From NCBI RefSeq assembly GCF_021869535.1, contig NW_026262581.1:15934001-15998000 (forward strand): a DNA stretch of 64,000 nt, written 5' to 3'. The translations under genes and the position numbers were made by a program. Under the pieces are notes generated by a model, which saw only the letters and a program-made list of their open reading frames with translations, did no database searches and had not been told where the DNA came from. This DNA is from Mytilus californianus (lineage: Eukaryota). The number at the start of each line of letters is the position of its first letter. Positions within the stretch are counted from its first letter, which is position 1. Shown in pieces: positions 1-64,000 of the stretch.

Positions 1-1107
1 TTGATGTGTAAAACATCAGCAGATTCACGTGTGCGCTTGACTCTAAATTATCGCAATAACATAGCAAGGTCATCACCTGACATGACCGGTCAATCCTTGG
101 CCTGACACATATCTGCATTGGATATATTTAGAATTTTCAATATATGTTTATAATGAAAAACCCTAATTTAAGCAAACTTGACTAAAATCTTGGTGGCCAG
201 TTTTTTTTTTAAAGTTAACTATCTGCCTTTGACAGAAAACTTTCAAGTGAAACCAAATCAAATACTGTTATAATTGCTTGGCGAAATTGCTTGCATCAAG
301 TTGACCATGCTGAGACGAATGTATGGAATTTAGTTATAGAAAATTTAATTTGAATCAACAGTATTTGCAGATTTTTATGTTAAGTATAGTGAGTTTTGGT
401 TGAGTTATGAGTATTATTATTTTTGGAAGAAAAAAATATGTAGAAAGCAATAATGGGACAAAGCAGGCTGGGTTGGTGTGGGCTGCTTTTATGGTAATTC
501 AAGTTACTTTTTATGCATCTTCTTCCACCTCAGAGCAATCAGCTCTTTGATTTTTTGCCTGTATAAAGAGCGTACGGGAGTTTAAACAAAAACACCTATT
601 TAACCCAAACAAAATTCTCAATGAGTTTATTGTAATGTTATTTATTGACATTTAAACATTTCCCTACAGTATGTAATGAAACAAATTATATTTGGAAAAG
701 ACATGCATTGATTGGTTACTGGTTCCTTTTTGTGTAATGGCCTATATTTCATGCTGATTCAGAAAAAAGACCAAGCTGAAAGTGTACACATTTCCTGTTT
801 CCATTCTCAATTCTGCTCCTATATATATATATACATTTAACATGTTCCAGCCAGTGAAAAGAGTAGGGTGCTAATCTAAAAAAAGGCATCTAAGTTTGTA
901 AATGGAAGTGAAAAGGGTCAGTTTATGGTGAACAACAATTTAAAGAAATAAAAACGATATTGATTCTGCATATGGTTTGTTAAAGCTACATTTCTAAACA
1001 TGCTCATTAATCTGACAGATGATTTATTTTGCTTTTTATATAAGTATTCCAATAAGGGAATAACTACCAATATGTTATATTTGAATGGATTAATTGTGTC
1101 TTTATAG

Positions 1108-1176
1108 GGTCCTACAACAGCGGTGACTTTTGCAAGAGATGGTGCTTACTTTGCTTCTGGTGGTTCTGATGAACAG
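1108..1176 (+). CDS. POC1: POC1 centriolar protein, internal exon (last WD40 repeat)
   Basis: tttatag|GGT...GAACAG|gtaag; 69 nt phase 0; [23 protein letters not shown] closely resembles the last WD40 of POC1A/B ([23 protein letters not shown], recalled). Confidence 0.93.
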
Positions 1177-2133
1177 GTAAGACTGCAATTTATGACATGT
1201 TTAAAGTTATAAAATCTGATTAAAATAAAGATCCTGTGTCTAAGCTTTTCTTACAATGATCTAAAAAAAAACGCTCCATTTTACTCTCTGTTTTAAAGAC
1301 CTTTCATGATCCTCTGGTTTTTTTGGATTAATACACACCTTCAAAAATTTTGTCAGAGTAATACACACCTTCAAAAAATCTGATATAACAATAACCAGAA
1401 CAGAAAGTAAAACGGAGTGTTTTCAGATCATTGTAAGCAAAGCTTGGACACAAGATATGTATTTTGATGAGATTAGATGTTATATATCTGTGAATTTTGT
1501 AATGAACAGAGAAATTAAGAAATGTATTGGATCCTCTTTTATAGAATGGTGATCTTTTTGTTACAAACATCCAAGATTAGCATCCATGAATAACATTAAT
1601 TTCACCTTAATGTTGAAGCACAGTACCAAAATTAGCCATGCATGAATTATTTTATTCAATGATATGTAGAGGAAGGCATATGAAAGCCACTTTTTGGTTC
1701 ACTTGATTTTGAATATCATATAGAATTATAAATCTTGTATAACTTTCTTCAAATTTCACAAAACATAATTCTCTCAGATATCAGTCAAGTATATATTTGA
1801 ATTTTATCCAACATATTTGATTTAGGCCTTCAAACTTCATGTATTAGGGGAAAATTTTACAAACTCAATAAGTTGCCTTTTAAAGTTTCCATCAATAATT
1901 CTTTATGAGCAACAGCCTTGCCCAAAAAATTGTTTGCCGCAAGATGTTTTACACATAGATGTTTATGTGCGTCAAGTATCTTGTTTGGTAAAGCTGTTGC
2001 TCATTTTTTGCCTGGTTGGATGAAGTGCAAAACCGGCTTATTATGGAATTGTTTGAGGAATTTTCACTAAGTTTTTCAGACTTGGGAATTTAGTCATTTT
2101 TCAGCAAAATTTATGAAAGAGTATATAAGATTA

Positions 2134-2345
2134 GTGTAATCAACTCCTCCTACAGCTTCAACCAAGATCCCTGAATCTTTACAGGAAGATTGCACACATA
2201 TTGAAGTTGTGCATCTGCTATTATGGAATTGTTTGGGGAAAATTTTTGAAATTTTATATTTCAAGTACTGGTATTTAAATTTTAGTATAACTCATTCTCT
2301 ATTGTTTAAGAAACATTCTGTAAAACCCGGCCATTTGAGTCTTTG
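2134..2345 (+). repeat. Dispersed repeat (HINE-core-like); second copy at 49526-49740
   Basis: GTGTAATCAACTCCTCCTACAG...TTGAAGTTGTGCA...TTATGGAA shared with 49526-49740. Confidence 0.6.
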
Positions 2346-3007
2346 ATCTTTTTTTATAGAAGTAGATATATTTAAAACCTTGAATTTTCAGAATGGTCTT
2401 ATGTTATTTCAAAGGAACAACTTTTTATGCAAACAAATGGAAGTAGTTTCTTTCACCTCTGGCACTTGTAACTTGAGCATACATCAAAAGATTCTGTTTT
2501 TTTTTCTCCCTATGATTCTGGAGTAGTGGGGATCCTATACTTTCTTACATCCTGTCCTTTATTCTCTAGTAGATAGTTGTTTAATTTGCAATCATACCAT
2601 ATTATCTTCCTTTATAAGAACAAATTTATTTGACTGATAATCATTATACTGATGCAGTTTGTTAGCCAAGGTATAAAGATAAGATATTTTTATTAGTTAA
2701 AAATACAAACAATAGAATTTTTATTAAAAAACACAGATAAACAATAAACAATACAAGATGTAACTTTGACAAAAACAGAGTTATATTGAGTTCATGACCT
2801 GTTGACTAAGGATTTAATTTTGTACTTGTTCAAAAAGTTATGATTGCTAGCACACATTCATATTTCATAGTAAGTAAAAGGGAACATTTGACTATTTTTT
2901 TTTTATTCATTGAATTCAAAGTTTTAATTTTCAAAATGTATTGTCAATAGTCTTTTCTGAATTAGATCAGCAATGGCTCCTGTCAGGTGTAATTCTTTTA
3001 CATAAGA

Positions 3008-4498
3008 ATGAAAATTAGAATTTACAAAAATATTTACTGCTTGGCAATTGCCACACCTCTCACATATATATTCAACAGAATGATAGATACTGATATATAT
3101 CCTTCATTACTGAAAAATGCTAAGGTAACACCAGATTACAAAGATGGTGACAAGGTTTTAGCAACAAATTACAGACCAATATCTGTTCTTCCATCTCTAT
3201 CAAAAGTATTAGAAAGGCATGTCTCAAATAACATGTACAAGTACTTGTCTAAATTTAAACTTTTACATCCTACACAATCAGGTTTCAGGCCACATCATTC
3301 TTGTCAAACTGCACTTATTGATATCATTGACAAATGGCTGCAAGAAATGAATGATGGTAATTTAAACTTAGCAATACTGTTGGACTTCAAAAAAGCATTT
3401 GATCTTGTAGATCATGACATTCTTTGCTTAAAGCTTGCTATTTACGGATTCAGTGAGTCTGCAGTAGGTTTTTTCAGGTCATACCTAAGTAATAGAACAC
3501 AGCAAGTAAACATTTGCAATGTCAATTCTGATAAAAAAGATGTGAAATTTGGTGTCCCCCAAGGATCTATACTAGGTCCTCTACTATTTGTCTTATTTAT
3601 AAATGACCTTCCCCTTTGCATTAAAAATTGTAAAACAGACTTATATGCTGATGATACTACTCTCCATAAATCCGGGAAAAACATAGAAAATTTACATGAT
3701 GATGTACAAGAAGATTTATGCAGAGTTGAAGAATGGTGCAAAATTAATAATATGTTCATCAATACCAAAAAAACAAAATGTTTGGTTACTGGAACAAGTC
3801 AGAAGTTATCAACTCAATCTTTTCAACCAAATTTATTAATAAATTCAGAAACACTACAAAATTCATCATGTGAAAAATTATTAGGTGTTAAAATTGACAG
3901 CACACTTAGCTGGACAAATCAAATTGATCAAATTTGTGCTAGCATTTCATCAAGAATATACCTTCTTTCTAAATTAAAGAAATTTTTAGATATTAATGCC
4001 AGGAAAGCATACTATAATGGGTATATTCTGCCGCTCATTGATTACTGCTGTATTGTTTGGGGAGAATGTAAAAATGAAGGGATGGTAAGAATATTAAAAC
4101 TTCAAAAAAGAGCAGCAAGATTAATTCTTGATGCAGACCCTTTATCCCCATCAGCCCCCTTATTTAAAGAACTTGGATGGATGACAGTTGAAAACAGAAT
4201 CAAATACCACAAATATTTACTGCTACATAAATGTATGCGGAAAGAAGCACCACAGTACCTACTTCAAAAGTTTCAACTTATATCTGTTAATAATCCTTAT
4301 GCTTTAAGGGGTGTCACTCAAGGTAATTTGATAGTCCCTAAGCCAAAAACTGAACAGTTTAAAAAATCTTTTGCTTATTCTGGATCAGTTTTATGGAACG
4401 GACTACCATATGAAATGCGTAAAGTGCAAAACACTTTTTCTTTTAAACAAATTATAAAACAATACTTGAGACAGTCCCAATATTCAGTCTTGAAATGA
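3008..4498 (+). CDS. Reverse transcriptase ORF of a CR1-group (L2/Crack/Daphne-like) non-LTR retrotransposon, no endonuclease
   Basis: 496-aa uninterrupted ORF with NYRPISVL, QSGFR, LDFKKAFD, GVPQGSILGPLLF, YADD, LLGV motifs and a CR1-group C-terminus (SFAYSGSVLWNGLP). Confidence 0.95.
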   Translation: MKIRIYKNIYCLAIATPLTYIFNRMIDTDIYPSLLKNAKVTPDYKDGDKVLATNYRPISVLPSLSKVLERHVSNNMYKYLSKFKLLHPTQSGFRPHHSCQTALIDIIDKWLQEMNDGNLNLAILLDFKKAFDLVDHDILCLKLAIYGFSESAVGFFRSYLSNRTQQVNICNVNSDKKDVKFGVPQGSILGPLLFVLFINDLPLCIKNCKTDLYADDTTLHKSGKNIENLHDDVQEDLCRVEEWCKINNMFINTKKTKCLVTGTSQKLSTQSFQPNLLINSETLQNSSCEKLLGVKIDSTLSWTNQIDQICASISSRIYLLSKLKKFLDINARKAYYNGYILPLIDYCCIVWGECKNEGMVRILKLQKRAARLILDADPLSPSAPLFKELGWMTVENRIKYHKYLLLHKCMRKEAPQYLLQKFQLISVNNPYALRGVTQGNLIVPKPKTEQFKKSFAYSGSVLWNGLPYEMRKVQNTFSFKQIIKQYLRQSQYSVLK

Positions 4499-4799
4499 TT
4501 GCAACTATTACTCTTTTTTTTTAGAATGTATGACTTTGATTTGTATATAATATCTATTCACTACATACAATCTGTAACTGTTTTATATGTTCTAATTATG
4601 GTACATGTACATTGAACTATCATGACTATACCATTGTGTTAATATGTTGTATGTTTGCTTTTTTTCTTTTATTATCATTTTTTACATGTATTGTATATGA
4701 GGGCCTCAGGGAAGATTAGTAATTGTAACTAACTGTGTTTACCCTCTTTAAATAAAGAATTTATTATTATTATTATTATTATTATATTATATTATTATT
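3040..4799 (+). mobile_element. 5'-truncated CR1-group LINE in POC1 intron
   Basis: RT ORF, 3' UTR with GAGGG...CCCTC / TTAGT...ACTAA stem-loop (about 4699-4746), AATAAA 4751-4756 and (TTA)n tail to 4799; 5' boundary approximate. Confidence 0.88.
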
Positions 4800-5252
4800 G
4801 CATTTGTATCACTCTCACACTCTGATTTTATTGTATTTGAAAATTTACTTGCCAACATCTGTGGTAGATTTGATTGTTTCAAGTAAAGTTCACTTGCAGC
4901 ATGAATTAACAGTGCAAGGTTATTTGCGAGCATCAAATCATAGATTGATGCCAGTAATTGTTGAATACAACAAGTTGCTTGTTATCTTCTTTATAATTCA
5001 AATGCATAAACCAGGAAAAACATTAAAATTTTGGAATATGTCTCTTTTAAGCTGGAAATGGTGTCAAACAGATGACATCTTACATTGTGCCTTAGATTTT
5101 CTTGTAGATAGATATACTTACAATATCAACAGTACATCAAAGATGCAAAATCTGAAGCTTTAAAAATGAAGATCTGCATACCTTGCAATTAATTAACATT
5201 CAAAACTTCTTTTCTCAAGTTTTTATAATTAATGAACGAAAAATATATTTAA

Positions 5253-5865
5253 GGTAGATGGGGTGTCTAAATTATAATCCATAGAATTTTTTAATAATTT
5301 GCCAAAACTTAGTTTATATCATGCTTTTTAAAAAAAAATAATAAAAAGAATAGGTCACAGGGCTTATTTTCACGCTACAGAATGTGCAAAATTGACAGAT
5401 TTTGTATAGATTATGCATGGAAAACCCAATTTTCTACAATAAAACGAAAACTACACCATAGAATTTTGAGATAAAATATGAGAAGATAGCTCTAATATTA
5501 TGCTTTAAAATAAGAAAAAGAAAAATATGGGTCACGGGACCCGTTTTCTTGCTACATAAAAAAATAAGTAAATTCCTAACACATTCTATTGTAAAAGTAA
5601 CTTAATCTGAATTATCTGCCCTTACATTTGAGTTGCTTCCCCTTATGTGGTAAAGTTTGAAAAAATTGAATCAAACAAAAGTATTCTATTTTTTTGTAAA
5701 ATACAACCATAAATATGATAAAACATGTCATTTTCTTTCCTGAAATGAAAATTCTTACACATGAATTACCTACTACTCTCAAAATTTGCACATTTTATTA
5801 AAGATCTAGACCGATTGTTTTCTGGTATTTCAAAATCCAAGATGGAGGAAGACACCCTATCTACC
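5253..5865. mobile_element. Non-autonomous DNA transposon (Kolobok-type MITE)
   Basis: 16-bp TIRs GGTAGATGGGGTGTCT / AGACACCCTATCTACC (1 mismatch), TTAA on both sides (5249-5252, 5866-5869); GG..CC termini with TTAA target fit Kolobok rather than piggyBac. Confidence 0.75.
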
Positions 5866-5960
5866 TTAAGGAAAATTTATATTTGATTGGTTCAAGGAGA
5901 TCAGTAGTAAAATGTTATTAATGTAAAAGAAATGTTCTGTATGTATGAATTTTATTGCAG

Positions 5961-6104
5961 GTCCTAGTGTGGAAGACAAATTTTGATCAATTAGATTTTG
6001 ATGATGTCTTGCAATCACATAAAGAAAGGGCTAAATCAAAAGAGCCTCCAAAAGTCAGTGACATTCCTCCACGAACACAAAAGAGAGCTGGAACACCTAC
6101 CAGA
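5961..6104 (+). CDS. POC1: POC1 exon
   Basis: ttgcag|GTC...AGA|gtaagt; 144 nt phase 0; begins VLVWKTNFD, the expected continuation of the last WD40. Confidence 0.93.
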
Positions 6105-6497
6105 GTAAGTGTTTGATTAATGAAATTGTATGTTGTATTTCAGTTTTACTTTATATGTTACTGCACTTAATTTTTTTATCAGTATTATGTCTTCGGATTC
6201 TTATTGGACCATTTGCTAAAGAACAAAGATTAATATATATCTTCAAACCATACACTTCTGTGAAGCACAACTTTTTCTATGGCTGTTGATTTCTTTAAGG
6301 CTTAACATGATTATATACAAGCGTATTGAATTGGAAATTGCTTTAATTGTGTTTAATGCATGTATTGTATTTGTTGGAGGTGACAGCATATGATACTGCA
6401 TGTCAACTGTCAAAGATGAATATCAATGTAATATGAAATTAACTTTTGTACATATCTAGTACACATAATGTGATACAAAACTTGCTTACACACACCA

Positions 6498-6696
6498 GGT
6501 ATCCGAATCCAAAACCGCAGAGGGATCCCAATCCTGAGGAGCAATTAATAAAACATTTGTAACGGTGGGTATTAAGTCAAATCTGGATCCAATTCCTATG
6601 CAAGAATAATGCTCCGTGGGAAATGGATCAAGATTTTACCTACCCACTGATACACACTTTTCATTAATTGCTCCTCAGGATTCGAATCGGGATACC
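6498..6696. mobile_element. Small MITE-like inverted-repeat element
   Basis: Perfect 18-bp inverted repeat AATCCTGAGGAGCAATTA (6530-6547) / TAATTGCTCCTCAGGATT (6665-6682) with outer GGTATCC..GGATACC. Confidence 0.55.
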
Positions 6697-7081
6697 CTTT
6701 GTTTACATTGAACTAGTAGAAATAATTTTTATAAAAAACATAGAAAGGGAAGATATCAAATTACCAAAGACAAAAAAGGGTATTTCCAGATCACATAGAG
6801 GACATTTAATGACTGTACATACAGCATACTTAATTTTTTGTATATTTGTAAATTTGTATTCTCTACTGATTAGAATATATTATCGCTTATCTAAATGAGA
6901 ATGATATGTAAATATGTCTTTGAAGTTTGAATAACTTATTGCAAAATAAAATATAAATAGTATGCATTGCAGGGGGCAAAAGTATTTAAATAAATCAAGT
7001 AGGAAAATTAACGTATCAGAATTATTATTTGTTCAAACTGAGCTTTTGTAAAGTATTTATACTATTTGTGGTATTTGACAG

Positions 7082-7168
7082 TTGGATTGTAGAGCAGAAC
7101 TTAAAAATATGGAAGATGAGCAACCCTTAGTTACAGAAGTAGGACCTGCACTGTTTTCTTCTGGACAG
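7082..7168 (+). CDS. POC1: POC1 exon (variable linker)
   Basis: ttgacag|TTG...CAG|gtagt; 87 nt phase 0, open (LDCRAELKNMEDEQPLVTEVGPALFSSGQ); supported by splice sites and phase, not by recognisable homology. Confidence 0.72.
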
Positions 7169-8721
7169 GTAGTGTGTGTGCCACGTGTGATCTTTTCTTT
7201 TCTTTAGAAGACTTTTTAGCTTTAGAAGTTTAAAAAATAAGTTTCTTAATTTGCCTATTTTAGTAGTACAGTAGAAAACTAGCTATATCAAATATACAAT
7301 TTCAACTAGTATTTTCAGCTCAGCTCAGAACTGGAAGTTTTTGATTGTTTTGAAACTCAATATGTAGTGTTAAAGGTTATGAAGTATTATTGATTCCACC
7401 CAAAAACCAAGGATGAAGATTTTGGAGATATTTAAAAATTGGAATAATAAAACATGTAGTTCATTGGGGAACTACAAAAGACAAGTTCTATTTATTTACA
7501 TTCTTGAACATTATTGTGTACAATGACATCTGACATAGGATGGCTGTTTCATCTTAGATTTCAAAAAGCTCTTTTGCAGCAATGACTAGTTTCAATGCTT
7601 GTACATTCGCTTTTGTATTTTATCAAAAATAATGTAACAATAGTTTATTAATGTTTATTTGAAATTGAGACTTTTAAAAGCTGTAGTTCTTTTGGCTACT
7701 CAGAAATAAAATATTGATTTTAGACTTCTCAAACAATTTTATTTGAATTGGAGTCGTCTTTCCTGAAATGTTGTTTGAATAATGTGTTATCATAGTCAGA
7801 CTCTTTCTCTCATGAATGCAAATGGATCTTCGGTAGGAATGCCATAGTTAAAAGTTCTAATGCTTGTTTATTTTTTAACATATTTATTTGATCAAATAAG
7901 GTTTTAAAGTGATTAATATTTGTAAAATTTTAACTTAATTCACACAACCATTTTTCCAATATGCAATCAAAGTGAATAGGTTATTTTAACACCATCTTTG
8001 TTACATAGCACATAATGAATATTTATTACTTCTTTTGCTTTATGTAAATGTTTTCATTTATATTTATTTAGACTTGCATTATGTATTTTACTGATTACTG
8101 ATTAAAATATTGATGCAAACGATATAGATTATAACCAATTACATGTTTGAGTTAAAGGATAAAATAATTAATCTTGATGGTTTACCTTTTCTTTTGTTGA
8201 AAATCCTTTATTCACCCCTTGAAAGTGGGGATAGGGAGGGAGGTTCTTTTTAAGGAAGAAAACAACGAATTATTTATTGAATGGCTATTATATGAAAATG
8301 TTTATTCTATTTACCATTTTCCTCAGTGTTGTTTCTTTCATATGTTATAAATTAAAACTGGATTTCTGTCATTGTGGTGAACATATGAAAACTGAAGCTA
8401 TTGTGACTGAATTTACTAGAAATGGATAATGCACCATAACTATTTTTGAATTATTTCTCTAAAAGAGATTCCTTTGAGTTAGAAGGAAAAACAGTATATT
8501 TTATAAAGATTGCATGATAGATTGATACAGTTGTACTGTTTTGTGAGAAAATTCAATTGAGGGATTTATATAAGCTTCATGGCTTTATGTCCAAAGTCAG
8601 TTCTCACATACTAAATCAGTAAATAACCTACAAGCATATTAATTGGTGTAAAGATGCATCTATGGGAGTATAACAATCTCCCACAAAAAGATTACTGTGG
8701 TCTCCATATGCTTCATTTACT

Positions 8722-9835
8722 TTTTTAGCTCACCTGGCTCAAAGGGCCAGTTTGTACTTTTGTTATTACTTGGGGTCTGTCATCTGATAACTGTTACAAA
8801 AATCCTCCCCTCTGAAAATATTGGGCCATATTGAACCAAAGTTGTCCACAATCATCCTTGGGGTTTCTAGTTTAAAAAGTGTGTCTGCTATTTATCCTGC
8901 AGGCAATCCAAAAATAGCCACAAAGGCTAAAACAAAACACAGGGGTAAAATGCAAGTATTGTGTATTATTTTGAAAACCATTATAGAAAGAGACAAGGGC
9001 AAAACTGTTCAGAATGTCACAATCTACTGCTTATCTGGACGAGAGAAACTTTAAAAAGCAAATATGATCAGCAAGACAAGATCTACACATAATTCAGCAT
9101 AGCTAAAAATATCTGTCGACTCCTTATAGGAATTATGGCCCTTATAACTTAGGACAATTTTACCCATTTTTTTTTGCTTTGCCTCTTACATGTCTTATCT
9201 TAAAAACTAAAATAGATAAAGAAAAACTTTTGTGTAGCAAAAATTATCAGCAGAGCTATATCTACAAATTTGCCCAAATTGTCTGTCTACCCCTTAAAGT
9301 AGTTTTTGTCCTTTAATGATAATTTTAACCCTTTCTTTTTGTATTTTTTTTAAACTATAGAAAAATAAAGAAAAATATAAAAAACAAAAATGATGAGCAA
9401 GGGAGATCTACAAAAAGGTCAACATTGCTGAAATTCTCAGTTGACTCCTGATAGGAGTTATAGCCCTTGAATATGATTATTACCATTTTCTATGTGTTTA
9501 GCAAAACCAATAGACGATAGAGATAAACTGTAAACAGATAAAATGATCTGCAATACAAGATCCATAAATTTGTCAACAAGGATGACATTGTCATTAAACT
9601 TCTTAGAGGAGTTATGTCCCTTGAATGATGATTTTTCTTTTACCCATTTAATTTGTTTTGGCCATAAGCTATAAAAGGCATTGAGAAACAGAAAAAATTA
9701 ACAGCAATACAAGATTAACAAAAAAGAGATTTTCATCATGGTTATATTCTAGTCTACAATGTTGAAAAGTGTCCCTTGTTGAAGATGCACATAAAACTAG
9801 GTGAGCTACGCAGGCTCTTTAGAGCCTCAAGTTTT
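8722..9835 (+). mobile_element. Helentron-associated interspersed element (HINE) with degenerate internal repeats
   Basis: T-run start, subTIR AGCTCACCT (8727) / AGGTGAGCT (9799), 3' hairpin AGGCTCT-TT-AGAGCCT (9812-9827), recurring ~150-bp core motifs (GGAGTTATGxCCC). Confidence 0.75.
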
Positions 9836-10051
9836 AAAGATTTTTTTCTGAGTTTTGATCTCAGGTACTAAGTAACTTGAAATTATATGACTAAGTGTAT
9901 GGTTGTATCTATTAGGGAATATCAGCATCCAATAAAATGTCAGTCACTATGACCAACTTTTAAAGCTTCATTGACTTATATTATTACAGTAGGTTGCTAG
10001 CAAATTACAGACACTATATGGCTTATGATTATATAAATTCATAATCATGTT

Positions 10052-12244
10052 CAGGGGCGGATCCAGGGGGGGGGCACCATGAAACCAAAATTAAATATTT
10101 GTTTAGAGATGTATATATGTGTGAGTGGGTGGTAATGGTGGGGGTTGTCAGATCATGGTTTCTATATTTCTATATCTTTTAATTTTTCACTATTTCACTC
10201 TATTCTTTAATCTTCTGCCAATTAATCTCTATTACATTCGTCCTAAACATGCATTATATATTTGCCACTGGGCATTAAGCAACCAACAATCAATCAATCT
10301 ATTCTTTATATTTCATCACCTCTTTATTCTGTTATCTCTTTTTTGGTCCCGCTTCTAATATAACTTTTTTGCCTCTTATTCTCTTATCTGTCAACCCTAT
10401 TCATATCCTCATAAATGGTGACCCATTCATAGCAAGATTTTTATGCCCCCGCCGTAGCGGAGGGGGCATTAAGTTTTACCCTTGTCCGTCTGTACGTACG
10501 TACGTACGTACGTCCGTACGTCCCGAAATTGGTTTCCGTTCTCTAACTTGAGTTTGCCTCAACCAAATGTTATGAAACTTATACACAATGCTTATTACCA
10601 CAAAACACAGATCAAGTTTGAATTTTGGTGGCGTCACTTTAACCGATCTAGAGTTATGCCCCTTTATAAAAGGAAATATTGCAAAATTTTTAGATTCCGT
10701 TCTCTAACTTAAGTTTGCCTCAACCAAATGTTATGAAACTTTTACACAATGCTTATTACCACAAAACACAGATCAAGTTTGAATTTTGGTGCTGTCATTT
10801 TAACGGATCTAGAGTTATGCCCCTTTATAAAAGGAAAAATTGCAAAATTTTTATTATCTTCTAAATATCAAGTTTATATAATATATTTTTAAAATTGGAG
10901 TTATCTTCCTTTGACCATGATTATAGTTGAATCAACTACAATCAATGCTTTTTACAATGCAATGTTTAATTTTGACTTCCACTGATAAAACACAGATCAA
11001 GTTGAATTTGGGTAGTGTCACTTTAACCATTATTGAGTTATACCCCTTTATAAATAGAAAGATTGCAAAATTTTTTAGTTTCCATTCTGTAACTGAAGTT
11101 TTCCCCAGCCAAACATTATGAAACCTATACACAATATTCATTACCACAAAACTCAGTAAGGATCAAGTACAATTTTTTTGTTTCAGTTCTCTAACTTGAG
11201 TTTGCCTCAACCAAATGTTATGAAACTTATACACAATGCTTATTACTACATAATAAAGATTAAGTACGAAATTAGGTGGCAACACTTTTACCATTCTAGA
11301 GTTATGTCCCTTTATAAACATAAAAATTGCTGAATTTTTTAGTTTGTCTCAACCAAATGTTGTAAAACTTATACACAACCGTTCTAGAGTTATGCGTGTT
11401 TACAAATAGAAAAATTGCTGAATTTTTAGTTTCTGTTCTCTACTTAAGTTAGCCTCAACCAAATGTTATGAGACTTACACACAATGCTTATTACCACAAA
11501 ACTCAGATCAAGTTCAAATTTGGGTAGCGTCACTTTTACCGTTCTTCAGTTATGTCCCTTTATAACTATATGATATGCAAGCGGGGGCATCATCTGTGTC
11601 CACATGTGGACACTATCCACATTTATTTTTTAAACAAATTATTGGTTTCCTTTGAAAATAAGGGGGAAAAGTAATATGACATTTAGTTTTTGAAAAAAAT
11701 CGTGTATGATATTGAAAAACACAGTTTCGAAAAAAAAAAATTCACAAGAAATGGTAATGTGAGTATTTTGTTATGAAGACCTGGGACATAGTATAATAGT
11801 CCCAGTGAAGTCATATCCCATATATCGATACCAACATGCTTGGCACTAAACATCTATTTGTACATATTTTTTTAGTTAGTAATTTTTTTCCTGATCAGAA
11901 GATTTCACCTGTTAATCAATCGTAATCACTGATTTTGTATTAGAAACCAATAAAAATATTCGTACTATTCCAATCAACATGTACATGTAGTTTACATAAA
12001 ATCTTTTGAAAAGAGATATTACACACAGGTGTCAATATTTACAAACATACCGATAAGTTGTCATAAATCAAGCATGTTGAAGTTGGGGTTAATTAACAGC
12101 CAGTTTAAGAAGTCAAATCAAGCTGTGATTAATTTCCGCTCAAGATAAGTAGATTCAGTAGCAATAAAAGTATGTAAGAAATTTTTTTGGTGACCTGGAC
12201 TGGGGGCACATCCCCCCTGTGCCCCCCTGGTAAATCCCCCACTG
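10052..12244. mobile_element. Possible TIR element (CAGGGG...CCACTG ends) carrying a nested HINE
   Basis: GC-rich imperfect inverted ends CAGGGGCGGATCCAGGGGGG / CCCCCCTGGTAAATCCCCCACTG, both flanked by ATGTT. Confidence 0.4.
10438..11625 (+). mobile_element. HINE (DINE-1/pearl-like) with ~160-bp internal tandem array
   Basis: subTIR ATGCCCCCGC (10443) / GCGGGGGCAT (11581), (CGTA)n microsatellite about 10494-10520, about 6 core repeats (10536, 10697...), perfect 18-bp 3' palindrome GTGTCCACATGTGGACAC 11596-11613. Confidence 0.85.
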
Positions 12245-13315
12245 ATGTTATTATAAATTTTTATTTTTATAAAAGATTTTGGAAGTAAGGTATGGAATAT
12301 GATGAAGTTTTATACATTTAATACTGTGAATAGTCTGGATTCTTTTCTTCAAATCACAGCATAAATAATTGATTATAAATATTACATGTAACAATTGTAA
12401 CATTTGAATTGAATGGGACAATTATTTTATGTAACTGCTCTTCATTTATCAGGACATAAAATGTCACTAGTCTCTCCGGGGAATTTAGCTAATGAAAATA
12501 TCAAATTTGTTTGATTAAGATAATCTTTTATTAGAATTATTGATTACTCTTTGAAACATGTGAATTGGTTTCATGCATATAACATTATTATTAATATTTT
12601 ATATACCAGTAATACATGAAACAATATATAAAGATCCAACAAATTTCTGATATTCCGATGTTGTATTACTCCAACTGATATATGATCATGTGGTGAAAAA
12701 AAAACCCTTGTGTCACTGTTGCACTTCTCAGCAGCCTAAAACAGTTTGCTGTATGTCAACTATTTTATTTTGTGATGCATACTTTGAATTTGGGTTTCCC
12801 TTAGTCACGCAGACTTTATTTATGAAGGATATGCATATATTAACTTGATTTAAACAAAATATAATTGAAATAATCTTTAACTTTTGCCCAATCCATGCAT
12901 TTTATTTGTAGTATACTTCCATTTTATTGGGGTTTCCTTTTGTGAAATTGATTGATTGATTGGTTGATTGGTGTATAACACCATTCCTTTTGTCAAATAG
13001 CAAATTTTGACAGATTTTATAAGCAATATGCAATTCTTACCATTATTCTCTAATTAATTAGATTAAGGGGCACAAATTCTTTTTCAAAAGCAGAATTATT
13101 CAACTAAGTTTTTTTTCAATATGATTCAGCGATTACGGAGACAAAACATGGACTTGATATATAATTAGTTACATTGACACATGCCTTTTGATAAAAAGCT
13201 GTCTGCCTGTATATGGCTTCAATAGTAAAGAGTTCATCTAAGTAGGTTTCTAGGGGGAAATATTAATTGAAATAAATATGATTATGCCAACAGAATTTTA
13301 TGGAAATCATGTCAA

Positions 13316-13576
13316 AAACAAGGAATTATTTGAATCAATAATGATTTTGAATTCCTGAAAATTGATACCAAATGTATGATGAAAACTAGCCCAATTAAGG
13401 AGGCTTAGTCATATATGCATGCATGGCTAAGAAGAGTTAGTTAGTTCATACTAAAATATCAGTGTAAGTAACCTGAACCTTAGCCATGCCTCTAAAGTTG
13501 GGTTAGTTTTCATCATACGTTTCTTATCAATTTTCCAGAATTCAAAATTATTCCATATTCAAATAATTCCTTGTTT
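13316..13576. mobile_element. Foldback/MITE with ~80-bp terminal inverted repeats
   Basis: AAACAAGGAATTATTTGAAT...GATGAAAACTAGCCCAA is the imperfect reverse complement of TTGGGTTAGTTTTCATC...ATTCAAATAATTCCTTGTTT. Confidence 0.75.
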
Positions 13577-13762
13577 GTACCTAAACAGCCTTTGGTTGCC
13601 ATGGACATCTGGGTACCTGCTATTTTGAATCAATAATCCAAGGTTCCTATACTAAGCCTCATAGCTTAAATGAAACAGAAATTGTGTTTTAAAATTTCAG
13701 TTGATATGTACTTTGAAGTCAGTATTATAAATCATTATTTTTCTGTTTTGTATAAATTGTAG

Positions 13763-13966
13763 TCATCGTTAGCAGTTAATGGACTTACACAAGAATATGA
13801 TATAACATCGTCAGATCAGGCTATCAGAGAATCTTCCTCGAGATCCAGAACCTCACAGCTTCAATCTTCACAGTCCACTACTCAACAGCTAGAAGCTAAA
13901 TCTATCCCTCCACAGTTATCTAATACATTAGAACAAATTGTTGGTCAGCTAGATGTTTTAACGCAG
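13763..13966 (+). CDS. POC1: POC1 exon (Ser-rich linker and start of Poc1 coiled coil)
   Basis: ttgtag|TCA...CAG|gttcg; 204 nt phase 0; ends IPPQLSNTLEQIVGQLDVLTQ typical of POC1 C-terminal domain. Confidence 0.92.
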
Positions 13967-15127
13967 GTTCGTTATAATAAATTTCATTTTGTCTAGAACA
14001 GTCTTACGCTTTGGGGTTTCCTATCAGCATTTAACCCTGAGAAATTTGACATGAAACACATGTAGAGCCAGAAACACATAGTCCCTGCAACTAAGAAGGA
14101 GGTATACTGATTCAACTCTCTGTCCCTCCAATGATTTTTTTTGTCACAATTTTTTTAAGAACTGCAAATCAGAGCAGACCTTCATGACATTTGTTATCAA
14201 GCTTAATGTGAGCATGCTATACCATTTGATACATTTTCACATCCATTGATCATCAAATAAGTACTGATTGTCATGAAATAGCACAATAGTGCTGAAAGTG
14301 GTGTTAAACACCAATCAATTAATCAATCATTGATCATCAACTTCCTGTTTACTGAATACTTGTATATTATTGCACATAATGGCCATGTATGAAATTTTCC
14401 TCACATTATTCTAAGGAACTTCGAATCAGAATTTCCTGAAAATTGCTATCAAGCTTCATGTTAGATTATTATACAGCTTCCTGTTTGCTGAATACTTATA
14501 GCTACAATATTATTAGTGACTCACAGTACATCTTGTTTTACATAAGTTACTCAAACCATGAAATTGACCATCAACGAGATTACAACTTTTCAACTATCCA
14601 AGAAAATTGGTTTCAATGAAAATAAATGAATCCAAAGATTATATTGGCCTTTTAGGTCAAATATGTCAATTGTGACATGTAATGACATCATTGTGACATC
14701 ATGAATGTAGACATTTCTGCAAGTGCACTAAATTTTCCAGATGTTATCATCCTACTCATTTATCAATAAATTAACATCGTTTTGAAAGGTTGAATAATTT
14801 ACTCATTTTTGCAATTTATGGGCCCAATAATGGTTCTTATCCGCAATTTGTATTTTTTCCCTTTGATCTTACTGCCTAATATTTTTCTCTATCATAGACA
14901 GGACCTGATACTCAAAAATATTAGACAATGTCGTTACATAACAGTGCAGCAACGTCACACATTCATGTCCCTCCGCACCAATTTATTAATTGAATACACA
15001 CTTCATTCATACAACCGAATAACTATCACAACGTTTTCTACGTGTAAAAATAATTTTACTTACTATTTCTCTTTATTTCATATTCTTAAACAAAAAACAT
15101 ATTGTTAAGACAAAATTGCCAATAAAA

Positions 15128-15250
15128 AGAATAATGGCATTTTAATTTTAGATACTGACTTCATCAGCTGGAATATCAGCTCGCCCTTACAGGCTCGCTT
15201 GATATTCTTGCTTATAAAGTCAGTATCAAAAACAAAAATGCCATTATTCT
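15128..15250. repeat. Imperfect palindromic element (123 bp)
   Basis: AGAATAATGGCATTTT..GATACTGACTT..GAATATC pairs with GATATTC..AAGTCAGTATC..AAAATGCCATTATTCT around a GCTCGCCCTTACAGGCTCGC centre. Confidence 0.7.
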
Positions 15251-15586
15251 ATATTTATCATTTATGCTCCTCCTCTTTAACATTTATATTTATGTTAGTT
15301 AAGTTGTCAATATTTTATTTTAATTTGCACTCAGTTTCCAATATACCATGATAGAGATCATAGGATTGTAGGAGTCTGACACCAGTATTTAGCAATACAC
15401 TGCTGCCCACACATAAATTCACATGCACTTTAGTTTAAATGTTGTGTAATATACAATTACAGAATTGATTTATTATCACATCAATATCTAAATATATAAC
15501 TTGAATTTGATCTGTAAGTAACATAAGTTTAGGTATTGATCTTTACATGTAGATTGCTAATAACAAAGTTTAATTTTTGTTTGCAG

Positions 15587-15691
15587 ACAGTTTCACTATT
15601 AGAACAAAGATTGACAATGACGGAAAACAAATTACGTGAATGCTTGGACAATCAGCAGAAAATTACGTTACAGATCCGTCCCACAGATTAG
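15587..15691 (+). CDS. POC1: POC1 last coding exon (coiled coil)
   Basis: ttgcag|ACA...TAG; [34 protein letters not shown] matches POC1 C-terminus (TVSILEQRLTLTEDKLK, recalled); AATAAA at 15859-15864. Confidence 0.95.
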
Positions 15692-16689
15692 TTCTCTACG
15701 ATATGTGCTACTGTCACCCATAACAAGATTTATGCCAGAAGAAAATGACTTTACTAATAGACCCACAGATTGGATAGTATTATGTCACAAAGATATGTAC
15801 CAACTTCACATGAAATCAGATTTAATGTCCAAGTTTGTAGGGTTTTTTTGTAATCTCAAATAAAAAGCAGATCTGAAAAACAATGCAGTTTAATTTAAAT
15901 TTTGTGTGCATTTCACATAAATCTTTATTTAGTTGGATATTTTGTTAAATGTTAGTTGCAGAACAAAACAGAATTTATCATCAGGTAATTGATTGACAAA
16001 GATTGAGTAGAAGTTATGCATCTATTTTTTGTAGCCTCATTGGGAATAGTAATTGACTTATTAACCTATTTGAACATAAATTGTTTAGGTTTTTTTTTTT
16101 TTAATTTTCAAAATAATAAATATCATTGGTTTAAAACTGTTTGATACCTGATAGAAACATTCTACTTCTTATATTATATAAGAAATGTAACACTTTATAT
16201 ACTTTTCATGAATTTTACCCCCAAAAAGTAAGGTATCTTGTAACATATTTTCAAATCACATCTTCAGATTTATAATGATTTTTAATTTGATATCAAAGAT
16301 ACCATCCATTATTTCTTTTCCTCAACCAATTTTGAAAAAAAAATCATTTGTATCTTTTAAAGGCAAGTTTACGTCATTATACCTTTCAGGTTATGTCTGA
16401 AGTATGCATTTTAATGGTGCAGTTCATATTTTATTTTTATTATGAATCAAATTATATTGCTTCTGTCTCTATGTTTATGAATTTATTGAATTTACTGGAA
16501 TACCTCCACATTTTCATCTTATACTTGACTAGAATCTCCTGTTACTAAAATTAGATTCTGTTTTGAAAAAGTACTATTTTATGATACTTTTTTATTGCAG
16601 GGAAACATAATGATACATGTAAATATTAATATGCCCCCTTTTGGTGAAGTTAGGCATAAAGTTATTTTTTTTGTTACTTTGTCTGTTCA

Positions 16690-17000
16690 TTTATCCACCC
16701 ACACTCCTCCTAAATCAGTGACCCAATTTTTATTCACCCACACTCCTCCTAAATCAGTGACCCAATTTTTATCCACCCACACTCCTCCTAAATCAGTGAC
16801 CCAATTTTTACCCACCAACACTCCTACTAAATCAGTGATCCAATTTTTATCCACCCACATTCCTCTTAAATTAGTCACCCTATTTTATCCATTCTTGCTC
16901 CTCCTAAATCAGTGACCCAATTTTTATCTACCCACACTCCTCCTAAATCAGCGACCCAATTTTTATCTACCCACACTCCTCCTAAATCAGTGACCCAATT
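16690..17000. repeat. 39-bp minisatellite, 8 copies
   Basis: TAAATCAG anchor recurs at 16711, 16750, 16789, 16828, 16867, 16905, 16944, 16983. Confidence 0.93.
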
Positions 17001-18645
17001 TCAATGAATCTTCAGTACCTGATTGTATTGTGTACCTCAAATTTTATTTGTTAGATTATGATGCTTTTTGGGGTTTCACAGGACGAATCATACATTTTGC
17101 CATGTCTATTGAAATAGGGAAGTGGGTGTTTGAATTTGTAATTTTTTTTTAAAGTTTTTATGGAAGTTCTAGGTACAACTCTTATAAAGTACCAAGACAA
17201 CTAAGTATATCATGTCAAAATAAGATGTAATAGGTTTTATACTTGATAAGGGGTATATATTTAGGTATAGTGGATTCATTTATTTTGGTGGATACCAATT
17301 TTCATAGATTGAGGGAAAATTGTGTCTACCTGGATATTTGATTTGAAGGATTTGCCTAAGTCTGCTTAGAAGCCTATAGACAATCTATAATTCACAGAAT
17401 ATTTAAATTTGTGGTTAACCTACACCCATGAAATACGAAAATTAGTATCCTGTGAAAAATGAATCCACAGTATCATTCATAGAACCAGTCTTGTGAATAA
17501 AATTGATATGTCCTGTCAACATTGTTTAATTAGATTTGTGAAGATATTATATTATTGTTTGTTTGTACAGCTCTGTAGATATCTTAAAAGAAAATGTATA
17601 TAATCATTAATTTTATTTGTAAATTGAAACTAATACATTTTATTGTACATACTTATATCAGTAAACATTTAAAAAATTGTGTATTGTTTATTTTGATATA
17701 TAGATTTCGATTGACATAATTTGGGCAAGAGTTATTTTCCTTTTGTTGCCATGTTGGAAGTCAATGTGCACAAATGTCTTCATAAATCAGCCATATTCAA
17801 CTTTTTAAACTGACTGCTAGACTTTAGAAAAGGTTGTTTTCTAAACAATTAAGCCTTGCTTAATTCATCACTACAGTCTAGTAAGGATCTTTAATCAAGA
17901 CTTGTTTGTACCACATGTTTAAATTTGGTTTGTCAAATAAGAAAATCAGCCAGTTACACCTTAAACATGGGCCCAAGGGAAATAACTCAGACTCAAATTA
18001 CATCATAATGAAACCTATCTATAGACATTTCTGAAAAAAAACAGACCCATTGAAGGAGTAAGGATGTGTTGTTGATAGACATTAGACACTTATCTTAGAC
18101 AGTACTCAGAAATAACCATGTTTCAATGAACAATGGTTGTTATTTATATACATTACCTGAACTATCAACAGATGGTCTTTCAAAATGATCTCAACACTTC
18201 AAATTCTCCATTTGTGGGCAATAGAATAAAACTGTATAGTAAGATTATGGAAGTGGCAATAACCCTATAAACCATTCACTTTCAGTGTTTTTCTATCAAT
18301 TTGAAAATATATTGTGCCCAAGTTCTGATCATTGTCTTAAAATGTCTTACAGGAGTTTGTATAAAGAAACTAAAGGAACAAATATTGAAATGAGATTAGA
18401 AAAAATGTCAAACTAGCTAAAAAAAAGGACTGAATCACAATAGTAATGATGCTTTGATTTTGTCTGTATAAGTGTCATATTTAATATTGACAACTTTATT
18501 AGGGAACCATATCCTTCTTTATAAGATAATCTGGAATTATCTGTTTTTTTTTTAATGATAAGTTTCTTAAGTAATATTGGGACTTGACTAAATAATCCTT
18601 TTGTAGAAATGTTTCATGATTTTCTATCAGTCAGAAATATAAAAT

Positions 18646-19083
18646 GATTGATTGATTGATTGCTGGTTGCTTAACGTCCAGTGTCAAATATTTCATGCAT
18701 GTTCAGGACGAGAACAAGTTAACAATAAATACAATAGGTAAGTCTTACAGTAGAGGCTGTCTGGGATGAAGGTTGGGGAAATGTGGACTGCCACGGGACA
18801 ATGAGGGTATATTGGATATGGACAGAAATTTTGCCTAGCAACAGGCCACCTACGTACCACTCAAAGAGTTGTTGCAAGGGTTCTTAACGTGCAAAGAGCG
18901 TGGCAATCTCTCTACACGAGGCATCGGATTTAACGTCCCCATTCTAACCCGACGTGGCTGCAAATTTGATACATCCCGCACAGCCAAACGGACACCCCAC
19001 TTTGGCAAGGGTTCTACTGCCGGTCAGAGGAAGACCAATGGTGACCATATTTCTATTCCCCAGTCACCCTTGGGGATTAAAAT
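18646..19083 (-). mobile_element. SINE with Meta-like core and (GATT)n tail
   Basis: Minus strand has GGGGACGTTAAATCCGATG...GCACGTTAAGAACCC (resembles Meta domain), ends ...GGACGTTAAGCAACC-(AATC)n; flanked by direct repeat AAATATAAAATGA (18635, 19084) as candidate TSD; no clear tRNA A/B boxes seen. Confidence 0.7.
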
Positions 19084-19087
19084 AAAT

Positions 19088-19190
19088 ATAAAATGAAGAA
19101 GATGTGGTATGATTGCCAAACAGACAATGATCAACCAAAGACCAAAGGATTTTAACAACTATATGTCATTGTACAGCCTTCAACAACAAG
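19088..19190 (-). mobile_element. Short 3'-end fragment of Penelope-like element family
   Basis: AAGAAGATGTGGTATGATTGCC...CAGCCTTCAACA matches terminus at 44511-44640. Confidence 0.65.
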
Positions 19191-19859
19191 CATATAATCA
19201 TAGCAAGTTATTTTTTTATGTACTCAAAAGTATTAGTTTAGATGTCCAATTCTGACTTGTACAATAATGATTAATTTTTGTCCCAAGTAAACCTTTGTGT
19301 GTACCAATATTAATATTTAATTATCATCTCCTTCAGCTAAAAAAACCTAGATGTTGTGTGACCTTGGACTCACTTTTTTATACCCTCTCACTTTTCAGTG
19401 AAAGGAAATGCATATAACAAACAATGTTGAAATAGACAACTGAAAGTAGATGAGCACATAGTTGATTTTACCAATATTATATTTGGTATAAATTATCAAG
19501 AAGCTATGATATGCAGCTGCTGAGAACATTTATTCTATATGCATCAATGTAAAGAACATGCATATATCCGTTTAACAGAAGGAAGATAAATGGCAGAACT
19601 GAAAGTACAATGTATGTTGTACAATTCTAGTCCCTTTCTTTGTGCAATGCTTAAAACAGTTTACTTCTCTACCCTGTATATAAGTAGTCCTTACTATAAA
19701 CTTAAAACTCAAAGAATAAATCAAAAAATGTTTATGGAAAATCTAAATACATACATCTTGTTTCAGAAAGATACAAATCATACTTAATAAAAAAAGAAGA
19801 AAAAGGATCTTTATTCGAACAAAAAGTTCTCTGAAAGTGGTATAAAATTGCTTGATTTT

Positions 19860-20375
19860 TTTAATTGACAGCATATTTGTTATTTTTGGTATCCATGTAT
19901 TCAACAAACAGTCGATATTCCTATGAGAACAAATTGTGCTCCTCTTCTTGCAGACTTGTATCTTTATTCAGTCGAGGTAGCCTTCATACAGGCCTTCTCA
20001 AGAAAAATGCAGAGACGCTAGCACTATCTTATGCTAACGTTCTTCCATATGGTTTATTTTATGTGTAAGTCAAAGTTTTGTGACTGTTGATCTGATCTAT
20101 CCCATTGAACATTAATGAAGGATAGTTCAGATACAGATAGGTTTGATTTATATTACCTTGACTTACATCGAGAAATTTACAATGGGGTCAGATGAGAGCT
20201 AAACTTCATGACCAAAAAGATGATTTTGATTTATCTATTTTGAACGTTCCATTTCTATGTACTAGTATCAAAATTGTAACCGTGCCATCTTAAATAGTAA
20301 AGAGTATATAGCCCTCAGTTGATACGATAGTCCAGCGGTAGCTTTTTCGTATATGGTTTTTCTGATGCAAGGAAG
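19860..20375 (+). pseudogene. Heavily decayed Penelope-like (Naiad-type) RT fragment
   Basis: Mixed-frame motifs IPMRTNCAPLLADLYLYS, IYPIE, YLDLH, KDDFDLSILNVPFLC, SQLIR, same family as 45032-46003. Confidence 0.8.
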
Positions 20376-20379
20376 CTAA

Positions 20380-20505
20380 TGCCAAACGCTGGTTTTGTCT
20401 TCATTAGACTCATCAGTGACGCTCGAATAAAAAAAGTACGTATCCAAAATTCTGAAAGGCTTTGCCTAAGCTAAGGTAATCTATTCATGGGGTAGAACAT
20501 CCTTA
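20380..20505 (-). mobile_element. Short repeat with degenerate hammerhead core
   Basis: Minus strand GAGCGTCA-CTGATGA-GTCT-AATGA-AGAC-AAAA; stem II intact, GAAA mutated to AAAA. Confidence 0.65.
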
Positions 20506-22060
20506 CTACTAGTACTTAGTTTAATCCTTAAACCATGTTCTTATAATAAAGATTACATCATCTCTTTTACATGAAACGATAGTTTTTAGATTTAGAAATG
20601 ACTTTGGATACACAATTCACTAATTTCATCAGCTGAGAAATTATGTACAATTCATATTTACAATAGGGACACAGGCAACACTAGCTGGTCAAATCTTTAA
20701 TTTAGTTCTAAAGTTTTACCAAAAATATAGTTGTATATATATCGTGATTTAGTTGGCAAAGTTTAATAAAAAATAGTGATGTCTCATAACCAACTCTCCA
20801 TGGAAATATCATTTGTTATTTACAAAGAGAACAAATCGAGTAGTTCAAATATTATAAATTACGCTGTACAGTTGTGAAATCATTGCATCTTGTTTTTAAG
20901 CCTTAGAAGTTTACAATAGGGACACAGGCATTCTTCTTTCTAAGTTTTGTTTACAATTAACGATCGTGTTTTTTCTGCATAAAAGGGGTATTGAGTACTA
21001 CAAAACTACACGTAAAGCAACCCCCCCCCCCCCCTAATATGGTTATGACTTTTTTTATTAGTTGTGACTTGAATTTGTGTTTGTCTCATGAAGAATTGAA
21101 TGTAGATGACAGATCTTTCGATTTATTGTCAATTTGTCTTGACCCGGCCATGTGGTAAAGACGCTTGAGTGCTGCTGAAGACAGAAAAAATAGCCAAAAT
21201 ACCAAAAAAGGGTCAATGACTTCTCGGGGAGGATACCTTCAATGGTTTACAGTACACCAGCAGTGGTATAATTGGTGGTATAATTGTTGTACCCTATTGA
21301 GTTCAGATGGCATACTGAGAGCAAAGTATGTATTTTATCATGTGACATTTTTATTTGTTAAGATAATTTTAATTTGCACGTATGGTGGAAGAAATTACAT
21401 ACACAGACTAAATATACTTTAGAATTCATTCAGATAATGGTAGGGTAAAATTTAAAGTTGCTGTAGATTGATTACATTAATGCATACTTGAAATTAGTCA
21501 TATGTTATCTTTACAGATTGGTACTTTTTATGTAATAAATTGTCCGAATAAGGAGGAGGGCAATGAAACCCATACATTGGCCCTTAACTTAAAAAAAAGT
21601 ATTTTTGTTCAGATATGAAAAGATTAAGACACATTTGCAAGCATGGTACAATGTGTTGTCTAACATATACAGTTTATAAGGTCATTGCGACCAGCAAAAC
21701 TTATGAAAGCAGCAAAAAATGGCAAAACGAGTAATCATGGCGATAACTGTTTTACGTTTATTATTGTCATAAATAATACCACGTCTCCTTATATTTATAT
21801 AATTTCAATAATTATGATAATACTAACAATCTGTTATGTAATCGTTACTTAGTAGTTAACAGTAATTCAAGGGTACAGACTTGTTTTTGTTTTGTCACGA
21901 CAGTTTCTGTCATTTGTTGTTACTTTTAAATTTAATATACAATATTAACTTCAAATGTCATGAAAACCTGGTGGAAATAATGCAACATTTTCATCAAAAA
22001 AGATTCTTTTAATGTTTTTCTACAATTATGTTATTTTCCATATCAACGATTGCAGAAATT

Positions 22061-23166
22061 AAACAAGAGTGCACATGCTAAAATGTCTCGCCTGCTTTAC
22101 TGACCATTAACTTTATGTTGAAAGTCTAAAAGATAAAGGTTTTACTACAAGTATCACATAAACTTAACATTTTTAAAGATCCATGACAATGAGGTCAAGG
22201 TCAGATAAATCCTGTCGGACAGACATGTACACCTTACAATTATTTCTAACACTAAATATAGTTAACCTATTGCATATGGTAATTGAAAAACAGACGAAAA
22301 CACAAAAACTTAACATTGACCAATGAAGCATGAAAATGAGGTCAAGATCAGATCATACCTGCAAGACAGACATGTACACCTTACAATTATTCCATACACA
22401 AAATATAGCTGGCCTTTTGCTATAAGTATTTGAAAAACAGACTAAAACACAAAAACTTAACATCAACCAATGAACCTTGAAAATGAGGTCAAGGTCAGAA
22501 GATACCGACATGTACACCTTACAATCATTCCCCACACCAAATATAGTTAATATATTGCTTACAGTACTTGAAAAACAGACCAAAACACAGAAACTTAACA
22601 TTGACCAATGAAAATGAGAGCAAGGTCAGATGATACCGGCTAGACCGACATGTACACCTTACAATCATTCCATACACCAAATATAGTTGATCTATTGTGT
22701 ACAGTATTTGAAAACAGACAAAAACACAAAAAAAAACCTTAACTTCGACCAATGAACCAAGAAAATGAGGTCAAGGTCAGATGAAACTAGACTGACATGT
22801 ACCCCTTACAATCATTCCATACACCACACATAGTTTACCTACTGCTAATAGTATCTGAGAACCCATATGCCACACACTGTTATCCTTTTACTCATAATAA
22901 GTGAGAAATTCACTTGACAAAACAACAATAACTTTATTTCAAGTAGTTGCTGAACCATGAAAATGAGGCCAAGGACAATGGACATATGACAGACAGAAAT
23001 ATTTTCACATAAGGTATCTGCATACAAGGTATGAATCATCTAGCTCTTCTACGTTCTGAATTATAAAGCTTTATACAAATAGTTTACACCGCAGCCGCCA
23101 CCGCCGCCGTCGGATAGTAATCCCTATGTCTTGCATACTGCAACTTTCATCGCAGACAAGACGAAA
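22061..23166 (-). mobile_element. HINE with ~147-bp internal tandem array
   Basis: GAGGTCAAGGTCAGA-type anchor at 22191, 22338, 22485, ~22616, 22767; (CCG)n microsatellite near 23090-23110; HINE-like ends AAACAAGAGTGCAC and CTGCAAC..CGCAG. Confidence 0.8.
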
Positions 23167-23609
23167 CCAAACCGTAAAAATAAACATCATAATAAAATGA
23201 AACGTCATATCGATTATTATGGGAAAATATTGCATACTAGTTATTTTATAAACTGATTTTTATTTTCAATATATGTATCTTTTTCAATTATTTGTTTATT
23301 ACTTTTTTAGATTGCATTCAATAGTTAAAAAAAAAGGAAAAATAATTTAACTGCGAACGAAGACATTTTGATGATTTGATTTATTGCTAGTTGACCAGGG
23401 AATGACTAAAGCTCACATTGTTACAGACTGATATCGGTTGGTTATTTTTGTCGTTGAGTTGCTGTTTCAGTACCCCACTCTCCTTTTTATTCAAATGTTG
23501 GGGTAATGCATGTTAGTTCTAAATATGTCACTATAGCGAGGTAAAATATATTCCTCAAACTTTGCATATAAACTTATTAATGGCTAATTAAATTCAGAAA
23601 ATAACATGA

Positions 23610-24097
23610 ATATATAAATAGGAAGCTCAGATAGACAAGCTGAACACATGCAGAACATTCTCGCAGGTCAATATATAAATAGGAAGCTCAGATAGACAAA
23701 CTGAACACATGCAGAACATTCCCGCAGGTCAATATATAAATAGGAAGCTCAGATAGACAAACTGAACACATGCAGAACATTCCCGCAGGTCAATATATAA
23801 ATAAGAAGATCAGATAGACAAGCTGAACACATACAGAACATTCCCACAGGTCAATATATAAATAGGAAGCTCAGATAGACAAACTGAACACATACAGAAC
23901 ATTCCCACAGGTCAATATATAAATAGGAAGCTCAGATAGACAAACTGAACACATGCAGAACATTCCCGCAGGTCAATATATAAATAAGAAGATCAGATAG
24001 ACAAGCTGAACACATACAGAACATTCCCACAGGTCAATATATAAATAGGAAGCTCAGATAGACAAGCTGAACACATGCAGAACATTCCCGCAGGTCA
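23610..24097. repeat. 61-bp minisatellite, 8 near-identical copies
   Basis: ATATATAAATAGGAAGCTCAGATAGACAA(G/A)CTGAACACAT(G/A)CAGAACATTCCC(G/A)CAGGTCA at 61-bp period. Confidence 0.96.
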
Positions 24098-25103
24098 ATG
24101 AACAGGACAGTAGCCGGCTGAATTTAGATGATACATCGTAACAATATGATCAATAAGAAAAAGTTTTGCATTATGCAACCATTTTACTTTTTATCGATTG
24201 AATCGCATAACCCTTTAAAATGACTCTTCTTGTCTTTGAGAACTCGTTCATATTAACTCATGGTTTTCGTGCTATCTAGTTGAAATAAACTTTGCTTGTT
24301 TCAGTTAGATTTTCTGTACTTGTGTGTATCGATCAATTTTTACTCGTTTCCGGTTGTGTAACTATTAAATTTTGATGTGAAATATCATATTGGAACCATC
24401 AAAGAGTCATTTATGTATCAATTTTTAATCTAAACATAAAGGACTTCGATGCTGGAAATTCATTTTTATAAGTTTTTCGGAGTCTTGAGCTTTAACAAAT
24501 GATGAAAAATGAAATAGAAAAAAATGACTTAAAGTAAACATTTATTTGTCTATATTCAAAATGAGAAACGATCTTTTTGTTTTATGAAATAATGATTCAA
24601 TATCAATGGTGAGACATCTAAGATAAAAAAAATCGTAACTATTGTAGTAGAATTTATTCATATTTTATTATTCTACTCATGAATGAAACGTGCCCATAAA
24701 ACGGAACATCGACAACAGAAAAATTGGTGACGTTATATCGATTTATAAATATTTAGTCACGTTCTAAGTACAAATTAAACAAAGATGCAAGATACATTAT
24801 AATACAAGTCTGAATCAAATATATATTTATTTAAAACAATACATTGAAATAATTACAATTGGTTTTACTCGGATTACTTCAAATCAATATCTCAATTTCC
24901 CACATCAAATCATTGTGCGGGGACAGCTGTCGCCAATATATGATAACGAACACCACTGTATAGAGTGGCTATATATATGTGTTTTATCGACCATTCGAAA
25001 AATGGAAAAGACAATTTAAAATCAAAGTAATACTGTGCATACTATTTGGAATAATTGTATTATAAAATGTATGACAAAATATGGTAGTGAAGTTGAATGA
25101 AGG

Positions 25104-25226
25104 ATGGAAGAAGAGAGAAATATGTCTACTGATCACAACAGGTGTTGTGAGAGCTTGGTTCAAGAGTTTAGGCCAGATAATATCGGATTGGAATATGAAA
25201 ACCCATCAGATTTCGTCACACCCCAA
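25104..25226 (+). CDS. rost: Rolling-stone-like membrane protein, coding exon 1
   Basis: First in-frame ATG 25104 (second ATG 25122); MEEERNMSTDHNRCCESLVQEFRPDNIGLEYENPSDFVTPQ|gtaagt; EF..D..GL....PSDF..PQW pattern is typical of rost N-termini. Confidence 0.82.
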
Positions 25227-26842
25227 GTAAGTTGTTTTTAACTATAAGTAACTTATCATTTTTCAAACAGTTGCTGTAAAACTGCAGTGTTTGTTGTTAA
25301 GAGCCTTCCTCCGCATTTATAGCTTAAGATTAAATTTCAACTGCTTTCTTCAGTAATTCTTTGAAATTTGTTAGAATGTAGCTAACCAACAATCTAGGAT
25401 TATATTTCTGGTTTGGCTTGAATATCAATTAATTCAAAACTTTGAAAATAGATGAAAGATATATAGCACCAATTTGTTTTCACATGGGAAACCCCCGACC
25501 TAGATTTTGCCAGTGTGAAGAGCATCAAGGTTTAGGACCGTGTCTGGTCTTTCTTTTCCAATTTAAGATTATTGTTGGCTTATTCTATAAGATGTAGTTT
25601 TATGTTATTCAAATTAACAGTAAGACCTGTCAAGTCTGGTACAACCCACCATTTTCGTACTTAAGTGTGTGTGTGTACCTAGTTTAGAATATTACAGTTT
25701 ATTGTAAGATCATATATTTAAGTACACATAAACATATCTTTCCTAAAACTAGCCATTGATTTTTTTTTAGATATACCTTGAAGTTAAGTACACCGTTGTT
25801 TCCTGTCCATCAAGTAGTTCAATATAAAGATGTGACATTACAAATGTTATTTCAGAATCACATGATTCCGTGATTTATTCAATATTTGCAAAAATGATTA
25901 CATGATATAAACGATACAAAATCGAAAGCAAAATTGAAAAAATAACCATATATGAACGAAAGTGCATGTTTATCTATTCTTGATTGTCATTTTTATAGTC
26001 TCTAAAGGTCTTTACGTTAAAATAAGCCCACATCCTATAGCATGGGCAAGACGCATACTAGCTTTTTACCGTCAATCGTGCAAAAAAGAATATTGTGAAA
26101 CACTATTATAAATAAAAAATACAAACAAGTACTGCTACAGCTACGGACAGATAGGTCTTTCATGATTTTTCATCATCTTTTTCACCCTTAAAATGAAAGA
26201 ACGACTACGAACAAAGAGCATTATGGTCCGCAAGCAAACATTCAATATGGCTCATAGGAGATGGTAAGAAAAAAAAGTTTGCTGTCCTCCATTTTTAAAG
26301 GTTTTTTGTATTCCTTATCGTCATGGTTTTTTTATTCGTGAATAGATTCATCTCGAAAGCATTTGTTATTAATTGTTACTAAATATTTTCGTTTTTTTTA
26401 CATGGCATTGTTATTTCGTTTTCGTCTCATGTGTTTAACTATATCCCTGTGGTATCTCCCGCCTCTCTTTTTCAATAATAAAACTATCTAGACGAATGTA
26501 TGCATGCATTTTTTTGTCGATAGCGCTTCTATTTCTGAATCACACCATCTACCTTAATTCTTGACCCTAACCAAAGTATTAAGCTATCAATTGTCTGGTA
26601 TCTCCCCTTTGAGATTATACTTAACAATATTGCACTAAACACTGTAATAATTGGACAGACGCTTTGGTGTGTGGAAATCTCAGAACGATAAATTGTGCAT
26701 AAGAAGTCGTATAATGATTACCTTAAACGCGGTGTTTGGTAACAAATCAAGTAGCTTTGTTTTACAAATTGACAAGATACCAAACGTTCCTTAATTCAAC
26801 TTTCTTCTCAAAATATTTCAAGACTGGAATCTGATGTTCAGT

Positions 26843-27093
26843 AGTTGTCGTTTGTTGATGTGGTTCATAAGTGTTTCTCGTTTCTCGTTTTTATATAGAT
26901 TAGACCGTTGGTTTTCCCGTTTGATTGGTTTTACACTAGTAATTTTTGGGGCCCTTTATAGCTTGCTGTGCGGTGTGAGCCAAGGCTCCGTGTTGAAGAC
27001 CGTACTTTGACCTATAATGATTTACTTTTATAAATTGTGACTTGGATGGAGAGTTGTCTCATTGGCACTCATACCACATCTTCTTATATCTAT
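26843..27093 (+). mobile_element. ~250-bp Penelope-like 3'-end repeat; near-identical inverted copy at 54124-54381
   Basis: Ends GAGAGTTGTCTCATTGGCACTCATACCACATCTTCTTATATCTATT; its reverse complement aligns end to end with 54124-54381. Confidence 0.85.
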
Positions 27094-28579
27094 TGGCTCA
27101 AATTGTATTTGTATAAAATACACAGGGAATGGAAATCTGCTTTTTAGTCAAACTTTAAGTACATGAGTTCTTACTTGTTTTAACTCCCACATAGCAATCT
27201 TATTGAGCCTCGCCAATGTATACGTTTATCTGGTCTGTATCACTTTAGTACATGATTACAATCCAGAGTTCTTTTTTTTAACTCCCACACAGCTATTTTA
27301 TTGAACCTCGCCAATGTAACACACTCTGCCTCGGAATCAGATATGTCCACAATGTAACACACTCTGCCTTGTAATCAGATAGTGTTCATTCAATATTCAT
27401 CGAAATTACCCTTAGTTTGATTGCATTAATGATATCTATTGAGGTTTCTTAAAAAAAGCTAATTTCAGTTATAAATGGAATCTGCCTTATTTATTCAACC
27501 CTTACCGTAAATTGCTGGCGTCTACAAACCGGCCATATTTTCTCTAGTATCTACTGGGAATGTCGAAGTGATAGTGCCATTTTCGTCTGTACAAGTTTCA
27601 CTCGCAGATAAGGTTTGAAAAGTTTATCAGATCCCTAGTGGAGTTTGAATATTAAAGCGTATACACAACAATCTTTCGGTTGAAACATGTTTTACTTGAG
27701 CTATCATTTCATAAAAGCCGATTTCACAAATCTGTAGCTTTTACTATTATATTGATGTTTATAATTTTTAAAATCAATCTTTCATATATTTCTTTTTATC
27801 ACGATAATTTGTTGATAACCAATATATTCCTATTTATTGTTATCGTGTTCAAAGTGTGTTCAACATGTGTTATTGACATGTTTACCCATTCTGTTGTGTG
27901 GTTTCAGTAATTTGACGTAAAATACGAGAACAGTCTTTACAAAATATATATAAGTTATTGATATGAGTCATTGAAATGTTTAATAATTGTGATACCCATT
28001 TATAGGATTTGATACTTCAAAGAGACTCTGATATTTAAAATGTACCGTAACTAAATAAAATATATGAATATGCACTTGATCAGCAACAACAACAACAAAC
28101 AAACAAACAAACAACCATACAATCACAAACACTAAATAAGCATAGAAACACAGTTCAAAATAAAACAAGGAACAATTATATATTACATAAGGTTGTTGGA
28201 AGATTTCACACGTATTTATACAGTGGGTTTGACTTTCGATTAACATGCTTAAACTTGGAAGTTCAGTATATTTGTCTAAACCAATTCCTTTATGTTATTT
28301 CTTGTTAAACCCTTGAAACGGTTTTATTAAAAATCTACGTAATTTCATTGTAATCAATTTTGTTTGTTCACCCACTAGTTACTAATCAAAGACAAGGCTC
28401 CGGAAAACAAATTTATTTTTAGTTCACTTCATGTATGCAGCAGTCTAATTAGTTTTTGAGATACAACCCTAGTACTGGAATTGATACTAATAGTACGGCT
28501 TATCAGAATTTATAACTTGACCAATCAATATATATATATAAAGGTAATTTCCGTTTTGTCTAATAATAATGTTCATATA

Positions 28580-28720
28580 AAAATAAGGAGATGTGGTATG
28601 ATTGCCAATGAGACAACTATCCACCAAAGTTAAAATGAAGTGGATGTAAGCAATTATAGGCAACCGTACGGCCTTCAACAATGAGAAAAACCCATACCGT
28701 ATAGTCGGCTATAAAAGGCA
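28580..28720 (-). mobile_element. Penelope-like 3'-end fragment
   Basis: AGATGTGGTATGATTGCCAATGAGACAACT...CGTACGGCCTTCAACAATGAG...GCTATAAAAGGC as at 44520-44655. Confidence 0.75.
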
Positions 28721-29422
28721 TGTTAGTACATTCTGATTTTCTTACATGACGTATTCTTATCAAGCTTAATTGAAAATCGTCCTGAATATGCATGTAACTT
28801 GCCGCTGGACGTTAAACAGCCATCCATCTTCACAATCATCTTAATTCAATTAAAGTGTACTTAACGGTATTTCGGGTTTATATGAAATTTTGACGACAAA
28901 GACAAAATGACAACGCCATAGCACAAAAATAAAACGACGAAAATAAATTGTTGAACGGGATCTGACTATTTGTAGCATTGATACAGATACAATCAATGAA
29001 AACGTTGATAAGTTAAAGATGTCAATGTGATGAATGTACTTACAAAGCACCATAAATTTTCACTTTTTTCAGTCCGACTAAAGCCAGCACCCACTATCCA
29101 ATTAAGTTGGTACAATGCAATTTTGTTTTATGTTGATATCTGAATGTCTTTTTATTATTTGTGTCGTTGGATTACTGTCTAATTAAAACATTACCCAACG
29201 TCTCTTTTTTATTTGTGCTAAAAGTGCTCTTCTCGCTTGCTGCATGCAAAGGTGCGATCAGCGTTGTAATAAAAAGCATTAATTTAAGTATTTCAACCTC
29301 AAAGCCATGCCTCAGAAAACATAACATCTCTAACATTACATCTCTTACTTTAACCCCCTCCCCTTTTTTCATCATCATATTTATAGTTTTTCTTAATACA
29401 TACTATTATTCATATATTACAG

Positions 29423-29651
29423 TGGCCCATTAATCATAGAGGATATGCGGTGTACCGTGTAATAGTTGCTGTACTGATGGTAGGATGGATTGTAGCTGAT
29501 CTCATGTACGAATCTCAAAAGTTCTACCACGATAGAATATGGTTATACCTGGTATATGCTACAAACTGGAGTTTCGTGCTATTAGTACTGAGCACATGTT
29601 TCCAAGCAGTGTGTGTTATGTTTTATACTACTCGAGCAGCATCCTGTGTAG
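29423..29651 (+). CDS. rost: Rolling-stone-like, exon 2
   Basis: ttacag|TGG...GTAG|gtaggt; WPINHRGYAVYRVIVAVLMVGW...LVYATNWSFVLL; YxTNW motif; phase 0 to 1. Confidence 0.9.
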
Positions 29652-29894
29652 GTAGGTAAAATAAAATAGAAATTGTAGTTTGAACATGTCCAAGAATAAG
29701 TGTCATCAAGATTTTTTTGTTACTAAACTCTTTATTTCTTGTTTTTAACTTGGTAGAGTTCAACATTAATGTTGGTTTTCCTTATACGTGTTACTCTATA
29801 CACAATGAAAATAACACTTTTTAAATTCAGTTCGTCCGACGAGTTTTACATAAAAAAAAATAATCGCCCAAAACGCAGTATGCATTTGGATTGC

Positions 29895-29965
29895 CAATAT
29901 TTTTCATCTAAAACTTTGCTGATGCGGGTTGTTCCAGAAATGCATCTAGCGCACTTCTATCGAGT
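29895..29965 (+). repeat. Degenerate hammerhead-family repeat remnant
   Basis: CTGATGCGGGTTGTTCCAGAAATGCATCTAGCGCAC resembles CTGATGA-stem-GAAA core with a mutated core. Confidence 0.4.
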
Positions 29966-30774
29966 ATGGCATGCCAAATAAACAGATTTAAGATAATTAT
30001 TACGGATGGTGAATATATAAATTACAGAACAATAACATACATTGTAATTCAGACGACATAAGAAAACACCATGTGACAATCTTAATTTATTAAATGTTTA
30101 AGTGTAACAGAGCTGCTTTTTTCTCAGATCTAAAAAAAAGCGAAATGGATGTATTCTTCTGACGTTTCAGTCTCGTTGAAATCTCGTTCTGAAATTATTT
30201 TCAAAACATGTGACACAAGTGGAAAATATCAACGAATTTAAAGAAAATATAATAATCAAACTTAACTCTGTGACAAAATAAGCAGTAGATAAGATGAAGG
30301 TATATTTGATCACATTTGGTTTGTGATATGAGGTAATAGAACTAAAAAGCTGAACATTCAGTTTTATAACAGAGACAGTACCATTAGTAAACCGAAACTA
30401 AGAGAAGTATAAAATCTGATGAGTAAAAATTCGATCACCTTAACTAGATTTTATCGTTGATAGCCCAACTGTTCAACAAAATATAAAAACATTGCCTATC
30501 TATCAGTTGTATTCGAGAATATTAAAATATTTTTAACATTTATTGGTAGTGAAAAAAAAACTTGTTATACCCACCAAAAAAATCAAAGACAATGTCATCC
30601 GTCCTCGAATATCAGTCTTCCAGCCCTTACCAATAACTTGTTGTTTTAAATTGTAATGAGTTATGAATCTTACAAATATGAAACTGAAAACGTAGGAATC
30701 ATGCCGGCGATAGAGAAGTCTGGTTTCTGCAATTCCCTTCAATTGTCCATTTATACATTTTGAAATTATAAAGA

Positions 30775-30960
30775 AACTAAGGTTTCACCTCCATCAGGCA
30801 AAGTTGATCTTCGACTGATTTGGCTATTTTTGTAAGCCCTTTTTTGTCCTATATCTCTTCAGCTGTTTCTGTTCTTTTACATCCTTAGCTTTCAAATGTT
30901 TGGCTCTGAGCGTGAATGATGAAAATGTATCCGGAAAAGCGTTTCGAACGTATGAAAATT
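30775..30960 (+). mobile_element. ~190-bp repeat with decayed hammerhead core; homolog at 51570-51755
   Basis: AAACTAAGGTTT..GGCAAAGTTGA..ACATCCTT..GAGCGTGAATGATGAAAATGTATCCGGAAAAGCGTTTCGAACGTATG aligns with 51570-51755. Confidence 0.65.
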
Positions 30961-32233
30961 ATAACTTGTTGTTTTCTGGGGTTTTTTTTTTCATTATTGC
31001 AGAGCTTTTTGTTGACAATGGTTATCTTGGTCTGAACTCTGTCATGAACTGTTTTTTTATAAGTGTTGTAATAATTTGTGACACAATGCAGGACAAGGAT
31101 TTAAGGTTAACTTTGTCTGCAATAGTGGACGAAATGATTCGTTAAGATTTATTAACTCGCATAAGATCGTGATTTTGAAGGAAAATACCGATGCTTACGA
31201 ATGTATATAATTTTCATGGCTAATTATGACCAGTTCAACATTTCATTCCAAATGATCTACTAGTCTATTGTCAATTATTAATAATAAATTTGATATGCAG
31301 AAAACGCAGGGTTTCGTTATTCTTTTTATCATTTATGTCTGTAATCAGTATTTTTTGTACCTTATTCCTAATTTTTATACAATTATTTTTTTGTACATTT
31401 TAGCACCCCATTTTTCTTTATTTTTTTGCCCATTTTTTTTAATTCTTTATCTTTTATTTTTTTTTTGGGAGGGGGGGTTCATTCTCTATTCTGTAAACCT
31501 CATCAACAACCTCATATATCTTGGGTTTGTTTGGTCCATATTTGGTGGTCTCTTTTAAAAGTCGGTGAGATTAATATGCTACAACCAACCAACAAAGAGG
31601 GTTGCCTACTATGAATAAAAAGCTATAGAATATGTTTTTATATTTTGCTGTTTGTCTTTGTGTCGGCCCTCTCTGGTCATGGTGTTGTTTGTTTTCATTT
31701 TTTTTAATTCTTTTTCAACGACAACGCATGCAACTTCTTATTTCTTGTTTGAAAATTCTTCTCTCCGTCATGAATATGCATTAAATATTTGCCACTGTAC
31801 GTTCAGAAAACAACAATCAATCAATTCTATCTCCTCTAAAATTGCAGTACTATAGTGACTTTAAACATTATTAATTAATCGATAAAAGATTCGTTTAATC
31901 CTTTGGTCAGATATAAACATATCTCGTCACTCTCCTTTTATTTCAAATTTCTAATACAAAGAAAAAAGTATTATTGAATATCAAAGGAAGTTACCCATCA
32001 GAGATACAAGGCTTGTAATATTTGCACGCAAGACGAGTGTTTCGTCTATAAAAGAAAATTCTTCGTGATTCAAACTATTCAAAGCAAGGGATGAATGTAT
32101 TATACGCCATTCTTGTGCATTTTGAAATTGAAATAGTTGATTTATGAAAATTACCATATCAATGATAGTCCATGGTAACACAGATTTGCCAACTAATGGA
32201 CATAGTAGTAAAGTATTACTGCATGGGTTATTA

Positions 32234-32236
32234 TGA

Positions 32237-32292
<56 letters not shown>

Positions 32293-32297
32293 ATGAT
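32234..32297. repeat. Compound (GCT)n/(GAT)n trinucleotide microsatellite
   Basis: Read directly; GC-rich tract in AT-rich intron. Confidence 0.95.
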
Positions 32298-33680
32298 CGA
32301 ATGATCTGTAAAAAGATGTGTTCTTTCTATATGACGTCATCAGGCATGGTCGCCTTTTTTCATGCCGTCACAATAGGAAATTCAGAGGAAGGCAAGTAAA
32401 TTCGACGTCATAATCGGATTTTAACCAATGAAAAACTGAGATCAAACGCATATGGCAAAATTTGGGGTAATTTGCTAATTTGCATAGCGGCCATTTTGCC
32501 TTATCATGACGGCAGCCATTACAATAGGATTATATAAGCCCTTTTAATAAAAATGCCAATATGCAAATACCTATGTCGAATGAACAATTTGTTCGCATAT
32601 AGGTGAATTGTACATGTTTTTAGGCTTCTGTCCGTGTACAAATGGACATTGTCTACTCTGAAATCTTTCGGCCTTTTTAGTTTAAAAATCGGAAGCGTAA
32701 CCATTGTGTAATTGCTATATAAGATCAAATAAAATGACGTAAAATCGTAAAATAGCAAGATTCAAAACAGAAATACACATGCAAGAAGATATTGTTCATG
32801 ATTTGTTCGCATATAGGGAAACACCTTGTAGGTTGAATTTTAAAGTTAAATAACTTTTAACTTACCTGCTTTCTTAAGTTTTCGGCCAAATTCTTTTAAA
32901 AACATGATGATTTCAACCTTCCCATTTCGTAAAAAGTCAAATTTTAAGCATTTTCCCTTAGAATTACACAGCATTTTTGTAAATATCCGCCAAAGGAAGT
33001 TTTTAAAGATACATTAGTTTTAGATACATGACAGAAAAGGACTGGATTATCCGCAAAACTATAATAAATTATATTTTAAATCTTAAGCTAAGGGAAGTAA
33101 TTTGATCAAAAGGGACAAAGTCACGTGGTGCAAATGATTTGAATAAAGTACCTTTGATTTTGCCATATGGAACCACACGTTGATTAAATTTTGTTATACA
33201 TTTGGTGAAAAAGGGGATAAGTTGACGAAGAATTAGAGAAATATAGATTCTACCACTGCATCAAGTGTGATACGATATTTATCCACTCGAGACAGTTAAA
33301 TTTTCAAATTTAAAACGCGAGGCTCGCCGAGCGTTTTAAATATTTAAAATTTAACTGTCGAGAGTGGATAAATATCGTATTACACGAGATTTGGTGGTGG
33401 AATCTGTTTCTCTAATGATTTTCAAACAATACGCAGGCAAATTTATTCATTCTTTTCGAATGATCTGCAAAAAGATGTGATCTTTCTATGTGACGTCATC
33501 AGGCATGGTCGCCTTTTTTCATGCCGTCACAATAGGAAATTCAGAGGAAAGCAAGAAAATACGACGTCATAATCGGATTTTAACCAATGAAGAACTGAGA
33601 TCAAACGAACCACACGTTGATTAAATTTTTGTTATACAATGGGTGCAGAAAGGGATAAATTGACGAAGAATTAGAGAAAT
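32297..33680. mobile_element. Head-to-tail partial plus complete copies of a 438-bp palindrome-containing element; third diverged copy about 37545-37800
   Basis: TCGAATGATCTG...GAGATCAAACG...GAAGAATTAGAGAAAT repeated (32297 and 33457 onward); AATTAGAGAAAT at 33231 and 33669; 185-bp imperfect palindrome 33232-33416. Confidence 0.8.
32449..33169. mobile_element. 721-bp TIR element nested in the 438-bp element
   Basis: Perfect 13-bp TIR CATATGGCAAAAT / ATTTTGCCATATG; the uninterrupted site CAAACGAACCACACG is present in the neighbouring copy at about 33602-33616. Confidence 0.8.
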
Positions 33681-34794
33681 GTATTTCTTGACATTTTTTT
33701 CATATAAAATGTCTCGATCATTACTAATTAACGGTAGAATGTTACATGCGGTGGATTGTATATAGTATGAGGATGTTTCATGTTCTTTATTTATAAGTTT
33801 TGCTGCAATTTATATTTTATCATTTTTAACTCGGATGTTGGGCGCTTTAACGTAAAATTCATTACGGAGTTGACGGTGTTGTGAGTATAAATACATCACA
33901 CATGCGAGCCAAGCACGTTATATATCCTACCATTCAAATAGTATTCAACTATTCAATCTGTGTGGTCATGAAACATACATGTAAAATACATGATAATAAG
34001 CAGTTCTATGTTGCACAATATCCTCTAATAAATCGCTTGAATCGGTTTTTTTTTGTAAGCAGCATTAGGGTCTTCAAAAATTTTGAATCCCAAAGTAAAA
34101 ATGTACAGAGATTTGATAAAACAAATCAAAGGCGTAAGACAAATCAAAGGTGTTTAAATATTTAATTATATACTATCTTTGATATTTCGGCTTGGAAGAT
34201 TGATTTTCTACTTGTTTTAAAGCAATGCTAATAAATACCTCACAACATAAGCAATTACATGTAAATACTGGGAACATTTATCTTGCAATTCTCAGATATG
34301 TGATATTAAATACGGAAGGGAAACAAGATCAATAAACTTAACTCAGACGAATGAATCATTAATATTGCCAAAGATAAGATACAGATTTAAGAAATTCAAT
34401 TATTGTAATCTAGCAAAAGTACACATAGAAGATCGAGACATAACCATACTTTTCTATTTTCAGTTCAACTGTGTACATTCATAGTCTTTTAATATGGTTT
34501 AATTATACAGTTTTCCCGCGACGCAAAGATGTTTCTTAACTGTTTGTTTTGGAGTCTTAATATAATCATGTTATTTCTACAGCTTTATCGCGCTTTCAAA
34601 TTTTTTAAACTTTCGTATTTCCAACATTTTGTTTTGAAATGCACATACGTTGTTTCAGATTTGTTTGATAAATTTGTTATTTTGTATTGATGCCACGACC
34701 TTCATATTTAAAAAAAAAATGGTTCTTATTTCTGTGAGAAGCCTAGCAGTTCCGTTGAAGTTTTATAACTTCGAATTTGAATTTTTATGACTAT

Positions 34795-34965
34795 ATTCAG
34801 GCAAAGCTTGCCCGACTTTGGCTATACTGTTTTTGTCATTTTTGGTTTATCTTCACTTTTTTAATAAGGTTTGGATTTTCAAATATTCTTATCTCCAGCA
34901 TTACTAAAGATACAATTATTATCGATGCGCATCTTGTGCAGTCAAATTAGTTCCATTAATGTTAT
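34795..34965 (+). repeat. Very decayed hammerhead-family repeat
   Basis: GGCAAAGCTTGCC...AGCATTACTAAAGATACAATTATTATCGATGCGCATCTTGTGCAG; weak similarity to CTGAAGA-stem-GAAA variants. Confidence 0.35.
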
Positions 34966-37900
34966 TCATGATGTATAAATGGTTTTAGTATTTTCCCTTT
35001 TATGTTTATCTTCAATTATTTGATAAAAGAACTGTTAACCGTTGTTATGTTGATGATTGTCACTCAATTTTATCAGAACTTATTAAGCTATGACGTGACT
35101 ATAGTTTTGATGGGTTTGTTTTCTTTCAAATTGTTGTATTTTTTGTTTTTGTTTCCTAAACTCCAGTAAGTTTTGAATACTGATTTCACCATGAGAGTGA
35201 AACAAATTCATTTGAGATTGACCATACCTTATTTGTAAATTTTATCCAAAAAATGGTTGCAAGTTTTTTCTTCTTAAGTTGTTCTAAGATGATATAGGAT
35301 ATTCTGTATATTCTGTTGAAGGCCATACACGGTGACCTATATTCTGTTGAAAGCCATACACGGTGGCCTATATTGCTTACTTCCACGTTCTTGGGTCTCT
35401 GCTGGATAGTGGCATATAGGTCACAGGCACTTGTTTCTGTCAATGGCGGGTTACGAGTTTGGATAGTAAATCCCCCATTTACCGAAACAAGTGCCAGTGA
35501 TATTGGTTCTAGTTATTTTGTATTTGTGTTTATCAAACGCAACCCACCCTTCCTTTAACCTTTCCAAAGACAAATAAAAAACAAACAAACAAACAAACAA
35601 ACAAAACTGGGCACAGATGATACAACTTATTTTCTCAGACATCAACAATGGCTGATTAATGTACAGCCTGTATGGTTTGTGTCATCAGTTTTCTTCATTA
35701 TAAAATCGTTTCAGTCGTGCAGATATTCTGCTGACTAAGAAGCATATTGATTCATCAATTATTGGACAATTAATAAAGTCTAGCTAGGACATAGATACGA
35801 CTTCAAACCATCAAATCGGTTGAGGCGTACAAGCTATGATAAACGATATAAAATGCCATTAATATCATCAGTCGTAACTTATTAGGAAAACCCGAACAAT
35901 GATAGAGTTTTTTTTAAGAAGCTGTAATTTAGATGATAAGCAGAAGTTATTTGCTAACACATTTGACCTTTATGTGTATCATTGCATTATTGATTCGGAT
36001 GATAATTAATGGTCAAACAGAGAGTTGTTTCGTCTAAAATAATCTCCTTGAATATAACCATCTCGATAATTAAAGTATGACACTATATTCATTTCGCCTG
36101 GCCGTTCACGTTGGCATATACAGTAACTCACAGAATCTTATTAAAGGCATGTATAAGCTGTCAAAAAAGCTTGCGTGACATCTACAAATTAATTGCTGTC
36201 TAGACAACAACATTTCTTTCTGGATATTTCACAAAAACATGATAACAGATATCTAAAGATATGACAGTTGTTCATAATCTAACCACATGTTCTCTTCCCA
36301 TCAGACTTTAAAACTTAATCCATTCAAGCATTATTTGTAGTGGTAAGTCAATTATAAGTGCACATATGAGTGAAGGACACTCTACAACAATAATGGAAGC
36401 CAGGTGACACTTATGTCAGTGTTCATTGGCTTAGATTTTTTCATACATTCGTCAAATCTTACTTCATTATTTAGTTTGAATGACTTTATAGGCAATCATA
36501 TTACTAAGTATTATAGTGAATCTAAACATGTCTGTTAGCTCGATCTGGGCACTATCCACCTTAGCCTGCACTTCGTGTTTCATTTACCTCAGTTGACTAT
36601 AATAACATAGCGTAGCTCTGGAATACCAAATTAGACTAATAATTAATTAAGAGTGCATGGCATTTCACTGAACGTAGGTCACTCTATTCTTCAATTTATG
36701 ATCCGTTGACTTGGATCACTAATTAAACACTATATTTTCAGTTTTGATCGCAACTTTCCATCCGTTTTCATCCGTTCAGATGTATCTGTCTTTTTGTAGG
36801 TTGGTAAAATATTCACTATCCCTTCGAAATATTCAAATATTAACGGTCAGTATGAGCTAATGATGAATTCAAACTTGTCTAATAACGGCCGGGTACTAGT
36901 GTAGTCTATTTGCTACTGGTTTGTCCCATATACATCCTCTGGATTCTGAATGTTGATTACCCATGTAACAAAGTCGGTTATTTAACTTCTAGTTATTACA
37001 CATCAAACAGTTCAAATCATTGTCCGTATGATTCATAGTGTCAAGTAATACTTTAATCTTTTTTTAAAATACCACATTAATTCTGATCCACAATGGTCAG
37101 TTAAACGGAATAATGATGTTCACCCTTTCGTATTACCTAATATCACTCCTGGCTTTTAAAGAGTTTGTATTGTTCGTAGTTTTAGCTGTAAGTATTTGCT
37201 TTTCGCCTACACCTTTTCTCGTTTTTCGGTTCAGCTGTTGTTGTCTTTTATTTTTCTAGAGTATCATCGAGTTTGATACTTTTTTCCCATTTACTCGAGA
37301 CATTTTAATCTTTAAAATTCATAACTGGATCGTTTTTAATATATAAAACTAAAAACTATCGAGAATGGATTAAAAAGAGAGGCGAAAGATAACTCATTAT
37401 AAGTCGAAAACAAACTGAAAATAATATGGCAAGAAAAGAAAAAGGACCAAAAGACAGCATACAAAACTTAAGACTGAGCAACACGAACCCCACCTGAAGG
37501 TGATCTCAGGTGCTCTGGAGGGCAAGCAAATTCTGCTCCACCTGTGATAAATATCGTTTTACACAAGTTGCGGGTTTGGAATCTGTTTCTATAACGATTT
37601 TTAGACGACACGTAAACAACCTTCATCTAATTTATTCAATGATCTGCGAACAGATTTGTTCTTTCTATGTGATGTCATCAGACATGATCGCCCTTTTTTG
37701 AGGCGTGGGAGATTCAGAGAAAAGCAAGAAAATTTGAAATCATAATTGAATTTTGATCAAAAAAGAACTGAATTCAAACAAACCACACGTTGATTTAAAA
37801 AAAAAATCAACCTGTCTGAAAAAAAAATTCTGCTAAGATTCAGACAATACAATGCTTCTATAATATTTAGTTTAATTTAGACATATTTTATTGGCATAAA

Positions 37901-39617
37901 CACAAATTGGATAAGATACAAGTCAAACAGACTTATGAAGTCTTCTCCATTTAACAATACAATAGATAAGAGTATGCATACATTACATATTATTTCAACA
38001 TTTGTAAATTGACAGACAAATAAAGTGGCATGAAAGAAGAAAAAATAGAACACAAAAAAAACGCAAGGTAATAAATTAATGACAAAAACCGACAAACTAA
38101 CAAACAAACTAAAAAGCACTGAACGTAGATGACGATGTGTGTGTGGTATAATGTTCATTGACCTCAAGTGTATTTGCTTGTCGGTTTTCAATGAATTATT
38201 GAACACTGTTAAGACTATGTATAACGAAAATTAATATTTCAGTGTCAAATTTAGGGTTTGGAAATCACTTTCCGGAAATTGATATTCAATGCTTGAAGGA
38301 TGATTGTGCTACGAACCTTCTAAACACATATCGTAACAGCATTGGACAAAATAATTGATTGTTACGACATTCAAATATGTATTTCCTGAAGTGAGAGACT
38401 TATTATAAATCACTTTGTAATTGTCAGCTTTTAGGAAGGAGTTAATGTAAAAACACTATCAGTGATGGCAGCATAATCTCTAGAAATACAGTCTTATTGA
38501 TTTTGATGTCATTAGTTGTCTAGAAAATGAAAATAAATTGTATTTTGGAATGTGAAGGGTTGATATTATGTTTAAGCATGTCTCTATAGATCTTAACTCA
38601 TAAAGTAGTGAATGCAAAAATACATTACTGATTCAAACTAACGTGGACCATAATAACTTATTATTATCATTAATGATGATGGCAGATCTTTGATTGTTTT
38701 TGTTTATTTGATTGACAACTTTCTAGACTTTGGACTATTTAGAGCTTGACATTGTATTGGTACCTATAGCTATTCTTGGAGATTGTATGTTGACTTCTAG
38801 GTCTTTTGGCCATTTATATCGATTGTTTGCTGCTTCGTTGATCATACATCTCAATTATTTCTTATTAGTGTTGGCTGATTATTTTGAACTACTGCGTGGA
38901 TCTATGTTCCGTTTGCCATAATCCGAACCCAGCATTTTGTCTTCATTCGTGCATTTTCTACTAATAAAAAAATATATATGTAAAAGAATTATAAACATTT
39001 TCGGGGCATTTGAGATCGTCCCAACTTTTCATACAAAGTCTACTTTGTAGACTATTTTGTTTGTCACTTTCTATTATTAAACCTTAGTATTAAGGATTAT
39101 ATTTCTAATTAGTACACATTTCAATCACATGACGGTGACAAATAAAAGGGTTCATTTGGCATCTTCACAAATTCTCTTTACAAGGTTCACAATAATATGA
39201 CCCTCACGACAACCCCAAATTTCCTACGCTAGGATTTGAGTAAAAATAACTTTTTTACTAGACTGGTTGTCGCTGAGATACAATTTCCAACTACTTGACT
39301 CTGTGTCTTTTTTATTTCTTTTCCGATTTACTAACTTTAAGGCTAAGGCAATATTGGACTCACGGTCGTCTTAGCTTTTTTGTTATTGAAATATTTTCAA
39401 ACGGTGTATATATTTGTTTGTGTATCAAGTGAACTTAATTTGATTATTCAATGAACACGTGTCGTATATATGTGTACTGAAATATGTTTTGATTTATATT
39501 TAATTCGTATGTGCATCATTGCAGCAAAAACTCAATTACATGATTAAGATTTTACACTTATTTCAAGTTGAAGTCAATTTAAAAGTTTTGAAATGGACAT
39601 TGTATTTTCTTTTGCAG

Positions 39618-39746
39618 ATCGGCAGTCGTTTGAAAAGATGCCACCATCTTTAAAGCTTCAATGGGTACTTCAAAATCTTGGCTATAATTCTGCAATAGTA
39701 GTGACTATATCTTACTGGTCATTCATAGCCTTTCTTGATCATACAG
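39618..39746 (+). CDS. rost: Rolling-stone-like, exon 3
   Basis: tttgcag|AT...CAG|gtat; 129 nt phase 1; DRQSFEKMPPSLKLQWVLQNLGYNSAIVVTISYWSFIAFLDHT (W.L.N...VT..YW motif). Confidence 0.9.
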
Positions 39747-40268
39747 GTATATTACATTGAAATTTTATAGGATTTTGTAGTACAACTACATTCAAGATTG
39801 AAATATTGTTATAAATAGAATTATCTGCAATTCCATCATCGGGATGGAGATACTTGAAGGTTATATGAATCGTGAATGAATTAAAATAAAGCCTTCATGC
39901 ACGTATGAAGTGAGACGTGTCGTGTTCCGATCTAGACTTTTCCTTCACCTTGAACGACCAGAGCCAAACGCGGGAACAACCAATGATCTATAAAAGCACG
40001 TAAAGCAAAAAAATGTAAAGAATAAACAAAAAAAAAGAATAATCGATACCATCAAAGGTCAACTTTACCTGACAATGTTTCAATCTTTTGTAAAATTTAC
40101 AAAATTTACAATCTGAACATTAACTAAAGTGATAATTTTTGGACCAGCATTGTAGTATTGGATAATTATCCAAAGGCCCTTTTCACTTCGACAGCTGTCA
40201 TACGAATATGTACAAACAAAGTAAAATATATGATTTAAGGTATTAGGCATGTTTTGCATTATTTTCAG

Positions 40269-40705
40269 CAATTCTGATGACAGACATGAGTCGTTTGAAG
40301 CACACACTAAACACAGTTTTTGTCATCTTTGATTTAATGGTATCAGCAACACCTATCCGGATTTTACACATGTTTATTCCAGTCATGTTAGGATCTATTT
40401 ATTCGCTTTTTAACGCCTTCTACTTCCTGAATGACGGAACAATTTTAGAAGGAAGACACTACGCCTACAACGTTCTTAACTGGGATCATCCTCAAGAGGC
40501 TATCATCACATGTCTTTTGTGTATGGTTGAATCCGTGCTTAGTCAAATTATTTTGTACGAATTGTATAAATTAAGGCGTTGGATACATTCAAAAACATTC
40601 TTTGGACAAGAAGGTGATCTTCCTTATTCTGAAATGCAAAGCATAATGACAGAAGCTCCGAAGTATTCAACTATGGGAAAAGGTCAGCAACCAGACTTTT
40701 CTTGA
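40269..40705 (+). CDS. rost: Rolling-stone-like, last exon
   Basis: tttcag|CA...; HTLNTVFVIFDLMVSATPIRILH and YNVLNWDHP motifs of rost/Far-17a-like proteins; four exons total 918 nt = 305 aa plus stop. Confidence 0.92.
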
Positions 40706-42759
40706 TATAATTTTTTTCCTAGCTTACGAAAGTAATTGTTAAGAAATTTCATATATAATACTTAAATATTTTAACAATCAATTATATTTCTTAAAGATGA
40801 TTTTCATTCAGTATCACGATATGACCGACCTTATCATTAAATAAGATCAAATAAGAATTCTCCAGGGGGGATCATGTATATAATATCCAGTAGATGCTGC
40901 TGTTCGTAGTTGTATAATGCCAATATATAGTTAAGCTTTAATTTTATAATTGTTGGTCCTTCATGTAAAGTATATCTTCAGTATTACTTTTCTTTATTAA
41001 CTTAGCACATTCCGAACTAACGATATTGTTAATTAAAGTATACTCCTGGGATTGAACATGGAGATTATTGTTTATATGACGTTTTAATGAATCGATTGTT
41101 TATATAATTAGTTTATTGTTTTTTTTTTTTATTCCAAATCCCATTGAAGGGGTTAGCGGAATGTCATTCTGTAGCCTTGACTGTTGAAATATGCTAGTTT
41201 GCAATGGTTTTCTATAGAACATCTTCTTCAAATAGCAAAGGTCTAAAATAAAGCTTGTAATTATAGTGTATTGATAAGAGACAGAGCAGTAAAGTACATC
41301 GGCAAAGTTTCAGATTGGGTAATGATTAAGAATAATCGTACGATTATTTAGTTTCTTACTCAATTTTACTATCATAAAACAGAGGTTAGAATATGCCATT
41401 AAAACAATTTTAATAAAATTTTGAGTATCATCAGTTACTAGTATTTGAAAGTTTTTTGAACAATTTGAAAGAAAACGAAATCAATATTTCCTTGTTTTGA
41501 ACAGAAATAGTTTATTATTTTGACTTACAGACATATTCGATCGGTTGACGTTTGATATAGAATTGATTTAGGTTCGCCTATTTATTGTTCTTGACAAAGA
41601 GACAACCGCCCGATTAGAACTTGATAATTGTACCATTTTTTGTATTTATTAGACAAGCTTTAATATATAATACATATAAAATCAGTTTCATGATCTATAG
41701 CTGGCTGCATGTATTTCAGTTTTCAACGACGAACATGAAGTGCAAGACTGGGCAAGATTTTAACTCAGTGTTGCAGTCTAGAAGCTTAGTTTTGTTTAAG
41801 TAATTTCAATTCACAGTTTCCTGTTTTTTTTACGTTCAGGGATTTTAATACATTTTCCAAACGAAAAGGCGCTGTCAAAATTCAATTGAATAGATTTTTT
41901 AACGAAAGCTTGTACACAGACAATCTTGGACCCGTTTGAACGATCCTCGACTGAATTTTTCAGTCAAATAATGTGCCTTTTCTGAGTCACGTAGGATCTT
42001 AAAAGTCACGTGTCTAGCTGGTAAATGTGAAAACAATCATGATACAATTCAAGGGGAAAAAACTACCTGGTAAATGTAAAAAAAATATACAATTCAAGGA
42101 GAAAAAGTGGTGTAGCTTGAAAAGACACGCACATTTTTTTAACAAAATAGGCTTTATTTGTTTGCAAATGATCTGTGTCTTTTGAAAAAAAAAAACAGTT
42201 GGAAAAATTCTATATAGAAATAAAATGCGTGCCGTATCTTCGCCTGAATGATATTGGAGCTCCTAATATACAAAATAACAGATCAGTTTCAGGATCAAGT
42301 TAGCATACATAACATAACGACAAATAAGTACTTAAGAGATACGGTGTGGTTGATGCTATTTTAACCTCGCTTACATTTTTTAGGATGTTTTGGATGTTTT
42401 TATCTCTTTTTCAAGTAATTATGTAAGACATAAAAAAAAAATAGTCCGAGTGCATATTGAGTTTGGCATTGTGATTGTATGCTAAGAATCAAATATATTA
42501 CGTATGCACAAGTTATAATTATAATTTAAATATTTTTTTTTTTGCGAAAAGTATTTTTTCCCCCAAATCTGCATACTTAACAATATTTGTGAACATTTTC
42601 TTTCGGAACTGAAAACAATAAACAGTGTTCACAGAAAAATGATTCTTGTCAATAATAGGAGAATAACATACAGTGCCGATAGAAACGGAAAAGGGTTACT
42701 AATTGTGGACAATTTACTTTTAATATTTCATGTTTCTTTAACGATTGTATCAAGATCTC

Positions 42760-42990
42760 TGATTTCGAGAAATACCATGACTGAACACATTTTTCTAGAG
42801 GTTATTGATGTGTAAACGGGGGCGGTTAACGCGCGTTTGTGAGTCAGATGCCAAGTTTACACACTAATAATCTCTAAAAGAGTCTTTTAATCCTTATAAT
42901 TTATAATCCAAACATTGGTTTTTCATTTTATTTTTCAATTTCAACTTTCTTGGAACCAAAGGGTTTCATGTATGTGTATCGCGCATACAT
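42760..42990. repeat. Dispersed ~230-bp repeat with internal hairpin; second copy 48845-49075
   Basis: TTTCGAGAAATACCAT..TTTCTAGAGGTT..TGATGTGTAAAC..GTTTACA..CTCTAAAA..TTTCAATTTCAACT shared. Confidence 0.7.
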
Positions 42991-43029
42991 CGACATAGTG
43001 CTTATGGAACATAAAATAATATCCCCCAT

Positions 43030-43710
43030 GAGATATCCGTTGGACAAAATTTCATATAAAATATTGTCCGCGAACACTATTTCATAATGAAATACTGTCC
43101 AGGACAATATTTGATTTGTCACCTCCTTCTGGACAATATTTCACTATAAAATACTGTCCATGACAATATTTCACTGTGAAATTCTGTCCATGACAATGTT
43201 TCACTTTGAAACACTGTCCATGAAAATATTTCTTAATGTAATAATGTCTTCCGCAAGGTTTCCTCTGCCGTGAAATTGTGAGCGTTTCTGGATTATTTAT
43301 TTTAAATATTCATGAAAAGTATGCGTATAACCATAAATTGCCGCATAAGTTAATTATGCATGTTTGTTCGTTATTATCAATCAAATAAAACACTTTAATG
43401 ATATCGTTATCCAAAATATTAAATGTTTATTACCTCCCTTTCATGAGACAAAATTTCATGACAATCCATCTATGAAATATTGTCTCAATATACAAACAAC
43501 AAATAACCTTGAATAACCTCCCATTAACAAGACAAAATTTCATACTATTCATCTGCGAAATATTGTCTGTATATGGACAAAATTTCACATGGAAATTTGT
43601 CCTTTTCTGGACGTAATTTCATACATAGTGACAAAATTTCCTGATACAACAAAGTCATGAAATATTGTCTTGGGGATAATATTTCATAGGACAATATTTT
43701 GCTTCACATT
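43030..43710. repeat. Cluster of ~30-bp palindromic subrepeats (GGACAATATTTCA-N3-TGAAATATTGTCC), MITE-like
   Basis: Repeated CTGTCCATGACAATATTTCACTGTGAAATT units at 43080-43240 and inverted-type units at 43445-43710. Confidence 0.6.
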
Positions 43711-44483
43711 TACATAGATTACGAAAGCAGTTTCGGCAACATGGTTTATTGAAGTGTAGTCCTAATTTACTGTCTTTCGACTAGATTCGTGCATTACTCC
43801 ACTGACTGTCCAAGTGACATCCTTGACTTTAAGACGTACCGTGACATTTTTGTCTTTTATATTCTGCTGCATTTGATAACCATGTATTGTACAGCCTAAT
43901 GAAATGCATAACTGTTTGTAATAACCATTAAATTATATAATCTAACCTAATGAAATGCATACCTGTTTGTAATAATCATTATATAATTTAACCTTTTTTC
44001 AATTGAAAAAACTATATATCGATGTTGCTGCTTCCAAACTTTTGTTTAACATGACTGTATATTTCATTATGTTTTATCGTATAACTTGTTAAGATTTCCA
44101 CGTTTCTGTTGAATTTATTTTGGTATAAAGTGTTGAATAAACGTTGTTAAAGTTTACATTGTTCATATTGACTGTTCCCAATAGTTTGAACTTCATTACC
44201 ACAAGGTCAGTAAGATAAGTTATCTCTTCCGGTGCATTTGATGTCACTTCCAGTTTTGCCCAATCTTTTAAGCATTAATCTATTGAAAAGTCTTCACTGT
44301 TTTTCTATACTTTTGATTATTGGAGATGGGGTGTAAAAGCCAATGAGACAACAATACAACGACACAAACAAAATACTGTAAGATCTTTTCTTGTGTACAT
44401 GTACACATAACTCAATGGTTGTTCTTTAACTCATTTAGCAAAACATCTTAAAGAGAAAAATAATCGGAAGTCAATACATTCCA

Positions 44484-44510
44484 GGCCCCGTATTCACAAA
44501 CCTGTCGTAA
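44484..44510 (+). mobile_element. Probable Harbinger-type terminus, separated from its body by the Penelope-like insertion
   Basis: GGCCCCGTATTCACAAA resembles PIF/Harbinger termini; the sequence appears to resume at 46008. Confidence 0.45.
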
Positions 44511-46004
44511 ATATAAAAATAAGAAGATGTGGTATGATTGCCAATGAGAAAACTCTCCACAAGAGACCAAATGACACAGAAATTAATAACTATAGGTCAC
44601 CGTACGGCCTTCAACAATGAGCAAAGTCCATTCCGCATAGATAGCTATAAAAGGCCCCGAAATGACAAATATAAAACTATTCAAACGAGAAAACTAACGG
44701 TCTGATTTATGTACAAAATAATGAACGAAAAACAAATATGATATACAGCAACAAACGACAACCACTGAATTAAAGGCTCCTGACTTGGGACCGGCAGATA
44801 CTGAATGTGGCGGGGTTAAACATGATAGCGGCCGCCCAACCCTCCCCTAACATGGGACAGTGGTGTAACAGTACAACATATGAACAAACTATAAAAATCA
44901 GTTGAAAAGGGCTTAACTCATCAGATAGATACAAAGCAAAAACAAGTAACAAAAACACAGAGTGGACGTAGCAGGGTACTTATACATCCCCACAACAAAA
45001 ATGAATATGCATATATATATAAAAATAATGTTTAGTTTGATTTTAATTTACTGATAACAAAATCAATATTAATACCAATAAAAACAATATTTAAAGATCT
45101 AATTACAGTGTTGAATTGGTAACCTTTTAGAATTTTATTCAAAGGATCGATAAGTTTACCCGGATCGTTTCTAAATTTCCGGGCTCGGTAAACAACATCT
45201 CCGTAAAAATTAGCATGTGCTATCCCGTTTGAAATAAGTTTTCTAAAGGTGCAACCAAACTTCAAAACCAAATTTTTACATCTATGGAAGAATTTAGTAA
45301 AGGTTTTAAGTAATTTGTGGTAACGAAATCCCTGACTTAATAATTTACCAGTAATACATAGATTACGTTCATTGAAATCCAAAACGTCATAGCAGACACG
45401 GGCATAGCGAACGAGTTGTGATATATAAACACCGTAAGATGGTGCCAAAGGAACATAACCGTCCGAAAAAGGAAAATTAACAATAGGGAACGAAAAATCG
45501 TCCCTTTTGTCGTAAATTTTAGTGTAGAGTTTCCCATGTGAAACTGAAGTATCTAAATCTAGGAAAGGACAGTTATTATCATTTATATGTGGTTTATTTA
45601 GAGTAAGTTCCTTTGGGTAAATTTCGGCAGTATATTTAGAAAATTCTTGATTATTTAACGAAAAAATATCATCAAGATAACGGTAAGTGTTGTTGAATTT
45701 ATCACTTAAATGCAATTTAGACGGGACTTTACTGAGTTTGGTCATAAACTGTGATTCATGACAGTACAGGAACAAGTCTGATAATAAAGGGGCTCAATTG
45801 GTGCCAATAGGAATACCTACAACCTGTCGATAAACTTTATTGCCGAAACGTACATAAATATTATCAAGGAGAAAATTAACAGTTTCAATCATCTCATCAC
45901 ACCTCCAGTAAGTATATCTAGCATATTTACCTTTCTCATTAGAGAAAAAGGCTTTAAATGAGTTGCAGCAAATTCATTTGCATTCAGATTTACCAAACGA
46001 CCAT
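44511..46004 (-). mobile_element. 5'-truncated Penelope-like retroelement (Naiad-type architecture)
   Basis: RT frame with no C-terminal GIY-YIG after the thumb, ~520-nt 3' UTR ending ...CCACATCTTCTTATTTTTATAT. Confidence 0.8.
45032..46003 (-). pseudogene. Penelope-like RT C-terminal half with two in-frame TGA codons
   Basis: Frame reads WSFGKSECK*ICCNSF...RQVVGIPIGTN*APLLSDLFLYCHE...RYLDD...FLDL...YDKRDDFSFPIVNFPF...YGVYISQLVRYAR; TGA at 45974-45976 and 45794-45796. Confidence 0.88.
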
Positions 46005-46007
46005 TAA

Positions 46008-46275
46008 GGTAAGGTTTATAATTATCGTAAGTTGTAATTTGTATCCACAAAAGAAATTTAGGATGCTAGGTGTTGTAAATAATGTAATAAACTAACGACT
46101 GCTCGAAGCCTGTCGAAACTCGTAAATTCGTTATCGCAAATATGGCTGCATCTCTAATATTAAGAGAAAACATAAGATTCATTAGGCGAACAAGGATATT
46201 TTTAGATAGATCTAACCCCTTAGAAAGGCCTGATGATTTTCTATTAAGGGCATACAGATTTCCGAGGCAAAAAAT
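46008..46275 (+). mobile_element. PIF/Harbinger transposase N-terminal remnant
   Basis: ORF 46142-46345 begins ...RRTRIFLDRSNPLERPDDFLLRAYRFPRQKII, like Harbinger/HARBI1 N-termini (DEYLMSMYGFPRQFI, recalled); similarity lost afterwards. Confidence 0.7.
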
Positions 46276-46569
46276 CATAAATATGAGTATGTCTCAATGG
46301 TTGAAGAACAACAAAACTCTTTACACAGAGACCAACTTGACATAAACACATGTATGAAACATTCTTTAAACATATATAGATTTAATGGAGAGCAGATTAT
46401 TCGCAAATGAAATGAAAATAACCAAAAACGTTAAACATTAAATGAAAGGTTTCAATTAAGAAATATGGTTAAATTTTCTTTCGCAAATACTGCGATACGA
46501 CTAACAACAACTACAAATATAAATATAAAAGAAATATCTAGAAACAATCTTTTTTTCATCTTTAATGAT

Positions 46570-47045
46570 TCGGATAAATAAACAAAATAGGAGATGCATA
46601 ATAGTATTTATAGGGTGCACGTTTCAATAAGTTGTAATAAGGGGTTTGGAGTGAGTTGCGGATACAAACGGGTACCCCCATAAAATAAATGGCAAGCTCC
46701 ATATTTTGGTAAGCGAAACCAAAAAAAAAAAAATTGGACCAAAAGCAATATAGAGGGTACACAATGGCATTATATGATAATGATTCTGAGAAAGTTTCAT
46801 TACATTATGATGAGGGGTTAAGGAGGAGATGCAGGTACAAATGTGTTTTATATACTGTGCCGATAACCTAGCAATCCAAAAGTAAACACCAAAACTCATT
46901 CAATATTCTGTCAAGCGGTTCAGGACCAGTTGCGTATACTTGAGTGGGACAGACGGACAAAAACGAAGAAACTGACGAACCAACGGACAAGCGGTCGGGT
47001 GGACGGACTCCCATAATAACTTAAAAAACGGGGGAATAATAATCC
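46570..47045 (-). mobile_element. Probable HINE
   Basis: (GGAC/AGAC)n microsatellite 46948-47010 next to CTCCC..CGGGGGAATAA end; left boundary approximate. Confidence 0.5.
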
Positions 47046-47429
47046 AACTAAAATGTACTTTGTTTCATTGTATGAATGAGCCCAGGCAGTTGTCAAACTA
47101 GAACGATAATTTTTATACACATAAGTGAAATTAATGAAAAATAATAGTTTATCATAAAAAAAATTATTAGTGCAATAAAAATAAATAAATAGAGAACTAG
47201 TATTTGGATAGAGTATGATTATTCAAAAGACATTTTATATTTTTATTTCATTCAAATACTATAACCCTTGAATCGTAAGCTTTTTAAAATGTGTATAACT
47301 GTATTTATAACTTATTTGTTTTTCGTATGGTGAATACATTCAGAGTAAAGTATGATATTGGTAAGGCAAAAGAATCTGTACATAGGCAACAAACTTTCTA
47401 TGATTATAATGATTGAATTTGGACTTCAA

Positions 47430-47500
47430 AATTTTGGGTTTTGGCATTTGCGGTGGAGCTAGGTTAATTCAGAAAAGCGCTTTGATCTTCGAACATCTAC
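47430..47500 (+). repeat. Decayed hammerhead-family remnant
   Basis: AGGTTAATTCAGAAAAGCGCTTTG matches 51720-51745. Confidence 0.45.
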
Positions 47501-49047
47501 AATGTATATAGAATTATCAATTCGGAAAATTTATTGAACATGTTGAAGTAGAGAACGCATAACAATAAAGAAACTTGTAAAATTATAATTGTAATTCGAT
47601 TTACGTAATTTAATTACAAATTACAAAATCTGATATACACACCATTCCTAGAGATGAAAGACACCTGTAGTTTGTCATCTCTGCTCCACATCAATTGAAA
47701 ACGAATTCCATTATTTATTTGAGTAAAAATAATAAGAAATAAGCAAGTTCCCGAATATTATTATAGATATCCATGTGTTAAGACAATGAAAGGGCTTCTT
47801 TTTCTTTCATTTTGCAACATTAAAGTGATGAAAACTTACCACTTTTTATTAACAAAATAGTTAGAATATTGTAATTATACTCTTTTATGAAATTACGTTA
47901 ACATTGTTCTGTATATAAATAGTTACAAACATAATTCATATAGTTACAATATGATGATGCCTCTTGTTATATATGTATATGTGTCTGAGTGTTTTTTAAT
48001 AAAATATTATGTTCTATTTTATGTTAAGTTACCAGCGACACATATCACATGAATGGTGTAATATTAAATCGTTGAACATATTGAGAGAAACAAACAGAAA
48101 AAGATTCAGGAATAATTTAATGCTAAAATGCATTCACACTCTAGATTTGGTATAGAAATGAACTCGTATGTCTCATACATGTTTTATTTGATGTACAAAA
48201 TAGAAATTCGTAAATAACTGCTTTTTTTCTGACGTTATATCTCCATAAGCCTGGAAATGTCATTGTGGGTCACAAATATGATCCTGAGTCCGAGTTCATT
48301 TGATATGACATTAATTATTGAGAGTGTTTAACTTAAAATTCAATTCGGATTTCAAATCGGGCACTTGCTGAACAAAATCCTTCTCCGAAACGTAAAATGA
48401 TTGTTCTTTAGATTTACGACATTTATTTACCAATTGCAGTACTACGACAACGTTGGAGAATGATTACGAAATGTCTTATGCATGTCTTATATTTACGATA
48501 AATAATAACAATACGACATGTTGCATCGTATCTTTAGTGATTATGAGGCCAGTATAACGTACTATCATTTTTATCGTAAGATTTTTTGTGAAAAGAGCCA
48601 CTGTCCCTGTCAGTGGATTATCTCAGAGAGGTAGAGATGGGTTGGTAACTTTCACATGTTATGTTTTCAAAAAAATCTAACGTGTTTTCGATTTCCCTAA
48701 TGCAAAGCTGCTACTGAAATTTAAGCTACATAGCATAGGGTTGACAGCAATTGAAATCATTTCTGGAACACTTTTCTAGATCGTTACGGAACATCTATAC
48801 ATCACAGATCTAGATGACCACGGGTATGATAACAAAAATGGCGATAATTTCGAGAAATACCATAGGATTAAACACATCTTTTCTAGAGGTTGCTGATGTG
48901 TAAACTGGTGCGAATAAATCACATGTTTGTATGTCAGAGGCCCAGTTTACATATCAAAAACCTCTAAAAAAACACGTTTAATCCTTTTAATTCTTAACCC
49001 AAACATTTTTCGTGTTTGTCTTTCAATTTCAACTCTCCTGGAACTCA

Positions 49048-49277
49048 AGGATTCCATGTACATGTATATATGTGTATTGCAAGGATTCCATAAATATATG
49101 TGTATCGCGAGGATTTCATGTATATATGTGTATCGCGAGGATGCCATGTTTATATGCGTATCGCGAGGATTCCATGTATATATGTGTATCGCAAGGATTC
49201 CATGTATATATGTGTATCGCGAGGATTCCATGTATATATGTGTATCGCGAGGATTCCATGTATATATGTGTATCGCG
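49048..49277. repeat. 28-bp minisatellite, 8 copies
   Basis: AGGATTCCATGTATATATGTGTATCGCG at 49048 (34-bp variant), 49082, 49110, 49138, 49166, 49194, 49222, 49250. Confidence 0.94.
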
Positions 49278-51569
49278 AATGAATTATATTGTCATTATTG
49301 TCTTGTAGCTTGATTTAACCAGGAGTTTCCCAGCAGTTGCCACAGATGGAGCAGGTTTTTCTTACAATTTTATGAAACAATTTTGTTGTTCCCAAATTTT
49401 CAAAAGGTTGATGAGACCTCTATTTCTCTATTTCATTGCTCTAATTTTTGGCAGGTTTGGATGAAGTCCAATTTAAACCGTTTATAGTATGGCGATGTCG
49501 GACGGGTAAAGAGGGTACCTAATTTGTGTAATCAACTCCTCCTACAGTTTTCCGCCCAGATACCTGAAATTTCACAGAAAGGTTGCACATATGTTATTGA
49601 AGTTGTGCACCTGTTATTATGGAAATGTTTGAGGAATTTTTACTTTTCATATTCTAAATATTTAAATGTTCAGTATAGAGCATTCGCCATTGTTTAACTT
49701 GAGAAACATTTCTGCACAAACCGGTCATTTAAATCTTTGCTATATTTTTCCTGCTAATTAAAATGTGGTATTTTTCTGATATAAAGACGTACCATTGTCT
49801 TTCATTTAAAATGTTCTATTGTCTATCTCAATGCTGTAACCCTTATACATACTTTGGTCCTCAACATTTGAGTTAACTTGATTGTAATCTAATATTTGAG
49901 AGACACAATTTTTGTTTGTGTATAATTTATTAATTTCTAAGGTATCACTTATACTTGAACATTACATTATACAATATAATATATTTCTTAACGAAGTTGA
50001 CAATTACAATGAACATTTCATTTCAAAAATACGTGAAATTAGTATCATACTTTCATTTTAGGGATATTTAAGTTTTTCAGCATACCAAAATTAACATCTC
50101 ACAACCTCAAGCCTCATACACGGTACAATGTATTTTGCGTACTTATGACAAACATTTCATACTTGAACACATTTTCTAACACAAAGCGTTTATGTTCATA
50201 TCTCAAATAAATGGTATATACATAGGGTATATGGATATTTCGTTTCTACACATCACTTATCCAGTGGTTATTAGGAATATACAAAATTTGGACGGTTGTG
50301 ATCTATATTTCATGCTCGGGCAAAGGACAAGCTTCTCTTTTGTCTAATTATGGCCTTGAATTTCAACATACAATGCAATAAAAAAAATTCAAAATGGCCA
50401 AAATTGGTTTCTTAAATAAATCTGTTTAAAAGGCCTTGATGCTAAGTAATACGAATATCTTCTTAAGTGTACATTATGGACTCCGCACAGATGATTTTGT
50501 GCATTGTTTGGACCTCAAAGCTGAAGAGAGACCTTGGCCTCTACGATTCAAATGTTTTTAAACCGAATTGTGCAAAGGTATATATCGAAGCCCTAGACAT
50601 TTAGATTTTCTGATCATGGGGATGCGGCCAAAGTTATCTATGCTAAAAACTATTATAAATCATAAAAAGTAAGACCAAGACGTTACAATGCAAATAATGC
50701 ATCATTTAGGGGTCATAAATTCGTAATTTACAATGTAAAATACAAAATAGAAGTTATATTGTTTGTCTCTCGTAATATATCACATTGATCTTGCAAGCTC
50801 GTGTAATATGATATACTACTCCGGAAAATATTCCTCAATATTAGTACAACAATCTTATATCATACTGCATAGATACCATTTGTCTGTGAAGTTTACGTTT
50901 TCTATAACAAGATTAGTTAATGAATGGCAATATAAACTGAACAGAATTTCAAATTATTTTTTTGTCATGCAACTGCTCAAAAATTTGTTAGCTTATCGAT
51001 TCAAAATTTCTCAAGCAGATATTTTAATTAAATCTCAACAATTTCCAGAAATCAAATTTGAAATTTAAATACTCGCATTTCGTTCTTCAAAAAGTTCGTA
51101 TTCAAAAGTTTGATAGAAATGGAAATTAAGTTTCGCATCCATCAGCGAAATTATTTTACGACAAATCAAACTCTACGACAAAATATTAGTTGCATTTTTT
51201 CAAAATAAAGAGAACTCTTTGAGTTTCGATTTCACAGACATTTCAAAGAGTTACATCGATCCTAATTATCTTTCTCAGGTATAACTTAGGGAAACAATTT
51301 CAAACATGTAACGTTTTATGTTGCATATTCCTCCTTTTGAAGTTATCATGCAATTGAAACGGAAAAACTAAACTAGGATTCCGACTCATTTCTTAGAAAC
51401 AAGAGTTTTTGATGTGTTTTACAAACAATAAATTTTTATGGAAAAAAAATCATAGTTACATTTTGATACACATTTAAAGTACAAACTGTACTATAACATA
51501 AAGACTATATGGTCATTCACTTGGATCTTGTAGTACAAAATTTGAAATTTGTATATTAAGAAATTCATT

Positions 51570-51755
51570 AAAAAACTAAGGTTTTAACTCCCTCGGGCAA
51601 AGTTGACCGTAGTGATTTTAACTATGTTTTAGGTCCTTTTTGCAAATATAGTTCTTCAACTGTTTCGGTTGTTATACATCCTTGGCTCTCAAATTTTCGG
51701 CTTTGTGCGTTCCCGCTGAAGGTAAGTTCAGAAAAGCGCTTTGGACGTATGCAAT
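51570..51755 (+). mobile_element. ~190-bp repeat with decayed hammerhead core
   Basis: GTGCGTTCCCGCTGAAGGTAAGTTCAGAAAAGCGCTTTGGACGTATG; homologous to 30775-30960. Confidence 0.65.
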
Positions 51756-52373
51756 ACTTGGAAATAAATGTACTTTAATTGTATATTTAAAAACAATTAT
51801 TCCTTACAGCCATATTTGCAAAACTCCTTCTTTTGGAAAAAAATCAATTTTGAATTGTTTACCCCTAAACTTTATCTAAATCTGAAGATACACATGATAA
51901 TTATGTTTTATTTCCCCCGATAGCTCTTCCCTTTTGAAAGCAATTAATTTAACACAAAGAAAGCATTTCACATCACACAGAGTAATTTTCCGATACATTT
52001 CTTTGAGATATTTAAGTGGAAATTTACTGTTATAATAGATTCAAGCCCTGAATGTTAATCAATAACCAATCAATCAAAAACAACAAAGTTTGACTTTAAA
52101 CGTATTTTATCCAACATAACCTTATGCAATTCTAATTAGTACCATGAGCTTCCTACATTAGTGCTATAATTATATGATCCTTTTAACTGACAATCAACAA
52201 TGAAATATTTTGTACATTCTGCAAAAGTTAAAAAGAAAGTTATCATTCACATATATCAGGTATCGACCTTTCTCATACAGAGGAGGAAAACTTTTGCTTA
52301 CAGAACACCGTAGGAACATTTTAGTAGAAGGGTTTCATTTCCTTTGATCCTTAGTGTTGTGTTTTTATGCGTA

Positions 52374-52604
52374 TACGAGGGTCTGGATGGGTTAACAGAA
52401 TATAGAATAATGGTCAAGAAGTGCAGATTAAAATGGCCAATAAAATAAAGAATAGGAAAATCGTTAAAAAAAAATAAAAATAGAGAACAAAGGGGTGCTG
52501 AAATGTAAAGATTAGAGAATAATGGGCAAAATAAATAAAAAATACATGGAATGGTTTATAAATAAAAGAATAAAGAAATGAAGGACCCCATCCAGACCCT
52601 CATA
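52374..52604. mobile_element. Tc1/mariner-type MITE
   Basis: TA|TACGAGGGTCTGGATGGG ... CCCATCCAGACCCTCATA|TA; perfect 15-bp TIR core and TA target duplication. Confidence 0.75.
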
Positions 52605-53860
52605 TACTCCATTACTCCTTTACTCACATTTAAAACAAAACGATACACATTGCCTTTGCAATTATTTCATAGCACCTCCATGGAACGCGTATATACATGC
52701 AATGTTTAATGTGGAATATTACATACAATGTCAGTGGATGTAATTTACAAAAAATAAGAATAAACATTAGACGTTGTACAAATAAAGTGATTTTCTCACA
52801 GTAGCCTTTATAACATCGACAGAAAGAATAGTTATAAAATATGCACCCGGCCCGGGGGAATCAGGATAGTTTATCATGATATTGTTTAAGAAAGTATCTC
52901 TGTTTTGCTTTTTATAATACAAATCATCAAAGTATGTAAAATAAGCACTGTAATTTGACTTTTACTAACAGCATGACAATCAAACACTTATTTTATGTCT
53001 TACAACACCGGTATCGATTGCAAAACAATATTAACGAACAAAAACAACAACAAACGGAGAATCCGGCATTATAAAAATAATAAAAAATAAATAAACAATC
53101 ACTATTAATGAAGATAATGAAATACATTTCAATATACATGATGATAACAATACAGTTAGTATAACTGTCTTTTTCTATTGGCTTGCTTCGATTAGTACAT
53201 GCAAAAATACATATATCCCGAGGCCTCAATATGTCAAAAGGATACATATTCCTATCATAGAATTCAATGCTACGATACACCATTTAACTTCCCGTGTTTT
53301 TTTTAAATTTTGGATCTGTAGAATATGACAATGCATGTTGCATGAATGACGGGATATTTCCAGCAATTCTTCACAATCAGTATTGCCATTATAATATCAA
53401 CAAAACTATTATTCTGTGGACGTAATTTACCGATAAAATATCTTAGAAAATCCGCACATGTGCTGCCTCTAATTTCATTGAAATGCAAACTATACGAATA
53501 GTACATATTTTATACTAATAATATATTGAAAGGACATCTACATATGACATAAATGTTCCTTCCAAAGCGCCTTTCTGGGGTCAGCAGCATCAGATTCACT
53601 AATACAAACTAATCTACCAAAAAGAGAGGTTTTAAAAAAATGTCAGACCCTTTTACAATTACCGAAAGTATTGAAATAAATAAAAAACACAAAAAAATTA
53701 TAAACACAAATGAAATAAATGTAATATATATAACATAATAAAGTAATTTCAAAATATCATTTATAATCAATGTTATATGTATGTAATATTTTCTGGTAAA
53801 AGGAAGTTTCGAACAAAACCCCGAGGACATATTTGACCAGTATACGATGTCGTGCCTTAC

Positions 53861-53904
53861 ATGGAATATATGAAATTCATAGAACCTGTAATTCAAACAA
53901 TGAG
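53861..53904 (+). CDS. Unidentified gene, first coding exon (start at 53861, 53870 or 53900)
   Basis: MEYMKFIEPVIQTM-AG|gtaagt strong donor; in-frame TGA upstream at 53834; phase 2 fits the next exon. Confidence 0.55.
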
Positions 53905-54123
53905 GTAAGTTGCTATTTTTTTTTTTATTTATTTGTATTTCTATATAAAAAAAAATAATCGTGGTAACTTAATCCAATCAAACAATTACATGCTATTAAT
54001 ATACAATGGTTTTGAGCAGTCTTAGATGTTTTAGTTTTACACATTTTCAATTTCTTATTCCTTCCTACCAGTATAAAAAAGCCTGTCGCACTAAAGAAAT
54101 AATATCAAGTAGAAATTGTTTAA

Positions 54124-54381
54124 TAGATATAAGAAGATGTGGAATGAGTGCCAATGAGACAACTCTCCATCCAAGTCACAATTTGTAAAAGTAAACCATT
54201 ATAGGCCAAAGTACGGCCTTCAACACGGAACCTTGGCTAACACCGAACAGCAAGCTATAAAGGGTCCCAAAAATGACTAGTGTAAAACCATTCAAACAGG
54301 AAAACCAACGGTCTAATCTATATAAAAAACGAGAAATGAGAAACGAGAAACACTTATGAACCACATCAACAGACGACAACC
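54124..54381 (-). mobile_element. ~255-bp Penelope-like 3'-end repeat
   Basis: Near-identical to reverse complement of 26843-27093. Confidence 0.85.
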
Positions 54382-54983
54382 ATATTTAGCATTGCTATGG
54401 CCAATCTTAATCCCGCTTTGGAGGGAAGGTGAAACTACATATTGGCGGTAGGGTTTCTCCGATACAATATGTTACTCTTTCATGTTTCAATGTGCACGAT
54501 AAGGTTTATTTTACTCGGTTGATGCTGTTTTACGGATCAACATGGAAGTATGATAATGCCAGTTTTTTTAAAACTTCCATAGCACGCACAACATGCCAGA
54601 TTTAGATTGGTGTACTTCAAAGATCATCAACTACATTGTAATCTTGTATTGTCGATTTGACTGTAGATACCTCACCTAACAATATACCAAGTTTTACATC
54701 AGTTTTTGTCAAACAATATGATAAGGTATACATCTTAAACATAGGATAACCATTTTAAAGGGTGCATGCATCATGCATTTGAATCAATCCCTGGTTGGGC
54801 TTCTACAGCACACATAGATCGAAAAGCATCAACCCCTTTTGTCATTTCTACTCTAGATGATAATTATAATACACCAATGAATTCATTACTACAATATCAT
54901 AACACTGCAAAAAAAAAATAATAATATATGAAACAATATTAAAGGAATGCATAAATGAACATTTTTTGTTTTTGTTTTTACAG

Positions 54984-55084
54984 ACTGAATTTATTATGTA
55001 AAAGGAACTATTGCCATCAGTACTTACTTCTTGCGACAGGTCTCATGCTGTTTATATACGGACATAAACTTACAGGAACAGAGG
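54984..55084 (+). CDS. Unidentified gene, exon with hydrophobic signal/anchor segment
   Basis: Long T-tract-acag| acceptor, G|gtaaag donor; 101 nt phase 2 to 1; RLNLLCKRNYCHQYLLLATGLMLFIYGHKLTGTE. Confidence 0.65.
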
Positions 55085-55106
55085 GTAAAGTATTTATCGT
55101 TATATA

Positions 55107-55861
55107 TGTAGGACTCTGAACCGCAATGGTACTCCAAACCGCGATGGTCACGCTGAGGTGTGGTGGTTTGACGCTGAAGTGCGATGGTGGCATTGTAACC
55201 ATATCTTGTTGATACCTATGCCGAAGTGTGATGGTAAAAACGCTGAAGTGCAATGGACTACATAAACTACATTTTCATTTCTTTTCATGTCGATGTAGAA
55301 GTCAGTTTGTTTGTATAGAAGCAGTTTTTCGGGTTTTTAAGTTAATAAGCAACGTATACACTTTGAATACTACGGTAAATGGGAAATGATTGGTGGAGAG
55401 TGGAAGGTTAACCTTCTCTTGCGGATTTTTTTTCGAAATCTAAAAAGGTTATTTTTGGCGCACGATGGAGCATGGCATTCTCTAAATACATTCGGGTCAG
55501 CAGACTCTCATTATTATTGTGTATAACATTACGGTAAACAAGGAACTCATGAGAGGAACCAAGTAAAGATAAAATGTAACGCAGAATTATTTTCACAGAA
55601 AATCAAAGAGAACGATCTATTATTTAGTATGAAACTGCAACTAAGGACATAATTAAACAATAATGAATTCAAATTTATATACTAACAATGACAAAATATA
55701 CTTTTCATAATAATTGCACATCTGTAGATTTTAAACTAGCCATCACGTGTCATATAGACCATCGCACATCAGCGAACAGACCATCGCACTTCGACGAAGA
55801 CCAACGCACTTCAGCGTAACCATCGCACTTAAGCGTCGTCATCGCACCTCTGAGTCCTACA
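55107..55861. mobile_element. MITE with TGT...ACA ends (Ginger-like or TA-targeting)
   Basis: TATA|TGTAGGACTC ... GAGTCCTACA|TATA; 4-5 subterminal GCTGAAGTGCGATGGT motifs at each end in inverted orientation. Confidence 0.75.
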
Positions 55862-56457
55862 TATATATAAGTGTACACTCTTTCCATATTGATTTCTTCT
55901 TTTTCAGCTCATGATTCGGGAATCCGTCCACTTTTATTTCCCCTTAATTCTGTTACTTTCTGGTTGTTTAATCGTAGAACCACTGATTTCTATATGTTGA
56001 GATTTTCGTTCCTGAAATTTTTAACCACTAAAGACAATTAAAGAAACTTATGATTTAGATACCACGTTGATGCAAATTCAGATGTTTGTTCAAAAACCGC
56101 CTCATTCTATAAGAGTACCCTTTGAACCGCTTGTCGATATAGGAAAAAAGAAGGAAAAAATCGTTAAAAAACATGTTTTATATACTTGAATGGCTGAGTT
56201 CTACTATTAAAGCGTGTACATAGTACATATGTTGCGCGAAATACAGGTACTGAAATAATAAATAACCTTATATTGGATTGCAATAATTCCATCCTGCGTG
56301 TTTAATGCCACGAACGTGCTCGGCCAAATATACATGTATTCCTACTTGTGTTTATTTCTGATATACGTTACAAAAAAGTTATTTGAAAAATAATTGTCTT
56401 TTAACGGTTTATATTCACTTAGTGTATAAAATACTCGATTGTTTTCTTTTATTACAG

Positions 56458-56535
56458 ATAAAGTTCAGGAAAAGGGGAAACATGGTAGAAGTTTTATAAA
56501 AGCAAAAGTATTGCACGATCAAATGGACAATATCG
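56458..56535 (+). CDS. Unidentified gene, third exon
   Basis: ttttcttttattacag| and G|gtaagg; 78 nt symmetric phase 1, open (DKVQEKGKHGRSFIKAKVLHDQMDNI). Confidence 0.62.
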
Positions 56536-57412
56536 GTAAGGCTTATGTATCCAGGGAAACGATTTAATCTTGAAATTTCTAAATCGTGTTGTATAATACT
56601 GCAATACTATATTTTGGATTTCACGCTTTTAATTCGAATATTTTTAAACTAAGACTTCTGTACCGTTTGCAATTTTCACATAAAAATAAAAGAAAGAAAA
56701 AGTTAATGACAAAGTGAGATAGATAAATACCAAACAAAACAAACAATTATTCATTCTATACGTATATTGACTATAGGGAAAATGAAATGAGAGTGGAAAG
56801 TAGTTAAATAAAGGAGTTCATAACATCAGAAAATATTTTCTAGATGAGTAAAACTAGATATGGGATATACATCATGAGACACCAATCTAACGACACAACC
56901 AAACCAATTTAAGCCATCTAGCTATCAACATATACAATAATATTTATACAATATGTCAAGCTCTTAATCTACCACAGTTTAGTTTGAATTATTGAACAAA
57001 TTAATCTGAGAGTATCACAGCTCTCCATCGTGGTGGATGACAACTATTTTTTTTAGAAATCTACCCTCCATCTTTTAATTTGGATCAATGAAATAAAAAA
57101 ATACATAGAAGAACCAGTAAAAACCAGTTAAAACTATTGTCTTTTTTTTTTAAATATGTCTATGATCTGTACTTGCTGAAATGGAAACATCTACACACAT
57201 ATACCCTAAATAACTTGTTATTCAGCCCTGACAGTAGACATGCTTACCTGTGATGCCTTATGTATTTCGAATGACAAAAACACAAAAAGGGTGCATATTT
57301 TATTTGTATTTAAGGAATGACTGTAATATTTTTTCTGTCTATTCGAAATAACATAAAAAATGTTTTATAAAAAGACCATAAACCCACTTATTCATGGTAT
57401 GGTATCAATATT

Positions 57413-57520
57413 TCTGACCTGACACTACGTACTTTTTATTGCTTAATTCTTTAGAATTTAATATGCAATGTTTCGGGTTCTTTCGGGAATAATCCCAGGT
57501 AAACCCTCATCAGAGGCCGA
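57413..57520 (-). ncRNA. Type I hammerhead ribozyme, copy 1
   Basis: Minus strand: stem I GGCCT/AGGTC, CTGATGA (57507-57513), stem II GGGTT/AACCC with inner GGGA-TTAT-TCCC hairpin, GAAA (57471-57474), stem III ACATTGC/GTAGTGT, GTC cleavage triplet (57421-57423). Confidence 0.85.
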
Positions 57521-57949
57521 CCTTTATATATTTATTTTATATCTAGTATTGTAGATAGATGTGTGTCTGTTTCATAACAGTTTTTTTCAAATTTACTACA
57601 CGTGCATATAGGTCTACGTTGTAGCTAGTCTTTTTACAGACTAAAGAAACTGACCAAGTAGATCAGCACCTTTGGTTAATTATTCATATATATAATGAAA
57701 AGACTTATTGTCTTTATTGTCTTTATTCTCGTAATCTAATCTATCATAAATCTACACGAGATCTAATAGAGATAGTAGTTATCAGTGCTATACTGTTGAA
57801 TTTACACTAGACTGTCGTGTATGTTTTAACACCTATTTGATAATATACAAATGTCTCCATGTTTAACAATTGAAGAGGTTTGTGTAGATACCATGTCGGT
57901 TCTATGCATGAATATAACAGGAACCATTCAGTTTTCTCTTGTACGTGAT

Positions 57950-58410
57950 CTCTTGAAATAAATCGGCATCACGTCTTTTTACATCTGTTTCACAGTATAA
58001 TGATTGTATACTAAAGCCTCCCGTGGTGGGGTATTGTGAATCAATGTCTTCGGCTTAATGATTAATTATCATGTTGCCAATATTCTTATTGTTTTTTAAA
58101 CCAATATCAGGTTTGGATTTAGATAGTTTTTTTATTTATTATTTTGGCAATCGGATCTTTCCGAATTATATACCAAATTTTGTTATTACCGTGTTAAGAT
58201 ATTCAAGATATTTCTGCCACTTGTTTTCTAATATTTGGTTTCTTTCGAAGTTGCTGTCTGCATCTATGCTAACTTAGCCTAACTGTTTTGTTAGGGAGAA
58301 ATCTGCAAGATATTTACACTTTAGACCGTATTTAAACGATTATCTTATAAATACATGTTGCTATTGTTTCTAAGAATTCTCGTACCTTCAGAAGGAATGA
58401 AAACAATGTA
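57950..58410 (-). pseudogene. Decayed Penelope-like RT thumb/linker remnant
   Basis: In PLE order on minus strand, across stops and frameshifts: FIPSEGTRILRNNSN (58402-58357), IWYIIRKDPIAK (58178-58143), KPDIGLKNNKNIGNM (58114-58070), RCKKT*CRFI (about 57986-57958). Confidence 0.5.
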
Positions 58411-58606
58411 CTATTTCAAATAATTGTTCACTTTGTTCACCTTCTTCATTAAATATATTAAATCCATCAATTCTCATTCTTTAGTGGAATTTAATATTAT
58501 TTTCGTAAGATATTTCTCTGTTTTATGTCTATAATTATGGTTAAATATAGCAATATCGGATATTTCCAGGGAGGCAACTCTGCCCATTGAAACGCCAACG
58601 ATCTGT

Positions 58607-61160
58607 TGCTAGTACAACAGTATAACTTTCGTTGTTCATTGACAATCATATTTATTTGTTATTAGTTTCCATGTAACCTTCAACGGCTTGACATAATAAT
58701 TATTATCGATATTAGTTGCTTAACGTCCTGTTGCCAATATTTCATGTATGTTTAGGACTGTGATATAGTGATGACATAAGGTTGTTTACTAGTATAATAG
58801 TATAACTTCCATAGGTCGTTGACAATCATATTAGTTGTAGTTAGTTTCCATGCTACCTTCTAAGGTTTGACATGATACAGCGATAAATTAACGATTTTTG
58901 GTTGCTTAGCATCCAGTGGCAAATATTTCATGTATGTTTAGGACTATGATATAGTGATGACATAAGGTTGTTTGCTAGTATAATAGTACAACTTCCATAG
59001 TTCATTGACAATCATATTAGTTTGTAGTAGGTTTCCATGCTACCTTCTAAGGTTTGGCATGATACAGCGATAGATTAAAGATTGTTGGTTGCTTAGCATC
59101 CAGTGGCAAATATTCCATGTATGTTTAGGACTATGATATAGTGATGACATAAGGTTGTTTGCTAGTATAATAGTAGAACTTCCATAGTTCATTGACAATC
59201 ATATTAGTTTGTAGTTAGATTTCATGATACCTTCTAAGGTTTGACATGATACAGCATCCAGTGGCAAATATTCCATGTATGTTTAGGACTATGATATAGT
59301 GATGACATAAGGTTGCTTGCTAGTATAATAGTATAACTTCCATAGTTCATTGACAATCATATTCGTTTGTAGTTAGTTTCCATGCTACCTTCTAAGGTTT
59401 GACATGATATAGCGATAAATTAACGATAGTTGGTTGCTTAGCATCCAGTGGCAAATATTTCATGTATGTTTAGGACTATGATATAGTGATGACATAAGGT
59501 TGTTTGCTAGTATAATAGTACAACTTCCATAGTTCATTGACAATCATATTAGTTTGTAGTAAGTTTCCATGCTACCTTCTAAGGTTTGGCATGATACAGC
59601 GATAGATTAAAGATTGTTGGTTGCTTAGCATCCAGTGGCAAATATTTCATGTATGTTTAGGACTATGATATAGTGATGACATAAGGTTGTTTGCTAGTAT
59701 AATAGTATAACTTCCATAGTTCATTGACAATCACATTAGTTTGTAGTTAATTTTCATGCTACCTTCTAAGGTTTGACATGAAACAGTGATGAATTGAAGA
59801 TTTGTTGGTTGCTTAGCATCCAGTGGCAAATATTTCATGTATGTTTAGAACTATGATACATATAGTGGTGGAACAAGGATGTTTGCTAGTATAATAGTAT
59901 AACTTCCATAGTTTATTGACAATCATATTAGTTGTAGTTAGTTTCCATGCTACCTTCTAAGGTTTGGCATGATACAGCGATAGATTAAAGATTGTTGGTT
60001 GCTTAGCATCCAGTGGCAAATATTTCATGTATGTTTAGGACTATGATATAGTGATGACATAAGGTTGTTTGCTAGTATAATAGTACAACTTCCATAGTTC
60101 ATTGACAATCATATTAGTTTGTAGTAAGTTTCCATGCTACCTTCTAAGGTTTGGCATGATACAGCGATAGATTAAAGATTGTTGGTTGCTTAGCATCCAG
60201 TGGCAAATATTTCATGTATGTTTAGGACTATGATATAGTGATGACATAAGGTTGTTTGCTAGTATAATAGTATAACTTCCATAGTTCATTGACAATCATA
60301 TTAGTTTGTAGTTAATTTTCATGCTACCTTCTAAGGTTTGACATGAAACAGTGATGAATTGAAGATTTGTAGGTTGCTTAGCATCCAGTGGCAAATATTT
60401 CATGTATGTTTAGAACTATGATACATATAGTGGTGGAACAAGGATGTTTGCTAGTATAATAGTATAACTTCCATAGTTTATTGACAATCATATTAGTTTG
60501 TAGTTAATTTTCATGCTACTTTCTAAGGTTTGACATGAAACAGTGATGAATTGAAGATTTGTTGGTTGCTTAGCATCCAGTGGCAAATATTTCATGTATG
60601 TTTAGGACTATGATATAGTGATGACATAAGGTTGTTTGCTAGTATAATAGTACAACTTCCATAGTTCATTGACAATCATATTAGTTTGTAGTTAGTTTTC
60701 ATGCTAACTTCTAAGGTTTGACATGATACAGCGATGAATTGAAGATTTCTTGGTTGCTTAGCATCCAGTGACAAATATTTCATGTACGTTTATGACTATG
60801 ATATAGTGATGACATAAGGTTGTTTGCAAGTATAATATTATAACTCCCATAGTTCATTGACAATCATACTAGTTTGTAGTTAGTTTCCATGCTACCTTCT
60901 GAGGTTTGACATGATACAGCGATGAATTAAAGATTTGTTGGTTGCTTAGCATCCAGTGGCAAATATTTCATGTATGTTTAGAACTATGATACATATAGTT
61001 GCGAAACAAGGTTGTTTGCTAGTATAATAGTATAACTTCCCTAGTTCATTGACAATCATATCAGTTTGTAATTATTTTCCATTTTACCTTCTTAGGTTTT
61101 ACATAGTGATGAATTATTGATGACATAAGGTTGTTTGCTAGTATAATAGTATAACTTCCA
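58607..61160. repeat. ~187-bp satellite array, about 13.5 monomers
   Basis: TCC(A/T)GT anchor at 58725, 58911, 59098, 59256, 59443, 59630, 59818, 60008, 60195, 60383, 60575, 60763, 60951. Confidence 0.96.
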
Positions 61161-61189
61161 TGTTTCAGTCAAATATGAGTCGGTATCAT

Positions 61190-61193
<4 letters not shown>

Positions 61194-61227
<34 letters not shown>
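61194..61227. repeat. (AT)n microsatellite
   Basis: Read directly. Confidence 0.95.
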
Positions 61228-61230
<3 letters not shown>

Positions 61231-61663
61231 TGTCTTGTATGTTTTATACATACATTTTGTTTCTGTATTATTTTATTTTTATTTTTATTCATTACTTTAT
61301 AATTTCAGGTATATCTTTGTTTCGTATGTAAATAGTGATAGCTATATAGTAGATCTATGTTATTTACATAATTAGTTACATGTATATTGTATAAGATGTA
61401 CAGTGTTATATACATAAAGAAAGATGTACAGTATTATATACATATAGAATTGTATACTATTACATTGTGCATATAGTATAGTGTCGTACGTAGTTTCTCG
61501 ATCAGAAATACGTCGTACCATAGCATTAATAAGGATCAAAAATTCTATAATTAAATAGAACCTGATTCAACGGGTGAGATCACAACTAGTGAAATATTCA
61601 CCGTATCAAATTGTTTTATAAAAAGACCATAAACCCACTTATTCATGGTATGGTATCAATATT

Positions 61664-61771
61664 TCTGACCTGACACTACGTACTTTTTATTGCTTAATTC
61701 TTTAGAATTTAATATGCAATGTTTCGGGTTCTTTCGGGAGTATTCCCAGGTAAACCCTCATCAGAGGCCGA
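61664..61771 (-). ncRNA. Type I hammerhead ribozyme, copy 2
   Basis: Identical to copy 1 except two substitutions in the stem II terminal loop (TTAT to ATAC); CTGATGA at 61758-61764, GTC at 61672-61674. Confidence 0.85.
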
Positions 61772-62829
61772 CCTTTAGCTATTTATTTCGTATCTAGTAT
61801 CATAGATAGATGTGTGTCTGTTTCATAACAGTTTTTTATTTAATTTATTAACTACACGTGCATATAGGTCTACGTTGTAGCTAGTCTTTTTACAGACTAA
61901 AGAAACTGACCAAGTAGATCAGCACCTTTGGTTAATTATTCATATATATAATGGAAAGACTTATTGTCTTTATTCTCGTAATCTAATCTATCATAAATCT
62001 ACACGAGATCTAATAGTTAGTAGTTATCAGTGCTATACTGTTGAATTCACACTAGACTGCCGTGTATGTTTTAACACCTATTTGATAATATACCAATGTC
62101 TCCATGTTTAACAATTGAAGAGGTTTGTGTAGATACCATGTCGGGTCTATGCATGAATATAACAGGAACCATTCTGTTTTCCCTTGTACGTGATCTCTTG
62201 AAATAAATCGGCATCACGTCTTTTTACATCTGTTTCACAGTATAATGATTGTATACTAAAGCCTCCCGTGGTGGGGTATTGTGAATCAATGTCTTTGGCT
62301 TAATGATTAATTGTCATGTTGCCAATATTCTTATTGTTTTTTAAACCAATATCTGGTTTGGATTTAGATAGTTTTTTTTTTTTTTGGCAATCGGATCTTT
62401 CCGAATTATATACCAAATTTTGTTATTACCGTGTTAAGATAATCAAGATATTTCTGCCACTTGTTTTCTAATATTTGGTTTCTTTCGAAGTTGCTGTCTG
62501 CATCTATGCTAACTCAGCCTAACTGTATTTGTTAGGGAGGAATCCGCAAGACATTTACACTTTAGACCGTATAATACATGTTGCTATTGATTCTAAGAAT
62601 TCTCGTACCTTCAGAAGGAATGAAAACAATGTACTATTTCAAATAGTTGTTCACTTTGTTCACCTTCTTCATTAAATATATGAAACCCATCAATTCTCAT
62701 TCTTTAGTGGAATTTAATATTATTTTCGTAGGGTATTTCTCTGTTTTATGTCTATAATTATGGTTAAATATAGCAATATCAGATATTTCCAGGGAGGCAA
62801 CTCTGCCCATTGAAACGCCAACGATCTGT

Positions 62830-64000
62830 TGCTAGTATAATAGTATTACTTTCGTTATTCATTGACAATCATATTTATTTGTTATTAGTTTCCATGTAAC
62901 CTTCAACGGCTTGACATACTAATTATTATCGATATTAGTTGCTTAACGTCCTGTTGCCAATATTTCATGTATGTTTAGGACTGTGATATAGTGATGACAT
63001 AAGGTTGTTTGCTAGTATAATAGTATAACTTCCATAGTTCGTTGACAATCATATTAGTTGTAGTTAGTTTCCATGCTACCTTCTAAGGTTTGACATGATA
63101 CAGCGATAAATTAACGATTTTTGGTTGCTTAGCATTCAGTGGCAAATATTTCATGTATGTTAAGGAATATGATATAGTGATGACATAAGGTTGTTTGCTA
63201 GTATAATAGTATAACTTCCATAGTTCATTGACAATCATATTAATTTGTAGTTAGTTTCCATGCTACCTTGTAAGGTTTGACATGATATAGCGATAGATTA
63301 AAGATTGTTGGTTGCTAAGCATCTAGTGGCAAATATTTCATGTATGTTTAGGACTATGATATAGTGATGACATAAGGTTGTTTGCTAGTATAATAGTACA
63401 ATTTCCATAGTTCATTGACAATCATATTAGTTTGTAGTAAGTTTCCATGCTACCTTCTAAGGTTTGGCATGATACAGCGATAGATTAAAGATTGTTGGTT
63501 GCTTAGCCTCCAGTGGCAAATATTTCATGTATGTTGAGGACTATGATACAGTGATGACATAAGGTTGTTTGCTAGTATAATAGTATAACTTCCATAGTTC
63601 ATTGACAATCATATTAGTTTGTAGTTAGTTTCCATGCTACCTTCTAAGGTTTGACACGATACAGCGATGAATTATTGATTGTGGTTACTTAAAGTCCAGT
63701 GACAAATATTTCATGTATGTTTTAGACGATGATATATATAGTGATAACATAAGGTTGTTTGCTAGTATAATAGTATAACTTCCATAGTTCATTGACAATC
63801 ATATTAGTTTGTAGTTAGTTTTCATGATACCTTCTAAGGTTTGACATGATATAGCATCCAGTGGCAAATATACCATGTATGTTTAGGACTATGATATAGT
63901 GATGACATAAGGTTGCTTGCTAGTATAATAGTATAACTTCCATAGTTCATTGACAATCATATTAGTTTGTAGTTAGTTTTCATGATACCTTCTAAGGTTT
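62830..64000. repeat. ~187-bp satellite array, copy 2 (incomplete)
   Basis: Anchors at 62948, 63134, 63321, 63508, 63694, 63856. Confidence 0.96.

Follow-up and report, generated by a model that had tools for sequence, protein, structure and literature searches.

A putative family of satellite-carrying, hammerhead-bearing retrotransposons in a Mytilus-type mussel genome

We analyzed a 64,000-nt stretch of the Mytilus californianus genome (hereafter the window), in which a tandem unit with a hammerhead ribozyme motif starts at position 57361 and is repeated up to the window's end. With a probability of roughly 0.8, we read this unit as a member of a young, non-coding, non-autonomous retrotransposon family with ~200 copies in this Mytilus-type mussel, and the array as a single 15.8-kb insertion. 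Evidence for mobility by an RNA route comes from one fixed end combined with one-sided truncation, from whole arrays flanked by target-site duplications (29 bp in one case, 41 bp in another), and from a sharp excess of breakpoints at the predicted ribozyme cut. The element is thus supported as a cargo carrier related to the small retrozymes of animals but unusually large for one. A sequence-only reading of the window had proposed a possible giant retrozyme that could spread satellite DNA through RNA: the copies, fixed end, duplications and breakpoints favor this proposal, and the RNA route is the part to which they point indirectly.

The 4251-bp-offset repeat on which that reading was built is real, with homology starting sharply at 57361 and 61612, running through the unique part into the satellite, and amounting to 95.2% identity between units 1 and 2 over the whole unit. 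On the minus strand, each unit consists of a 452-nt spacer, a 187-bp satellite array of variable length, a unique part, the hammerhead, and a 60-nt tail (Table 1); the order of satellite, unique segment, hammerhead and tail had been given correctly, the unique part being 1.24 kb long and made of ~950 nt of unique sequence plus a conserved 3′ module of ~285 nt. The predicted cuts at both GUC sites would yield an RNA from 61671 to 57421, and these coordinates agree with the 4251 nt first claimed. The unit had also been described as bounded by hammerheads, a view to be corrected at the DNA level, where the end lies 60 nt downstream of the cleavage site. Whether the spacer belongs to the element had been left as a question. 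It was full-length in 40 scored loci; 34 of these continue into the next unit for ≥150 nt, 2 for 90–101 nt, and at least 3 for exactly 60 nt. Judged from these junctions, the 452-bp spacer is part of the unit. The sequence is AT-rich (31% GC), and between 57300 and 61700 neither strand holds an ORF of ≥72 aa or one for a reverse transcriptase or GIY-YIG endonuclease, making the element at most a non-autonomous dependant of a Penelope-like element.

Table 1 Features of the insertion (positions in the window unless stated otherwise)
Feature	Position	Strand	Remarks
Left target-site duplication copy, 29 bp	57332..57360	.	brackets whole 15.8-kb insertion
Unit 1 unique segment (U), subfamily A, 1.24 kb	57361..58605	-	no ORF of ≥72 aa
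60-nt 3′ tail, unit 1	57361..57420	-	from first base after predicted cut (57420) to invariant 3′ terminus (57361)
3′ module, ~285 nt (tail, hammerhead, ~115 nt)	57361..57645	-	also alone as "mini" units
Type I hammerhead motif, unit 1	57416..57518	-	C17 at 57421; complete core and helices
Unit 1 satellite array, 187-bp	58606..61159	-	~13.7 monomers including a 158-bp variant
Spacer (SP), 452 bp	61160..61611	-	(AT)17 run at 61194-61227; joins satellite to next unit's terminus
Unit 2 unique segment, subfamily B	61612..62828	-	tail 61612-61671, hammerhead 61667-61769, C17 at 61672
Unit 2 satellite array	62829..64000	-	cut by window end; unit runs on to G000:C1:15999913
Right target-site duplication copy	L031:9186-9214 (G000:C1:16007186-16007214), outside window		exact 29-bp direct repeat

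Next, we evaluated the hammerhead motif. A narrower gapped pattern missed it because stem III is long, and a scripted descriptor was used instead, which found only the hammerheads of units 1 and 2 across the 64 kb and no match in 20 shuffled sequences. Both window copies carry the full core (C3 U4 G5 A6 N7 G8 A9, G12 A13 A14, A15.1-U16.1, H17) surrounded by three helices, helix I being open-ended, and the minimum free energy fold recovers helices II and III. In unit 1, the core consists of CUGAUGA (57513-57507), GAA (57474-57472), the A15.1-U16.1 pair and GUC with C17 at 57421, while helix I has 5 bp (57518-57514 with 57420-57416), helix II 6 bp (57506-57501 with 57480-57475), and helix III 7 bp (57471-57465 with 57428-57422). 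Rfam covariance models returned no hammerhead, either over the whole window at the gathering threshold or over 57200-62000 at E ≤ 10, where only chance snoRNA and miRNA-like matches appeared. Stems II and III carry long insertions (32 and 49 nt), which are a likely cause; the negative result does not disprove a hammerhead, since the core and helices are complete.

The core is kept in 37 of 39 family copies, the exceptions being one with a G8>A change and one without C3. Between the old and the young subfamily, the hammerhead differs by two base changes only, both in the distal hairpin loop of stem II (in an alignment of four near-identical rows). Divergence from the old subfamily is 2–3% in the first 170 nt and rises to 18–26% beyond position 285, so that between old subfamilies nothing is better conserved than tail and hammerhead (~97% in the diverged subfamily). 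Among copies of the young family, several other segments are conserved at least as well as the hammerhead. Given its stable 7-bp helix III, the predicted ribozyme should be able to act alone, i.e., without a neighboring ribozyme, which suggests an adaptation to a setting where the nearest neighbor is kilobases away.

Genome-wide, the terminal 26-mer occurs 205 times compared to 0 in the control (≤2 mismatches), and a hammerhead 26-mer 175 times compared to 0 in controls; some hammerhead copies lack the terminal 26-mer, e.g., in C99 and at C1:52.9 Mb. A search with the 1.24-kb part gave 206 candidate places on many contigs, at least 51 of them scored matches. Family copies are spread over ≥20 contigs; their flanks are unrelated, and they have one sharp end in common. 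The checks proposed along with the sequence-only reading concerned the number of copies in the genome, whether the satellite always accompanies them, and their arrangement in tandem. All three were positive, giving ~205 termini on many contigs, a satellite adjoining the unique part at 30 of 30 loci examined, and tandem arrays of 2–7 units at several loci. Head-to-head arrays with small terminus scraps occur as well. Dispersed copies and target-site duplications exclude allelic collapse or a local duplication of old transposon debris. Unit periods range from 3006 to 4871 bp across the family, with 8 to 24 monomers per satellite array, and units within an array are often more alike than units of different arrays (C1:14.67 Mb, C88).

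All copies share the sharp end corresponding to 57361, and in short copies it is the opposite side that is missing: all retain position 1 and break off at 28, 55, 60, 90, 101, 282, 552, 845 or ~1030, which on the hammerhead strand amounts to 5′ truncation. "Mini" units (positions 1-282/285) stand head-to-tail ahead of full copies at at least 4 loci, and the bare ~285-nt module is also found in tandem. The termini read show no poly(A) or simple-repeat 3′ tail. We found no autonomous element that shares this 3′ end: the terminal 26-mer numbers ~205, not exceeding the roughly 206–211 candidate places of the family, and shows no surplus for an autonomous partner.

The window holds the 3′-most 1.55 units of the 15.8-kb insertion, which extends 8 kb past the window end and comprises 3.7 units in the order A-B-A-B, units 3 and 4 coming after unit 2. 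The array is flanked by an exact 29-bp direct repeat, whose left copy directly adjoins the element terminus and whose right copy adjoins the array's far end; a perfect target-site duplication around the entire array implies one insertion. The target was one arm of a palindromic MITE-like repeat, the other arm of which provides the uninterrupted sequence. Identity is 99.3–99.4% for units 1/3 and 2/4 but only 95% for adjacent units, and the subfamily of unit 2 clusters with an array 1.3 Mb away. By these comparisons, units 1 and 2 are different subfamilies within one insertion rather than fresh duplicates of each other, although the A-B-A-B order could alternatively have arisen by later local duplication of an A-B dimer. 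At the far end of the array, the terminus restarts three times (positions 1-9, 1-11 and 1-28), and these scraps are abortive restarts. Elsewhere, a 41-bp target-site duplication surrounds a three-unit composite (L021), and direct duplications of 1007 bp and 2080 bp surround two head-to-head double arrays. A long duplication at C88 was not counted as a target-site duplication because its flank is itself a 1.3-kb tandem repeat.

If the hammerhead were active, its cut might leave a mark on insertion junctions. From coordinate-only junction and pattern searches of the genome, homology ends after tail position 60 in 15 places, not all of them demonstrably independent events, compared to 2 after position 59 and 4 after position 61. 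We infer that this excess is a scar left in the genome by ribozyme cleavage in vivo. In vivo cleavage, an RNA intermediate and the type of enzyme are likewise what we infer from sequence patterns. To look for transcripts, we compared 61100-62950 with three contig sets and the raw reads of a single RNA-seq run. A 6% sample of the run (paired-end Illumina cDNA; selection method not on record) yielded 39 reads, on both strands and all in the unique part, a depth too low for ends, strand or circles. None of the 39 falls on the satellite or spacer, and there is no pile-up at the cleavage site. Abundant or circular RNA was not seen among them either, tandem DNA hiding circle junctions. One loose read end at 61666 with 11 foreign letters was dropped because the joined 26-mer is absent from the genome. 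Transcript contigs stop at the element terminus and continue with other flanks.

These patterns can be accommodated by a mechanism in which transcription would pass through several units of an array and the hammerhead would cut the RNA, so that new 5′ ends would lie at tail position 60. Reverse transcription would rely on an enzyme provided in trans, which the insertion architecture suggests to be Penelope-like; starting from the invariant terminus (57361) at a nick in the target, it would synthesize cDNA towards the RNA 5′ end. Copying could then end early (5′ truncation), run off at the ribozyme-made 5′ end, or enter another unit, either on circularized or multimeric RNA or by a jump to the start site of another template. 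Read-through into further units would give one integration with one target-site duplication and several head-to-tail units, and an entire satellite array would thereby be moved to another locus. A more specific version is possible but doubtful, namely that hammerhead cuts at both ends release a 3–5-kb RNA whose ends are ligated to form a circle that the reverse transcriptase copies repeatedly. If so, the circle would be several times longer than the ribozyme-made retroelement circles found in the literature, each retrotransposition would plant a multi-kb array with 187-bp satellite and seed satellite DNA across chromosomes, and the "tail" scraps at Penelope-like insertions would be run-off copies of ribozyme-cut RNA ends.

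Several features of the family recall hominid SVA, a non-autonomous few-kb composite with an internal tandem-repeat block, 5′ truncation and target-site duplications that can seed tandem repeats at new loci, has a poly(A) end, and depends on LINE-1 for its mobility. The family described here differs in its lack of poly(A), its ribozyme, and its tandem and inverted multi-unit arrays. Nevertheless, we considered that a SINE- or SVA-like composite might be moved by a LINE reverse transcriptase, with the hammerhead an inherited passenger devoid of any role in the life cycle. In LINE-dependent composites, too, insertions are 5′-truncated, target-site duplications vary, and a variable array of tandem repeats lies inside; kb-scale duplications have been documented at de novo LINE insertions (PMC9977147), a LINE-type reverse transcriptase ORF lies in the window at 3008-4498, and the lack of special hammerhead conservation within the young family would be expected of a passenger. 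Yet no poly(A) or simple-repeat tail occurs at the termini read, tandem and head-to-head inverted copies with terminus scraps follow a Penelope-type pattern, breakpoints pile up exactly at the predicted ribozyme cut, and tail plus hammerhead are the part best conserved between old subfamilies, all of which makes a LINE-driven origin unlikely. Counting against our own reading are the missing Rfam hammerhead, the unremarkable conservation of the hammerhead among young copies, the yield of 39 reads only, the failure to find an autonomous partner, and duplications that exceed those of rotifer Penelope elements in length.

Explanations that dispense with RNA fare worse. A Helentron/HINE rolling-circle DNA transposon would have its left end at 57361, the 187-bp repeats at its center, and a right end with a subterminal hairpin inside the spacer, where a 13-nt palindrome ~10 nt before the spacer end is a candidate; one fixed and one variable end and tandem copies would fit as well. 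Helitron-type insertion is not known to make a target-site duplication, whereas perfect duplications of 29 and 41 bp flank insertions of this family. Moreover, the spacer end is not a free terminus, most copies continuing into the next unit and a few stopping at the ribozyme site, neither TC...CTRR ends nor insertion sites between T and T are seen, and a conserved hammerhead with a breakpoint peak at its cut has no role in a DNA mechanism. We hence consider such a transposon very improbable, even though Helentron-derived elements carry satellite arrays in oysters (PMC7492417). Still less credible is a higher-order satellite or local segmental duplication that is not mobile and spread by unequal crossing-over and ectopic recombination. 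The variation in monomer number is what unequal exchange predicts, and the frequent similarity of units within arrays and the A-B dimer repeated here at 99.3% identity would fit as well. A spread over ≥20 contigs, with flanks that are unrelated and a single sharp end, speaks against it. Target-site duplications also bracket whole arrays, the other arm of the palindromic target is uninterrupted here, and adjacent units in this insertion are less alike than units on other chromosomes.

To our knowledge, retrozymes and hammerhead-bearing pseudo-LTRs (pLTRs) are known only as small units. Like metazoan non-LTR retrozymes, the family is non-coding and AT-rich, is built of head-to-tail units each with a type I hammerhead, and occupies many dispersed loci as monomers and multimers (PMC7229834; 10.64898/2026.07.22.740005). 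For retrozymes, dependence on a Penelope-like enzyme and multi-unit copies made by more-than-unit reverse transcription have been proposed (PMC7229834; 10.64898/2026.07.22.740005). However, the units are much larger here (3.0–4.9 kb compared to 150–1000 nt in the literature; 350–390 nt in mussel retrozymes and consensus lengths of 51–972 bp in a 35-genome survey, PMC7229834; 10.64898/2026.07.22.740005), consist mostly of cargo (187-bp satellite array, ~1 kb of unique DNA and the 452-bp spacer), and have a stable helix III of 7 bp instead of the usual 1–2 bp. Abundant circular RNA characterizes retrozymes, while this element has been read from the genome and 39 reads.

Penelope-like elements resemble the family in having a hammerhead towards the 3′ end, partial tandems, a neighboring inverted copy truncated at its 5′ end, and short "tail" scraps of the terminus (PMC8557442; PMC3846280), along with variable target-site duplications. 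Their pLTRs are able to move unrelated captured cargo in trans (PMC3846280), and circle-templated, more-than-unit copying has been proposed both for them and for retrozymes (PMC4209133; PMC7761336). They differ from the family in encoding a reverse transcriptase/GIY-YIG ORF, in having a minimal, dimer-dependent hammerhead (PMC4209133) rather than a full three-helix motif, and in duplications of 8–10 bp in rotifers (PMC3846280) as opposed to 29–41 bp and 1–2 kb here. The copying mode and the role of the ribozyme in transposition in vivo are still argued for retrozymes and pseudo-LTRs, and in a young family insertion scars are directly readable: a fixed start 60 nt past the cut, run-off ends, restarts, and a duplication around several units provide testable constraints on the copying mechanism.

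A ~285-nt ribozyme module carrying >3 kb of cargo including a satellite array would also represent an RNA-mediated dispersal route in bivalves beside the Helentron route. HINEs are similarly bivalve mobile elements with a central satellite-like array and unique ends that scatter short satellite arrays (PMC7492417). They are rolling-circle DNA elements, while the target-site duplications, 5′ truncation and ribozyme-site breakpoints found here point to an RNA route. Separately, the satellite monomer showed one match only to a SINE 3′ end (47 nt, 81% identity), located at 10225-10271 of the window.

The repeat proposed from the sequence alone, with an offset of 4251 bp running from 57361 to the window end, was borne out, with an abrupt onset of homology at both 57361 and 61612. 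Along the plus strand, each unit follows a four-part order, i.e., unique segment (U, numbered from the element terminus), satellite array, spacer (SP), then the next unit; the element has a GC content of 31%, similar to the remainder of the window, and no ORF ≥72 aa was detected in the repeat unit. Our genome search recovered full-length SP at 40 scored loci, and cross-matching with a junction search found it joined to ≥150 nt of the following U in 34 of these 40, to 90–101 nt in 2, and to exactly 60 nt in at least 3; SP belongs to the unit. Elsewhere in the window, the 187-bp satellite monomer had only one match (10225–10271, 47 nt, 81% identity).

The minus strand of unit 1 carries a complete type I hammerhead motif. 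A scripted descriptor identified exactly two sites in the 64-kb window, with C17 at 57421 and 61672, and none in 20 shuffles. The Rfam models did not report the hammerhead even at E ≤ 10, probably because of long stem insertions. The 4251-nt RNA (61671 to 57421) put forward in the sequence-only reading matches the product predicted if both sites are cut. Helix III is longer here (7 bp) than in dimer-dependent animal hammerheads, where it usually spans 1–2 bp (PMC4209133), which would be sensible since the neighboring ribozyme is 4 kb distant.

Features of the repeat unit, its insertion sites, and other tandem arrays (window coordinates unless marked as U positions or as fetched loci outside the window, L; G000:C, contigs of the same genome; divergence is against an older subfamily)
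Feature	Position	Strand	Details
Unique segment (U)	from 57361 (position 1)		1.24 kb
Satellite array	58606-61159		187-bp monomers, one 158-bp variant
Spacer (SP)	61160-61611		452 bp, AT-rich
Hammerhead core CUGAUGA	57513-57507	minus	
Helix II		minus	6 bp, with distal hairpin
Hammerhead core GAA	57474-57472	minus	
Helix III		minus	7 bp, loop 35 nt
GUC cleavage triplet	C17 at 57421	minus	
Helix I		minus	5 bp
Tail	U 1-60		divergence 2-3%
Hammerhead region	U 61-170		divergence 2.7%; only two changes inside motif, both in one loop
U interval	U 171-285		divergence about 11%
Remainder of U	U beyond 285		divergence 18-26%, plus indels
29-bp direct repeat	57332-57360; L031:9186-9214		perfect
Palindromic target	57316-57360; L031:9186-9300		MITE-like inverted repeat, ~50 bp per arm
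C144 double array	L033-L036 (G000:C144:411001-451000)		duplication 1007 bp, 99.3% identity
C1:14.67 Mb double array	L037-L040 (G000:C1:14666001-14706000)		duplication 2080 bp, 99.2% identity
Tandem array, 39-bp x8	16690-17001		unrelated to element
Tandem array, 147-bp x4.7	22181-22858		unrelated to element
Tandem array, 61-bp x8	23609-24099		unrelated to element
Tandem array, 28-bp x7.8	49061-49278		unrelated to element

Across the genome (1.65 Gb, 175 contigs), U had 206 candidate places, of which at least 51 gave scored matches, spread over many contigs at 93–99% identity; exact pattern searches counted the terminal 26-mer 205 times and the hammerhead 26-mer 175 times (controls, 0 for both). 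The expected constant association with the satellite was upheld, the array directly following U in 30 of 30 fetched loci. All copies begin at the identical first base amid unrelated flanks, and short copies, which always retain position 1, end at 28, 55, 60, 90, 101, ~282, 552, 845, or ~1030. Read on the hammerhead strand, this pattern is a fixed 3′ end combined with 5′ truncation, as is characteristic of target-primed reverse transcription. Further exact hammerhead 26-mers, recorded as coordinates only and with no terminal 26-mer among the matches listed there, lie at G000:C99:127295833-127300203, C99:117877297-117881137, C1:52892976, C1:100825621, and C1:123250772, and may be relatives with a different 3′ end or truncated copies.

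At the window locus, the array continues past the window end to a total of four U segments, the last unit being truncated within the satellite. A direct repeat of 29 bp brackets the array, one copy bordering the first terminus and the second copy closing the far end, where three abortive terminus restarts (positions 1–9, 1–11, and 1–28) precede the duplicated target. This target is one arm of a palindrome; the other arm is uninterrupted and provides an internal empty-site control with which the 29-bp duplication can be compared. As judged from these boundaries, the whole array is one insertion. Full-length identity reaches 99.36% for units 1 and 3, and identity is 99.28% for units 2 and 4, compared to only ~95% between neighboring units. 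A tree built from 39 copies places units 2 and 4 with an array 1.3 Mb away, and units 1 and 3 with copies from other chromosomes. Given these identities and groupings, the two window copies represent different subfamilies inside a single A-B-A-B insertion and did not arise as a fresh local duplicate.

Target-site duplications were also found around other insertions. At one fetched locus (L021), a 41-bp duplication encloses one complete U, 116 nt of satellite, and a pair of “mini” units with internal deletions. Two head-to-head inverted double arrays, on contigs C144 and C1, are each flanked by a direct duplication of unique target DNA. The latter are unusually long target-site duplications, kb-scale examples being on record for other non-LTR elements (PMC9977147). 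On contig C88 (L041-L043, G000:C88:139338001-139368000), element copies lie within host DNA that is tandemly repeated every ~1.3 kb, and every unit is accompanied by its own flank copy, such that repeated insertion and host-repeat duplication are indistinguishable; since the flank is itself a tandem repeat, this locus was left out of the target-site duplication count. Tandem units, adjacent inverted 5′-truncated copies, and short terminal scraps are typical of Penelope-like architecture (PMC8557442; PMC3846280), and the mussel family displays all three.

If cleaved RNA served as template, cDNA run-off would be expected at U position 60, i.e., the first base past the cut. We searched for the exact 25-mer ending at a given U position followed by any base but the expected one, and found breakpoints after position 60 at 15 places (not necessarily independent events), compared to 4 places one base further, 3 of which form a single local tandem with a junction ambiguous by microhomology, and 2 places one base earlier. 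One position-60 breakpoint was read directly, at C88, and two further ones account for spacer copies without a long junction. At two loci on contig C13, successive termini lie 63 nt apart, which suggests run-off, a few extra bases, and a restart at position 1. We take the position-60 excess as indirect, sequence-based evidence that the ribozyme may cut in vivo.

Among copies of the young family, conservation of the hammerhead does not exceed that of several other stretches. Against the older subfamily (82% identity across positions 1–845), divergence is lowest across the tail and the hammerhead region, and the first ~285 nt of U are also found alone, as tandem “mini” units. This part looks like a retrozyme-sized module, with the remainder of the unit as its putative cargo, similar to rotifer Penelope pseudo-LTRs (pLTRs), which reportedly move captured DNA (PMC3846280).

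These observations are best read as a hammerhead retroelement that is non-autonomous and propagates through target-primed reverse transcription. Its copying would begin at one fixed point, 60 nt downstream of the cut, and single events would lay down multi-unit arrays, either on a circular or multimeric RNA template or through jumps between templates. The published retrozyme model leads from circles to multimeric cDNA (PMC7761336; PMC4209133), and the restarts at position 1 are compatible with template jumping at least as well as with circles. A composite element dependent on a LINE is a rival, without supporting poly(A), however, and with the peak of breakpoints at the cut site left unexplained. 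Both the target-site duplications and the lack of a free end at the spacer contradict a Helentron-type element, and a non-mobile higher-order satellite is at odds with the dispersal of the copies along with the duplications. Animal retrozyme units generally span 150–1000 nt, those of mussels 350–390 nt (PMC7229834), and a survey of 35 genomes reported consensus lengths of 51–972 bp and tied retrozymes to Penelope pLTRs (10.64898/2026.07.22.740005), whereas the units here reach 3.0–4.9 kb, mostly satellite and unique cargo. The hammerhead retroelement proposed here appears to work like a retrozyme or a pLTR-dependent element, but its units exceed the size of known retrozymes.

A single raw RNA-seq run, of which 6% was read, provided 39 reads, all inside U and in both orientations, with none on spacer or satellite edges and no pile-ups of read ends. 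Contig sets of uncertain type contained U, and their contigs ended at the terminus with other flanks. Together, reads and contigs indicate low-level transcription at most, and RNA-seq is silent on circles, whose junctions are hidden by tandem DNA and which poly(A) selection, if used, would remove. Three RNA reads (raw run X21) match the tail at 61616–61666 and continue into 11 letters that, joined to the tail, are absent from the assembly.

Two further ORFs lie elsewhere in the window. On the plus strand, a 496-aa ORF (3008–4498) carries an RVT_1 reverse-transcriptase domain (E 6e-30), has R2 and LINE-1 proteins as its closest solved relatives, and looks like a LINE fragment; no link was seen between this ORF and the element, 53 kb apart. 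A 142-aa ORF on the same strand (40277–40705) matches the Pfam “rolling stone” (Rost) family (E 2e-15), and is probably a host-gene exon.
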